Shown: positions 1 through 64,000 of the stretch, piece after piece
How positions within the stretch are numbered: the stretch's first letter is position 1
Layout of the letters: the number at the start of each line of letters is the position of its first letter
Source: Mobula hypostoma
Lineage: Eukaryota
Length of the DNA stretch: 64,000 bases
Assembly (NCBI RefSeq): GCF_963921235.1
Contig: NC_086097.1
Coordinates: forward strand, 119,414,001 to 119,478,000
Direction of reading: 5' to 3'
Notes under the pieces: generated by a model
What the model saw: the letters and a program-made list of their open reading frames with translations, nothing else
Told to the model about the DNA's origin: nothing
Database searches by the model: none
Position numbers and translations under genes: made by a program

Positions 1-663
1 GGTGTAGCTAACAATGTTGCCACATAGTGTAAATTCAGTTTAAAAATCAAAAATCCACAAGAAGACAAAAATAAAAAGCAAACAAATGTTGACCACTCCA
101 GTAATGTCCTTTTCATCTGCAACTGTTGTGTAATGTGACTGCTAATGGTTGACATTTGACTCCTAAAATACCTCAAAACATTGTGTGCTTCAGATAAAGG
201 CAATGATGCTGAGATACTATACATTCTAGGATGCACTGGGACATATTATCAGTGTTGTAACCTGGGGTCATCGGGTGTTTTGGGTCTTTCAACATCAGAC
301 ACTCTCGCCCAGGTGACCCAGCCAGTGTTGATCAGGCCCTGGCTTGTGTACCAGAAGCATTTGTCCATGGGTCATACCTCTTGATCCATGACAACCTAGA
401 GCTTCTGTGATGGTTCTGGTGGCTCTTTACTTTTGCAGCCCCCGTAATGCTAAGGAGAGGGTAGGTTCTGCACAGCGAGCAGCCAGCAAACCTTTACACC
501 TCACCTCTATAGGCTCGCATCATGTCCTCCACAGTCCAAGAGCTCCTTTTTGCTGTGCTCACGAGGAACAGATATCAATATATATGATTTATTTTGTAAT
601 CTAGCAAAAGTAATTCAAAATTTCAATCATTTGCTTGAACCTGGCATGAAGGTTTAAGACATA

Positions 664-1498
664 TGTGATGGGGTCCAGAAATACCCCTATGATCTGTGCT
701 TTTGGAAAAAGAGAGAGGGAGTTGTGGAACACAGACACCTTGTTAAAAGAGAGAGAAAGAAAGAGAGAGAAAGAGGCGAAGACTGCTTTGAGATGGTGTT
801 ACAGTTATTCGACAGCATGTTTACACTTTTGCAAGGACACTAGCAGCTTCCAAGTTCTTACAGAAAGAGAAGAGAGGAGCTGCTTGATGGACAGATGGTA
901 TTCAGCATAGTGAGATAAATAGAAGGTCAGCTGTTAGACCTACAGACATATGGTTTTGGACACTAAATGAGCTTTGTTGTGCCCACGAAAAGGTGAGTTT
1001 TGGGAGGATCGATCAGGCAGATCGATCAATGGTTCTTGCAGTGTGAAAAGGGTGTGACTAGTGGGGAATTATTCATGTGCCAACCCTCGCCTGGGTTGAT
1101 AATTCTACCACAGAAGAACGGTCCCCTTTGTTGTGGTCACAGTCGGTGACTTCGAAATGATTTCAGAGGACAACGGGAAGATCAACAGCGTCAGCTCACC
1201 TGAAGACTCAAATCTCGCCCCCTCACTCTCTCTCCACCACTACTCAACTCAATACCATGAACTGAACTGAACTTTACTCATCATCGCAAGACTATTTATC
1301 CCTAGACTTGAAGAAGCTTGGTTTTCATATATTTTCACACTTACTTATATATAATCATTGCTAACCTGCTTTATATATATTATTTTATATTACTGTATTG
1401 CGTAGTTACTGATAAATATCATTAGTTAATAGCAATACTGGATTCCAAAGTGTTTTCCATTTCTGCTGGTTCTATAACCCGTCACGGGGTACGTGACA
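664..1498 (+). repeat. 5' LTR
   Basis: Begins tgtgatgggg, ends gtacgtgaca; collinear with the 3' LTR; AATAAA-like signal near 1412. Confidence 0.93.
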
Positions 1499-1502
1499 AA
1501 AT

Positions 1503-1521
1503 TGGGGGCTGTGTCCGAGAT
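1503..1521 (+). promoter_or_regulatory. Primer-binding site, tRNA-Pro-like
   Basis: tgggggctgtgtccgagat, 4 nt after the LTR, resembles TGGGGGCTCGTCCGGGAT (complement of the tRNA-Pro 3' end). Confidence 0.75.
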
Positions 1522-1622
1522 ATGAACAAATTGGTGGGAGCCATTCTAAAAATTGTGGAAGGCTTGTTTGAATTGACTGGGGGAAATCCCTTTTGATTTG
1601 GTTGTGTGGAAAAACAGCACAA

Positions 1623-3110
1623 ATGGATGTTAGGAAATTTCTGTCATCGCCAAACCCTATGGTTTTGAAGAGAGCTAAAAAGGATGAGTTGCATAAAATT
1701 GTTGAGAAACTGGAACTTAAGACTGTAAAGAAGGGTATGACTAAGGTAGAAATTCAAAGAAAAATAGTTGAATATTATATTTCGACGAAGCAATGTACTG
1801 AGGATGTGTTGAAAATGTTTGCTGAAGGTAAAGTATTTACTGAGACTGAGCTTCAGCTTCAGTTGGAAAAAATAAAAATGGAGCGTGAGTTGCAACTGAA
1901 ACAGGTCGAGGCAGAAGAGGCAGAAAAACAGAGAGAGTTTGAGAGGGAGACCTGGCAGCTGGGAGGTCCAGTGTCGGACCCAGCTGATTTTTACGGCTTG
2001 AAAGAGCTGGTTGTGATTGATGAATTTAAGAAGAGTGTACCCTATGATGCAAGGGCATACCTAGATGAAGAGGATGCCGCCACCCTGCAGGGGTCTGCTA
2101 AGAATGCAGACGAAGTTGTTTTAACCCACAAGGTTGAGTTTACTCCAGATGAGAGTTCCCCAGAGAGTAGCTGGAAGGTTCGGGGTGACCTTGAATTTGA
2201 AACTGGGCCAAGTGATGAAAGCCGAGAAGAGGCAACTGTCCTGATTGCTTGTGTTCAGGTTGTTGAAGTACCTGTGGATTCACAGGGTACTGAACCTTGC
2301 GTTGAAACTCAGTTAAAGTCTGTGGTGTCTGACTTGGTTGGAAAGGAATGCAGTTCTTTTGTATCAGATGGTTTTGGTTCAGTGAATAAGGGGTTAACCT
2401 TGGTACCAGTGGAAATTGAGAATTCTCAGCCACTTGTATTAGGCAGTGTGCTAAAAATTAGTGATGAGATGAAAATTGGCAAGGTAAATGTTACTAAGAA
2501 TATTGAGAAAAGTGTTGTTTCTGGACTTTTGAATAACGTGCTTGTGAAGTTTGGATTGGTTGCGCGACCTTTGGCCCTGCTTGCAGGACAAAGGCCTGCT
2601 CAGGAAGTATATGCCACTCTGTTGAATTTTGTTTTGAGAGGTGAACACCTTCAAGGTTATGATGCTGTTCACGATGATGTTATGGAGACAGGTCAGAATA
2701 AAGGTCGTAGGAATAAGGTAAATGGATTGTTTGGCATTTTCCACAATATACACGTAGTAGTTGTAAGTCTGGTGATAATGCTGAGTTTAATAAACAATGG
2801 GGGGAGGTTGACACCTCTCCAAGGTGATGAATTGTCTTCAGCAGTTCAGCTAATGAGCAAAGCTGCCGCTAATAATCCACACAGAGAGATTGATGTTTAC
2901 GGTGCCTGTGCAGTGACCCGAAGCATGTTTGGAAAATCTGCTAAGGCCCATGAGAGCAAAACTAGGGGTTTAAAGTATGATGATGTGTCACAGACTTTTC
3001 TACCTTCCATATTCCAGCAGGACTTGGAGGGTAGTAAAGCTGATGAGAGTAAGGTGTATGAGAAAGGTTTGTCCTTATCGAGGAAGGAATTTATGGAGGA
3101 ACAGAAGTGA
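1623..3110 (+). CDS. gag: Gag with SCAN-like capsid segment plus degenerate protease region
   Basis: Open frame from ATG 1623. Coiled coil ELQLQLEKIKMERELQLK; SCAN-like LKELVVIDEFKKSVP...ADEVVLTH; CAVTRSM linker. The protease DTG motif is absent. Confidence 0.75.
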   Translation: MDVRKFLSSPNPMVLKRAKKDELHKIVEKLELKTVKKGMTKVEIQRKIVEYYISTKQCTEDVLKMFAEGKVFTETELQLQLEKIKMERELQLKQVEAEEAEKQREFERETWQLGGPVSDPADFYGLKELVVIDEFKKSVPYDARAYLDEEDAATLQGSAKNADEVVLTHKVEFTPDESSPESSWKVRGDLEFETGPSDESREEATVLIACVQVVEVPVDSQGTEPCVETQLKSVVSDLVGKECSSFVSDGFGSVNKGLTLVPVEIENSQPLVLGSVLKISDEMKIGKVNVTKNIEKSVVSGLLNNVLVKFGLVARPLALLAGQRPAQEVYATLLNFVLRGEHLQGYDAVHDDVMETGQNKGRRNKVNGLFGIFHNIHVVVVSLVIMLSLINNGGRLTPLQGDELSSAVQLMSKAAANNPHREIDVYGACAVTRSMFGKSAKAHESKTRGLKYDDVSQTFLPSIFQQDLEGSKADESKVYEKGLSLSRKEFMEEQK

Positions 3111-3990
3111 GATTCTGAAATGGTGGCATTAAAGGAGATAGCTCTCACAGAAGAGGAGGTTCAAAGAGAGTCAGTGGGATATTACCTTTAAATGGGTTGT
3201 TGATGAGGAAGTGGAGACCAGCCAATGTGCCTGCAAGTGAAGATGGGGCCATTAAACATCAGGTAGTGGATCACAAAGTTTACAGGGCTGAAATTTTAAA
3301 CATGGCTTACAGTATGCCTTTAGGTGAATGTTATGGAGTGAGAAAGACAGTGAACAGGATTATGAAGGAATTCTACTGTCCTAGTTGAAGAAAGGATGTT
3401 GTGAATTTTTGCATGACTTGCCATACCTGCCGGGTTGAGGGGAAACTTAATCAGATTATTCAAGTAGCACCATTTAAACCAATACCTGTTCATGGTGAAT
3501 CTTTCTTCAGGGTCATAGTGGATTGTGTTGGCCCATTGCCAAAGACCTCAGCTGTGTTAACAATTATGTGTGCTGTGTCTAGGTTCCCTGAAGCCATGCC
3601 TCTCGGAAACATCAAGGCCAAGAATGTGGTAAAAGCACTCAGTAAGTTTTTCACACTGGTAGGTCTGCCCAAAGAAATTCAATTTGACCAGCGTAGTAAC
3701 TTTACTTTGAGAACATTTCAGGGGATAGTTGAAGAACTGGGAGCTATGCACATTGTGCCATCTGCAATATCACACAGAGTCCAAGGGAGCCTTGGAACGG
3801 TTCAACTCCACTCTTAAGACCATGGTTAAAACATATTGCGTAAAAAATAGGAAAAACTGGGATGAGGGGGTTCCCCTACTCTTATTTGCTGTTGAAGATT
3901 CAATTTGAAAATCGTTAGAGTATAGTCTATTTGAACCTGTGTTCGGTCACAGGCCTAAAGGCCCTTTGACCCTACTCAAAGAACTGTGGT
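3111..3990 (+). pseudogene. Integrase (frameshifted, with stops)
   Basis: Degenerate HHCC finger (CHTC), IVDCVGPLP, IQFDQRSNF, and frameshifted SQGALERFN. Confidence 0.9.
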
Positions 3991-4289
3991 CTGGTTTGGA
4001 AATATGTGTCAGTGTGCTTAATTATGTTTTAAAATTCCAGGAGAGACTTGACAATGCTTGTGACCTTGCAAAAGAAAGTTTGCAGAATGTTCAAATTAAA
4101 ATAAAACACTTGTTTGATAGGATGGCACCTGGGAGGACTGTTATGAAAACAAATGGAGTTGCAAAGGCTGGGAATGAGGTGAAAAATCATTTTAACCTGC
4201 TGAATCTAGTATCAACAAGATTTAAGACTTCCATTGTTTTGAAAAACATTACTGACAAGGTCCATCAGTTAGAACCTACACCGCAAAAA

Positions 4290-5510
4290 CAATTGAAAGA
4301 ATTAATTCGCAAGCATAACGATTTATCCCCTGACATTCCAAGATGGTGAACAGCTGAAGTGCATGACGTCATTGTAAATTCAGCCCAGACGATCAAAGAG
4401 CATCCTTACAGAATGAATTTAGAGAAAAGTAAAATGGTTGAACAAGAAATTAGAAACAAGAAGGAACAAGGAAAGAAAGTGGATGACTGTATTAAGAGAG
4501 TGGGAAAGGCAAAATACCTTACAAAGATTGACTTACTAAAAGGGTACTGGGGTGTTCCTTTAACAGAGAGGACCAGAGAAATATCAGCGTTTGTGACACC
4601 ATATGGACTGTATGAGTACATTGTTTTACCCTTCTGGATGAAAAATGCTCCAGGGACATTTCAAGGAATGATCAATTCTGTGATTAGATGGTTAGAAAAC
4701 ACAGGGGCTAACATTGATGATTTAGTAGTCTGGAGTGACACATGGGAAGAGCATATTGCAGTGGTAGAAAAACTGTTCGAAAGACTTTCCAAGGCCAAAC
4801 TTACTGGGAGCATGGATAAAGGTAAGTTTGGCCACTCCACTGACATGTATCTTGGCATGTAGTAGGCCAGGGCCAACTGACTCCTGTACAGGCCAAGGTT
4901 CAAGCTATTGCTGAGGTTCCCATTCCAACGGACAAGAAAGCTTTGAGAAGGTTTTTAGGAATGGTTGGGTATTACCGAAAGTTTTCTAAGAACTTTGCAG
5001 ATATCGCTCACCCCCTAATGAAATTACTGGGATGAGGGAAAGATTTGTATGGAGTGATCTTTGCCAGGAGGCATTTGAACATTTGAAAACCACCCTGTGT
5101 TATTATCCTGTGCTCAAAGCACCTGATTTTTCCAAGCCGTTTTCTATAGCGACAGACACCATTGATGAAGCTACTGGGGCAATACTGTTACAAAAAGGTG
5201 TGGATGACATTGAACACCCAGTATCTTATTTCTCAAAGAAATTTAATGAACATCAGAAAAATTATTCCACTGTTAAAAAGGAATTACTAGCACTTATTCT
5301 GGCTTTACAACACTTTGAAGTCTATGTTTGTCCTGCCCAGATACCACTTGTGATTTACACAGATCACAATCTGTCGGTGTTTCTAACTAAGATGAAGGAT
5401 AGGAATTAAAGGTTATTAAATTAGAGTCTGATATTGCAATAATATCACCGGATGATGAAACTTGTGAAAGGTACTGACAATATTACAGCTGATTGTTTAT
5501 CTAGATGTCA
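4290..5510 (+). pseudogene. Reverse transcriptase and RNase H (decayed)
   Basis: KIDLLKGYW, AFVTPYGLYEY, NIDD in place of YIDD; RNase H motifs YFSKKF, ELLALILAL, YTDHN. Confidence 0.92.
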
Positions 5511-5620
5511 AGTTAGAAATTGTACACATTTTTGCTCTGTTATCTGATAATTATACATGTATTGTCTTAAACTCTGTGATTTAAACTAAAATTTTGCCTG
5601 CGTCAAATTTTCTTCTACAT

Positions 5621-5629
5621 GGAAGGGGG
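5621..5629 (+). promoter_or_regulatory. Polypurine tract
   Basis: ggaaggggg immediately before the TG of the 3' LTR. Confidence 0.75.
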
Positions 5630-5743
5630 TGTGACAGGGTTCTTAAATTACCCCTATGAACTGTGTTTTTAAAAGAGAGAGAGAGGATTGTGGAGCACAA
5701 ACACCTTGTTAAAAGAGAGAGAAAGAAAGACAGAGAGAGAGGC

Positions 5744-6907
5744 AACACACATCAACGTTGCTGGTGAACGCAGCAGGCCAGGCAGCATCTCTAGGCAGAG
5801 GTACAGTCGACATTTCAGGCCGAGACCCTTCGTCAGGACTAACTGAAGGAAGAGTTAGTAAGAGATTTGAAAGTGGGAGGGGGAGGGAGAGATCCAAAAT
5901 GATAGGAGGAGTTGTACAAGGCCTTGGTGAGACCACACCTGGAGTATTGTGTGCAGTTTTGGTCCCCTAATCTGAGGAAAGACATCTTTGCCATAGAGGG
6001 AGTACAAAGAAGGTTCACCAGATTGATTCCTGGGATGGCAGGTCTTTCATATGAAGAAAGACTGGATGAACTGGGCTTGTACTCGTTGGAATTTAGAAGA
6101 TTGAGGGGGGATCTGATTGAAACGTATAAGATCCTAAAGGGATTGGACAGGCTAGATGCGGGAAGATTGTTCCCGATGTTGGGGAGGTCTAGAACGAGGG
6201 GTCACAGTTTGAGGATAGAGGGGAAGCCTTTTAGGACCGAGGTTAGGAAAAACTTCTTCACACAGAGAGTGGTGAATCTGTGGAATTCTCTGCCACAGCA
6301 AACTGTTGAGGCCAGTTCATTAGCTATGTTTAAAAGGAAGTTAGATATGGCCCTTGTGGCTACAGGGGTCAGGGGGTATGGAGGGAAGGCTGGGTTCTGA
6401 GTTGGATGATCAGCCATGATCATAATAAATGGCGGTGCAGGCTCGAAGGGCCGAATGGCCTACTCCTGCACCTATTTTCTATGTTTCTATGTTTCTATGT
6501 AAGACAGGAGGAGGAGGGATGGAGCCAGGAGCTGGACAGGTAATTGGCAAAGGGGATATGAGAGGATCATGGGACAGGAGGCCCAGGGAGAAAGACAAGG
6601 GGGGGTGGAACCCAGAGAATGGACAAGGGGTATAGTCAGAGGGACAGAGGGAGAAAAAGGAGTGTGAGAGAAAGAACGTGTGTATAAAAAAACTTATAAT
6701 GGATGGGGTACGAGGGGGAGGTGGGGCATTAGCAGAAGTTAGAGAAGTCAATGTTCATGCCATCAGGTTGGAGTCTACCCAGACGGAAGATAAGATGTTG
6801 CTTCTCCAACCTGAGTGTGGCTTCATCTTTACAGTAGAGGAGGCTGTGGATAGGGATGTCAGAATGGGAATGGGATGTGGAATTAAAATGTGTGGCCATT
6901 GGGAGAT
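5744..6907 (-). mobile_element. Penelope-like element 3' part (pLTR with hammerhead, end of GIY-YIG), split by a CR1 insertion
   Basis: Matches the copies at 17675 and 23367; duplicated gagagagaggc at 5733-5743 and 6950-6960. Confidence 0.88.
5911..6500 (+). mobile_element. Young 5'-truncated CR1 LINE
   Basis: ALVRPHLEYCVQFWSP...GVRGYGGKAGF and (ATGTTTCT)n tail; nearly identical to the 3' end of the full-length CR1 at 56826-57413. Confidence 0.95.
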
Positions 6908-8265
6908 CTTAGAAAAGATAGGGAGAAAATCGATGGATATTTTCACTGGGAGAGAGAGGCCAAGACTGTTTTGAGATGGTGTTAAGGTTTTTTGACAGCA
7001 TGTTTACACTTTTGCAAGGACACTAGCAGCCAAGTTCTTACAGAGAGAGAAGAGAGGAGCTGCTTGATGGACAGTTGGTATTCAACACGGTGAGATAAAT
7101 GGAAGGTCAGCTGTTAGACTTACAGACACATGGTTTTGGATACTGAATAAGGTTTGTTATGCCCACAGAAAAGGATGATTTTAGGAGGATCGACCAGGCG
7201 GATTGATCAGTGGCTCTATCAGTGTGAAAAGGGTGTGACCGGTGGGGAGTTATTCATGTGTCCAACCCTCGCCTGGGTTGATAATTCCACCACAGAAGAA
7301 TGGTCGCCTTTGTTGTGGTCACAGTCGGTGACTTCGAAATGATTTCAGAGGACAACGGGAAGATCAACAGCGTCAGCTCACCTGAAGACTCAAATCTCGC
7401 CCCCTCTCTCTCTCTCCACCACTACTCAACTCAATACCACGAACTGAACTGAACTTTACTCATCATCGCAAGACTATTTACCCCTCGACTTGAAGAAGCT
7501 TGGTTTTCATATATTTCCACACTTACTTATATATAATCATTGCTAACCTGTTTTATATATATTATTTTATATTACTGTATTGCGTAGTTACTAATAAATA
7601 CCATTAGTTAATAGCAATACTGGACTCCAAAGTGTTTTCCATTTCTGCTGGTTTTTTAACCCGCAACGGGGTACATGACACATATTTATAGCTTAAATGC
7701 AAACAGGAAATGAAAACATAGAACAGAATAAAGGGAAGACCTTGACAAGAAAGAAACAAATGGAGTTAGAGTACACTTGTCCGATAAGATGGCCAACGTA
7801 TGTGAAATCCTATTAAAAATGAGTTAAATTGCGAGTACAGCAAGGTACACAGCATTTATATAAAAACAAAGAAGCTGGAGACAATCATGCATTGTCAGGA
7901 ATCAGGCAGGGATTATTAGGGAGGGATGGCTGCAGAAAATTACGAGTAGATATTAAAAGGGGTAACCTGAACCATACTTAGAAAAGATAGGGAGAAAATC
8001 GATGAATATTTTCAAAGAGCGATGCCTGAAAAAAGGCAGTGTCTATCATGAAGGACCCCCTTCACCCAGGGTATAACATATCACCTGATCTCATTGCTAC
8101 CTTCAGTAAGGAGGTACAGAAGCCTGAAGCCACATGCTCAGTGATTCAGGAACTGCTTCCTTAGCTCTGCCATCCAGTTTATGTATGGAGATTGAACCCA
8201 TGAATACTACCTCACTACAGTTCTGCATTTTATTTTTTATTTTTGCATTAATTATTTAACTTAAG

Positions 8266-8268
<3 letters not shown>

Positions 8269-8304
<36 letters not shown>
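8269..8304. repeat. (TA)n microsatellite
   Basis: Pure TA run. Confidence 0.95.
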
Positions 8305-8307
<3 letters not shown>

Positions 8308-9004
8308 AACAAATTCCACGTAATATGTTGGTGATATTAAACCTGATTCTGACTCTGAAGTGTAATAGAAATACTGATAAGGGAAGAAAAGTGATGTTGC
8401 TATAAAGAAGACAAAACAGAATACAGGTGGATCAATTTTTTTTTAAAACTGCAAAGGATAATGACAGTAATATATGCAATCTGCATGCTATTTAACAGTT
8501 CAAGGGAAGTAGAGGAAAATGCACAGAAAAATAAGCAAATAAGAAACACCAATTAGAATAATTGTCTTAAGAGATTTTCATTAGCCAATTTCTATTTAGA
8601 CTAAAGAGGTAAGCAAGGATAATAATAGAACAGAATTCTTATAATGCACACAAGAGTTATTTTAAACTAAACAGCTAAAAAGCCCAACAAGGAAGGGCTT
8701 ACTATTGGATAAAGTAAAGGTAAATGAACCAGAAAAGAAGTAAATGGAAGGGAGCATCCAGGCAATTATGATCATATTATATTGCACGTTATGATGTTAA
8801 TACAGAAGAGGAACATTAAGTTTTATGAATGGAGCAAAAGAATTACTTTGATTGACTCATTGATTGATTAGCTTTATTTCAAACATGTACATTAGAACAT
8901 ACAGTGAAATTTGTCCCATGCATCAAATGAAATCAGCGAGTATTTTGTTAGACAGCCCAGAAGCACTTCCAGTTGTAACATAGTCTTCACGTCACTAACC
9001 CTCA

Positions 9005-9970
9005 TAGTCATACTTTATTGATCCCGGGAGAAATTGGTTTTCATTACAGTTGCACCATAAATAATAAACAGTAATAAAACCATAAATAGTTAAATAACAA
9101 TATGTAAATTATGCCAGGAAATAAGTCCAGGACCAGCCTATTGGTTCAGGGTGTCTGATCCTCCAAGGGAGGAGTTGTAAAGTTTGATGGCCACAGGTTG
9201 GAATGACTTCCTATGACGCTCTGTGTTGCATCTCAGTGGAATGAGTTTTCGGCTGAATGTACTCCTGTGCCCACCCAGTGCATTATGTAGTGGATGGGAG
9301 ACATTGACCAAGATGGCATGCAACTTGGACAACATCCTCTTTTCAGACACCACCGTCAGAGAGTCCAGTTCCATCCCCACAACATCACTGGCCTTACGAA
9401 TGAGTTTGTTGATTCTGTTGGTGTCTGCCACCCTCAGCCTGCTGCCCCAGCACACAATAGCAAACATGATAGCACTGGCCACCACAGACTCGTACAACAT
9501 CCTCAGCATTGTCCGGCAGATGTTAAAGGACCTCAGTCTCCTCAGGAAATAGAGACGGCTCTGACCCTTCTTGTAGACAGCCTCAGTGTTCTTTGACCAG
9601 TCCAGTTTATTGTCAATTCGTATCCCCAGGTATTTGTCATCCTCCACCATGTCCACCCTGACCCTCTGGATGGAAACAGGGGTCACTGGTACCTTAGCTC
9701 TCCTCAGGTCTACCACCAGCCCCTTAGTCTTTTTCACATTAAGCTGCAGGTAATTCTGCTCACACCATGTGACAAAGTTTCCTACCGTAGCCCTGTACTC
9801 AGCCTCATCTCCCTTGCTGATGCATCCAACTATGGCAGAGTTATCAGAAAACTTCTGAAGATGACAAGACTCTGTGCAGTAGTTGAAGTCCGAGGTGTAA
9901 ATGGTGAAGAGAAAGGGAGACAATACAGTCCCCTGTTGAGCCCCAGTGCTGCTGATCACTCTGTCGGACA
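9005..9970 (-). mobile_element. Rex1/Babar LINE, 5'-truncated; RT C-terminal ORF open (9138-9971)
   Basis: GAQQGTVLSPFLFTIYTSD, QKFSDNSAIVG, LNVKKTK, KYLGI, RLYFLRRLRSF. Confidence 0.9.
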
Positions 9971-9974
9971 CTCA

Positions 9975-10135
9975 CCGTACATCTTTTGAATGTGGGAGGA
10001 AACCAGAAAACTGAGAGGAAACCCACGTGGCCCGGGGGAGAACGTACAGACTTCTTAAGAGACCAGTGAGAAATAAACCCTGATCTTACAGCTGGCTGCT
10101 ACAAAGTGTTGTGCTAACCACTGTGACACCGTATC
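9975..10135 (-). mobile_element. V-SINE/HE1-like SINE, interrupted by the Rex copy
   Basis: tgtgggaggaaaccagaaaactgagaggaaacccac central domain followed by a tRNA-like head. Confidence 0.65.
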
Positions 10136-10479
10136 AACCATTATTTTGAGGAGTTAAAAAGAGAACTTTGAGGCAGCACCATGGTGTACTGAGAAAAGCT
10201 GCTGCCTCACAACTCCAAAGAGCCAGAATCATTTCTGACCACTGGTGCTGTTTATGCGCAATTGGTACATTCTCTTTGTGACCCCATGTGCTCTCTTCTA
10301 TATATGAAAGCTTGGTAAGTTAATTGACCATTGTAAATTTGCCCCCATGAGAGGTAGCTTCTGTGGTAGTGTTGGGGGTGAGGTTAGGGTGGGGAGGGAT
10401 GGAAATGAATTGATGCAAAGTGAGGAGAATAAACATATGGTTTGTGTACATGAGTTTTTGATGGGTGCAAAATCTTGGC

Positions 10480-13165
10480 AGGGTGAAGGTCCTGTAAACT
10501 TGTATGAATCTATAACTCTATAACCTGGGAAATCCTCCTCATCTCCATTCTAAATGAATGTTTCTCTATTCCCTCCAACCTACGGCTGCACCCTCTGATC
10601 TTTGATTCTCCCGCTATGGGAAACATCCTCTCCACATCCACTCCATCTAGATCTTCCAAAATTTGATAGGTTTCAATGAGATCACCCCTCATTCAACTAA
10701 ATGTGTCACAATGGGGTGCCAGGAACGGACCCAAATGCGAGACACAGGCACTGAAGTACAAGGAACAGGACTTGACTGGAGTAGGGACATGACAGGATAG
10801 AGGCAAGGAGCAGGGACAAGAACGCAGACTTGGGCTAGGGAAAGCGGGACCAGGACTAGGAACCATGGACTAGGAGACAAGGCTGGGATTCCGAGCCCAA
10901 GACAGGACATGGACCCAGAACCTGGGTCTTGTCTTGGGCTTGGACTCCAGAACCAAGCAAGGACATGACAGGGCTTCAGGACAGGACAAGGCTGGGGTGT
11001 AGAGGCCTGAGCTTGGCTTGAGGCTGGGGTCTCGGGTCTTGAGTTCTTGGAGCTTGGCTTGGGATCCTCGAGGCTTGGGTTCTTGGAGCTTGGCTTGGGA
11101 TCCTTGAGGCTTGGGTTCTTGGAGCACGGCTTGGGATCCTCGAGGCTTGGGTTCTCTAACACAGCCTAAAGATGACAAGTGGCTGCTCTAGCCTTCCACC
11201 GGCCAGTTGCTTCTAGGGGAACTGACAAGACAAACCAGCAGCTCACACTCAACCCTAAGGCTACTTATATTCCAAGCCCCAAGATGGGAATCAGGTTCCT
11301 GTGATTAACTCAAACAAGGGACAGCTGGAGGACCCGGAGACCAGAGTCCACGGACCAGACCGTGAACCAGAATGCGGACTTCACGGACCGAACCATGGCA
11401 AAATGTCAGTAAGTACAGGTGCAGGACCATCAAATGTTCCTCGTATGATAACCCTTTCATTCCCAGAACATCAGCGCATCCTTTCTTAGATAAGGTACTT
11501 ACAACTGCTCACAATACTCCAAAATGAGGTCTCACCGGTGCCTTAGAAAACTTCAGTATTACAGCCTTGTTTTTATATTCTACTCCTCTTGAAATGAATT
11601 CTAACATTGTATTTGCCTTCCTCGCCACCAACCCAACTTTTAGCGATTTCTTCATGAGGATTCCCAAGTCCCTTTGCACCTCAGATTTTTGAATTTTCTG
11701 CCCATTGAGAAAATAGATTACACTTTTGTTTTTTTCTACCAAGACCATACATTTCTGCAACCCCCCTACTTCCTCAACACAACCAGCCCCTTAACCTATT
11801 TTCATATTGTCCACAAACTTGATCACATGGCCATCAATTCTTTTATCCAAATCATTGACATTTAATGTTAAAAGAAAAACTCCCAACACAGACTCCTACG
11901 GAACACCACTAGTCACCAGCAGCCAACCAGAAAAACTCCCTTTATTCCCACTCTTTGTGTCCTGTCAATCAGTCAATGCTCTATCTATGCTAGTACCTTT
12001 CCTGTAATACCATGGGTTCTCATCTCGCTAAGAAGCCTCTTGTGTAGCATTTTGTCAAAGGCCTTCTGAAAATCCAAGTACATTACATCCACCAATTCTC
12101 CTTCATCTATCCTGCTTGTTGTTTCCACAAAAAGATTGCAATAAATTTCTCAAGCAAGTTGTTTCCTTAAGGAAACCATGCTGACGTTGGTCTATTTTAT
12201 CATGTGCCTCCAAGCCCCTTAAGAGCTCATCCTTAACAATTGACTCCAACATCTTCCTAATCAGTGGTCAGGCTAACTGTAGTATAATTCTTTTCTTCTT
12301 CCTTCCTCCCCTCTTACATAGAAATATAGAAATCTACAGCACATTACAGGCCCTTCAACCCACAATGCTGTGCCAACAATGTAAACTACTTTAGAAGCTG
12401 CCTAGAATTTCCCTACTGCATAGACCTCTAGTTTTCTAAGCTCCATATACCTATCGAAGAGTCTCTTAAAAGACCCTACAGTATCCGCCTGTACCACTTT
12501 CGCTCGCAGTGCCTTCCACGTTCCTACCACTCTCTGTGTGAAAAACTTACCTCTGACATCCCCCCGTACCTACTTGTAAGCACCTTAAAACTATGCCCTC
12601 TCATGTTAGCAATTTCAGCCCTGGTAAAAAGCCTCTGGCTATCCACGCAAGCAATGCCTCCCATCATCTTACAGAGTGGAGAGACATTTGCAATTTTCCA
12701 GTCTCCAAACCCATGCCAGAATCTTGCGATCTGGTCCAGATGACTTATTTACCATCAGACCATTCAGCTTCCCAAGCACCTTTTCTCTAGTAATAGCAAT
12801 TGCACATATTTCTGTCCCCCATCACTGTGGAGCCTCTGGCCTACTGCTAGTATCTTCCACAGTGAAGACAGATGCAAAGTACTTATTTAGTTCACTTGCC
12901 ATTTTCTTGTGTCCCATTCTATCTTTCCAGCAGTCTGATATCTACTGTCATCCTTCTTTCACTCTTTATATATCTGAAAAAAAAATTGATATCTTCTTTG
13001 ATATTATTGGCTAATTTACTTTCATATTTCATCTTTTTCCTCCTTACAGCTTTATTAGTTGCCTTCAGCTGGATTTTTAAAGCTTCCCAATCAATAACTT
13101 GCAACTAATTTTTTGCTCTAGTATATGCCCTCTCTTTTGATTTTATGTTGCTTATGACTTCCCTT
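10480..13165 (-). mobile_element. Old CR1 LINE (RT region) hosting a solo LTR and a younger CR1 3' end (~12318-12672)
   Basis: Fragmentary CR1 RT peptides: MRGDLIETYQIL, VQRDLGIL, KYESKLANNIK. Confidence 0.82.
10704..11400 (-). mobile_element. Solo LTR (Gypsy-like) with an internal 36-bp tandem repeat
   Basis: tgtca...tggca termini, 5-bp TSD AAATG (10699-10703, 11401-11405); the host CR1 is continuous across it. Orientation inferred from a TATA-like motif near 11265. Confidence 0.85.
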
Positions 13166-13247
13166 GAGCAAAGTTCAAGGGGAACATGAGGAGAATCGTC
13201 GTCTATCCAAGGATGGAGAGAGTGCGGAATAAGCTGACAGCTCCAGT

Positions 13248-13463
13248 AACACACATCAAAGTTGCTGGTGAACGCAGCAGGCCAGGCAGCATCTCTAGGA
13301 AGAGGTACAGTCGACGTTTCAGGCCGAGACCCTTCATCCTGGTACAGGACGGCCTGAAACGTCGACTGTACCTCTTCCTAGAGATGCTGCCTGGCCTGCT
13401 GCGTTCACCAGCAACTTTAATGTGTGTTGCTTGAATTTCCAGCATCTGCAGAATTCCTGTTGT
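13248..13463. mobile_element. Mini Penelope hairpin insertion
   Basis: 79-bp inverted arms (13248-13326 and 13350-13428, 1 mismatch) plus tail; 13-bp TSD tgacagctc(c/t)a(g/c)t. Confidence 0.9.
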
Positions 13464-14869
13464 TGACAGCTCTACTGTTTATTTCAATACTTAGGAGTAG
13501 TTTGGATAAGTACAAGAATGAGAGGGAGACGGAGGGCTATTGGCTTCATGCAGCTCGTTGTGACTAAGCAGATTAATGGTTTGGCACATACTAGATAGGC
13601 TGAAGGGTCTGCTTCTGTGCTGTAGTGTTCTATGACTCTAAGGGGAACATTCAACAGTCTTAAACAGTGAGGTAGATGCTGTCCTTGAGCCTGGTGGTAC
13701 CTGCTTTCAGGTCTTTGTATCTTCTCTCCAGTGGGGATGCCCAGGGTGGATAGGGGCTTTTAATATATTGGATGCCTATGGCCTAATTATCCATTTCTAT
13801 CTGGGAAAAGGGGGTTGCAGCATCCACTCCAGGACCAAAAACAGTTACTTCCCCCAAGCTGTCAGGCTGAATGAAACCTCAAGTCATTAATCCACCCCAA
13901 CACCACCCACTACTACCATATGCACATCATCTAGTGTCTCCTTATGTACATGCAATCAGCCTATGTATTTAACAGTTACCTGGCCATTTTGCATTGTGTT
14001 TTATAGGATTGCTGTTATTATTTTTTTGTTTTTATAGTGTGTTCTTTATACTTATTTTGCTTTTTTAAATACTGCAACAGATCCCGGTTAGAATTCATTT
14101 CATTCTCCTTTACACACATGTACTGAAGAATTGCAATAAACAATCTTGTATCTTGATCTAAAATCTTTACGATGGTAGTGTGAAGTAGAGATAGATCCAT
14201 GGAGGGGAGGCTGATTTTCATGACATTCCGATCTGTGTTTCCAACCCTCTGCAACTTCTTGTGTTCATGATCAAAGCAGTTGGTATGCCAAACTGTGATG
14301 CCTTCAGTTAGGATGTTTGCTATGATACATCTATAAATTTGGTGAGGGTTAAAATTTCTTTAGCCTCCCAAGTAAGTACAAGGATAGATACTGTAACAAA
14401 TAGTAAATGGATATCAGAGTGTGGTGTGTGATCAGAGAAGATTAGAAAGGGATTACCATCAGGAAAGAGCTACAGGAGCATCAGGACTGGGTTTGCCAGA
14501 CTGGGTAACAGCTTCTCCTCCCCAGGCTGTGAGACAAATAAATACGCTACCACCACTAGGACAGCGAGCTATGTACTGATTACTGTTCAGCTGTGCTGCA
14601 CATTTCGCTTGCAATTTGAATGATATTTCATTAGGTTACTTGTGGTAATATTTTGTTTTGTGTGCGGTGTGTGATGAGTATGTATAGTGGGTGTACTCTG
14701 GTCCGGAGGAACATAGTTTCATTTGGTTGTATGTATGTACAATCAGATGACAATAAACTTGAATATGAACTTGTTTAGCTGAGAAGTAGAAACAATTGGA
14801 AAGACAAAATGGACCTACAGCATTAAATTATCAAGGGAAATATCCACAATAAAAAGTTTGGGTTGGCAA

Positions 14870-15850
14870 TAGACCATTATCAGGTAGACACTGCCAACAA
14901 CAAGGGAAATATTACATAACTCTTTTGCTTCTGCATTTACAATGGAATTGGAACATTCCGGTGGATGGTGAGATGACAGATAAGATCATATTCTTTTGAA
15001 AAAGGAAACGAAAGGACAGATTAAGCAAAGCAATCAAACACAAAGAAGAAATGGGATCCCTCATCCAAATAGATTGCATCCATGTCTTTAATCAAAAATA
15101 TACAGAAGACAACAAATTACAACATATATTTCATAATTTGTAAGGAAGAATGTGGTACCAGAGGACTGGCAAACATGTCCAGGGAATTATAAACCAGTCA
15201 GCTTAATTTCATTTGTCAGAAAATGAATGAAGTCCCTTCTGAGAAAGAGAATAGAATGAAAATTGGGTATAATGAATAATCATTTCAAAGTAGAAAAGTG
15301 TTTGAACAACCATATTATATTTTTGAAGAAATCAAGGAAATATGCCACATACATCAACATTTTCAAAAATCTTTAACAAAGTGTCTCCTAATAAAGTCAG
15401 TGATTACAGAATTGGGGGTAGGAAATAAAATAAATTGCTTTCTGATGTCAAAAAAGAAAATCGAAAGTGGAATTAAGTTACGTCTAAGTGTAACAAAGAA
15501 GCTCGTAGAGCTCAACAAGTATCAGCATTTGATCCACCGCTTTTCACAACTTGCATTTATGCATATACATTTTAATCAAAGACTATCCCTTAATTTTGGG
15601 ATTATCGGAAATGTGGGACTGAGTATGGGGAGTGTGATGGGTGAAGATAGTCAAAACTCGACCTTTGCACAGACGACAGGAGCAAAGGTTTCTTTGGTTA
15701 CAAATATGCTGATATGAAGTGCCTAATTTTAAGGTGATTGGAGGAGAGTATGGGGAGAATGTCAGAGATAATTTTTTTACACCATGTGATGGGTATGTGG
15801 AAGTGGTAGTAGATTCAGATACATTCAGACATTTAAGAGAGACATGTCTC
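14870..15850 (+). mobile_element. Very old CR1 remnant
   Basis: gaggactggc...ccagggaattataaaccagtcagctta (EDW...PGNYKPVSL). Confidence 0.55.
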
Positions 15851-16228
15851 TGTAGAACCATACCAGTTTTTATCAACGCATTATAGAAAACATTCTCTCC
15901 AGATGAAAAATGACTTGGTTTGAAGATTGCTCTGCAGATGACTGCAAGAAACTGTAGAGTTGTGGATCCAACTCAGTACATCACAGGAACCAGCCTCCCC
16001 CCCTGTGAACTTGAGCTATCCTTCTTGCTACCTCAGTAAAGCAGCTAACATAATCAAAAACTCCACCTACCCTGAGCATTCTATCCTTCCACTCTCCCAT
16101 CGGGCAGAATAATCAAAATTCTACAAGAGCATACCAGCAAGTTCTGTGAATCTGTTGAGGTCATACATTGTATCAGGTTCTCCTGATACAGTCTTCTGTA
16201 CATTGGTGAGATCGGGAGACAGCTTACT

Positions 16229-16601
16229 GACAGCAGCGCCGTGGTCAACCAGACATTCCACACTAGTCTGTCTTTGTCTCCTCTCCTCGCCGAAGACCCT
16301 GGGCCTTGGACTCCCGCTCAGGGTCAATCCCGCCACCCAGGGTCACAGCATCACGTCTCCCCTCTCTGTCCCTATCGTGCCTTCTCCCTCAAAGCCCCGC
16401 GAAAAACAGGCAGACAAGAAAGAATAACCTCTATCCTAATTGGTTAACAAATGAATACAATTCTATTTATAACCCAAGCAAGCTGCTGGAGAGACAACTT
16501 TCTCAGCAGTAATTATTACAGAAAAGTCATTTTAATTATAACATAACAAAGAAGCCATTTTGTTAGCCTTCGCAGTAACAGAAAAGAAGAAACCCCTTAC
16601 A
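16229..16601 (-). mobile_element. Partial LTR
   Basis: Minus strand begins TGTAAGGGG and has a CCAAT box; the other terminus is not evident. Confidence 0.5.
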
Positions 16602-16855
16602 TACAGTTTTGAGTGAAAATGCAGAAAGTTTGAAGTTTCTCCTCATCGCCTTCTACTTTAGACCGCAAACTTATCAATCACCCCTGCAGTGGACCACTTT
16701 CTGGAGGTCCAAGATGCCAACTTCTACAAAGAAGGGATCTGTATGCTCCACGACCGCTGGATAAGTGTGTAAATATAGGAAAAATAAATGTGCTGGGTTT
16801 TCTAATATTGACTCATTCTAACTTAGTCCACGAACTTATCAATCCCCCCTCCTAG
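16602..16855 (+). mobile_element. Mariner DNA transposon 3' remnant
   Basis: Encodes DHFLEVQDANFYKEGICMLHDRW (mariner transposase C-terminus); repeated aacttatcaatc terminal motif. Confidence 0.7.
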
Positions 16856-17736
16856 CTTCATTTTGTGTGTTTCACCCTGTTAAAGAAAGTATGATAAGAT
16901 ATCGAGTGTGTTGCCTGGGACGTTGTAGTGGGATGAGAAATACTGATCTCCTTAGTGCAACATCTGCATTAATGTTGTTTTCTTTTCTTTCTTTCTTTTT
17001 TAATCTTTTTATTGGTTTCATAATGGTGAACATAACATAATATTGATACAAAGTTATTGGGATTACATTGTTATAATCAACATATTTAATTATAAATCCA
17101 GTTGACACACGGGTACTAAACCTCCCAATCATACAGGATACAAATATAATATACATAAAAAAAGAAAAAAATTATGAAAAAGGAAAAAAATATATAAAAA
17201 TATACCCCCAAAAAACAAGCCTAAACAATGTTAGCCAACTAAACTAAAAAAAAGACATGGGCTGTTATGTAACATCAAAAAAAAAAGAATCATTAGTGTC
17301 ATCAACTCCGTTCCTCTCAACATATATTAAAAAGAAATAGAATAAGTTTGGAAAATATCAAATTACATCATATGGAAGTGTTGAATAAATGGCCTCCAAG
17401 TCTTTTCAAATTTAATAGAGAGATCATAAATAGCACTTCTAATTTTTTCTAAGTTTAAACATAACATAGTTTGAAGGAACTAATGAAATGTGGTGCAAGG
17501 ATTAATCTCTTTCCAATTCAGCAAAATGGATCTTCTAGCCATTAATGTAAGAAATGCAATCATCCGACGAGCTGAAGAGGTTAAATGACTTGACTCTATC
17601 ATTGGTAACACAAAAATTGCAGTAATAGGGTGAGGTTGTAAATCAATATTCAGAACAGTTGAAATAATATCAAACAACACACATCAAAGTTGCTGGTGAA
17701 CGCAGCAGGCCAAGCAGCATCTATAGGAAGAGGCGC

Positions 17737-17772
17737 AGTCGACGTTTCAGGCCGAGACCCTTCGTCAGGACT
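17737..17772 (-). ncRNA. Minimal type I hammerhead ribozyme
   Basis: Exact reverse complement of the motif at 19168-19203. Confidence 0.8.
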
Positions 17773-19167
17773 AACTGAAGGAAGAGTGAGTAAGGGATTT
17801 GAAAGCTGGAGGGGGAGGGGGAGATGCAAAATGATAGGAGAAGACAGGAGGGGGAGGGATGGAGCCGAGAGCTGGACAGGTGATAGGCAGAAGGGGATAT
17901 GAGAGGATCATGGGACAGGAGGTCCGGGAAGAAAGACAAGGGGGGGGGAACCAGAGGATGGGCAAGGGGTATAGTGAGAGGGACAGAGGAAGGAAAAGGA
18001 GAGAGAGAAAAAGAATGTGTGTATATATATAAATAAATAAATAACGGACGGGGTACAAGGGGGAGGTGGGGCATTAACGGAAGTTAGAGAAGTCAACATT
18101 CATGCCATCAGGTTGGCGGCTACCCAGACGGAATATAAGGTGTTGTTCCTCCAACCTGAGTGTGGCTTCATCTTTACAGCAGAGGAGGCCGTGGATAGAT
18201 ATCAGAATGGGAATGGGATATGGAATTAAAATGTGTGGCCACTGGGAGATCCTGCTTTCTCTGGCGGACAGAGCGTCGGTGTTCAGCGAAACGATCTCCC
18301 AGTCTGCGTCAGGTCGCGCCAATATATAGAAGGCTGCATCGGGAGCACCGGACGCAGTATATCACCCCAGCCGACTCACAGGTGAAGTGTCGCCTCACCT
18401 GGAAGGACTGTCTGGGGCCCTGAATGGTGGTGAGGGAGGAAGTGTAAGGGCATGTGTAGCACTTGTTCCGCTTACACGGATAAGTGCTACACATGCCCTT
18501 ACACTTCCTCCCTTACCACCATTCAGGGCCCCAAACAGTCCTTCCAGGTGAGGCATCACTTCACCTGTGAGTCGACTGGGGTGATATACTGCGTCCGGTG
18601 CTCCCGATGTGGCATTTTATATATTGGTGAGACCCGACGCAGACTGGGAGACCGCTTTGCTGAACATCTATGCTCTGTCCACCAGAGAAAGCAGGATCTC
18701 CCAGTGGCCACACATTTTAATTCCACATCCCATTCCCATTCTGACATGTCTATCCACGGCCTCCTCTACTGTAAAGATGAAGCCACACTCAGGTTGGAGG
18801 AACAACACCTTATATTCCGTCTGGGTAGCCTCCAACCTGATGGCATGAACATTGACTTCTCTAACTTCCGCTAGGCCCCACCTCCCCCTCGTACCCCATC
18901 TGTTACTCATTTTTATGCACACATTCTTTCTCTCACTCTCCTTTTTCTCCCTCTGTCCCTCTGAATATACCTCTTGCCCATCCTCTGGGTCACCCCCCCC
19001 CCGTCATTCTTCCCGGACCTCCTGTCCCATGATCCTCTCGTATCCCCTTTTGCTTATCACCTGTCCAGCTCTCGGCTCTATCCCTCCCCCTCCTGTCTTC
19101 TCCTATCATTTTGCATCTCCCCCTCCCCCTCCAGCTTTCAAATCCCTTACTCACTCTTCCTTCAGTT

Positions 19168-19203
19168 AGTCCTGACGAAGGGTCTCGGCCTGAAACGTCG
19201 ACT
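19168..19203 (+). ncRNA. Minimal type I hammerhead ribozyme
   Basis: agtc-CUGACGA-agg(gucucgg)ccu-GAAA-cGUC-gacu: core boxes, stems I and II, palindromic ACGU in place of stem III. Confidence 0.82.
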
Positions 19204-19759
19204 GCGCCTCTTCCTATAGATGCTGCTTGGCCTGCTGCGTTCACCAGCAACTTTGATGTGTGTTGCTTGAATTTCCAGCATCTGCAGAATTCCTGTTGTT
19301 TGCGAAATAATATCAAAAATATCTTTCCAGTATTTTTTCAAAAAAGGACATGACCAAAACATATGAGTTAAAGCAGCTATCTCAAAGTGACATCTATCGC
19401 ATACAAGATTTATATGAGAATAATGACGAACTAATTTATCCTTAGACATATGAGCCCTATGCACTACTGTAAACTGTATCAACATATGTTTAGCACATAT
19501 AGAGGATGAGTTAACTAATTGAAGAATTTTTTTCCCATTTTTCAATTGGTAAAGTAATCTTAAGTTCCAATGTTGTTTTGTTAAATATCTATTCACATAT
19601 ACTGTAGCTACAGATACTGGGGCAAGAGGTGATGAATTTTGTGCACCAAAACTTCAACTGAAATCTCTTAGCTACAGTTCCATTGACAAAGCATCTGTGC
19701 TTTTATTATTCTACAGAAGCCCAGATTTCTAACAGAGTTCAAAGTAAGTTGATCATGCA

Positions 19760-20073
19760 GATAATCAGAAGTGTTTTTTTTACCCCAGAGCTGAAATGGC
19801 TAGAATGAGAGAGCACAGTTGGAAGAAGGTACAGAGGAGATGTCAGGGGTAAGTTTTTTACACAGAGATTGGTGAGTGCGTGGAATGGGCTGCTGGCGAC
19901 GGTGGTGGAAGCGGATACGATAGGGTCTTTTAAGAGACTCCTGGACAGGTACATGGAGCTCAGAAAAATGGAGGGCTATGGGTAAACTGAGATAATTTCT
20001 ATGGTAAGGACATGTTCGGCACAGCTTTGTGGGTCGAGGGGCCTGTATTGTGCTGTAGGTTGTCTATGTTTCT
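19760..20073 (+). mobile_element. CR1 3' fragment
   Basis: agaggagatgtcaggggtaagttttttacacag and ctatgtttcta tail. Confidence 0.85.
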
Positions 20074-20744
20074 AAATTTATTATTGAAGTATGTATATGT
20101 CACCATGTACTACCCTGAGATTCAGTTTTTCTTGCAGGCATTCACAGTAAAACAAAGAAATACCAGTCAACAGAATAACAAAAAAATTACTTATTTCAAT
20201 CATGGAAGGATTAATTTTAGGATTTTCTCTTTTTGCTTGGTGTTTTCCATCAGAAGAAACAGTGTCTCTTTTCTAAAATCTCTTTGACATTTTAACATTA
20301 TGGAGGGTTATGGGATATTTTCAGCACAGCTTAATAACATCCATGGGATGCTCCAAACACCGAATGCATGTGTGAGTAGGAGAGACTTTGTTTGGCAGTG
20401 ACACTGCAGATCCACCTGACAATAGTACAGTAATTTGCATACTTCATATACTTGAAGGTCCACGTCCTCTTCTGCGTATTGAATCCCAGTTTACTGTACA
20501 GTTCCTTTTAGGTAAAGAAAATACAGAAACCATGAAGAGCACTCAGCAGGTCAGACTGTGCAAAAATAAAATAGTTGCTGCTCATCCAATTAAATATCAT
20601 CTGTTCTCTTTCCAAAGATGCTGCCTGACCTGCTGCCAATAATTTGCTTTTAGGAAAACCTTGGTCATGTTTTTGAGGCTAAATCCCTAGACCTACTAAA
20701 ACGTTTTAATGATAATTCCCTTGACATGCTAAATTGTTAAGACA

Positions 20745-21210
20745 TAGAGTCATAGAAAAATACATCAAAGAAACAGGTTCTTTGGCCCATCTAGTCCATG
20801 CCGAACAATTTAAACTGCCTTCTCCCACTGACCTGCAAGGGGGCAATAGCCTATGGCATCCCTACCATCCATGTACTAATCCAAACTTGTCTGAAACTTT
20901 CAAATCAAGCTTGCATGCACCATTTGTGCTGGCAGCTTGTTCCACACTTTCACAACCCTCTGAGAGAAGTTTCTGCTCATGTTCCCCTTAAACTTTTCAC
21001 CTTTTACTTTTAGCCCATGATCTCTAGTTGTAGCCCCACCCAACTTGAGTGGAAAAAAAACTGCTTTTATTTATCGTATCGATACCTCTCATAATTTTGT
21101 ATACCTCTATTAAATCTTCCCTCAGTCTACTGTGTTGCAAAGAATAAAGTCCAAACTTATTCAATCTTAACTTATATCTCAGATGCTCCAGACTCAGCAA
21201 CATCCTTGTA
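20745..21210 (-). mobile_element. Old CR1 3' fragment
   Basis: catagagtcataga tail and degenerate CR1 ORF2 end. Confidence 0.7.
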
Positions 21211-22319
21211 AAATTTGTAAAGTTGAATGTGACTTACCTGTGCTGAAGCAGAATTGTGTGCAGCTCCCATGAATTGTTCTTGGAATTTGTCTCTGAAACA
21301 GTAGAGTGTCAGTTTTAAGTTATCAAAATCCTTTTAATTATTAAATTCTGTGGAAAGGCTACAAACCTTCTTGACACGCACCAACATGACATTACTGAAA
21401 GTCATTCCCCAAATGTAGTAAGGACCCTCAGTCTTCAAATAGAACCTGCATCTCCTCATCACCTTGAGGCTTACTGGTCAGCACTATGCATCAGGTAAGA
21501 CTTCTTCACAGGGAAGAAGCAACTCTATTTGTTTGTATTTTTATAGTCTGCTGTGTTTATTGAGCATAAATTGTTATATCTAATACTTCTATGAAACTGA
21601 TAATTTTAGGAATGCAAAGAGTATCTAATAGTGCAATACCATAATTGCATTATTTTATATCAATGGTCCTATCTCTTTTCATTGGCTGACATTTAAGAGC
21701 AAATGAAAAATTACTTACATTCTATCATATCAGAAAAAAATCAGCAAGATAAATACATTTGGAAAATTTAAACATTTCCTTCCCTATATCAATTGTTGGC
21801 AAACATCTAGAATGGGTCTTTAGAAATTACATTTGCTAAAAAAAGTGGACAGAGAAGGAGATAAATTGCTCACAGGTCTATCAAATGGTGAACTGATACA
21901 TCAGTGCATATCATTTGTTTCTGTCCTTTTGATTATGCACTAGTGTACCATGCAAGGAGAGCTAAATGGAAATTTTCATGGTTCGTGGTTTTTCAAAATA
22001 TTTTTTCAATCCATCAACACACTTGATTCCAGGAGAGAAATTTGATTTAGTTTTCTGACTTTACAAAACAATAAGGAACGGGTTCATCCCCTGTCCTGAT
22101 ATGGTATATTTCCTCTTGGGTCCAGGTGTAAAAGTTGTTGCAAGACCTTTTCTGCCTCCGAGGATGCTATTGAAATCGTATGGCATTATTTAAAAACAGC
22201 TGGAGACATGCTCCTCCCCCAATCCCCAACCAAACATCACATGTTAATAAAAAACATGCCATTTTAGAAAACCAAAAACACTGCATACACATCACTGAGC
22301 ATTACTGTCTGTACATCTA

Positions 22320-22992
22320 TGTGCATTCAGTGGGCACATTTTGAGGTAAACCTATACACCTGCTTGTTAATTCAAATATAGAATCAGCCAATGCACAAAA
22401 GCATGCAGATATGATCAAGTCATTCAGTTGTTTTTCAGACCAAACATTGGAATGGTGAAGAAATGTGATCTCTGTAACTTTGATTGTAGAATGATTGTTG
22501 GTGCCAGGCAGGGAGGTTTGAATATCTAAGAAACTGCTTATCTCCTGGTATTTTCATGGAAATCAGTGTCTATACTTTAAAGCGATGGTGCAAAAACAAA
22601 AAAAACAAAGCATCCAGTGAGTGGCACTTGTGTGAGCAAAAAACCTAGAGAGGTCAGAGAAGAATGACCAGACTTGTTCAAGCTGACAGGAAAGCGACTC
22701 TAACTTAAATAACCGTGTGTTACAAGTGTTATGCAAAAGAGCATCTTAGAATGCACAACACATTGAACCTTGAAGTGGATGGGCAACAGCAGCAGAAGAC
22801 CATGAACATTCACACAGTGATCTCTTTGTTAGGTACAGGAGGTAGCTAATAAAATGCTTAATAAACACACAGAAAATACTGGAAGAACTCAGCAGGTCAG
22901 GCAGCATGTATGGAAATGAATAAACAGTCGACATTTTGGGCCAAGACCCTTCTTCGGGACTGACACCTAATAAAGTGGCCACTGAGTGTATA
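22320..22992 (+). mobile_element. Internally deleted Tc1 transposon with a small Penelope pLTR insert (~22862-22965)
   Basis: TIR ctaataaagtggccactgagtgta plus TA, degenerate left TIR; MVKKCDL..FD..MIVGAR N-terminal HTH region. Confidence 0.82.
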
Positions 22993-23366
22993 CATTTGAG
23001 AAACTTTACTTAGGTTACGAAGTCATCTGCTTTTCTGGAAATTCAATCCAACAAGAGAAATCTACAATGGGTTTCTATTTTTCATTTACAAATCCAGAAT
23101 ATATTGTCAAACTGGCATGGCAATCTGCTGGTTCTTTAGGTTCAAAATGGTAACAATGCAAATAATGTGTATTTATTCTGTGAAATTCCTTTCACAAAGA
23201 TTCTAACATCAAAAATATTGGGCAACACACATCAAAGTTGCTGGTGAACGGAGCAGGTATTGGGAATGATTTTGCATTTAGAGTTAATAAATCTATTAAT
23301 AAATTGGCAGCATCATTGTGTAGCACTTATAACGCTAATTCAGCGATGCATTTCACTATATTTTAA

Positions 23367-24571
23367 GCAACACACATATAAGTTGCTGGTGAACGCAGCA
23401 GGCCAGGCAGCAGCTATAGGAAGAGGTACAGTCGACATTTCGGGCCGAGACCCTTCGTCAGGACTAACTGAAAGAAGAGCTAGTAAGAGATTTGAAAGTC
23501 CGGGGGGGGGGGGATCCGAAATGATAGGAGAAGACAGGAGGGGGAGGGATGGAGCCAAGAGCTGGACAGGTGATTGGCAAAAGGGATATGAGAGGATCAT
23601 GAGACAGGAGGCCTAGGGAGAAAGAAGAGAGGGAGGGGGGAACCAGGGGATGGGCAAGGGGGACAGAGGGAGAAAAAGGAGAGAGAGAAAAAGAATGTGT
23701 GTATATAAATAAATAATGGATGGGGTACGAGGGGGAGGTGGGACATTAGTGGAAGTTTGAGAAGTCAATGTTCATGTCATCAGGTTGGAGGCTACCCAGA
23801 CGGAATATAAGGTGTTGTTCCTCCAAACTGAGTGTGGCTTCATCTTTACAGTAGAGGAGGCCGTGGATAGACATATCAGAATGGGAATGCAACATGGAAT
23901 TAAAATGTGTGGCCACTGGGAGATCCTGCTTTCTCTGGCGGACAGAGCATAGGTGTTCAGCGAAACAATCTCCCAGTCTGCATCGGGTCTCACCAATATA
24001 TAGAAGGCCACATAGGGAGCACCGGACGCAGTATATCACCCCAGCCGACTCACAGGTGAAGTGTCGCCTCACCTGGAAGGACTGTCTGGGGCCCTGAATG
24101 ATAGTGAGGGAAGAAGTGTAAGGGCATGTGTAGCACTTGTTCCGCTTACAAGTGCCAGGAGGGAGATCGGTGGGAAGGGATGAGGGGGATGAATGGACAA
24201 GGGAATCACGTAGGTAGTGATCCCTGCGGAAAGCAGAAAGAGTAGGGGATGGAAAGATGTGCTTAGTGGTGGAATCCCGCTGGAGGTGGCAGAAGTTACG
24301 GAGAATTATATGTTGAACCCAGAGGCTGGTGGAATGGTAGGTGAGGACAAGGGGAACCCTATTCCTAGTGGGGTGGCAGGAGGATGGAGTGAGAGCAGAT
24401 GTGCATGAAATGGGGGAGATGCGTTTGACAGCAGAGTTGATGGCGGAGGAAGGGAAGCCCCTTTCTTTAAAAAAGGAGGACATCTCCTTCGTCCTGGAAT
24501 GAAAAGCCTCATCCTGAGAGCAGATGCGGTGGAGACGGAGGAATTGAGAGAAGGGGATGGCATTTTTAAAT
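23367..24571 (-). mobile_element. 5'-truncated Penelope (RT C-terminus plus GIY-YIG; hammerhead at 23430-23465)
   Basis: IPFSQFLRLHRICS, PLVLTYH, GVIYCVRC...LYIGET; 11-bp TSD ctatattttaa (23356-23366, 24572-24582). Confidence 0.93.
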
Positions 24572-26576
24572 CTATATTTTAAATCTGAATGTGAAATCTG
24601 AATTATAAGGAGGGGAAATAGAGTGATGACTAAGGTGACTGTTGGACTGAAGATGGGCGTAAGGTAGCAGGCAGGATATGCCAGGCAGGGAAAGGGAACA
24701 GGAATGCACTTGGGAAACAATAGCAGCTGAATGATAGATGGGAGCAGACAAAGAGAGACATAATCAAGTATGCCCGATGTTCATCCACTTATACTTCAGT
24801 GAATCTTGAATATCCCACACATACCACTCAAAGGGACTGTGTTTCATGATAAGCTCTTCATGGTGCTCGGACGTAGAGGTCTTGTCTCACATTTGTTCTC
24901 CTAAACTGGAACATCTGATGATTAAATGCCAATGGTTCTACTTCTAGAGAGAGTTCTCCGCTGTGATTCTGACCTCAGTTTACATACTGCCACAGGTAGA
25001 TGTCAAGATGGCGCTCGATGTATTATGTGCCTGATTAACAAACAATAAATGGCCTACCCTGATTCCACTCACACCCTTGTTGGAGTGTTCAATCAGGTTA
25101 GCTTGAAGAAATCTCTTACCAGCTAGCATCAGCATACCACCTGCAGCAGCAGGATCCCCAACACACTCAACTATTAGTACACTACCAACAGTAATGCCTA
25201 CTGTTCCACCCTTAGAATGCATTTTAGAAAATTTGATTATCTAACTGTCCACAAGTCAAACAGGTCATCAATAACAGGCAATTCAAAGAACTGCTAGTAG
25301 GACCAGAGAAAATCGCATGGAAGGCATTCAATGATGTTGTTAAAAATCTTCTTTGCAACTAAAGTGCACCAAACTATGTACAGCTAGTTGAAAGTATGGC
25401 TCCAGCCTACTGTTGGTCATTCATCAATAGAACTAGGTTAAGAAATTCACTTCTCATCTCATAATAAATTGAAGTTCACACTTTATTGTCTCTGCACAAA
25501 GAACAATGGAACTATGTTGACCCCAGGCCAACATTTGGAACATGAATTCTGCTGTTCCCCTTGTACCAGTACTCACTCAGGCAATTTGTCCAATTTATAA
25601 CACTGAAGCAGGTGATCTCCATTAACCAGATGATCGATCCTTTCTTCTCCCAGTCCCTGATCTGGGGATTCTTCCTTGCGATGGTGGGTCTCTTGAGGGG
25701 GTTAATGCTGATAGTACACTCAAACTGTACACTTTTATATTTGTTTCTTACCAATTCAAATATTGTATTCCAATGTCATTGGCTGTAGGTCATATGTCTG
25801 ATCTTTATCTCCATTTTATGGGCTCTGTTCCAGGCCAGCATCCACTTATTGCCCTCTACCCATCAAGTGACAATCGCTAATTTATGGCTCTTTGTTCTCT
25901 TCAGCAACCAGCTCGACTCACTCCAAGCAGGCACAAACTCCGACATTGACAAACCTGTATGTTATATCAAAGAGCACCTCACAAATAACTTCTTCTTTGG
26001 AAATGATCTCTTGTCCAGCAGATTACTGCAGCATCATTGTGTCTACTTCAAGACACAGAAAACCAAGCAGCTTCATCTCACAAAAAGGAGAACACAGTGT
26101 CTTCATAAATTGGCAGATTCGATTCCCAAGCACATGGCAGGAACAAAGACAATTGATCTGTCTGCTTTCACTGTCCTTGACCCATTCGAGTTCAACATTT
26201 TCTTCCATATTTTCAATCCATGGTCAACATTACAAAACTATGAAGCACAATATGTCACTAAAAATTTATTTTCTATGTTCCCATTTAGAGTTCTTTCCTG
26301 CAAATGTTGGCATCGTCAGTTGCAAGCTTGGAGAAGCGGAATCCCGAGGAAGAAACACTTTCAAAATATGTTGTTGACCAGTGTTCTTATTATGACTATT
26401 TGTTTCTTCTGAATTTGTGCTATGTGTGTTCACCTGCACATCGTCTGTTTTCATTTGCATAGTTCTTCATTAATTCTATTGTATTTCCTTGCATCTAGTG
26501 TGAATTCCCAAAAGAAAATGAATCACAAGTTAGTATATTGTGATATATATGTACTTTAATGGTAATTTACTTTGAA

Positions 26577-27138
26577 TATATAGGACCCTCTTCAGACCCC
26601 ACTTGGAGTATTGTGCTCAGTTCTGGTCACCTCACTACAGGAAGGATGTGGAAGCCATAGAAAGGGTGCAGAGGAGATTTACAAGGATGTTGCCTGGATT
26701 GGGGAGCATGCCTTATGAGAATAGATTGAGTGAACTCGGCCTTTTCTCTTTGGAGTGACAGAGGATGAGAGGTGACCTGACAGAGGTGTACAAGATTATG
26801 AGAGGCATTGATCGTGTGGATAGTCAGAGGCTTTTTCCCAGGGCTGAAATGGTTAGTACAAGAGGGCAGAGTTTTAATGTGCTTGGAAGTAGGTACAGAG
26901 GAGATGTCAGAGGTAAGTTTTTTACGCAGAGAGTGGTGAGTGTGTGGAATGGGCTGCCGGCAGCGGTGGTAGAGGTGGAAACGATAGGGTCTTTTATGAG
27001 ACTCCTTGACAGGTATATGGAGCTTAGAAAAATAGAGGGCTATGGGTAAGCTTAGGTCGTTCTAAGGTAGGGTTATGTTCGGCACAGCTTTGTAGGCCAA
27101 AGGGCTTGTATTGTGCTGTAGGTTTTCTATGTTTCTAT
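26577..27138 (+). mobile_element. CR1 3' fragment
   Basis: MRGDLTEVYKIMRGIDRVD...FTQRVV and tttctatgtttctatg tail. Confidence 0.9.
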
Positions 27139-28419
27139 GAACTTTGAACTTTAAGCATAAAATGAATTCGTGGTGCAAGGTATGTCAGTACATGGAGCCT
27201 CTGAAGCCAAATAATGGCCAGTTCTATTATCCTAAATGTTTTTTTGGGAACCATCACTTATTTCAAGTCAAGTTAATTTGATTGTCATGCCCAATACACT
27301 CGAGGTGAGTATCGTGAGGTACAGGTACAATTACAATCTTTCTGCAGCTGTATTACAGGTAAGTATAGACAACACACATCATATAAATTATGCCTGACAG
27401 GGAAGAGACAAAGATTGTGCCAAAGCAAGACCTCTTTGCTTTAGACACAATAAAGACACAAATCAAAGACAAGTCCATGATAACGCCATAAGTAATGCAT
27501 AACGTTTAATTGCAGAGGTAGTGTTAAGGTTGTGTGGATCAGTTCATGTAGACGTACGTACACCTTGTGTGAAATCTGTGACCCTATTGATTTAAAGAAG
27601 ACTTCTTAGTAGAAGATAAATGGAAATACATTTGTTTAAATTTTTAATTATTTAATCAAAAAATCATATGTTTCAGCTACTATAGTTACTTATTTCAAGT
27701 TAATAGGGTTTTAAAGTCAGGGATATTTTAAAAGCATGAAGTGCCTCACAGCTTTGACAGAAGAGAAGGCTGTACCTCCAGCTATGCCCTCTGTCAGACA
27801 CTACTGTAATATTCAGTAGTCAGCACCATTGTACAAACACTGCCCAAGGTCTAGTCAGTATCTGGAACACACTTCTGTGCGCAAGGACGTGGAGAAATCA
27901 TACTATCACTTCTTAGCACTAGCCCCGGGTAAGACTAGACACGTAGAGGTTGTGAGCAGCAAGATTGGGCAACGGGCCAAATGAGGCACGACACAGGCAC
28001 TTTAAATATTCACACAACAGCTGTACACTTTCAAGCTCGCGGATAAATCTAAGTGATAGGCTGGTGGAAACTCTGCACTAATAACAACACAATTTATCTT
28101 CCTGATTAATAATTCATTCATGAAAATACATTCCCTGAAATAACATTTGATATGGACTCGCATCCCAATGATTTCATTTGCAGGCTGTTAATTATGAAGT
28201 AAAACAGATGATCTCATGTTTTTTTATTGAAGTCAGAAACCCAAAGACAAATCCTTTGGAGGAATGCAGATGCCAAGAATAATACTAATACTTCATAGAT
28301 AAAACTTTCACAGATTTTTTGGGTGAGTATAATAAGAGCATAATAGTACAAGTATTTTGCACAATTTATTATGGTCTTCATTTTTTGATATTTGTTTTAA
28401 CATCTAGAATTAACTAATT

Positions 28420-28705
28420 TTTATTTATTTATTGAGATATAGCATGGAATAGGTACTTCTGGCCCTTTAGGCTATGCTGCTAGGCAACCCCCTGATTTAG
28501 TCCGAGCCTCATCCAGGACAATTTATAATGACCAATCAACCTATCAACCTGTACGTCTTTGGATTGTGGGAGGAAACTGAAGCACCCGACAGAAACCTAC
28601 ATGGTCACAGGGCGAACGTGCAGACTTCCTACAGACATCGGCAGGAATTGAACCCAGATCACGGCACTGTAAAGCATGGTGCTAAGCGCTACACTACCAT
28701 ACCAC
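28420..28705 (-). mobile_element. V-SINE/HE1-like SINE
   Basis: tgtgggaggaaactgaagcacccgacagaaacc central domain, B-box-like gggttcaattcc, CR1-like tail. Confidence 0.7.
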
Positions 28706-31700
28706 CCCAATTTTCACACAAACTAATATTTGTTCAGACTGGTGGCGTTGCTGGGGTAATCATTCAATGTGTGAAGAGGGCCTGTTAGAGCTATCAAGTA
28801 TTTCTAGTGATAAACCTGCTTGGACTTTATTCTCTTCTGGCATTTCTGAATTACGAAAGCAGCTATTTTACTGTGCAATTGTTGGACCATTTAGAAATCA
28901 GAAAGTTTCATTTCAAACTGTCATTCTTAGCAGCTGCCAGGAAGGCTAAACTTTAATCCCTGTCCATCTGCATATGAGTTGAACCCAATACCAAGGAGGA
29001 GAAAGGAGCAAGATGAAATGACCATTTCCCATAAATCATTTTAAAATGCTAAATATGTTCAATGCTGAGAACTGTGAACATAAACATTAACATACTAGAA
29101 TAACAATGTGGTGAAGAGCAAAGATAAATCTAATTAAAATTCTCCAATATTGTTCAATGCAAGTTCATTATAATTGATGGTGCAGTTGTTAATATGGATA
29201 TTATTTATCGTGAATAGTCAGACCAGCCATTGTCATAATTACCCTGTGTTAATTATCTCACCACAGGATGCAACTTTGAAGTGTTTGATTATGAATGCCA
29301 TGCTTAATATTATGCTCGAGTATTCAAGTGATAAACTTACTGGTAACAGGGCAGATGTGTTTATTCATACATCTGGCAACGGGCTGCCGGGCCAACAGCC
29401 TGGAATGCGTAACTACAAAGTCCCTTCCAGGTCTGTTATGATGTATAAAAATACTTGAACCATCAAATCAGTTACACTTTGCAAGTCTGGAGATAACTGT
29501 GGCGAGAGGGAGAGAGGTTGATGGAATCCCCAAAAGTAGACCTATTTTGTGTACTTTCTTATGCGTAAATTGTGCATAAGAATACTTTGCAGTTATGTAA
29601 ACAGTTTGATCCCATATCTGTTTGAAATCCGAGCCGTCATGAAATTGAACCGGGGACTGATTCATTCTCAAGTGAGTGTTATTTCTCGACCATCATTCCA
29701 AAACAAAATTACTTTGTTCAGGTGCAGAATGTTCATTTCAGCCTTGCTGGCAGAAGTTGTATTAAGGAAGTGATATCTAAAGCCTGTGATTTTTCTCAAA
29801 TTAAAATAAGGATGAATCCTTATTTTAATTTGAATACTCAAAGGACAAAACATACCCACCCAAAAGTGATTCTTTACCTCAACTTACTAATCGTCCTTGA
29901 ATTAATGAGTCCGTATTGGAGATTACTGCTTTGCTCTGTTGAGCATTCACTCCTCTCCTCGTGTTAGAAGTAATTTTTTTCAGTTAGAGTGTTTACACAA
30001 GTTTTTTGTTGCTACAGAGATCAATATTATAATCTCTGCTTCAGAATCCACATATCACAGTGGTTTGGGATCCACTCATGGCATTGAAGTTAGTCAATAG
30101 CTAGAATGGTGGAGGGTTTGTGATGTTTGGGCTGCGCTAGTCTGGTCATACACACAAAAGAGATGTTTCTCATTTCAAACACCCTCCCCCCTCCGCCATT
30201 TTCCCATACCTCCATGCAGCCCTGTATGTGGCTATAATAGTGAATGTACAGCACTTAACCATATAACCATATAACAATTACAGCACGGAAACAGGTTTTT
30301 AGACACAGCAGTGGAAATTGAATCCCGATCGGTGATCACTGGTAACGCAAAGTGCTATTACACTAACTGCTACACTGCCGTGCCATCATAAAAGTAGGTG
30401 ACATCACGATTGAAACTGTAGTTTATTGTTATCTTTGTATCGAACATTGCATCAGAAGAGTGAGATTCTTTTGAAGTCTCCTGGACTCACTCGCTCACGG
30501 AGGTTTGTTATGTGAATTAAGACACCGTATATTTCCCAGTGACACCTACTGTGTTGTTTTGTTCACAACAAGCCACATCTTTCCAGCAATCAGTGAGGCA
30601 ATAGCATAGTAGTAGCAAGTTGTTGCCATTGGAAAATGCTTCAATGGGAGAAAAGGATACAAATCACGATAATCAACTTTTAATGACAATATTCAACCAT
30701 GTGGCACTGTAAGACATAGGAGCCTATTAGCCTATTCAGCCCGTCGAGTCTGTTCCATCATTCCATTGTAGTAGACTTACTATTCCTCTCAAAGCCATAC
30801 TCCTGGCTCGACTCCATAACCTTTGACGTCCTTACTACTCAAGAACCTGTTAACCTCCACTTTAAATATATCCAGTTCCTCATATGTTAAACCTTTCATT
30901 CTCTGGACCCTCTTCAATGTCAGCACATCCTTTCTTACTTAAGTGCCCAAAACTGCTCACAATACTCCAAGTAAGGTCTGATCAATGTCTTGTAAAGTAT
31001 CAGTTTTATCCTCTCAGTGGCTGTTCTATTAGGTAAATGTGTACAAAGTTCTATCTTCAGGCTCTGTTGGTTATTGACGTAAGTGACACATTTCATTGTA
31101 TGTTTCAGTGTACATGTGACAAATAAAACTAATCTGTAATTTTTAAGCTAATTGCTTAAGGGATATTTGACCACAACATTGCAGTACATGGTTAAAAATG
31201 AGCTACTTGGTACTGCTTCAGTACTCATGGCTACAAATTTCAGCAGCAGCTGAGTCCTTGGATCACTGCTGCAGTTTTTTCCTTGCATGCTGTAGAATAT
31301 GAAGAGGAAATTAGACTATCCATGACCTGAATCAGTTCTGCAGACTCGGGGATGAGAGGGAACTGCCGATCAAGCCCAATCAGGATTTAGAGCAGGGAAG
31401 ATTTTAGCCTTTGCAAATTCAAGGTAGGCCGGGGGAAAGGCTGAGTGGAGAATGAGGTCTTCATCAACAGTTCATAAGTTTAGTAATAGAAAGATCAGAT
31501 GATTTAGGGACTAGGGATATGGCATATCTGTCTGGGAGCATTTAGAGCAGTGGATCCCAACTTTTTTTATACCATGGACCAACAAGCAAGGAGTCTGTAG
31601 ACCCCAGGTCGGCAATCCCTGATTTAAAGGTTTGGAGGATCAATGTATAGTGGAATTTCAATATTTGGATTGAGCTGAATGGACCTCCAGTCTATCCCTG

Positions 31701-33278
31701 ATCAATGCAGGCATGGTTGTTTTAGAGTGAAAGTTGCCTGGCCACTCCTCAAATATTCTAAAATAATTTCCCCAATGACACTGATCTAACTTTTATGCAA
31801 AATAATACATGTGAGTCTCACTAAGAAATGCCTATTGAATTCCTAGGGTGATGCAAAATGGTCTTGAAATAGTTCTAGCTGTGTACCACTCTGAGAATAA
31901 GAAGAGGACACCCTTCTCGTAGCCCATACCATTAAACAAATTCTAAATTAATATATTAATATATTTATTTGCACATTGATTGTTTGTCAATCTTTGCTTA
32001 TGTGTAGTTTCTCATAAATTCTATTGTATTTCCTTATTTTCCTGTAACTGCCTGTACAAAAACAAATCCAATGTAATATAAGGTGAATTATACGCATTTT
32101 GATAGGAAATTTACAATGACTTTGATTTAGGTGTCAGATTAGAATTATATTTACACTGGATTGGTTAAGGACTTTCTTAACGCATTTGGGTTTCTAACCA
32201 TAATTTTTCTATTTCCATATTTGTGCTTTAAACTAAAATCACATTCACAATATGTCCCAAGATGATTTAAACTCAATTTTCTGGGGTTTACTTCTGTAAT
32301 ATGGTTGCTATGTGACTATGCAACGTGTTGCAACAAATAACCCCACAGTTTTCTGAAAAACATTTATAGAGCAACTGCAGCACCGAAAGAGGCCATTCAG
32401 TCCATCTAGTGCATACCGAAATAATATTCTGCCTTGTCCCATTTCAGTTAAAGAAATTACACGTAAAACTTGCTTTTATTAACAGCTGATTCCATGCATT
32501 ACAATGGTGAGAAGTGTCTCGGAGAGAGTTGGATGTTTTAGGAAATTTTCTTCTTGTTTGCTATTTTAGTATTTTGAATGTTCCTATGATTGTTTATAAA
32601 CACATAATATTTTAAAACTTCCATATTTATCTTAATTAATTTTTAATGGTGTTGAGTTTACACAGACAGCAAGATGCCCTAATTTGCTACCCTCTAGCCA
32701 TTCACATACTCAAATCAAAATATCCAGCTGCAGATTGGTCCATGAAGCCAGCGCAGACTTTATCACCAATGCTCTGAAGTAAGATAGGGGACACACTGAC
32801 ACACATAATATGTCCAGCAACTAGGGTTCAATCCTGATCTGAGGGATTTGTGCAGTTTGAACGTTATCTCTGAAACTATGCAGGTTTCCACTGAATACCC
32901 CAGTTTCCTCTCTCTTCCCACACAGATATGCAGGTCGAATGGTTAACTGGCAACGGTAAGTTATCAGCAACACAGAACAATCTGGATGAACTCAGCTGCA
33001 TTAGGCAGTGACAATGAAGAAAATGAACAGTCGCTGTTTTGAGTTTAAACCTTTCAAAAACAAAGCCAAAATAAATTTATAATCAAGTAGGTACTGTATA
33101 TGCCACCATATACTACCCTGAAATTCATTTTACTTGCAGGCATTACAGGAAAATAAAATACGTAGAGTTTATGAAAACTATACATAAACAAATACAGACA
33201 AATTATGCAAAAAAACAAAATAATGCTGAGAACATGAATTGTAGGGTCCTTGAAAGAGAGACTGTATGTTAGGAATTA

Positions 33279-33436
33279 CACACAGAAAATGCTGGAGGAA
33301 CTCAGCAGGCCAGGCAGCCTTTGTGGAAAAAAGTACAGTCAACATTTCGGGCTGAAACCCTTCAGCAGGACTGAAGGAAAAAAACACTTTGTGTGTATTG
33401 CTCGGATTGCCAGCATCTGCAGATTTTCTCTTATTT
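33279..33436. mobile_element. Older mini Penelope: inverted hammerhead arm plus forward tail
   Basis: Degenerate hammerhead at 33337-33372 (minus), ccagcatctgcag tail, duplicated ggaatta flanks. Confidence 0.65.
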
Positions 33437-34867
33437 GTTGTGGAATTAGTTCAGAGTTGAGGTGAGGGAATTTATTCATCGGGACTGGGGAGAGAGCAGG
33501 TATGGAAAGGTTGGGATAAAAGGGTGGAGCAAGATCTGGTGGCTGATGGGTGAATCCAGGTGGGGGGTGATAGTGAAAGAGGAGAGTGGGAATGGTGTAC
33601 AGAACTGGGAAGTGTTATGTGGAAGTGACAAAGGGCTGAATAAGATGGAGTGGGCAGTTGACCATGGAATAAAAGGAGAAAGATAAGGAGGTGAACCAGA
33701 GGATGCAGTGCATGTTTGATGTGGAGATCAAGACAGCAAAGTAGGAAAAAGGGAAGGGCTGATGGGGCAAGTGAGATAAAGGAATAAAAAGGAAGGAAGA
33801 TGGGTGATTACTGGAAGACAGGGAAACTTGCCTTGACTGATTGAGGCCATTGCGTCAAAAGGCTTCTTCTCCATTCAGTCTATATATGGCCTCACTTTCA
33901 AGGGACATGAACGCAAAGGTTCCTCTGTTCGACAACACTGCCCAGGACTGTATTGTGTAGGTAAGTGCTAGAATCTGGGTAAATTGATCAGAAAATGGGA
34001 GTATAAAATGGAATTAGAGTAGGATTAATGTAAAAAGATGGTTGATGGCCAGCACAGAATTGGTAGGCGAGGGCCTGTTACTGTGTAGTATTACTTGGTG
34101 AATGCATGAGTGTACGATTCACAGTTTGACAGCTGGTATGCCTGAGGCATGGCAGAGCTGAAAAATTTATTCTAGTGAAATGTGGCCCTGGTGGATAGAG
34201 TAGCTAACAGACATGAGCAGTCGGGCACTCTCAGAAAGGCTAGACCAATGTTTCAAATAACTTAAGTATTGACAAAGCTTATGTGTCATCTTCCCTATTA
34301 CATATCAATTGTGTTTAATGCTGACTGACCCATGTCAATCAACATTAATCACAACTGACATCTGACAGTAAATATGGAGGCCTCTGAAAGCAGAAAGGTT
34401 TCCATGAATCATTTAGTTCTAAATGTTTCTCTTCAATGCTGGAGAATTCGGAATCATCCTTCTTCCGTTCAAAAGACTTTCTCTGGGTATTCACGCTCTC
34501 TTTCAGAGAGATAATATGCCACTTTAAATTACTAGCATTCAAGCAATGTGACTGAATATGTGTTAGAATGATCACAGGCACCGCACATACTAAATGTTTT
34601 TGGACTTCTGTTGATAAAGCTAAACCTCTATAAATGCTCAGTTTTATTGACAGCTGCAAAAAAAAAGTGCCGACTGAACTTGGAGCTCAACTGGATTCCA
34701 GTTGTCAGCACTGCTGGATGTGCTGTAAATCTGTCTCATGTAGTGCAAAGATATTTGTCACCTTCTGGAGATGTTCAGAATGAGAAGAAGAGGTAAGTTA
34801 TGCTGTGGTTACCCTCACTAATATCATCATGGATACACACACTCAATTGGGAGATTTACAAGGACAG

Positions 34868-35740
34868 ATTGAATTGAATTGACTTTATTACTTACATCTT
34901 TCACATACATGAGGAGTAAAAATCTTTACGTTATGTCTCCATCTAAATGTGCAATGTGCAATTTACAGTGATTTGTAATAAATAGTGTGTACAACAGGAC
35001 AGTCAATATAGCATAGAAATGCAATTGTGTCAGCGTGAAGTAATCAGTCTAATAGCCTGGTGGAAGAAGCTGTCCTGGAGCCTGTTGGCCCTGGCTTTTA
35101 TGCTGCAGTATCGTTTCCCAGATGATAGCAGCTGGAACAGTTCGTCTTTTGGGTGACTTGGGTCCCCAGTGATCCTACAGGTCCTTTTTACACACCTGTC
35201 TTTGTAAACATCCTGATTAGTGGGAGGTTCACATCTACAGATGCTCTGAGCTGTCCGCACCACTCACTGCAGAGTCCTGCGATTGAGGGAAGTACAGTTC
35301 CCATACCGGGCAGTGATTCAGCCTGTCAGGATGCTCTCAATTGTGCCCCTGTAGAAAGTCCTTAGGATTTTGAGACCCATACCAAACTTCTTCAACCATC
35401 TGAGGTGAAAGAGGCGCTGTTGTGCTTTTTGCACCACACAGCCAGTATGTACAGACCACGTGAAGTCCTTGGTGATGTGTATGCCGAGGAACTTAAAGCT
35501 GTTCACCCTCTCAACCCCAGATCCATTGATGTCAATAGGGGTTCACCAGTCTCCATTCCTCCTGTAGTCCACAACCTGCTCCTTTGCTTTTGCAACATTG
35601 AGGGAGAGGTTGTTTTCTTGATACCACCGTGTCAGAGTGATGTCTTCTTCTCCATTGGCTGCCTCGTTATTATTTGAGATTAGGCCAATTAACATAGTAT
35701 CGTCAACAGCTTTAATTAGCAGATTGGAGCTGTGAGTGGA
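34868..35740 (-). mobile_element. Rex1/Babar LINE 3' part
   Basis: FKFLGIHITKD...KAQQRLFHLR...FYRGTIESIL and (CAATT)n tail. Confidence 0.88.
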
Positions 35741-35744
35741 TCAA

Positions 35745-36325
35745 GTAGGGACATTTTGTTCCAGTTAGTTAAGTCATTGACAAGGCCACATTTAAATTCT
35801 TGTATACAGTTTTGGTCACCCTGTTAAGGAAACAACATTGTCAATCCTGAGAGAGTACAGAGTCGATTTGCGAGGATACTACCTGGACTAAAGGCTCTGA
35901 GGTACAGGGAGAGGGGGCCATGCTGGATCTTTATACCCTGGACCACAGGAGAATGAGGGGTGACCTCACTGACGTTGGTAAAATCCTAAGGGATATGGAT
36001 AAGGTGGCTGGTCAGAATCTTTCCCCCTAGGCTGCAGTGTTCCTGACTAAAAGGCACAGACATAATATAAAAGGGGAAAGATTTAAAAGAGACGTGAGCA
36101 GTAATTTTGCTTTGCAGAACAAGCAAGTACCTGCAATGTGCTACTAGAGGAAGCTGTCGAGGCAGGTACAATCATAGCATTTACGAGACATCTGGATAGT
36201 TACATAGAGGGGAGGGTCTTGAAGGGTTATAAGTCAACCGCAGGCAACTAAGACTAGCAGGGAGGGTGCTGTTGTTGCCATGGACCAGTTGGATCAATGG
36301 GCCTTGTTCCATGCTGTATTACTTT
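35745..36325 (+). mobile_element. Old CR1 3' fragment
   Basis: Degenerate RPHL...QFWSP and MRGDL motifs. Confidence 0.7.
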
Positions 36326-36359
36326 GTGAATTTCTGCCTGTTAGTTGTCTTAGTATTAA

Positions 36360-38830
36360 CAATGTATTGTCCCTTTATATTTGAACTCCCAAAGTACAAT
36401 ACCTCCCATTTTCTCAGATTGAACTCCATCTGCCATTTCTCCACCAAGGAATGCAAATAATTTATATCCTTTGGCAATATTCTACATTATCCACAACACC
36501 AGAAATCTTTCTATTTTCTGCAGACCTACTAACACAGCCTGCTACATTTTCATCCACGTCATTTATATATATCACAAAGAGCAAAGCTTCCAGTACAGAT
36601 CCATGTGGAACTCCATTAGGTACAGACCTCCACACAGAATAAGTTCCATGGTCCATAACCCTCTGTCCTCAGCGGGCAAGCTAATTCTGTAAAAGACAGT
36701 CACTGTAGATACCATGCATATTAATCTTGTGGCTGAGGCCACCATGGTGGACTTTGTCAAGCGCCTTTTAAAAATCCACATAGACAACATCCACAGCTCT
36801 ACCTTCATTAATCATCTTTGTCATTTCCTCAAAAAATTCATTCAAGTTATTAAGACACAATGTGCTCCACACAAAGCCATGCTGACTCCCCCTAATTAGG
36901 CCAATTTTTTCTAAATGATCACAAATCCTATTCCTGTGAATTCTCTTCAGTAAATCCCTGTCACTAACTTGAGACTCACCAGTATATAGTTTCCAGGATA
37001 TTCCATGGTTTCCTTCTTGAAATATGCAACAACATTAACTACTCAACAGTCGTCAGGGACCTTGCTTCTGACTAGAGAGTACATGAAGATATCGGTCAAG
37101 GTCCCAACAATCTCTTCTCTTGCCTTTCTCATTAACCTGGGGTATATCCCATCAGGCCCTGAGACTTATCCACCTTAATGTTCATTATGAGATCCAATAC
37201 TATATTCTGCTATACCTCAAAATGTTCCAGCAATTAAAATATTCAACACTGATCTCCCTATCCTCCCCTTCTTTCTCCTTGATAAATACTGGTGTAAAGT
37301 ATTTGTTAAGGACCTCAGCCAAATCTTCCACATCCAAGCAAATGCTCCCCCTCTCACTCTTTATCCTTGAATGGTCCTACCTTCTCCCTAGTAATCCTTG
37401 TGCTCTTGATGTATGTATAGAATGCCTTGGGATTCTCTTTAATCCTAATTGCCAAGGACTTTTAATGGCTGCTCCTGACTTTCCTAAATCCCTTCTTGTG
37501 TTCATTTCTGGCTTCTTTATAATCCTCAAGGGCTCTGTTTGAATTTAGCTTCCTCAGCTTTACATAGTTTTCCTTTTTCTTCTTGACTAAATTCACCACC
37601 TCTTGCAACATCCCGCATTCCTTTCCTTGTCCTTCTCTCTTGCATTTTTATCTATGGATTTGCCTTAAAAACAGGTGTTTAAGGCCTCTTTCATTCCTGT
37701 CTAATACTCTTGTAAGTTTTCCTGATTCAATTTAAAACGGCCCTGCGTGGTCTATACTTATCCTTATTTAAATCCTTCTTAAAGTTCAAGCAGTTGTGAT
37801 CACTGTCCACTAACTGTTCTGCCAGTTAGTCACTCAGTTTATTTCTCAACACCAGGTCCAGTATCGCCTACTGTTGGTCTTGTTGGTCTATTTACATAAT
37901 TGATTTACTTCTCTGAGGATCATTACCTTGCATTGGTGGAGAGACACACAAGTTCCTGAGATCCCAAGAACAATGTTGTCTGGAGATTAATCATCTGGCA
38001 CTTAGCTCCTGGTAGGGTCACCCATGGCAGAAAGGTCAAGGGGGAGGTTCCAGACATAAGCAATCCAACCAAGACCTCAACAGTGGAGCTGGTGGAAGAT
38101 GATAACACATCACAATGACAGTAAGGGCAGATGACGGCTACAGCAGTGGAGGGTCCTTAGTCACTTTTTATCCCATGCCACTGGATCCTGAACCCATCTG
38201 TCAAATATTGTGTTGTGGTTGCCTGTGCATCAGCCTCCCCACATTAAACAAAATCATGCACAGGCATTCTTCATTAGGGGAATCCACCCAAGCATCCTGG
38301 AATGTGGATCCCAGATCGGCCTTTACTGATACCTGGGGACCCACCAAAAGACAACCCCTTAGGGGAATATCATACTTCATTCAAGAGATTCCACTACTAT
38401 GTATTGATTTCAGTAACTCTCTTTGCTGCTCCTAACAAATTCATCTCTTTTTAACCATCTTGCACTAAGGGGTTCTATCCATCCAGGAAAGTTGAAGTCA
38501 CCCATGATAACAACCCTGTAGTCTTTACATCTTCCTCAATGTCTGGATGGCTATTTGGGGAAATGTGGTATAATCTCTTCAAAATAATTGGACCTTTCAT
38601 TTTTATCCATTTAAAATCAATGGATGAGACTTCCATTATGTCTCCCCTGAGTGCAGCTGTGATACTGTCCCTAATTAATAGTGCAAATCCATCTCTCTCA
38701 CTGTTCCCATTACCCTTTACCTCCTTCTCTATTCTAATGCATCAAAACCCAGGAATGCTAAGCATCTAATGCAGTCCCTCTGTCAACCAACTTTCTCATG
38801 ACCACAACATTATAGTTCTAATGTACTGAT
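36360..38830 (-). mobile_element. Old CR1 (EN-RT) with an RTE-like fragment inserted at ~37920-38350
   Basis: WRSVPNGVPHGSVL...YIND; degenerate endonuclease motifs near 38500-38800. Confidence 0.72.
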
Positions 38831-38950
38831 ATATGCCCTAAGTTCATCATGCTAGCCCTTCAACCTGTCTGTCTCATTGTGGCTTTTGCCTGCTTTTCCT
38901 TATGGAATTATTGGTCATGATATCTAACTTTCTCTCAATCCCTGTTCTTT

Positions 38951-39064
38951 CTGACCTTATCCCTTACTGATCCTCCCTCTGACCTTATCCCTTACTGATC
39001 CTGCCTCTGACCTTATCCCTTACTGGTCCTGCCTCTGACCTTATCCCTTACTGGTCCTGCCTCT
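38951..39064. repeat. 28-bp minisatellite, 4 copies
   Basis: ctgaccttatcccttactg(a/g)tcct(c/g)cct repeated four times. Confidence 0.95.
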
Positions 39065-39619
39065 ACTTGGGGCCATCCAACTATTTGCACCCTGTGCCTT
39101 AGCTATGACCATTCAACTAACACTCTTGCTTATGATGTTCATTGCGTCTTGATACTTCAAGATACGCCCAGCTCCAGCTCCATTTCCTTAATGCAGTCAG
39201 GCAGGAGTGGCAGCTCAACGTCAACAGTCTTTTCCTAAAGTTCCCTCTGGAAGGTGCCGTAGGGCTATTAACACAAATCTTCAAAGTTTCTTTCCCCAGG
39301 CAGACAATCTGATCAACCAATTAGCCTGTTATTGCACTGCATTCTAAATACATTTTTTCATGTGGTTTACATCGTAAGTGCATGCTGGTACTTTTGTATT
39401 TATGCACGTCTTATTTTATATCCACCCTTTAACCTCTAACTTTATTTTTTAAATAATCTTGTATTCTTTATAATTGGTGAATATTGTTTTTTGCTGCAGT
39501 CACACCCTGACCGAACCACCACAGCAAATTCCTAACACTTGTAAATGTATATGGTGAATTAAGTTGATCCTTGAACCTTCAAAGTCAAAGTAAATTTTTA
39601 TCAGATTATTAGATATCTT

Positions 39620-39790
39620 TTGTACTTAATAAAGTGGCTAGTGAGTGTATGTTAGTGGTCTTCAGCTGCTGTAACTCATCTACTCCAAGATTCGACATGT
39701 ACATTCAGAGATGCTCCTCTGTACACCACTGTCGTAACACGTGATTATTTGAGTTACTGTCATGTTCCTGTCAGCTTGAACTGCTGCTCA
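39620..39790 (-). mobile_element. Tc1 fragment, same family as 22320-22992
   Basis: taataaagtggctagtgagtgta and reverse-complement similarity to 22670-22830. Confidence 0.7.
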
Positions 39791-40944
39791 TTGGATGTAC
39801 ATATGATAGGATAAGAATGATCTTCCTGTGTATGTGTTGGATAATTGTCTTTTATTGTATCTGAGAGGTAGCTTTAAAGATGAAAACCAAACCGGCAACA
39901 TCTATGAAGATGGAAACAGTTAACAAGTCAAGTAAGATACTAAAACTATCATTACTTCACATTTTTTTTCAAATATCAATATCTGAAGTGATGAATTTCA
40001 TTTTCAGATTAAAAATTAGATTGTGGATGTCTGAGACTATAAATGCCCCAGCCTTCAATTCATTTTCTGTGTGACAATAATTGAGCTCTTCTTTAACTTG
40101 TTCTTGAAACATCATGGTCAAAAAGATTCTTATGGGAACTACTGGGGAAAGAAGGCATCACACAAGAAAATAGGAGCAGGGATAGTCCAACAGGTCATGC
40201 TGGCCCTGCCAATTGATATGAATCTGGTCGATCTTCTCTGGCTTCAAATCCTCTTCCGTGCCATTTCTTCAAACATCTCTATTCCTCCAACTACCACATA
40301 TTTATCCACCTTCAATTACAATAATTTATACCAGGTTTTACCACTGCCAGGGCAAAACGTGCAAAGAGAAAATAAAACCTTCTATGTACCTCAGTTTTAA
40401 TTGACCGAAAACTTCTGTGTTTATGTCCCCTCATTCAAAAAAATCTTCCTACTAATAACATCCCAATAACTATCCTGTCAAGCCCCCTTAAGATTTTGTA
40501 TGTTTGATTAAGGTCATTTATGATTCAGATTCAAATTCAGATTTAATTATCTATGTACATTGAAACATACAGTGAAATGTGTTGTTTGTGATGGGCTGGT
40601 ACAGATGTTCCGGTTAACAGAGCATGACCATCATGTATGTTAGAACAACACAGAATACAAGAAGCAAAAACAACAACAGTAAAATAAATTCATAACCTCC
40701 CTCCCATACACTCAACCACGTACAAGAGCAGACCTCTAACTCCAGGACAGACCTCTGGACCTCTGGTTTCCAGCCTCTACTCTCCAGTATCCAGCCTCCA
40801 CTCCCCATTCTCCAGCCTCCACTCTCCAGTCATTGAACATCGGACTGCAACTACTAAATTTCCGATCAACCTACGAGCTTCAGTCATGCTAATCTTCTCT
40901 TAATTGCACAAACTTCTCATCCTGTAAATTAGCTTGATGAAGTC

Positions 40945-43900
40945 TATGAAAGAAAATCATAGCTGGGAGTTGAACATCAAGGGATATCCTTTGTATTGAA
41001 AGGACAAGCAGGAAGACATAAGTGGTGGTGTGGCTCTATCGGTAAGAGATGAAATTACATTATTAGAAAGAGGTGTCATAGGGTCAGAGAATGTCGAATC
41101 TTTGTAGGTGGAGTCAAGAAACTGCAAGGGTAAAAATAAACATTATGGGAATCATAAATATGCCTCCAAGTAGTAGCCAAGGTGTGGAGTTGAGATTGCA
41201 AAGGGAGCTGGAAAGGGAATATAATAAAGGTAATGTCACAATTGTAATGGGGGATTTCAATATGCAAGGGGATTGGGAAAATCAGGTTGGTGTTGGATCA
41301 CAAGAGAGGAAATTTGTTGAATGCCTATGAGATAGCTTTTTAGCGCCTACTAGGAGAAACACTATCTTATATTGGGTGTTGTGCAATAACCCAGATTTTA
41401 TTAATGAGCTTAATGTAAAGGAACCCTTGGGAGGCAGTGATCATAAGATGATTGAGCTGATACTGCAGTTTAAGAGGAAGAAGCATAAGTCACATGTATC
41501 AGTATCACAATAGAATAAAGGGAATTACAGAGGTATGAGAGAGAGCTTGTCCAGGTGGATTGGAGGGGAATACTGGCAGGGATGTCATAAGCCCATAAGA
41601 CCATAAGATAGAGGAGCAGAAGTAGTCAACTTGCATCTGCTCCACCATTCAATCATGGGATGATCCAATTCTTCCAGTCATCTCCACTCCATGTAATTCC
41701 ACGGGATCTTATCTTTCTAAGCAGCCTCATGTGCGGCACCTTGTCAAAGGCCTTCTGAAAATCCAAGTACACTACATCTACTACATCTCCTTTGTCTACC
41801 CTGCTTGTAATTTCTTAAAAAAATTAACAGTTGGTTTGTCAGGCAGGATTTTCCTTTCAAGAAACCATCCTGGCTTTGGCCTATCTTGTCATGTGCCTCC
41901 AGGTACTCCATAATCTCATCTCTAACAATTGAATCCAACAATTTCTCAACCACTGATGTCAGGCTAATGGTCTATAGTTTCCTTTTTGCTGCCTCCCACC
42001 CTTCTTAAATAGCTGAGTAACATTTGCCATTTACCAGTCATCCGGTACAATGCCAGAATCTATCGATTCTTGAAAGATCACTGTTAATGCCTTTGTAATC
42101 TCTCCAGCTACTTCCTTCAGAACCCGAGGGTGCACTCCATCAGGTCCAGGAGAGTTACCCACCCTCAGACCATTAAACTCCCTGAGCACTTTCTCAGTTG
42201 TAATTTTCACTGCACATCCTTCACTTCCCCGACACTCTTGAACATCCGGTATACTGCAGATGTCTTCCACTGTGAAGACTGTTGCAAAATATGCACTCAG
42301 TTCCTCTACCATCTCTGCGTCTCTCATTACAATATCTCTATTGGTCCTGTATTTACCATTAACTCTCTTTTACCCTTTATATACTTAAATAAAACTTCAA
42401 GTATCTTCTTTGATATTAGATGCCAGCTTCCTTTCATAATTCATCTTTTCCTTCCTAATGACCTTCTTAGTTTCCTTCTGCAAGTTTTTAAAAGCTTCCC
42501 TTCAGAATACTCTGCACCCGATCCGAGACATCCCGTACCCTGGCACCTGGGAGGCAACATACCATGCGGGTATCTCAATCAGGCTGACAGAACCTCCTGT
42601 CTGTATTCCTCACTATGGAAACCCCTATGACTATCGCATTCCTCATCTTCCTTTTTCCCTTCTACACCATGGAGGCAGGTTCTGTGCTAGAGACCCGATC
42701 ACTGTGGTCATCCTCTGTCAGGTCATCCCCCTCAACAGCATCCAAAATGAGATAACAATTACTGAGGGGGGTGGCCTCTAGGGTGTTCTCAACCATCTGA
42801 TCTCTTCCCTTCCCTTCCCTGACAGTCACCCACTTATCTAACTCCTGCAGCCTCGGGATGACTCATTCCTGGTCGCTTCTGTCTATCTTCTGCTCACTTT
42901 CCCTAATACGCTGTAGGTTATCAAGCCGCTGCTTCAGATCCTTAACACGGTCTCTCAGAAGCTGCATCTCGGTGCACCTGGCACAGATGTGGCCTTCTGG
43001 GAGACTGGATGATTCCCAAGTTCTCCGCATCTGACACCCGGAGCAAAATACAAACCCTACAGACATGCTCTATATTCCTCAGAAAATGCAAGGAAAAATG
43101 AAGTTCACTTACCCATTTATTTCCTCGAAGCCCGAATGAGCCAAAGCTCTACCACTCTGACTCAAACCACTCCGACAATCACCGCTCCACTAGGCAGTAT
43201 CTCCCTTTTATATCAGCAGAACAGAGATGGCTGAAGTTTCTAAGAGTAGTGCAAATTGTGCGGGATACATATGTCCCACAGAAGAAGTTCTCAAACAGCA
43301 GGGCTAGACAACCATGGCTGACAAGGGAAGTTAAGGACTGCATAAAAACCAAGGAAAGGGTATATGAGATAGCAAAAGTGAGTGGGAAGTTGGATGATTG
43401 GGAAGCTTTTAAAATCCAGCAAAAGGCAACTAAGAAAGCTATAAGAAGCAGAAGGATGAAATATGAGGGCCAACTAGCTGATAATATAAAGCTGGATATT
43501 AAAAGTTATTTCAGTTATAAAAAGAATAAAAGGGAGGTACTAGTTGATATCGGACCACTGGAAAGTGATGGTGGTGAGGTAGTAATAGAGAACAAAGAAA
43601 TGGCAGATGAACTTAGTAAATACTTTCCTTCAGTCTTTGCTGTGGAAGACACTAGCAGTGTGTCAGAGGTCCGTGAGTGTCAGGGAGCAGGAATGAGCAC
43701 TATTGCTATTAAAAAGAAAAAATAAGTGCTAGGCAAACTGAAAGGTCTTAAGGTGGAGAAGTCACCTGGAACAAATAGACTACATGCCAGAGTCCTGAAA
43801 GAAGTTGCTGAAGAGATAATGGATGCCTTGGTCATGTTCTTTTAAGAATCACTTGATTCTGGCATCGTCCTGGAGGACTGGAAAATTTCAAATGTCACTC

Positions 43901-45298
43901 CTCTCTTTGAGAAGTTGAGGAAGACAAAGCAGAGAAAATTATAGGTCAGTTAGCCTAACCTCAGTGGTTGGGAAAGTGTTGGAGTCCATTATTACGGGTG
44001 AGGTTTCGGGGTACTTGGAGACTAATGATAAAAATAAGTCAAAGTCAGCATGGTTTCTGTAAAGGGAAATCTTGCCTGACAAGTCTGTTGGAATTCTTTG
44101 AAGAAGTAACAAGCAGGATGGACAAAGAAGAGGTAGTGGATGTGATTTACTTAAATTTTTAGAAGGCATTTGATAATGTACCTCACTTGAGGCTGCTTAG
44201 CAAGATAAAATCTAATGTTACAGGAAATATATTGGCCTGGATAGGGAAAGGCTGACAGGCAGGAGGCAGCGAGTGGGAATAAAAGGGGTCTTTTCTGTTT
44301 GGCTGCCAGTGACTAATGGTGTTTCTCAGAGGTCAGTATTGGGATTGCTACTTTTCACATTTTTTGACAATGGTTTAGATACTGGAGTTGATGGTTTTGT
44401 CGCAAAATCTGCAGAGGTAGGTGGAGTGGTAGGTAGTGCTGAGGAAGCAATGCGATTGCAGCAGGACTTAGACAAAATGGAAGAATGGGCAAAAAATGCA
44501 GCAGATGGAATATAATATTGGAAAATGTATGATAATACATTTTGGTAAAAGGAAAATAGTGCAGACTATTATCTAAATGGGGAGAAAGTTCAGACATCAG
44601 AGGTGCAAAGGGATTTAGGAATCCTCATGCAAGACTCCCAAAAGGTTAATTCACAGGTTGAGTCTGTGGTAAAGAAGGCAAATTTAATGTTGACATTCAT
44701 TTCAAGGGCAATAGAATATGAAAAACAAGGAGATGATGCTGAAGCTTTATAAGACACTAGTCAGGCTGCACTTGGAGTATTGTTAACAGTTCAGGGGACC
44801 TTATCTCAGAAAGGATGTGTTGTCATTGGAGACAGTCCAGAGGAGGTTCACAAGGATGAATCCAGGAATGAAGGGGTTAACATATGACAAGTGTTTGGCA
44901 GCTTTGGGTCTGTACTTGCTGGAATTTAGAAGACTGCATAGGAACCTCATTGAAACCTACGAAATGTTGAAAGGACTAGATAAGGTGGATGTGGAGAGGA
45001 TGATTTTTCTGGTGGGGATATCCAGAACTAAAGGGCACAGGTTCAATATTGAGGGGCGACCTTTTAGAACGGAAGTAAGGAGTAATTTTTTTAGCCCAAG
45101 AGTGGTGAATCTGCGGAATGCTCTGCCATAGATTGCCACAGAGGCCAAAGTAGAAGTTGATAGATTTCTGATTGGACAGGGCATCAGTGAATATGGTGAG
45201 AAGGCAAGTGTATGGGGTTGAATGGGATCCAGGATCAGCCATGATGAAATGGCGGAGCGGACAAGATGGGCTAAATTGACTATGTCTCATGATCTTAT
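40945..45298 (+). mobile_element. Decayed CR1 ORF2 (EN-RT), interrupted at 41589-43212
   Basis: MGDFN, QPWLTREVK, NYRSVSLTSVVGK, SQHGFCKGKSCLT, 3' tail tcttatg. Confidence 0.88.
41589..43212 (-). mobile_element. CR1 retaining both ends with two large internal deletions
   Basis: 5' UTR, ORF1 N-terminus (CSGCQM...CARC), part of ORF2 (SPGPDGVHPRVLKE), then the 3' tail (cataagac)n. Confidence 0.82.
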
Positions 45299-47249
45299 GG
45301 ACCAAAAACTGTAAGCGGTATTTGAGGTGAGGCCTTAACAGAACCTTGCATAATTGCAGCAAAACATCCTTCTTTGTAAACTAACTCCTTTTCAATGAAG
45401 GCTAAAATGTTGTTTGTCTTTGGAACTACTTGTTGGACCTGCCTGTATTTTATTTGATTCATGCACAGGCGCACTCAATTACTCCTTACTTCATTCATTT
45501 TCATTCTTTCTTCATTTAGATAATAATCTGCTTTTTCATTTCTCTTACCAACCTGCATGACCTTGCACTTCTCCACATTAACCACCATTTGATAACGGGT
45601 TTATATGCCTTCACAGAAATATTGTATCCTTATCTCAGCATGTCCTTCCACCTACTTTCATATTAATGAAAGTATTCTCTTAGTCATGAATATATTTTGT
45701 GAACCATTGAGGGCCAGGAACTGATCTCTGCAGTATTCCATTAGGGTTTTAAAGTTCAAAGTAAGTTTATTGTCACAGTACATATATGTCACCATATACT
45801 ACCCTGACATTAATATTATTGCAGCCATTCACAGTAGAACAAAAAATGAACTAGACTCAAAGACTAAGAAGCAACCAATGTGTAAAAGAAGACACAAAAA
45901 CAAATTAATAATAAATAATACTGAGAATATGAGTTGTAGAGTCCTTCAAAGTGGAGTCCTAGGTTGTAGAGTCAGTTCAGTGTTGAGATGAGTGAAGTTA
46001 TCCACACTGGTTCAGATGCCTGATGGTTGAATGGTAATAACCGTTCCTGAACCTAGTGGTGTTGAACCTAAGGCCACAGTACCTCCTTCCCAGTGACAGC
46101 AGCGAAAAGAGATCATGGCCTGGATGGTGGGAGTCCTTAACAATGGATGCTGCTTTCTGTTGCAGTGCTCCTTGTAGATGTGCTCAATGTTGGGAGGACT
46201 TTTCTCGTGATGGACTGGGCTGTATCCATCTCCTTTCTCTTTCCATTCCTGGCAAGAGATGATTTACCTCCTTCCAGCCTGCTGTGTCTTTGCTTGATGT
46301 TATTGTTTCATCAGCCTCATTCTTTTGAGGTCCCAGATTCCTGTTTACTTACCCATAAAATCTTTATTGTTACCAAGAAATGCAAAACAGACACCATGAG
46401 TTTCTATGGGAGTTTAAAGTAAGATATTGATTTATAAAAGTGATCTTATTAAAAGAGCCATTACCACCATTATGTGCCATGTTGTAAGATGTGGGCAATC
46501 ATGGTCTACATAGTGCTACACTTTGCCCAAGGGTGACCTGTAGGCTAGTGAAGGGAAGGAGCAGATTACACCTACTTTTTAGAGACATATCTCCACACTG
46601 CCATCCAATTAAAAGAGTCACTGGTGAATTAATAACAGCAAACAAGGAAATGAATTATTTCACATCTGTCTTCACTGTAAAGGAACAACACTTCAAAGAG
46701 ATCTGCAAATGCTGGAAGCAGAAGGAAGAAATTTAGGGAATTTACAATACAAGGGAAGCAGTAATGAGCAAATTGTTGGCGCTATGGGCTGACAAATCTT
46801 TGTGTTCTGATGAAGATTGGATATTGTTATATTTCTGTTGTCACTATTGCATCTTTGTACAAGTAACCATGTTTTATTTGGTGATAAATAAAGACTGAAG
46901 CATTGATTTTAATACTCTTCAATTGACTGAACTGATATCTTCATAGCTCTCAGACTCGAGTTAATATGACAAAGAAAGGTTGTAAATGATCACATTATAG
47001 CTTGTGGAATCTTATTTCACAAAGGTGACTATACTTCAAAGGTATTTTGTTGGCTTTAATGCATCTTGGACACACTGAAAGAGTCATAAAAGTCACTACA
47101 TACAAATGCATATGTTTGTTTTTTCTGAACCCGAATGCAAGCTGAGTATGACTATGACGTAAACATGCCCTCTTTATTGAACCTTCACCCAAGAAACTGA
47201 GAATGGATTCAGAGAGCTAATTTTGGAAAGAGACACAATTACAACAAAA

Positions 47250-47920
47250 GAACATAGAACAACACAGTACAGGCCATTTGGCCCCTGATGTGCCAATCTT
47301 TTAACACTTCTAAGATCAATCTAACGCTTCCCTCCCATGTCACCCTCTATTTTCCTGTCACACACATGCCTATCTAAGTGTTTCTTACATGCCCCTAATG
47401 TATCTGCCTCTACTACCACTCCTGACCAGGCATTCCATGTACTCACCACTCTCTGAGTAAAAAGCTTACCTCTGATGTTCCTCCCTATACTTTCTTCCAA
47501 GCATCTTAAAATTATAAACTCTAGTATTAGCCATTTCCACTCTGAGAAAGAGTCTCTGACTATTAGTCATGTTGTACACCTCTATCAAGTCACTTCTTAT
47601 CTTCCTTTACTCCGGAGAGAAACGACTTAGCTCACTCAACATATCCTCATATCCTCATAAGACATGCTGGCAGGCAGCATCCTAGTAAGAATTCTGCACT
47701 CTCTCTTAAGGTTCCACATCATTCCATTAATGAGGTGACCAGAACTGAACACAATATTCCAAGTGCGTTCTAACCGGGGTTTTATAGAGCTGCAATGTTA
47801 CTTTGTGGCACTTAAACTCAATCCCCTGACAAATGAAGACCTTATTAATCACTCTGTCACTGTGCATGGCAACTTGGAGAGGTCTATGGTCATGGACATG
47901 AACGTTCCTCTGTTCCTCTA
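47250..47920 (-). mobile_element. Old CR1 3' fragment
   Basis: LYKTPVRTHLEYCVQFWSPH. Confidence 0.82.
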
Positions 47921-48275
47921 CAGGGAAGGACAGAAGAAGAATATCATTAGCTAGAAATTCATTCCTGGTGGGCAATGTTAAACGCACTAAGCAGTCACAA
48001 CACTACACTCTATGAAATCAAGTCATTTCAATAAATTTGAGACAATATAATATATTAATATGACAAAACTACATTTATTGCTGCTAACTGGGGATAAATT
48101 ATTAGTCAAAAGTTTTCACTTTCTATTGATTTTCAAATAGTAGCAATTAAAATTAGAATCAGAATCATAATCAGAATTAGATTTAATTTCACTGATAGAT
48201 GTGAAGCTTGTTGTTTTATGGAAACAGTGCAATATAATATAAGAAAAACACGATAAATCACAAAAATAATTTATT

Positions 48276-50950
48276 CAAGATGGTGCTGGCAATGTGTTGT
48301 GGGCAGCTTACAAAACTTATAAATATACTTCTGAACTACTCTCGCTGTAATCTGCAGCATGTAATTTCTCTTTAAGTAATGAGCTTTTGAACTATCTTAA
48401 TGAACTAGCAATTTCACAGTCCTCTGAAGGACGAACAGACTTAACTCTCAAGCACATATGTAAGGTACCTTTAAGAAGACCATGGCCGGAAGAGAAGGAG
48501 GAGGGGAGGACTCCAAACCAGACTAAAACCCTGGGGTATAAAATTTCCTGTACCCAGTATCTTGTTTGCAAATGTGCAGTCACTGGAGAACAAGATTGAG
48601 GACCCAAGGAAAAACAATAGAAATGTGCATTGAGGACCTCAGGGCAAGATTGCTATATTGGAGAGAGATCAGAAATTGCAGCGTTCTATGTTTCACAGAG
48701 ACTTAACTCACAATTGACACACTGGATACCATAAAGCCATAAGATATAGGAACAGAATTAGGCCATTTGGCCCACTGAGTCTGCTCAGCTGGTAAGTCCT
48801 AAGGGCTTCTCGATACACAGCTTGGACTGGACTGCTGATTTGGAGAAGAGGGGTCTGTGTTTCATGGTAAACTATTGGTGGTAGTCAGACTTAGCTGTCT
48901 TGTCGCACACTTGTTCGTCTGATCTGGAATATCTATTTACCAAGAGAGTTCTCCTCCGTGACCTTGACTACAGTTTGCATTGCCTGAGGCCAAGGTTAAG
49001 CAGACAGCAGAGTTACCGAGTCCCGCCATCAGCAAACACGACTCCACCTACCCTGATGCTTTTTGGGGACGTCAATTAGGTTTGTTTGAAGAAATCTCTG
49101 CCCAGTTATCATTACCATATCACATGCAGCACCTGGGGGCCCAACACATTCAACCACTCCTATGCTACAATTATGAATGCCTTCAGTTCCATGCCTAGAC
49201 TGCATTTCTGGAAAACTGATCGCTCGGCTGTCCTCCTCCAACCTCCATACAGGAAGAGGCTAAAGAGCAAGGCTCTAGAAGTAGGGACAACTAAGAGGTG
49301 GCTGCGGGAGGTGGAGAAGTGGCTACGAGATTGCTTCAAGTCAGCGGGCTCGGCCACATTCAAAGACTCATTGGAGGATCTTAACGAATACACAATATTT
49401 TTCACAATTTTATAAGAGCAGTCATAGGCAAGTGAGTTCCCACAAAATCATTCAGAGTCCTCCCCAACCAGAAGCTCTGGATGAACCATGATATCTGCAA
49501 TCTGCTGAGGTCCCGATCAGTGGTATTCAGGTCTGGCGACCATGCAAAATACAAGAGGTTCAGGTGTGACCTCTGGAAAGCCATCTCACATATGAAATCA
49601 CAATTCCAAACCAGGCTTGAAATCACTGAAGGATGCTCTACAGCTGTACAGGGCTTGAATGCTATCTCATCCTAAAAAGTGAAGCCGAGTGACAGCAAGT
49701 TTTCACTCCCGGATGAGGTCAATGCTTCTCATGCTCACTTTGACTGTGCAAACATGGAGCAACTTTCATGAACTCTACAGCCCCCAATGATCCTGATTTC
49801 AGTGTCTAAGACTGACTCGCAAGCATCCTTCAGCAGGTAGAACCCAAGGGAAGCTTCCAGCCCAGACAAGGTACATGGCCAAGAATTAGAAGGATTTGCT
49901 GAACAACCGGCTGGAGTGTTCATCAATATCTTTAGCCTCGCACTTCAGCTGTCTGAGGTACCCACTTGCTTCAAGCAGGCTTCAATTATACTGGAGCTGA
50001 AGAAGAATGTGGTAACCTGCCGCAATGGCTATTATGCTGTAGCAATTAAATCCACTGTGATGAAGTGTTTTGAGAGGTTGGAAATGAGACATATCAGCTC
50101 CTGCCTAGGAAGTGACTTGGATCTACTCTAACTTGCCTATCATCACAAAACCTGAGTCGCAATACCTCCTTGTGCATCTGGAGACAATAGTGCACCACAA
50201 GGCTGTGTGCTTAGCCCCCTGCTCTACTCACAGTTCCAATGCCAGGTTTAAGTTTGTTGACAAAATCACTGTAGTTGGCCAAATGAAAGGTGGGGAATGA
50301 ATCACCGTATAAGAGGGAAATCGAATATCTGGCTGAGTGGTGTCAGAACAACAACCATTTACTCAATGTCAGCAAAACCAAGTGGCTGATTATTGAATAT
50401 AGGAGGAGGAAACTAGAGGTCCATGAGCTGGTCCTCATTGGGGGATCAGAGGAGGTGAGTGTCAGCGACTTTAAATTCCTTGGTGTTATCATTTCAGAGG
50501 GTGTGTCCTGGTCCAGCATGCAAGTGCCATTATAAAGAAGGCATGGCAACACCTGTACTTCCTTAGAAGTTTGCAAAGATTTGGCATATCATCTAAAACT
50601 TTGACAGTCTTTTTAAATGTGCAGTGGAGAGTGTACTGCCTGGTGGCTTCATAGTCTGGTATAGCATACCAATGCCCTTGAATGGAAAAGCCTCCAAAAG
50701 GTAGTGGATAGAGCTAAGTCCATCACAAGTAAAGTCCTCCCCATGTTGCTCATCTACATGGAGCGAAGTTGCAGCAAATTAGCATCCATCATCAAGGACC
50801 CCATCATCAGGTAAAAGCTACAGGAGCTTCAGGACCCACACTACCTGTTTCAGAAAGAGTTATTACCCAAAAACCATCAGGTTCTTAAACCAGAGGGAAT
50901 AAATTCACGCAATCTCACTTAGCCCAACACTGAACTTTTCCCACAACCTA
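48276..50950 (+). mobile_element. Near full-length decayed Rex1/Babar LINE
   Basis: caagatggtg 5' end; LCFTET, WMNHDI, VPTCFKQA, VMKCFERL, LNVSKTK, FKFLGV. Confidence 0.8.
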
Positions 50951-51242
50951 TGCCAGAGTGATGAGGTCCTTGATGATGGATGCTGCTTTCCTGCGACTAT
51001 GATCCTTATAGATGTGTTCAGAAGTGGGGGGTTCTTTACCCGTGAAGGACTAGACCATATTCACTACATTTCGTAGAATTTTCTATCCAAATTGTATTTT
51101 CATACCAGAACATGATGCAACTAGTCAATATACTCTCCACCACACATTTACAGAAGTTTTTCAAAGTTTTAGAAGTGCTCCCGTGGCGCTTCCTTCGTAA
51201 TTGCACTTAACTACTGGGCTTAGGATATAACCTCTGAAATTA

Positions 51243-51709
51243 AGCACAAAATAATCTGCAGATGCTGGGGTCAAAGCAATTCTCACAACACACTGGAGGA
51301 ACTCAGCAGGTCGGGCAGCATCCGTGGAAAAGTTCGGTTAACGTTTCGGGCCGGAACCATTCGTCAGGACTGTAGGGGGAAGGGGCACAGGCCCTATAAA
51401 GAAGGTGGGGGGAGGGTGGGAAGGAGAAGGCTGGTAGGTTCCGGGTGAAAAACCAGTAAGGGGAAAGATAAAGGGGTGGGGGAGGGGAAGCAGGGAGATG
51501 ATAGGCAGGAAAGGTGAAGAAGGAATAGGGGAAAACACAATGGGCAGTAGAAGGAGGCGGAACCAAGAGGGAAGTGGTAGGCAGCTGGGGGAGGGGGCAG
51601 AGAGACATAGGGGTGGGGGAAGGTTGGGGGAGGGAATTACTGGAAGTTGGAGAATTCTATGTTCATACCAAGGGGCTGGCGACTACCTAGACGGTATATG
51701 AGTTGTTGA
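51243..51709 (-). mobile_element. Penelope 3' fragment (second family) with hammerhead at 51335-51372
   Basis: CUGACGA...GAAACGUU motif; 14-bp TSD aacctctgaaatta (51229-51242, 51710-51723). Confidence 0.88.
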
Positions 51710-52054
51710 AACCTCTGAAATTATAACATTAAGGAATTTAAAGTTTATATCATGGCTTTATATAGTGACCTATACAGTATATACTTTGATAATAAATTTA
51801 CCTTGACCTTTGAACAGCCTGGAAGTCGAGAGTGAGTATGACCTTTAACATCCACTAAGGCAGATAAGTATAAGAGCTGGTAACTGAGATTAAATTTGCA
51901 AAGTAATTGTGAGTGAGAATCCCCCACGGAAATGTAATCTGGGCTGATATTGCTTGTCCAAGAACTGTTGACAAGAGATTGATCTTGGAGGTCTGTTTGG
52001 ATAGACTGAACTCATGATTGCTTCTTGTGTCATGGTTCCCTCCAGTTGACATTA

Positions 52055-55000
52055 AGACCATAATACCATAAGACACAGGCCCTTCACCATTCAATAGGTT
52101 TCAATCAGGTCACCCATCATTCTGCTGAATTCTAGTGAATGCAGGCCCAGGGATATCAGACGCTCTTCATATAACAATGGAATCATTGTTGTGAATGCTC
52201 TTTTGAACTGTCTCCAGTTTCAGCACATCCTTTCTAAGATAAGGGGCCCAAAACTGCTCACAATACTCCAAGTGAGGCCTCACTATTGCTTTATAAAGTA
52301 TCAACATTGCATCCTTGCTTTTATATTCTAGTCCTCTCGAAATTAATGCAAACATCACATTTGCCTTCCACAGCACAGACTTAACCTACAAATTAACCTT
52401 TAGGGAATCTTGCCTCCTGTCAAGTACTTTTGCACCTCAGTCCATTTAGAAAGTAGTCAGGCCTTTCTATTTCTTCTACCTGAGTGCATGACTATACACT
52501 TCCCAACACTGTATTCCATCTGCTATTTCTTTGCCCATTCTCCTACTCTTTCGAAGTCCTTCTGTAGCCTCTCCACTTCCTGAAAACAATCTGCCCCGAC
52601 ACTATCTTCATATTGTCTACAAACTTTGCAACAAAGCCATCAATTTCATCATCCAAATCATTGACATATAACATAAAAAGTATCAGTTCTAACACAGACC
52701 CCTGTGGAACACCAGCAGTCACCGGCAGCCAGTCAGAAAAGGCTCCCTTCATTCTCACTCGTTGTCCCCTGCCAAATAATCACTATGTTATCCATGCTAG
52801 AATCTTCCCTGTAATACAATGGGCTTGTAGACTTTTAAGTAGCATTATGTATGGCACCTCGTCAAAGGCCTTCTAAAAATCCAGGTGCACAACATTAACT
52901 GATTCTACTTTGTCTACCTTGCTTGTTGTTTTCTCAAAGAATTCCAACAGACTTGTCAGGCAAGGAAACCATGCTGACTATGGCCTATTTTCTCATATAC
53001 CTCCAAGTACCCTGACATCTCATCCTTGATAATTGACTCCAACATCTTCCCAACCACTGAGGTCTGACTAACTGGCCTATAGTTTCCTTTCTTCTGCCTC
53101 TCTCCCTTCTTGAAGAGTGGAGTGATGTTTACAATTTTCCAGTCTTCCGGAACCATTCCAGAATCTAGTGATGCTTGAAAGATCATTGCTAATGCCTCCA
53201 CAATCTCTTCAACCGCCTCTTTCAGACCCTGGACTGTACATCATCGGGTCCAGGTGACTTATCTACCTTCAGACCTTTCAGTTTCCCAATAAGCTTCAGT
53301 CTACTTGTGGTAACTTCACACATTTCATGCCTCCTGACATCTGGAATTTTCACCATACTGCTAGTGTCTTCCACAGTGAATACTGATGCAAAGTTCTTTT
53401 CAGTTCATCTGCCATTTCCTTATCCCTCATTACTACCTGCCCAGCATTGTTGTTTCCAGTGGTCCAATATCCACTCTCGCCTTTCTTTTACACTTTATGT
53501 ATTGGAAGAAACTTTTGGCATCCTCTTTAATATTATTGACCAGATTACTTTTGTATTCCATCTTTTCCTTCCTATTGACTTCTTTTAGTTCTTTCTGTTG
53601 GTTTTTAAAAGCTTCCCAATTCTCTATCTTCTTACTAATTTTTGCTCTATTATTTGTGCTCCCTTTTGCTTTCTTGCTGGTTTTGACTTCTCTTGTTAGT
53701 TGCGGCTGTGTCATCTTTCCTTCAGAATACTCCTTCCTCTTTGGATGTATATATCCTGTGCCTTTCAAATTGCTTCATGAAGTTCCAGCCATAGCTGCTC
53801 TGCAGTCATCCCTTCCAGATCCAATTCTGGTTAAATCCTCTCTCGTGCTGTAATTCCATTTACTCCACTGTAATACTGATACATCTGACTTTAGCTTCTC
53901 CTTCTCAAATTTCAGGGTGAATTCAATTATATTATTATCACACCCTGGGAAAGGTTTCACTGCTAACATAATGATCTTTCTGTAGAAGCAGTGCTGGGTT
54001 ATGGTTAGAGATAACAGATGTTTTGAAATGTGAGCTGGGTCTTTTGTTCGGTGTGAGATGAAGAGAGAAGACACTGGAAAGAACTGGCCATAGGATACGA
54101 CCCGGTGGGGAGATTGTGATTCGATGGAGCCAGGCAGCCAGATTGACTGAGGATAGGTGAAATGAGCTCCTACTGGTGCACATTTGACTGTTTAATTATA
54201 ATGGGCCTTTATTTGTTTTTTCTTTCTTTTCTTTACTAACCCTTTAGATAAAATTCATAAGTATAATTCTTTTAATTGTATGCAGTGTGGTGTCTGTTGT
54301 TTCTTGGCACTGCGTTGTAACAGAATTGCAAATTACACAGCATCCACTCAAACTGGGGTTTGCAGTAGGGACTGTCTCAGTCTCCTGGGTTTGACTGGAC
54401 TGGGGTATGTCTTCCCTAGACTTACACAGCCAAGGAAACCAGTGGGGTTTCATTATGATCACTTTCCCCTTAGGGTTCTTTTACCTTAAGGTCTCTAACC
54501 AATTCTGGTTCATTGTATAATGCCCAATCCAGAATAGCTGGTCCCCTAGCGGGCTCAAACATGAGCTACTCTAACAATCCATCTCATAGGCACTCTAGAA
54601 ATGCCCACTCCTGGGATCCAGCACCAGCCTGATTTTCCCAATCTACCTGCATATTGAAATACCCAATGACTATTGTAAAATTTGAACTTTTGGCATGCAT
54701 TTTCTATCTGCCATTGTAATTTGTAGACCACATCCTTGCTACTGTTTGGGGGTCTGTATACAGCTCCTATCAGGGTCTTTTTACCCTTGCATTCCCTTTG
54801 TTCTATCCACAATGATTCCACATCTTCTAATACTATGTCACCGCTTTCTAATGATTTGATTTCATTTTTTTTTACCAACAGAGCCATGCAGCCCTTCTGG
54901 CTTCCCGCCTGCCCCTTCAATACAATGTGTATCCTTGAAAATTATGCTCCCAGATATATTCTCCTTTCAACCATGATTCTGTGATGCCTACAACATCATA

Positions 55001-55682
55001 CCTGACAATCTGTAACTGTGTTACAAGTTCATCGACCTTATTCTGTATACTGTGTGCATTCAAATATTACAACTAATTTAAACACCACCATGCTGCATTA
55101 TCAAGTCTTCCCACTAAGATGTTAGCCCCCTCCAGGTCAAATGCAAATCATCCCTTCTGTACAGCTCCCACATTCCCTAGAAGAGAGTCCAATGATCCAA
55201 AAATCTTATGCCTTTTCTCCTGCAGCAACTCCTTAGCCATGTATTACACTGTGTACACTTCCTAGTTCCAGCCTCACTCGCATGTGGCATGGTTAGCAAT
55301 CCTCAGATCACAATCCTGGTGGTCCTGCCCTTTAACTTAGCAGCTAACTCCCTGAACTCTCCGTGCAGAACCTTGCCATTCTTCCTGTCCATGTCATTGG
55401 TACCTACATGGACCACAACTTCTGGCTGTTCACCCTCCCATTTATGAATGTTAAGGACTCTGTCTAAGATATCCCAGACCCTGGCACTAGGGAGGCAACG
55501 TACTATCTGGTAATCTTGTTCTCGCCCACATAACCTCCTGTCCGTTTTCCTAACTTACTAATCCCCTTTCACCACAGTGTGCCTCTTCTCCCGCTTTCCC
55601 TTCTGAGTCACAGAGGCAGACTCAATGCCAGAGACCTGACAACCGTGACTTTCCCCTGTTCAGTCAATCCCCCCCTCCCACA
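52055..55682 (-). mobile_element. Decayed CR1 of a divergent subfamily (ORF1 C-terminal half, EN, RT, tail)
   Basis: ORF1 end ANILVGRLDNAAWWCLN*, VYRPPNS, NYRPVSQTSVVGK, GVPQGSVL, RPHLEYC. Confidence 0.88.
53936..54452. mobile_element. Solo LTR inserted in CR1
   Basis: tatcacaccc (presumably tgtca originally) to ggggtttca; 4-bp TSD TTAT (53932-53935, 54453-54456); the CR1 is continuous across it. Confidence 0.72.
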
Positions 55683-56477
55683 ACTGTAGGTTCATGAGGA
55701 GCAGTGTTAAGTCTGGACAGAAATTTTAATTAAAGCCAAGTGTTTAAAGATGCTAGGCAGAGCCAATCTTCAGTCTGGGCAGTGTATAGGTTAACTGGGT
55801 AGATTGGTGAGTAGGAGTCTGACCAAGAGATAATCAGTTTAGTGTGAGTGCCACTTTAATTAACATTGCATAGAGTTGTCCGTGACAAACAAGATGCCCA
55901 TCTATTAATTCCCTGTGCCCGCAATTTACATACCTCTGTTGGGTGCAATGAGTATTTCTTTGTCAATGTGTCAGGATATCTTAGTCTTTAAAATCATTAA
56001 AAGCTGACTCTTCTGTGAATGTTTAGTAACTATTATTCTTGAGACCATTGTAGTTAAAAATTTACCATTCTCTTTGGTTCCTATGTCTGTGTTCAATGGG
56101 AATTTAACAAAACATGATGCAGTGTATCAAAGAGACTGACAATGACTTCACCTGTCACTCTCCTCTTGATGTCATTTTGATCTATTTGACAGGGCTGATG
56201 TACAAGAAAATCTTAACAGAAAGTGAACATACAATGGTGGTGACTGACATTATGACAGCCAGACACATAAGCAAAGATGCTTTACTCTCTGTTATCACAA
56301 CATTCAGCTTCAATCTATTTCTTTTCTTGGCATTGCCATGATATAGAATTAAGACGATGGCTGTAAAAATACCTCTTAAATGTTTTGTAGAATTCCTGTT
56401 GTACTTTGACATATAGAACAAACACAATCACAAATGTTATTAATTCATACCCCAAAAGAGATTAGCTTTATTTCTCA

Positions 56478-56752
56478 GGTGTACATTGAACCATTGAAAC
56501 TTGCAGTGAATGTCATCGCCAACACAGTCCAAGGTGTGCTGGTGGCAGCCTGAATGTGTCGCCATGCTTCCGGTGCCAACATAGCGAGCCCACAACCTAC
56601 CAACCCTAACCCGTACCTCTTTGGACTGTGGGAGGAAACCAATGTCGTCATGGGGAGAATATACGAACTCCTTATAGTCAAGTCAGGAATTGAACTGTAA
56701 TTGAACCGTTGGCACTGTAAAGCATTACATTTACCATTACGCTACTGTGCAG
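56478..56752 (-). mobile_element. V-SINE-like SINE
   Basis: ccgtacctctttggactgtgggaggaaacc central domain. Confidence 0.62.
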
Positions 56753-56924
56753 CCTACAGTAAAACTCATCAAAAGTCCAGACATTAGAGTGGTCTGGCCC
56801 TGTACGCGTTCCTGCTTATCTAATGCATAGAAACATAGAAACATAGAAAATAGGTGCAGGAGTAGGCCATTCGGCCCTTTGAGCCTGCACCGCCATTTAT
56901 TATGATCATGGCTGATCATCCAAC

Positions 56925-59900
56925 TCAGAACCCAGCCTTCCCTCCATACCCCCTGACCCCTGTAGCCACAAGGGCCATATCTAACTTCCTTTTAAACATA
57001 GCTAATGAACTGGCCTCAACAGTTTGCTGTGGCAGAGAATTCCACAGATTCACCACTCTCTGTGTGAAGAAGTTTTTCCTAATCTCGGTCCTAAAAGGCT
57101 TCCCCTCTATCCTCAAACTGTGACCCCTCGTTCTGGACCTCCCCAACATCGGGAACAATCTTCCCGCATCTAGCCTGTCCAATCCCTTTAGGATCTTATA
57201 CGTTTCAATCAGATCCCCCCTCAATCTTCTAAATTCCAACGAGTACAAGCCCAGTTCATCCAGTCTTTCTTCATATGAAAGACCTGCCATCCCAGGAATC
57301 AATCTGGTGAACCTTCTTTGTACTCCCTCTATGGCAAAGATGTCTTTCCTCAGATTAGGGGACCAAAACTGCACACAATACTCCAGGTGTGGTCTCACCA
57401 AGGCCTTGTACAACTGCAGTAGTACCTCCCTGCTCCTGTACTTGAATCCTCTCGCTATAAATGCCAGCATACCGTTCGCCTTTTTCACCGCCTGCTGTAC
57501 CTGCATGCCCACTTTCAATGACTGGTGTATAATGACACCCAGGTCTCGTTGCACCTCCCCTTTTCCTAATGGGCCACCATTCAGATAATAATCTGTTTTC
57601 CTATTTTTGCCACCAAAGTGGATAACTTCACATTTATCCACATTAAATTGCATCTGCCATGAGTTTGCCCACTCATCCAACCTATCCAAGTCACCCTGCA
57701 TCCTCTTAGCATCCTCCTCACTGCTAACACTGCCACCCAGCTTCGTGTCATCCGCAAACTTGGAGATGCTGCATTTAATTCCCTCATCCAAGTCATTAAT
57801 ATATATTGTAAACAACTGGGGTCCCAGCACTGAGCCTTGCGGTACCCCACTAGTCACCGCCTGCCATTCTGAAAAGGTCCCGTTTATTCCCACTCTTTGC
57901 TTCCTGTCTGCTAACCAATTCTCCACCCACACCAATACCTTACCCCCAATACCGTGTGCTTTAAGTTTGCACACTAATCTCCTGTGTGGGACCTTGTCAA
58001 AAGCCTTTTGAAAATCCAAATATACCACATCCACTGGTTCTCCCCTATCCACTCTACTAGTTACATCCTCAAAAAATTCTATGAGATTCGTCAGACATGA
58101 TTTTCCTTTCACAAATCCATGCTGACTTTGTCCGATCATTTCACCGCTTTCCAAATGTGCTGTTATCACATCCTTGATAACTGACTCCAGCAGTTTCCCC
58201 ACCACCGACGTTCGGCTAACCGGCCTATAATTCCCCGGATTCTCTCTCCCTCCTTTTTTAAAAAGTGGGGTTACATTAGCCACCCTCCAATCCTCAGGAA
58301 CTAGTCCAGAATCTAACGAGTTTTGAAAAATTATCACTAATGCATCCACTATTTCTTGGGCTACTTCCTTAAGCACTCTGGGATGCAGACCATCTGGCCC
58401 TGGGGATTAATCTGCCTTCAATCCCTTAAATTTACCTAACACCACTTCCCTACTAACATGTATTTCGCTCAGTTCCTCCATCTCACTGGACCCTCTGTCC
58501 CTTACTATTTCTGGAAGATTATTTATGTCCTCCTTAGTGAAGACAGAACCAAAGTAATTATTCAATTGGTCTGCCATGTCCTTGCTCCCCATAATCAATT
58601 CACCTGTTTCTGTTTGCAGGGGACCTACATTTGTCTTTATCAGTCTTTTCCTTTTTACATATCTATAAAAGCTTTTACAGTCCGTTTTTATGTTCTCTGC
58701 CAGTTTTCTCTCATAATCTTTTTTCCCCTTCCTAATTAAGCCCTTTGTCCTCCTCTGCTGAACTCTGAATTTCTCCCAGTCCTCAGGTGAGCCACTTTCT
58801 CTGGCTAATTTGTATGCGACTTCTTTGGAATTGATACTATCCCTAATTTCTCTTGTCAGCCACGGGTGCACTACCTTCCTTGATTTATTCTTTTGCCAAA
58901 CCGGGATGAACAATTGTTGTAGTTCATCCATGCAACCTTTAAATGCCTGCCATTGCATATCCACCGTCAATCCTTTAAGTGTCATTTGCCAGTCTATCTT
59001 AGCTAATTCACGACTCATACCTTCAAAGTTACCCCTCTTTAAGTTCAGAACCTTTGTTTCTGAATTAACTACGTCACTCTCCATGTTAATGAAGAATTCC
59101 ACCATATTATGGTCACTCTTGCCCAAGGGGCCTCTCACGACAAGATCGCTAATTAACCCTTCCTCATTGCTCAAAACCCAGTCCAGAATAGCCTGCTCTC
59201 TAGTCGGTTCCTCGACATGTTGGTTCAAAAAACCATCCCGCATACATTCCAAGAAATCCTCTTCCTCAGCACCTTTACCAATTTGGTTCACCCAGTCTAC
59301 ATGTAGATTGAAGTCACCCATTATAACTGCTGTTCCTTTATTGCACACATTTCTAATTTCCTGTTTAATACCATCTCCGACCTCACTACTACTGTTAGGT
59401 GGCCTGTACACAACTCCCACCAGCGTCTTCTGCCCCTTAGTGTTACGCAGCTCTACCCATATCGATTCCACATCTTCCCGGCTTATGTCCTTCCTTTCTA
59501 TTGCGTTAATCTCTTTTTTAACCAGCAACGCCACCCCACCTCCCCTTCCTTCATGTCTATCCCTCCTGAATATTGAATATCCCTGAACGTTGAGCTCCCA
59601 TCCCTGGTCACCCTGGAGCCATGTCTCTGTGATCCCAACTATATCATAATCATTAATAACAATCTGCACTTTCAATTCATCCACCTTATTACGAATGCTC
59701 CTTGCATTGACACATAAAGCCTTCAGGCGCTCTTTTACAACTCTCTTAGCCCTTTTTAATGCTTGCCCTGGATTTGTCGGCCTGCCACTTTTACTTTTCC
59801 CCTTTGTACTTTTTGCTTCTACGCTCACTTTACACCCCTCTGTCTCTCTGCACTGGTTCCCATCGCTCTGTTGTGAACTAACCTCCTCACACCTAGCCTC

Positions 59901-59933
59901 TTTAATTTGATTCCCACCCCCCAACCATTCTAG
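56925..59933 (-). pseudogene. CR1 ORF2: APE endonuclease plus reverse transcriptase, one in-frame nonsense codon (58407-58409)
   Basis: NARSI, GITETW, VYRPP, MGDFN, SDH; NYRPVS, DFQKAFD, GVPQGSVLGP, FADD. D*SPGPDG replaces DKSPGPDG with the frame preserved. Confidence 0.95.
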
Positions 59934-60865
59934 TTTAAAGTCACCTCAGTAGCCCCCGCTAATCTCCCTGCCAGGATATTGGTCCCCCTAGGATTTAAGT
60001 GTAACCCGTCCTTTTTGTACAGGTCACACCTGCGCCAAAAGAGGTCCCAATGATCCAAAAACTTGAATCCCTGCCCCCTGCTCCAATCCCTCAGCCACGC
60101 ATTTATCCTCCACCTCATCGCATTCCTACTCTCACTGTCGCGTGGCACAGGCAGTAATCCCGAGATTACTACCTTTGCGGTCCTTTTTCTCAACTCCCTT
60201 CCTAGCTCCCTATATTCTTCTTTCAGGACCTCATCCCTTTTCCTACCTATGTCATTGGTACCTATATGTACCAGGACCTCTAGCTCTTCACCCTCCCACT
60301 TCAGGATATCTTGGACACGATCAGAAATATCCCGGACCCTGGCACCAGGGAGGCAAACTACCATCCGAGTCTCTGGACTGCGTCCACAGAATCGCCTATC
60401 TGACCCCCTTACTATCGAGTCCCCTATCACAACTGCCCTCCTCTTCCTTGCCCTACCCTTCTGAGCTACAGGGCCAGACTCTGTGCCGGAGGCAGGGCCA
60501 CTGTCGCTTCCCCCGGGTAAGCTGTCCCCTCCAACAGTACTCAAACAGGAGTACCTGTTGTTAAGGGGCACAGCCGCCGGGGTACTCCCCATCACCTGCC
60601 TTTTCCCCTTCCCCCTCCTAACCGTGACCCACTTGTCTGCCTCCCGTGGCCCCGGCGTGACCACCTGCCTTCCACTCCTCTCTATCACCTCCTCGCTCTC
60701 CCTGACCAGACGAAGGTCATCGAGCTGCAGCTCCAGTTCCGTAACGCGGTCCCTTAGGAGCTGCATCTCGATGCACTTGGCGCAGATGTAGACGTCCGGG
60801 AGGCTTGGAGACTCCAGGGCCTCCCACATCCGACACCGAGAACAGCAAACTGCCCTCACAGTCAT
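59930..60865 (-). CDS. CR1 ORF1p: zinc finger, coiled coil, SGNH esterase (311 aa from the ATG)
   Basis: CSRC...CAKC, LRDRVTELELQLDDL, GDSIVRG, HIGTND, DGLHL. Confidence 0.93.
   Translation of the reverse strand: MTVRAVCCSRCRMWEALESPSLPDVYICAKCIEMQLLRDRVTELELQLDDLRLVRESEEVIERSGRQVVTPGPREADKWVTVRRGKGKRQVMGSTPAAVPLNNRYSCLSTVGGDSLPGGSDSGPASGTESGPVAQKGRARKRRAVVIGDSIVRGSDRRFCGRSPETRMVVCLPGARVRDISDRVQDILKWEGEELEVLVHIGTNDIGRKRDEVLKEEYRELGRELRKRTAKVVISGLLPVPRDSESRNAMRWRINAWLRDWSRGQGFKFLDHWDLFWRRCDLYKKDGLHLNPRGTNILAGRLAGATEVTLN
59933..59939 (-). promoter_or_regulatory. Candidate -1 frameshift slippery site U UUA AAC
   Basis: In the ORF1 frame immediately before UAG; the -1 frame is ORF2. Confidence 0.65.
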
Positions 60866-61028
60866 AATGCCCCTCTCCTCAAATAGCAACAGAAAATGAA
60901 TGTCAAACCTTCCTCGCCTCGCCCGCTTCCGCCTAAGCCCGGTGAGCCGAAGCCCTTAAGTCTTCACTCTGCTCCCGGCTCACTCCGCCGCCCGCAAACT
61001 ACGCTGCCCGCTCTATGAGGCTTTGTTC

Positions 61029-61687
61029 CTTTTAAATCTGCCGTGCTGCACTGCCCGACGTCACACGCCTGCGCAGTCCCGCCTCTCAGAAAGCCGTTGG
61101 AGAAAAAAAATAACGAAAATTTCAAAAATCTCTTTCTCGGCACTCCCACTCAGACTCTCAGACTCCTTCTTCGAATCAAATCCGAAGCAGGATGTCTGCC
61201 CTTTTAAATCTGCCGCGCTGCACTGCCCGACGTCACACGCCTGCGCAGTCCCGCCTCTCAGAAAGCCGTTGGAGAAAAAAAAATAACGAAAATTTCAAAA
61301 ATCTCTTTCTCGGCACTCCCACTCAGACTCTCAGACTCCTTCTTCGAATCAAATCCGAAGCAGGATGTCTGCCCTTTTAAATCTGCCGCGCTGCACTGCC
61401 CGACGTCACACGCCTGCGCAGTCCCGCCTCTCAGAAAGCCGTTGGAGAAAAAAAAATAACGAAAATTTCAAAAATCTCTTTCTCGGCACTCCCACTCAGA
61501 CTCTCAGACTCCTTCTTCGAATCAAATCCGAAGCAGGATGTCTGCCCTTTTAAATCTGCCGCGCTGCACTGACCGACGTCACACGCCTGCGCAGTCCCGC
61601 CTCTCAGAAAGCCGTTGGAGAAAAAAATAACGAAAATTTCAAAAATCTCTTTCTCGGCACTCCCACTCAGACTCTCAGACTCCTTCT
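61029..61687 (-). repeat. About 3.8 tandem 172-173-bp monomers in the CR1 5' UTR
   Basis: cttttaaatctgccg recurs at 61029, 61201, 61374 and 61547; copies are near-identical and differ mainly in A-run length. Confidence 0.95.
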
Positions 61688-62829
61688 TAGACGGTGACAC
61701 CAGATTATAGATTGTAATACTTTGGAATGCTTTAACAATCTGCAACTTCGTCAGCCGTAGACCAAAAATCTCTACAAAACTTAGCTCGTGACAATCTCTC
61801 TATAAAATTTAGCTTGTAGCAATGATCATGCTAAAACCAGTACACTTAGCAGCAACTTCTTTAGAAATGCTGCCCTCCACTGCCCCATTGCCAAACGTTT
61901 CTCCAGCATGTTAGCCAAATTACCATAGGACCAAAAGCCATAGCAGCAGAGTTAGGCAATTCAGCCCACTGTATCTGCTTTGCCTATGTCTGTATATGTC
62001 AATATATACATATCTGAAATTGAATCTGTCTAATTATGACATTGTGTCAGAGAGCACAAGAGTTTGGAATCCATTAGAGTATGGTAAATGAAATGGAATG
62101 TTTTTTGGACATCATTGCGAACTTGGTTTTTGATGAGCATATAGTTATTATACCTACCTTTTCCGAGTCGCTACATATCAGTCATCAGCTCTGTTACCAT
62201 GTAGCTCTGAATGGGGCAAAGTTGTGCAGACAAAAAGTACATCACGTGGCCTATGTATTTGCTAAAATTGAAGTTTGCTCAAAGGAAGTTCTGTTCTTTC
62301 TGCTCATAAGGAAGTTGATGGGGGAAATGCTGTGGATTTTCAGCATGGCATGGGAAATCCCAAACTAGAAATTGAATATCTTTTTCCAGGAAATTTCTTA
62401 GCTTACATCACACTTCTTTTGTTGGATTAATCAAAAGTGGTGACGAATCAGCATATAGGACAGAAATTGAAAACCTGGTTGAATGAAGCCACAGCACCCA
62501 ATAGCAGCAAAACCAAGAGCTGAATATCGACTACAGGAGGAAGAAGACAGAAGTCCATGCGGCAGTCCTCATCAGGGGATCAGAGGTGAAAAGGGTCTGT
62601 AGCTTTAAATCCCTTGGCATTAACATGTTAAAGGTTCTGTCTTCAGACTAACATACAAATAAGACGGGAGTTTGTGTAGATTCGTCATGTCAAATAAACT
62701 TTAACCAACTTCCACAGATGTATAGTGGAGAGTATCCTAACCGGTGGCAACGTGGCCTGGCGTGGAATCACCAATGGTCAGGAATGGAAAAGCCTACAGA
62801 AAGTGGTTGATACATACAAGGATTTGTGG

Positions 62830-63925
62830 AAACATAGAAACATAGAAACATTGAAACATACAGCACAATAGCAGGCCCTTCAGCTCACAAAGCTGTGCAG
62901 AACGTGTCCCTACCTTAGAACTATATAGGCTTTACCCATAGCCCTCTATTTTTCTGAGCTCCATGTAGCCATCCAGGAATCTCTTATAAGACCCTATCGT
63001 TTCCGCCTCTACCACCGTCACCAGCAGCCGATTCCACACACTCACCACTCTCTGCGTAAAAAACTTACCCCTGACATCTCCTCTGTACCTACTTCCAAGT
63101 ACCTTAAACCTGTGCCCTCTTGTGCGAGCCAATTCAGCCCTGGGGAATTTCACTATCCACACAATCAATGCCTCTCATTATCTTGTACACCTCTATCAAG
63201 TCACCTCTCATCCTCTGTCACTCCAAGGATAAAAGGCCAAGTTCACTCAATCTATTCCCATAAGGCAAGCTCTCCAATCCAGGCAACATCCTTGTAAATC
63301 TCCTTTGCAACCTTTCAATGGTTTCAACATCCTTCCTGTAGTGAGGCGACCAGAATTGAGCACAATACTCCAAGTGGGGTCTGACCAGGGTCCGATATAG
63401 CTGCAACATTACCTCTCAGCTCCTAAACTCAATTCCACGATTGATGAAGGTCAATGCATCGTGTGCCTTCTTAACCACAGAGACAATCACTTTAGCAGCT
63501 CTGAGTGTCCTATGGACTTGGACCCCAAGATCCATCTGATCCTGTACACTGCCAAAAGTCCCTACAAAATGAACCACCTCACACTTATCTGGGTTGAACT
63601 CCATCTGCCACTTCTCAGCCCAGTCTTGCATCCTATCAATGTCCTGTTATAATTTCTGACAGCCCTCCACACTATCCACAACACACTCAACCTTTGTGTC
63701 ATCAGCAAATTTACTAACCCAACCCTTCCCATCCTCATCCAGGTCATTTATAAAAATCACAAAGAGTAGGGGTCCCAGAACAGATCCCTGAGGCGCACCA
63801 CTGGTCACTGACCTCCAGGCAGAATATGACCCATCTACAACCACTCTTTGCCTTCTGTGGGTAAGCCAGTTCTGGATCCACAAAGCAATGTCCCCATGGA
63901 TCCCATGCCTCCTTACTTTCTCAGT
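62830..63925 (-). mobile_element. CR1 3' portion
   Basis: GAPQGSVLGP...FADD, RPHLEYCAQFWSP and (catagaaa)n tail. Confidence 0.9.
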
Positions 63926-63926
63926 A

Positions 63927-64000
63927 TGATGGGAGGAGAAGATGGCGGCATGATGGCATCATGCGCGGTCTCTCCAGTGATGAATATCTGTTATCTGTCA
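63927..64000 (+). mobile_element. Possible 5' end of another LINE running off the window
   Basis: Abrupt junction into ggagaagatggcgg (YY1-like AAGATGGCG start motif). Confidence 0.4.

What the first reader, a model, noticed from the sequence alone, without database searches (positions are those of the whole stretch)
59880..59950. CR1 ORF1/ORF2 junction looks like a programmed -1 ribosomal frameshift cassette
Seen: the minus strand reads gct act gag gtg acT TTA AAC tag aat ggt tgg ggg gtg gga. The heptamer U UUA AAC is in the ORF1 frame directly before the ORF1 stop. Slipping -1 gives ...LN-LEWLGGGNQIKE, continuous with ORF2. The -1 frame is closed by UGA just 6 nt upstream of the heptamer, so the overlap is barely longer than the slip site. 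ORF2 has no in-frame AUG before GTAVIM, deep inside the endonuclease, and the AUG just after the stop is out of frame and ends within 9 codons. A G-rich tract (GGUUGGGGGGUGGG) starts 6 nt after the heptamer, the usual position of a stimulator. Established: X XXY YYZ heptamers, UUUAAAC in coronaviruses, drive -1 frameshifting, whereas mammalian L1 ORF2 is made by reinitiation. Inference: this LINE makes a gag-pol-style ORF1(esterase)-EN-RT fusion of about 1,310 aa. I cannot check how far this has already been reported for CR1.
Basis: partly seen in the sequence, partly recalled or inferred. Interest (0 to 1): 0.82.

Follow-up and report, generated by a model that had tools for sequence, protein, structure and literature searches.

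The report
Slippery frameshift signal in CR1 retrotransposons
This abundant vertebrate jumping gene (a CR1 LINE) ends its first gene with a seven-letter slippery sequence, a stop and a run of five G at a fixed distance, all kept in very distant relatives, so its second gene is likely made when ribosomes slip back one base, as in retroviruses and unlike human LINE-1.

Summary
A young CR1 LINE on the minus strand ends ORF1 (esterase) with U_UUA_AAC plus UAG. ORF2 (endonuclease-RT) continues in the -1 frame, with no AUG until codon 207. The junction is conserved as nucleotides, not as amino acids. Among 22 lineages, whose deep groups share 30-41% endonuclease identity, the heptamer is exact in 20. 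The terminal Leu is TTA in 16 of 17, against 8 of 68 at other Leu columns. ORF2 lies in the -1 phase in 67 of 72 copies with an open linker. New here: a G5 run at nt +11 to +15 after the heptamer in 21 of 22 lineages. It has no conserved fold or partner, so the classic structured stimulator was not found; the spacing matches the protein-bound PRRSV signal. Best reading: programmed -1 frameshift giving a 1,313-aa fusion (0.8, untested). Main rival: positional reinitiation (0.12). This copy has one stop inside ORF2. Ten paper searches found no such report for CR1, but the key 1997-2006 papers were not readable, and a review states -1 frameshifting for Dictyostelium TRE5-A. This scan noted the same idea before on another genome (e1-8041403).

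The parts
61028..61688 (-). 5' region of the element: 3.8 tandem copies of a 173-bp unit (promoter monomers by inference)
   Evidence: (98% matches); sibling copies align into this region
59930..60865 (-). ORF1, 311 aa: N-terminal Cys pairs and C-terminal SGNH/GDSL esterase, ending Leu-Asn-stop
   Evidence: PF13472 E 3.4e-16; profile hit to the ORF1 esterase structure 4c1b E 5.5e-43
59933..59939 (-). slippery heptamer U_UUA_AAC in the ORF1 frame
   Evidence: exact in 20 of 22 lineages
59930..59932 (-). ORF1 stop directly after the heptamer
   Evidence: a stop in 20 of 22 lineages (TAG 16, TAA 3, TGA 1)
59917..59922 (-). G run at nt +11 to +16 after the heptamer (conserved core +11 to +15); candidate stimulator
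   Evidence: GGGG starts at +11 and at +12 in 21 of 22 lineages and at no offset from +4 to +7 or +20 to +29; Gly codon GGG in 14 of 14
59946..59948 (-). TGA that closes the -1 frame 6 nt before the heptamer
59730..59932 (-). 203-nt linker, open only in the -1 frame, variable in length and sequence between lineages
56925..59939 (-). ORF2 frame from the heptamer: APE endonuclease and reverse transcriptase; one in-frame stop at 58406-58404 in this copy
   Evidence: frame open for 1,004-1,010 codons in 5 of 12 sibling copies
56826..56924 (-). short 3' UTR ending in three copies of an 8-nt repeat

Best explanation
The junction is likely a programmed -1 ribosomal frameshift site: most ribosomes would stop at the UAG and release the 311-aa ORF1 protein, and a minority would slip back one base on U_UUA_AAC and make a 1,313-aa esterase-endonuclease-RT fusion. 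Shown: the heptamer, the adjacent stop, the -1 phase, the missing AUG in this family and the fixed G5 run, with their conservation. Inferred: tandem slippage of tRNA-Leu (UUA to UUU) and tRNA-Asn (AAC to AAA), giving ...EVTLN-LEWLGGGNQIK. Inferred with less support: the stimulus is not an RNA fold but the unstructured G5 run at the ribosome's leading edge, probably bound by a protein, helped by the pause at the stop codon.
For: (1) Protein ends: 73 of 77 ORF1 homologues with a located esterase tail end in Leu-Asn. Named ones come from sharks and rays, coelacanth, frogs, turtles, squamates and birds. (2) Codons, anchored on the esterase motif and not on the heptamer: terminal Leu is TTA in 16 of 17 lineages against 8 of 68 at five other Leu columns; terminal Asn is AAC in 16 of 16 against 5 of 15 at another Asn column. 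(3) The codon before Leu ends in T in 21 of 22 lineages while coding A, G, C, Y, T, H, S or D. The exception gives G_UUA_AAC, the form listed for equine arteritis virus. In proteins, the residue before LN is one without a U-ending codon in 2 of 65 and 0 of 31 distinct tails, against 80 of 390 and 37 of 186 at the six positions upstream. (4) U_UUA_AAC is among the four shiftiest heptamers on mammalian ribosomes (PMC5009743). (5) The endonuclease is in the -1 phase in 67 of 72 copies with an open linker (38 of 43 without this family), over 17 linker lengths from 86 to 302 nt, and -1 is the commonest phase in 16 of 19 lineages. (6) No in-frame AUG before the endonuclease in 29 of 29 open copies of this family, nor in L063, L065, L067 or L212. 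(7) The -1 frame is closed 3-42 nt before the heptamer in most lineages, so there is no shared upstream start. (8) The motif is shared by four groups with 30-41% endonuclease identity. (9) Hint only: crustacean-type relatives end in GN in 29 of 67 tails, which fits G_GGA_AAC.
Against: No trans-frame product was observed; there is no reporter, ribosome profiling or peptide evidence. A structured 3' stimulator was tested and not found: mean z -0.01, 0 of 22 below -2, empty consensus fold, no three-tier quadruplex, and no shared long-range partner. Four of 22 lineages have an in-frame ATG 2 nt after the stop and five more have GTG, TTG or ACG there, and a start at that fixed place would also give the -1 phase. 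Old families are noisy: in lineage L031 -1 is not the commonest phase (5 of 18), and only 84 of 122 usable copies overall are in the -1 phase. The heptamer count is partly circular, because the register was set by the best match to it. Lineages are related, so counts are not independent events. More distant esterase ORF1s often end otherwise: 41 of 81 do not end in LN.
Confidence: 0.8

Rival explanations
1. Termination-reinitiation. Ribosomes stop at the ORF1 stop and restart at a fixed position 2 nt later (codon +6 to +8), with or without an AUG, and the G run positions them. ORF2 is then a separate protein, as proposed for L1 and shown for SART1.
For: That codon is ATG in 4, GTG in 2, TTG in 2 and ACG in 1 of 22 lineages; one more (L091) has a TAATG overlap. 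A fixed start would also give the -1 phase. Reinitiation is the mechanism reviews give for SART1 and L1 (passages). That L1 ORF2 can start without AUG is recalled; the paper was not held.
Against: In 13 of 22 lineages, this one included (TGG), the codon is no start or near-start. It leaves the seven invariant bases before the stop unexplained. SART1 needs a downstream structure, which is absent here. TURBS-type UGGGA acts upstream of the stop; here it is downstream and in only 4 of 22 lineages.
Confidence: 0.12
2. The junction bases are an RNA or DNA element unrelated to decoding (RNP packaging site, internal promoter), and ORF2 comes from a separate or spliced RNA.
For: Nucleotide-level conservation fits any cis element. 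TAG could serve as a splice acceptor and TTTAAA resembles a TATA box (recalled consensus).
Against: The AG is missing where the stop is TAA or TGA (4 of 22 lineages). The element is locked to the ORF1 frame and stop and to the -1 phase of ORF2. This family has no AUG that a shorter RNA could use before codon 207.
Confidence: 0.05
3. Leu-Asn is a required C-terminus of the ORF1 protein and the heptamer is a by-product of its codons.
For: LN ends 73 of 77 close homologues, mostly 26 residues after the esterase motif.
Against: Synonymous codons are excluded at exactly these positions while free at other conserved Leu and Asn. The third base of the preceding codon is fixed under eight amino acids. 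The motif-to-end distance is 26 to 39 residues in different lineages. The solved relative 4c1b aligns only to profile position 315 of 319.
Confidence: 0.03

Closest known systems
Coronavirus/arterivirus ORF1a-1b and retroviral gag-pol -1 frameshifting
   Same: X_XXY_YYZ heptamer in the upstream frame; U_UUA_AAC is the IBV site and G_UUA is listed for equine arteritis virus (PMC5009743 passages); polymerase in the -1 frame without its own start.
   Different: The host is a non-LTR retrotransposon; the stop follows the heptamer directly; no pseudoknot or stem-loop was found.
PRRSV nsp2 protein-activated frameshift (nsp1-beta plus PCBP on CCCANCUCC)
   Same: An unstructured low-complexity motif 11 nt 3' of the shift site (PMC5009743); here the G run starts at +11.
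   Different: The motif is G-rich, not C-rich; no binding protein is known or was tested.
Dictyostelium TRE5-A and TRE3-A
   Same: APE-type non-LTR elements said to need a -1 frameshift for ORF2 (figure legend of PMC5911963).
   Different: L1 clade, different ORF1. I saw only the review's statement; the primary paper was not held, so its slip site and evidence are unknown to me.
SART1 (UAAUG coupling) and mammalian L1 (reinitiation across a 63-nt spacer)
   Same: Bicistronic LINE RNA with low ORF2 output.
   Different: They make a separate ORF2 protein. No UAAUG here (seen in 1 of 22 lineages) and no spacer: the frames overlap.
Canonical vertebrate CR1 with esterase ORF1
   Same: Esterase ORF1, APE-RT ORF2, short 3' UTR with 8-nt repeats. 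PMC13343379 says canonical CR1s carry esterase ORF1 and chondrichthyan L2s lack ORF1.
   Different: That 2026 survey has no occurrence of 'translation', 'overlap' or 'start codon' in its main text.

Membership tests
Canonical CR1 LINE | ORF2 with APE endonuclease and RT | tested here: met
   PF03372, PF14529, PF00078
Canonical CR1 LINE | Esterase-type ORF1 | tested here: met
   PF13472; homologues named from birds, turtles and squamates
Canonical CR1 LINE | 3' end of short tandem repeats, no poly(A) | tested here: met
   three 8-nt repeats; that this marks CR1 is recalled
Canonical CR1 LINE | RT phylogeny inside the CR1 clade | not tested
Classic -1 PRF cassette | X_XXY_YYZ heptamer in the zero frame, conserved at synonymous sites | tested here: met
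Classic -1 PRF cassette | Downstream ORF in the -1 frame, open from the heptamer | tested here: met
   67 of 72 open-linker copies; 16 of 19 lineages
Classic -1 PRF cassette | Downstream ORF lacks its own start | tested here: inconclusive
   met in this family and several others; ATG 2 nt after the stop in 4 of 22 lineages
Classic -1 PRF cassette | Stem-loop or pseudoknot about 5-9 nt downstream (spacing recalled) | tested here: not met
   no Rfam match at the junction
Classic -1 PRF cassette | Trans-frame fusion protein detected | not testable with these tools
   needs a reporter, ribosome profiling or mass spectrometry
Protein-activated frameshift (PRRSV type) | Conserved unstructured motif about 11 nt 3' of the shift site | tested here: met
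   G run at +11 to +15 in 21 of 22 lineages; unstructured
Protein-activated frameshift (PRRSV type) | A trans-acting protein binds the motif and is needed | not testable with these tools
   no data
SART1-type stop-start coupling | UAAUG overlap and downstream structure | tested here: not met
   absent in this family; TAATG in 1 of 22 lineages; no structure

The most novel reading that the evidence does not exclude
Esterase-ORF1 CR1 LINEs from sharks to birds express their replicase as a gag-pol-style fusion through a protein-activated -1 frameshift read from a heptamer-stop-N7-G5 cassette. Invertebrate relatives keep the mechanism with other top slippery heptamers (tails QGN, SKN and GF fit G_GGA_AAC, A_AAA_AAC and G_GGU_UUU). 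This would be a natural structure-free frameshift switch that the host or the element's own ORF1 protein could control.
Probability: 0.3. Interest if true: 0.9.

Novelty: new variant of a known kind. Interest (0 to 1): 0.74.

Why it matters
How two-ORF LINEs translate ORF2 is called an open question in reviews (PMC3894237; PMC3708506), and the worked cases are reinitiation. The CR1 group is the dominant retrotransposon group in most vertebrate species (PMC13343379 abstract). A 25-nt cassette now gives a direct test. If true, the endonuclease-RT carries a copy of ORF1 and could be built into the ORF1 particle at a set ratio, as Pol is in retroviruses. Annotated CR1 ORF2 starts would be wrong, and engineered CR1 assays would need the native junction. 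The fixed unstructured G run would be a new kind of frameshift stimulator.

Tried and rejected
Local RNA structure: none significant in this copy over 100-150 nt (z -0.9, -1.0); one 70-nt window gave z -2.1 from a hairpin starting at +36, not shared by other lineages. Long-range partner of the G run: best duplexes fall at different places in each lineage. G-quadruplex: no three-tier pattern in 22; a two-tier pattern in 8 of 22. One search's '67 of 67 open back to the heptamer are -1' is true by construction (the other two frames have stops inside the motif) and was replaced. One search's endonuclease landmark for L088 was a false hit. One search's invariance (44 of 44) rests on sequences I chose, so one search is cited instead. 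Expression: no RNA holder listed. Contigs of four runs laid on the region list no intron-like joint across the junction among 15 of 16 joints shown, which is not evidence either way. Natural ORF1-ORF2 fusions: the search of longer proteins gave 5 hits, one with esterase plus endonuclease (P0121), read as a mutated copy inside a gene model. DNA of GN-ending relatives: not found in viral contigs, prokaryote genomes or plasmids. No ORF1 relatives in viral contigs. One search returned largely the same places as and was not used; one search returned nothing at its cut-off. Papers not held.
Full report
What is there. The window holds a nearly complete LINE on the minus strand, about 61,690 to 56,826. 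It has 173-bp tandem units at its 5' end, ORF1 of 311 aa with a GDSL/SGNH esterase, ORF2 with endonuclease and reverse transcriptase, and a short 3' UTR with 8-nt repeats. The closest named ORF1 homologues are from rays and skates. The family is young: 40 of 40 scored matches to the junction region (of 1,074 candidates) are 99-100% identical. This copy has one stop inside ORF2. Of 12 siblings fetched, 5 have the -1 frame open to the end and 3 have both frames whole.

The observation. U_UUA_AAC occupies the last two ORF1 codons plus one base and is the only in-frame heptamer of its type in either ORF. In the +1 frame the motif itself contains TAA and in the zero frame the stop follows, so only the -1 frame crosses the junction.

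Conservation in proteins. Of 120 listed ORF1 homologues (160 found), 77 had the esterase motif 20-45 residues from the end; 73 of these end in Leu-Asn while the residues before vary freely. In the wider search of 50% representatives, 40 of 81 located tails end in LN and 41 do not, so the signal belongs to a subgroup of esterase LINEs.

Conservation in DNA. I gathered 135 loci from this genome and 42 from host DNA in metagenome contigs. In all, 153 of the 177 held the ORF1 end; 24 metagenome loci were cut short or lacked it. They form 23 groups with 44-79% identity in the ORF1 tail; one (L096) had no recognisable junction and was dropped, leaving 7 own-genome and 15 other lineages. With the register set on the esterase motif and the next stop (18 of 23 lineages usable), the last Leu is TTA in 16 of 17 and the last Asn is AAC in 16 of 16, whereas five other conserved Leu columns use TTA in 8 of 68 and another Asn column uses AAC in 5 of 15. 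With the register set on the best heptamer match, which is partly circular, the heptamer is exact in 20 of 22, G_UUA_AAC in one and U_UUA_AAU in one, and the codon before Leu ends in T in 21 of 22 under eight amino acids. A later set of 12 loci found with a distant query gave 10 with the stop 26 codons after the motif: 7 exact heptamers and 3 single-base variants; most belong to one family already counted. The lineages fall into four groups with 30-41% endonuclease identity between groups; one is bird-like by its named relatives and two have unknown hosts.

Phase. Of 122 copies with both landmarks, 84 have the endonuclease in the -1 phase. Of the 72 with a stop-free linker, 67 do (38 of 43 without this family), over 17 different linker lengths; the 5 others are single decayed copies. 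The -1 phase is commonest in 16 of 19 lineages, tied in one, and not commonest in an old family and in a single broken copy.

Start codons. This family has no in-frame AUG before the endonuclease (29 of 29 open copies), nor do L063, L065, L067 and L212. Others have AUGs at scattered places, and four bird-like lineages have one 2 nt after the stop. At that codon five more lineages have GTG, TTG or ACG and 13 have neither. This is the best support for the reinitiation rival, since a fixed restart would also give the -1 phase. It does not explain the heptamer.

The G run. After the heptamer come the stop, seven variable bases and then G at +11, +12 and +14 in 22 of 22 lineages and at +13 and +15 in 21 of 22. 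In the ORF2 frame this is a Gly coded GGG in 14 of 14, the most uniform of 80 conserved degenerate columns (median 0.46), so the constraint is on the bases. No fold accounts for it: mean z -0.01 and none below -2 in 22 lineages, an empty consensus structure, no three-tier quadruplex, no shared distant partner within the 0.8-3.9 kb available, and no Rfam match. Partners beyond the fetched DNA, or pseudoknots that these programs do not model, are not excluded. The spacing equals that of the PRRSV motif CCCANCUCC, 11 nt 3' of its shift site, where a protein complex replaces the RNA structure (PMC5009743). The same review notes a case where a stop near the shift site is itself needed. I therefore infer a protein-bound or ribosome-contacting stimulator plus a termination pause; this step is the weakest.

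A lead beyond vertebrates. Nine distant tails end in GN. A search built from GN-ending proteins, and so biased to them, returned 82 proteins with named members from crabs and crayfish. Of 67 located tails, 29 end in GN (25 QGN), 6 have GN one residue earlier, and others end in SKN, FFR or GF-x. These endings can be coded by G_GGA_AAC, A_AAA_AAC and G_GGU_UUU, the other three heptamers that the review lists as shiftiest. I could not obtain their DNA, so this is compatibility only.

Literature. Ten full-text searches found no paper proposing frameshifting for CR1. Seen as passages: PMC5009743 (no occurrence of CR1 in the held first 300,000 characters), PMC11835228, PMC2881922, PMC13343379, PMC5911963, PMC4700185 (nothing relevant), PMC3708506, PMC5972666. 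Read as parts 1 and 2 of 3: PMC3894237. Not seen: the first CR1 ORF papers (Haas 1997 and Kajikawa 1997, recalled), Kojima 2005, Alisch 2006, Marschalek 1992, Repbase entries and all supplements; an earlier proposal could stand there. That note reached the same reading on another genome and is not counted as evidence.

Verdict. The feature is real and deeply conserved. It works most likely as a -1 frameshift (0.8), with reinitiation (0.12), a non-decoding element (0.05) and protein constraint (0.03) as rivals. It fails one test of the classic cassette, the structured stimulator, so I file it as a new variant rather than a plain member.

Noticed in passing
window 54450-55700, minus strand: A second, decayed CR1 of another family with T TTA AAT TAG at 55082-55073 and almost the whole linker deleted, so the endonuclease follows the stop directly.
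   Followed up: partly
window 42500-43066 (minus) and 40946-41587 (plus): A further ORF1 fragment and an endonuclease fragment of other LINE copies.
   Followed up: no
window 62829-63958, minus strand: RT and C-terminal fragments of another CR1-like copy ending in the same 8-nt repeat.
   Followed up: no
window 61028-61688: 3.8 near-identical 173-bp units in the 5' region, reminiscent of mouse L1 promoter monomers (recalled).
   Followed up: no
proteins P0257, P0260, P0336, P0344, P0261 and relatives: Crustacean-type esterase ORF1s end in QGN, SKN, FFR or GF-x, which could be other slippery heptamers; DNA not obtained.
   Followed up: partly
L091 junction: TAA TG after the heptamer forms a SART1-type UAAUG overlap in the ORF2 frame in this single copy.
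   Followed up: no
proteins P0022, P0376, P0083: LINE ORF1 proteins filed under Pseudomonas aeruginosa, a Brocadiaceae MAG and a flatworm parasite; likely host contamination.
   Followed up: no
proteins P0026, P0121, P0064: CR1 ORF1 sequence inside gene models named ribosomal protein S24, hydroxyacid oxidase 2 and transmembrane protein 204; likely mis-annotation.
   Followed up: partly
L162, L172, L177; P0137, P0036: Single copies in which an indel near the junction puts ORF1 in frame with ORF2; private mutations as far as seen, not evidence of an active fused family.
   Followed up: partly
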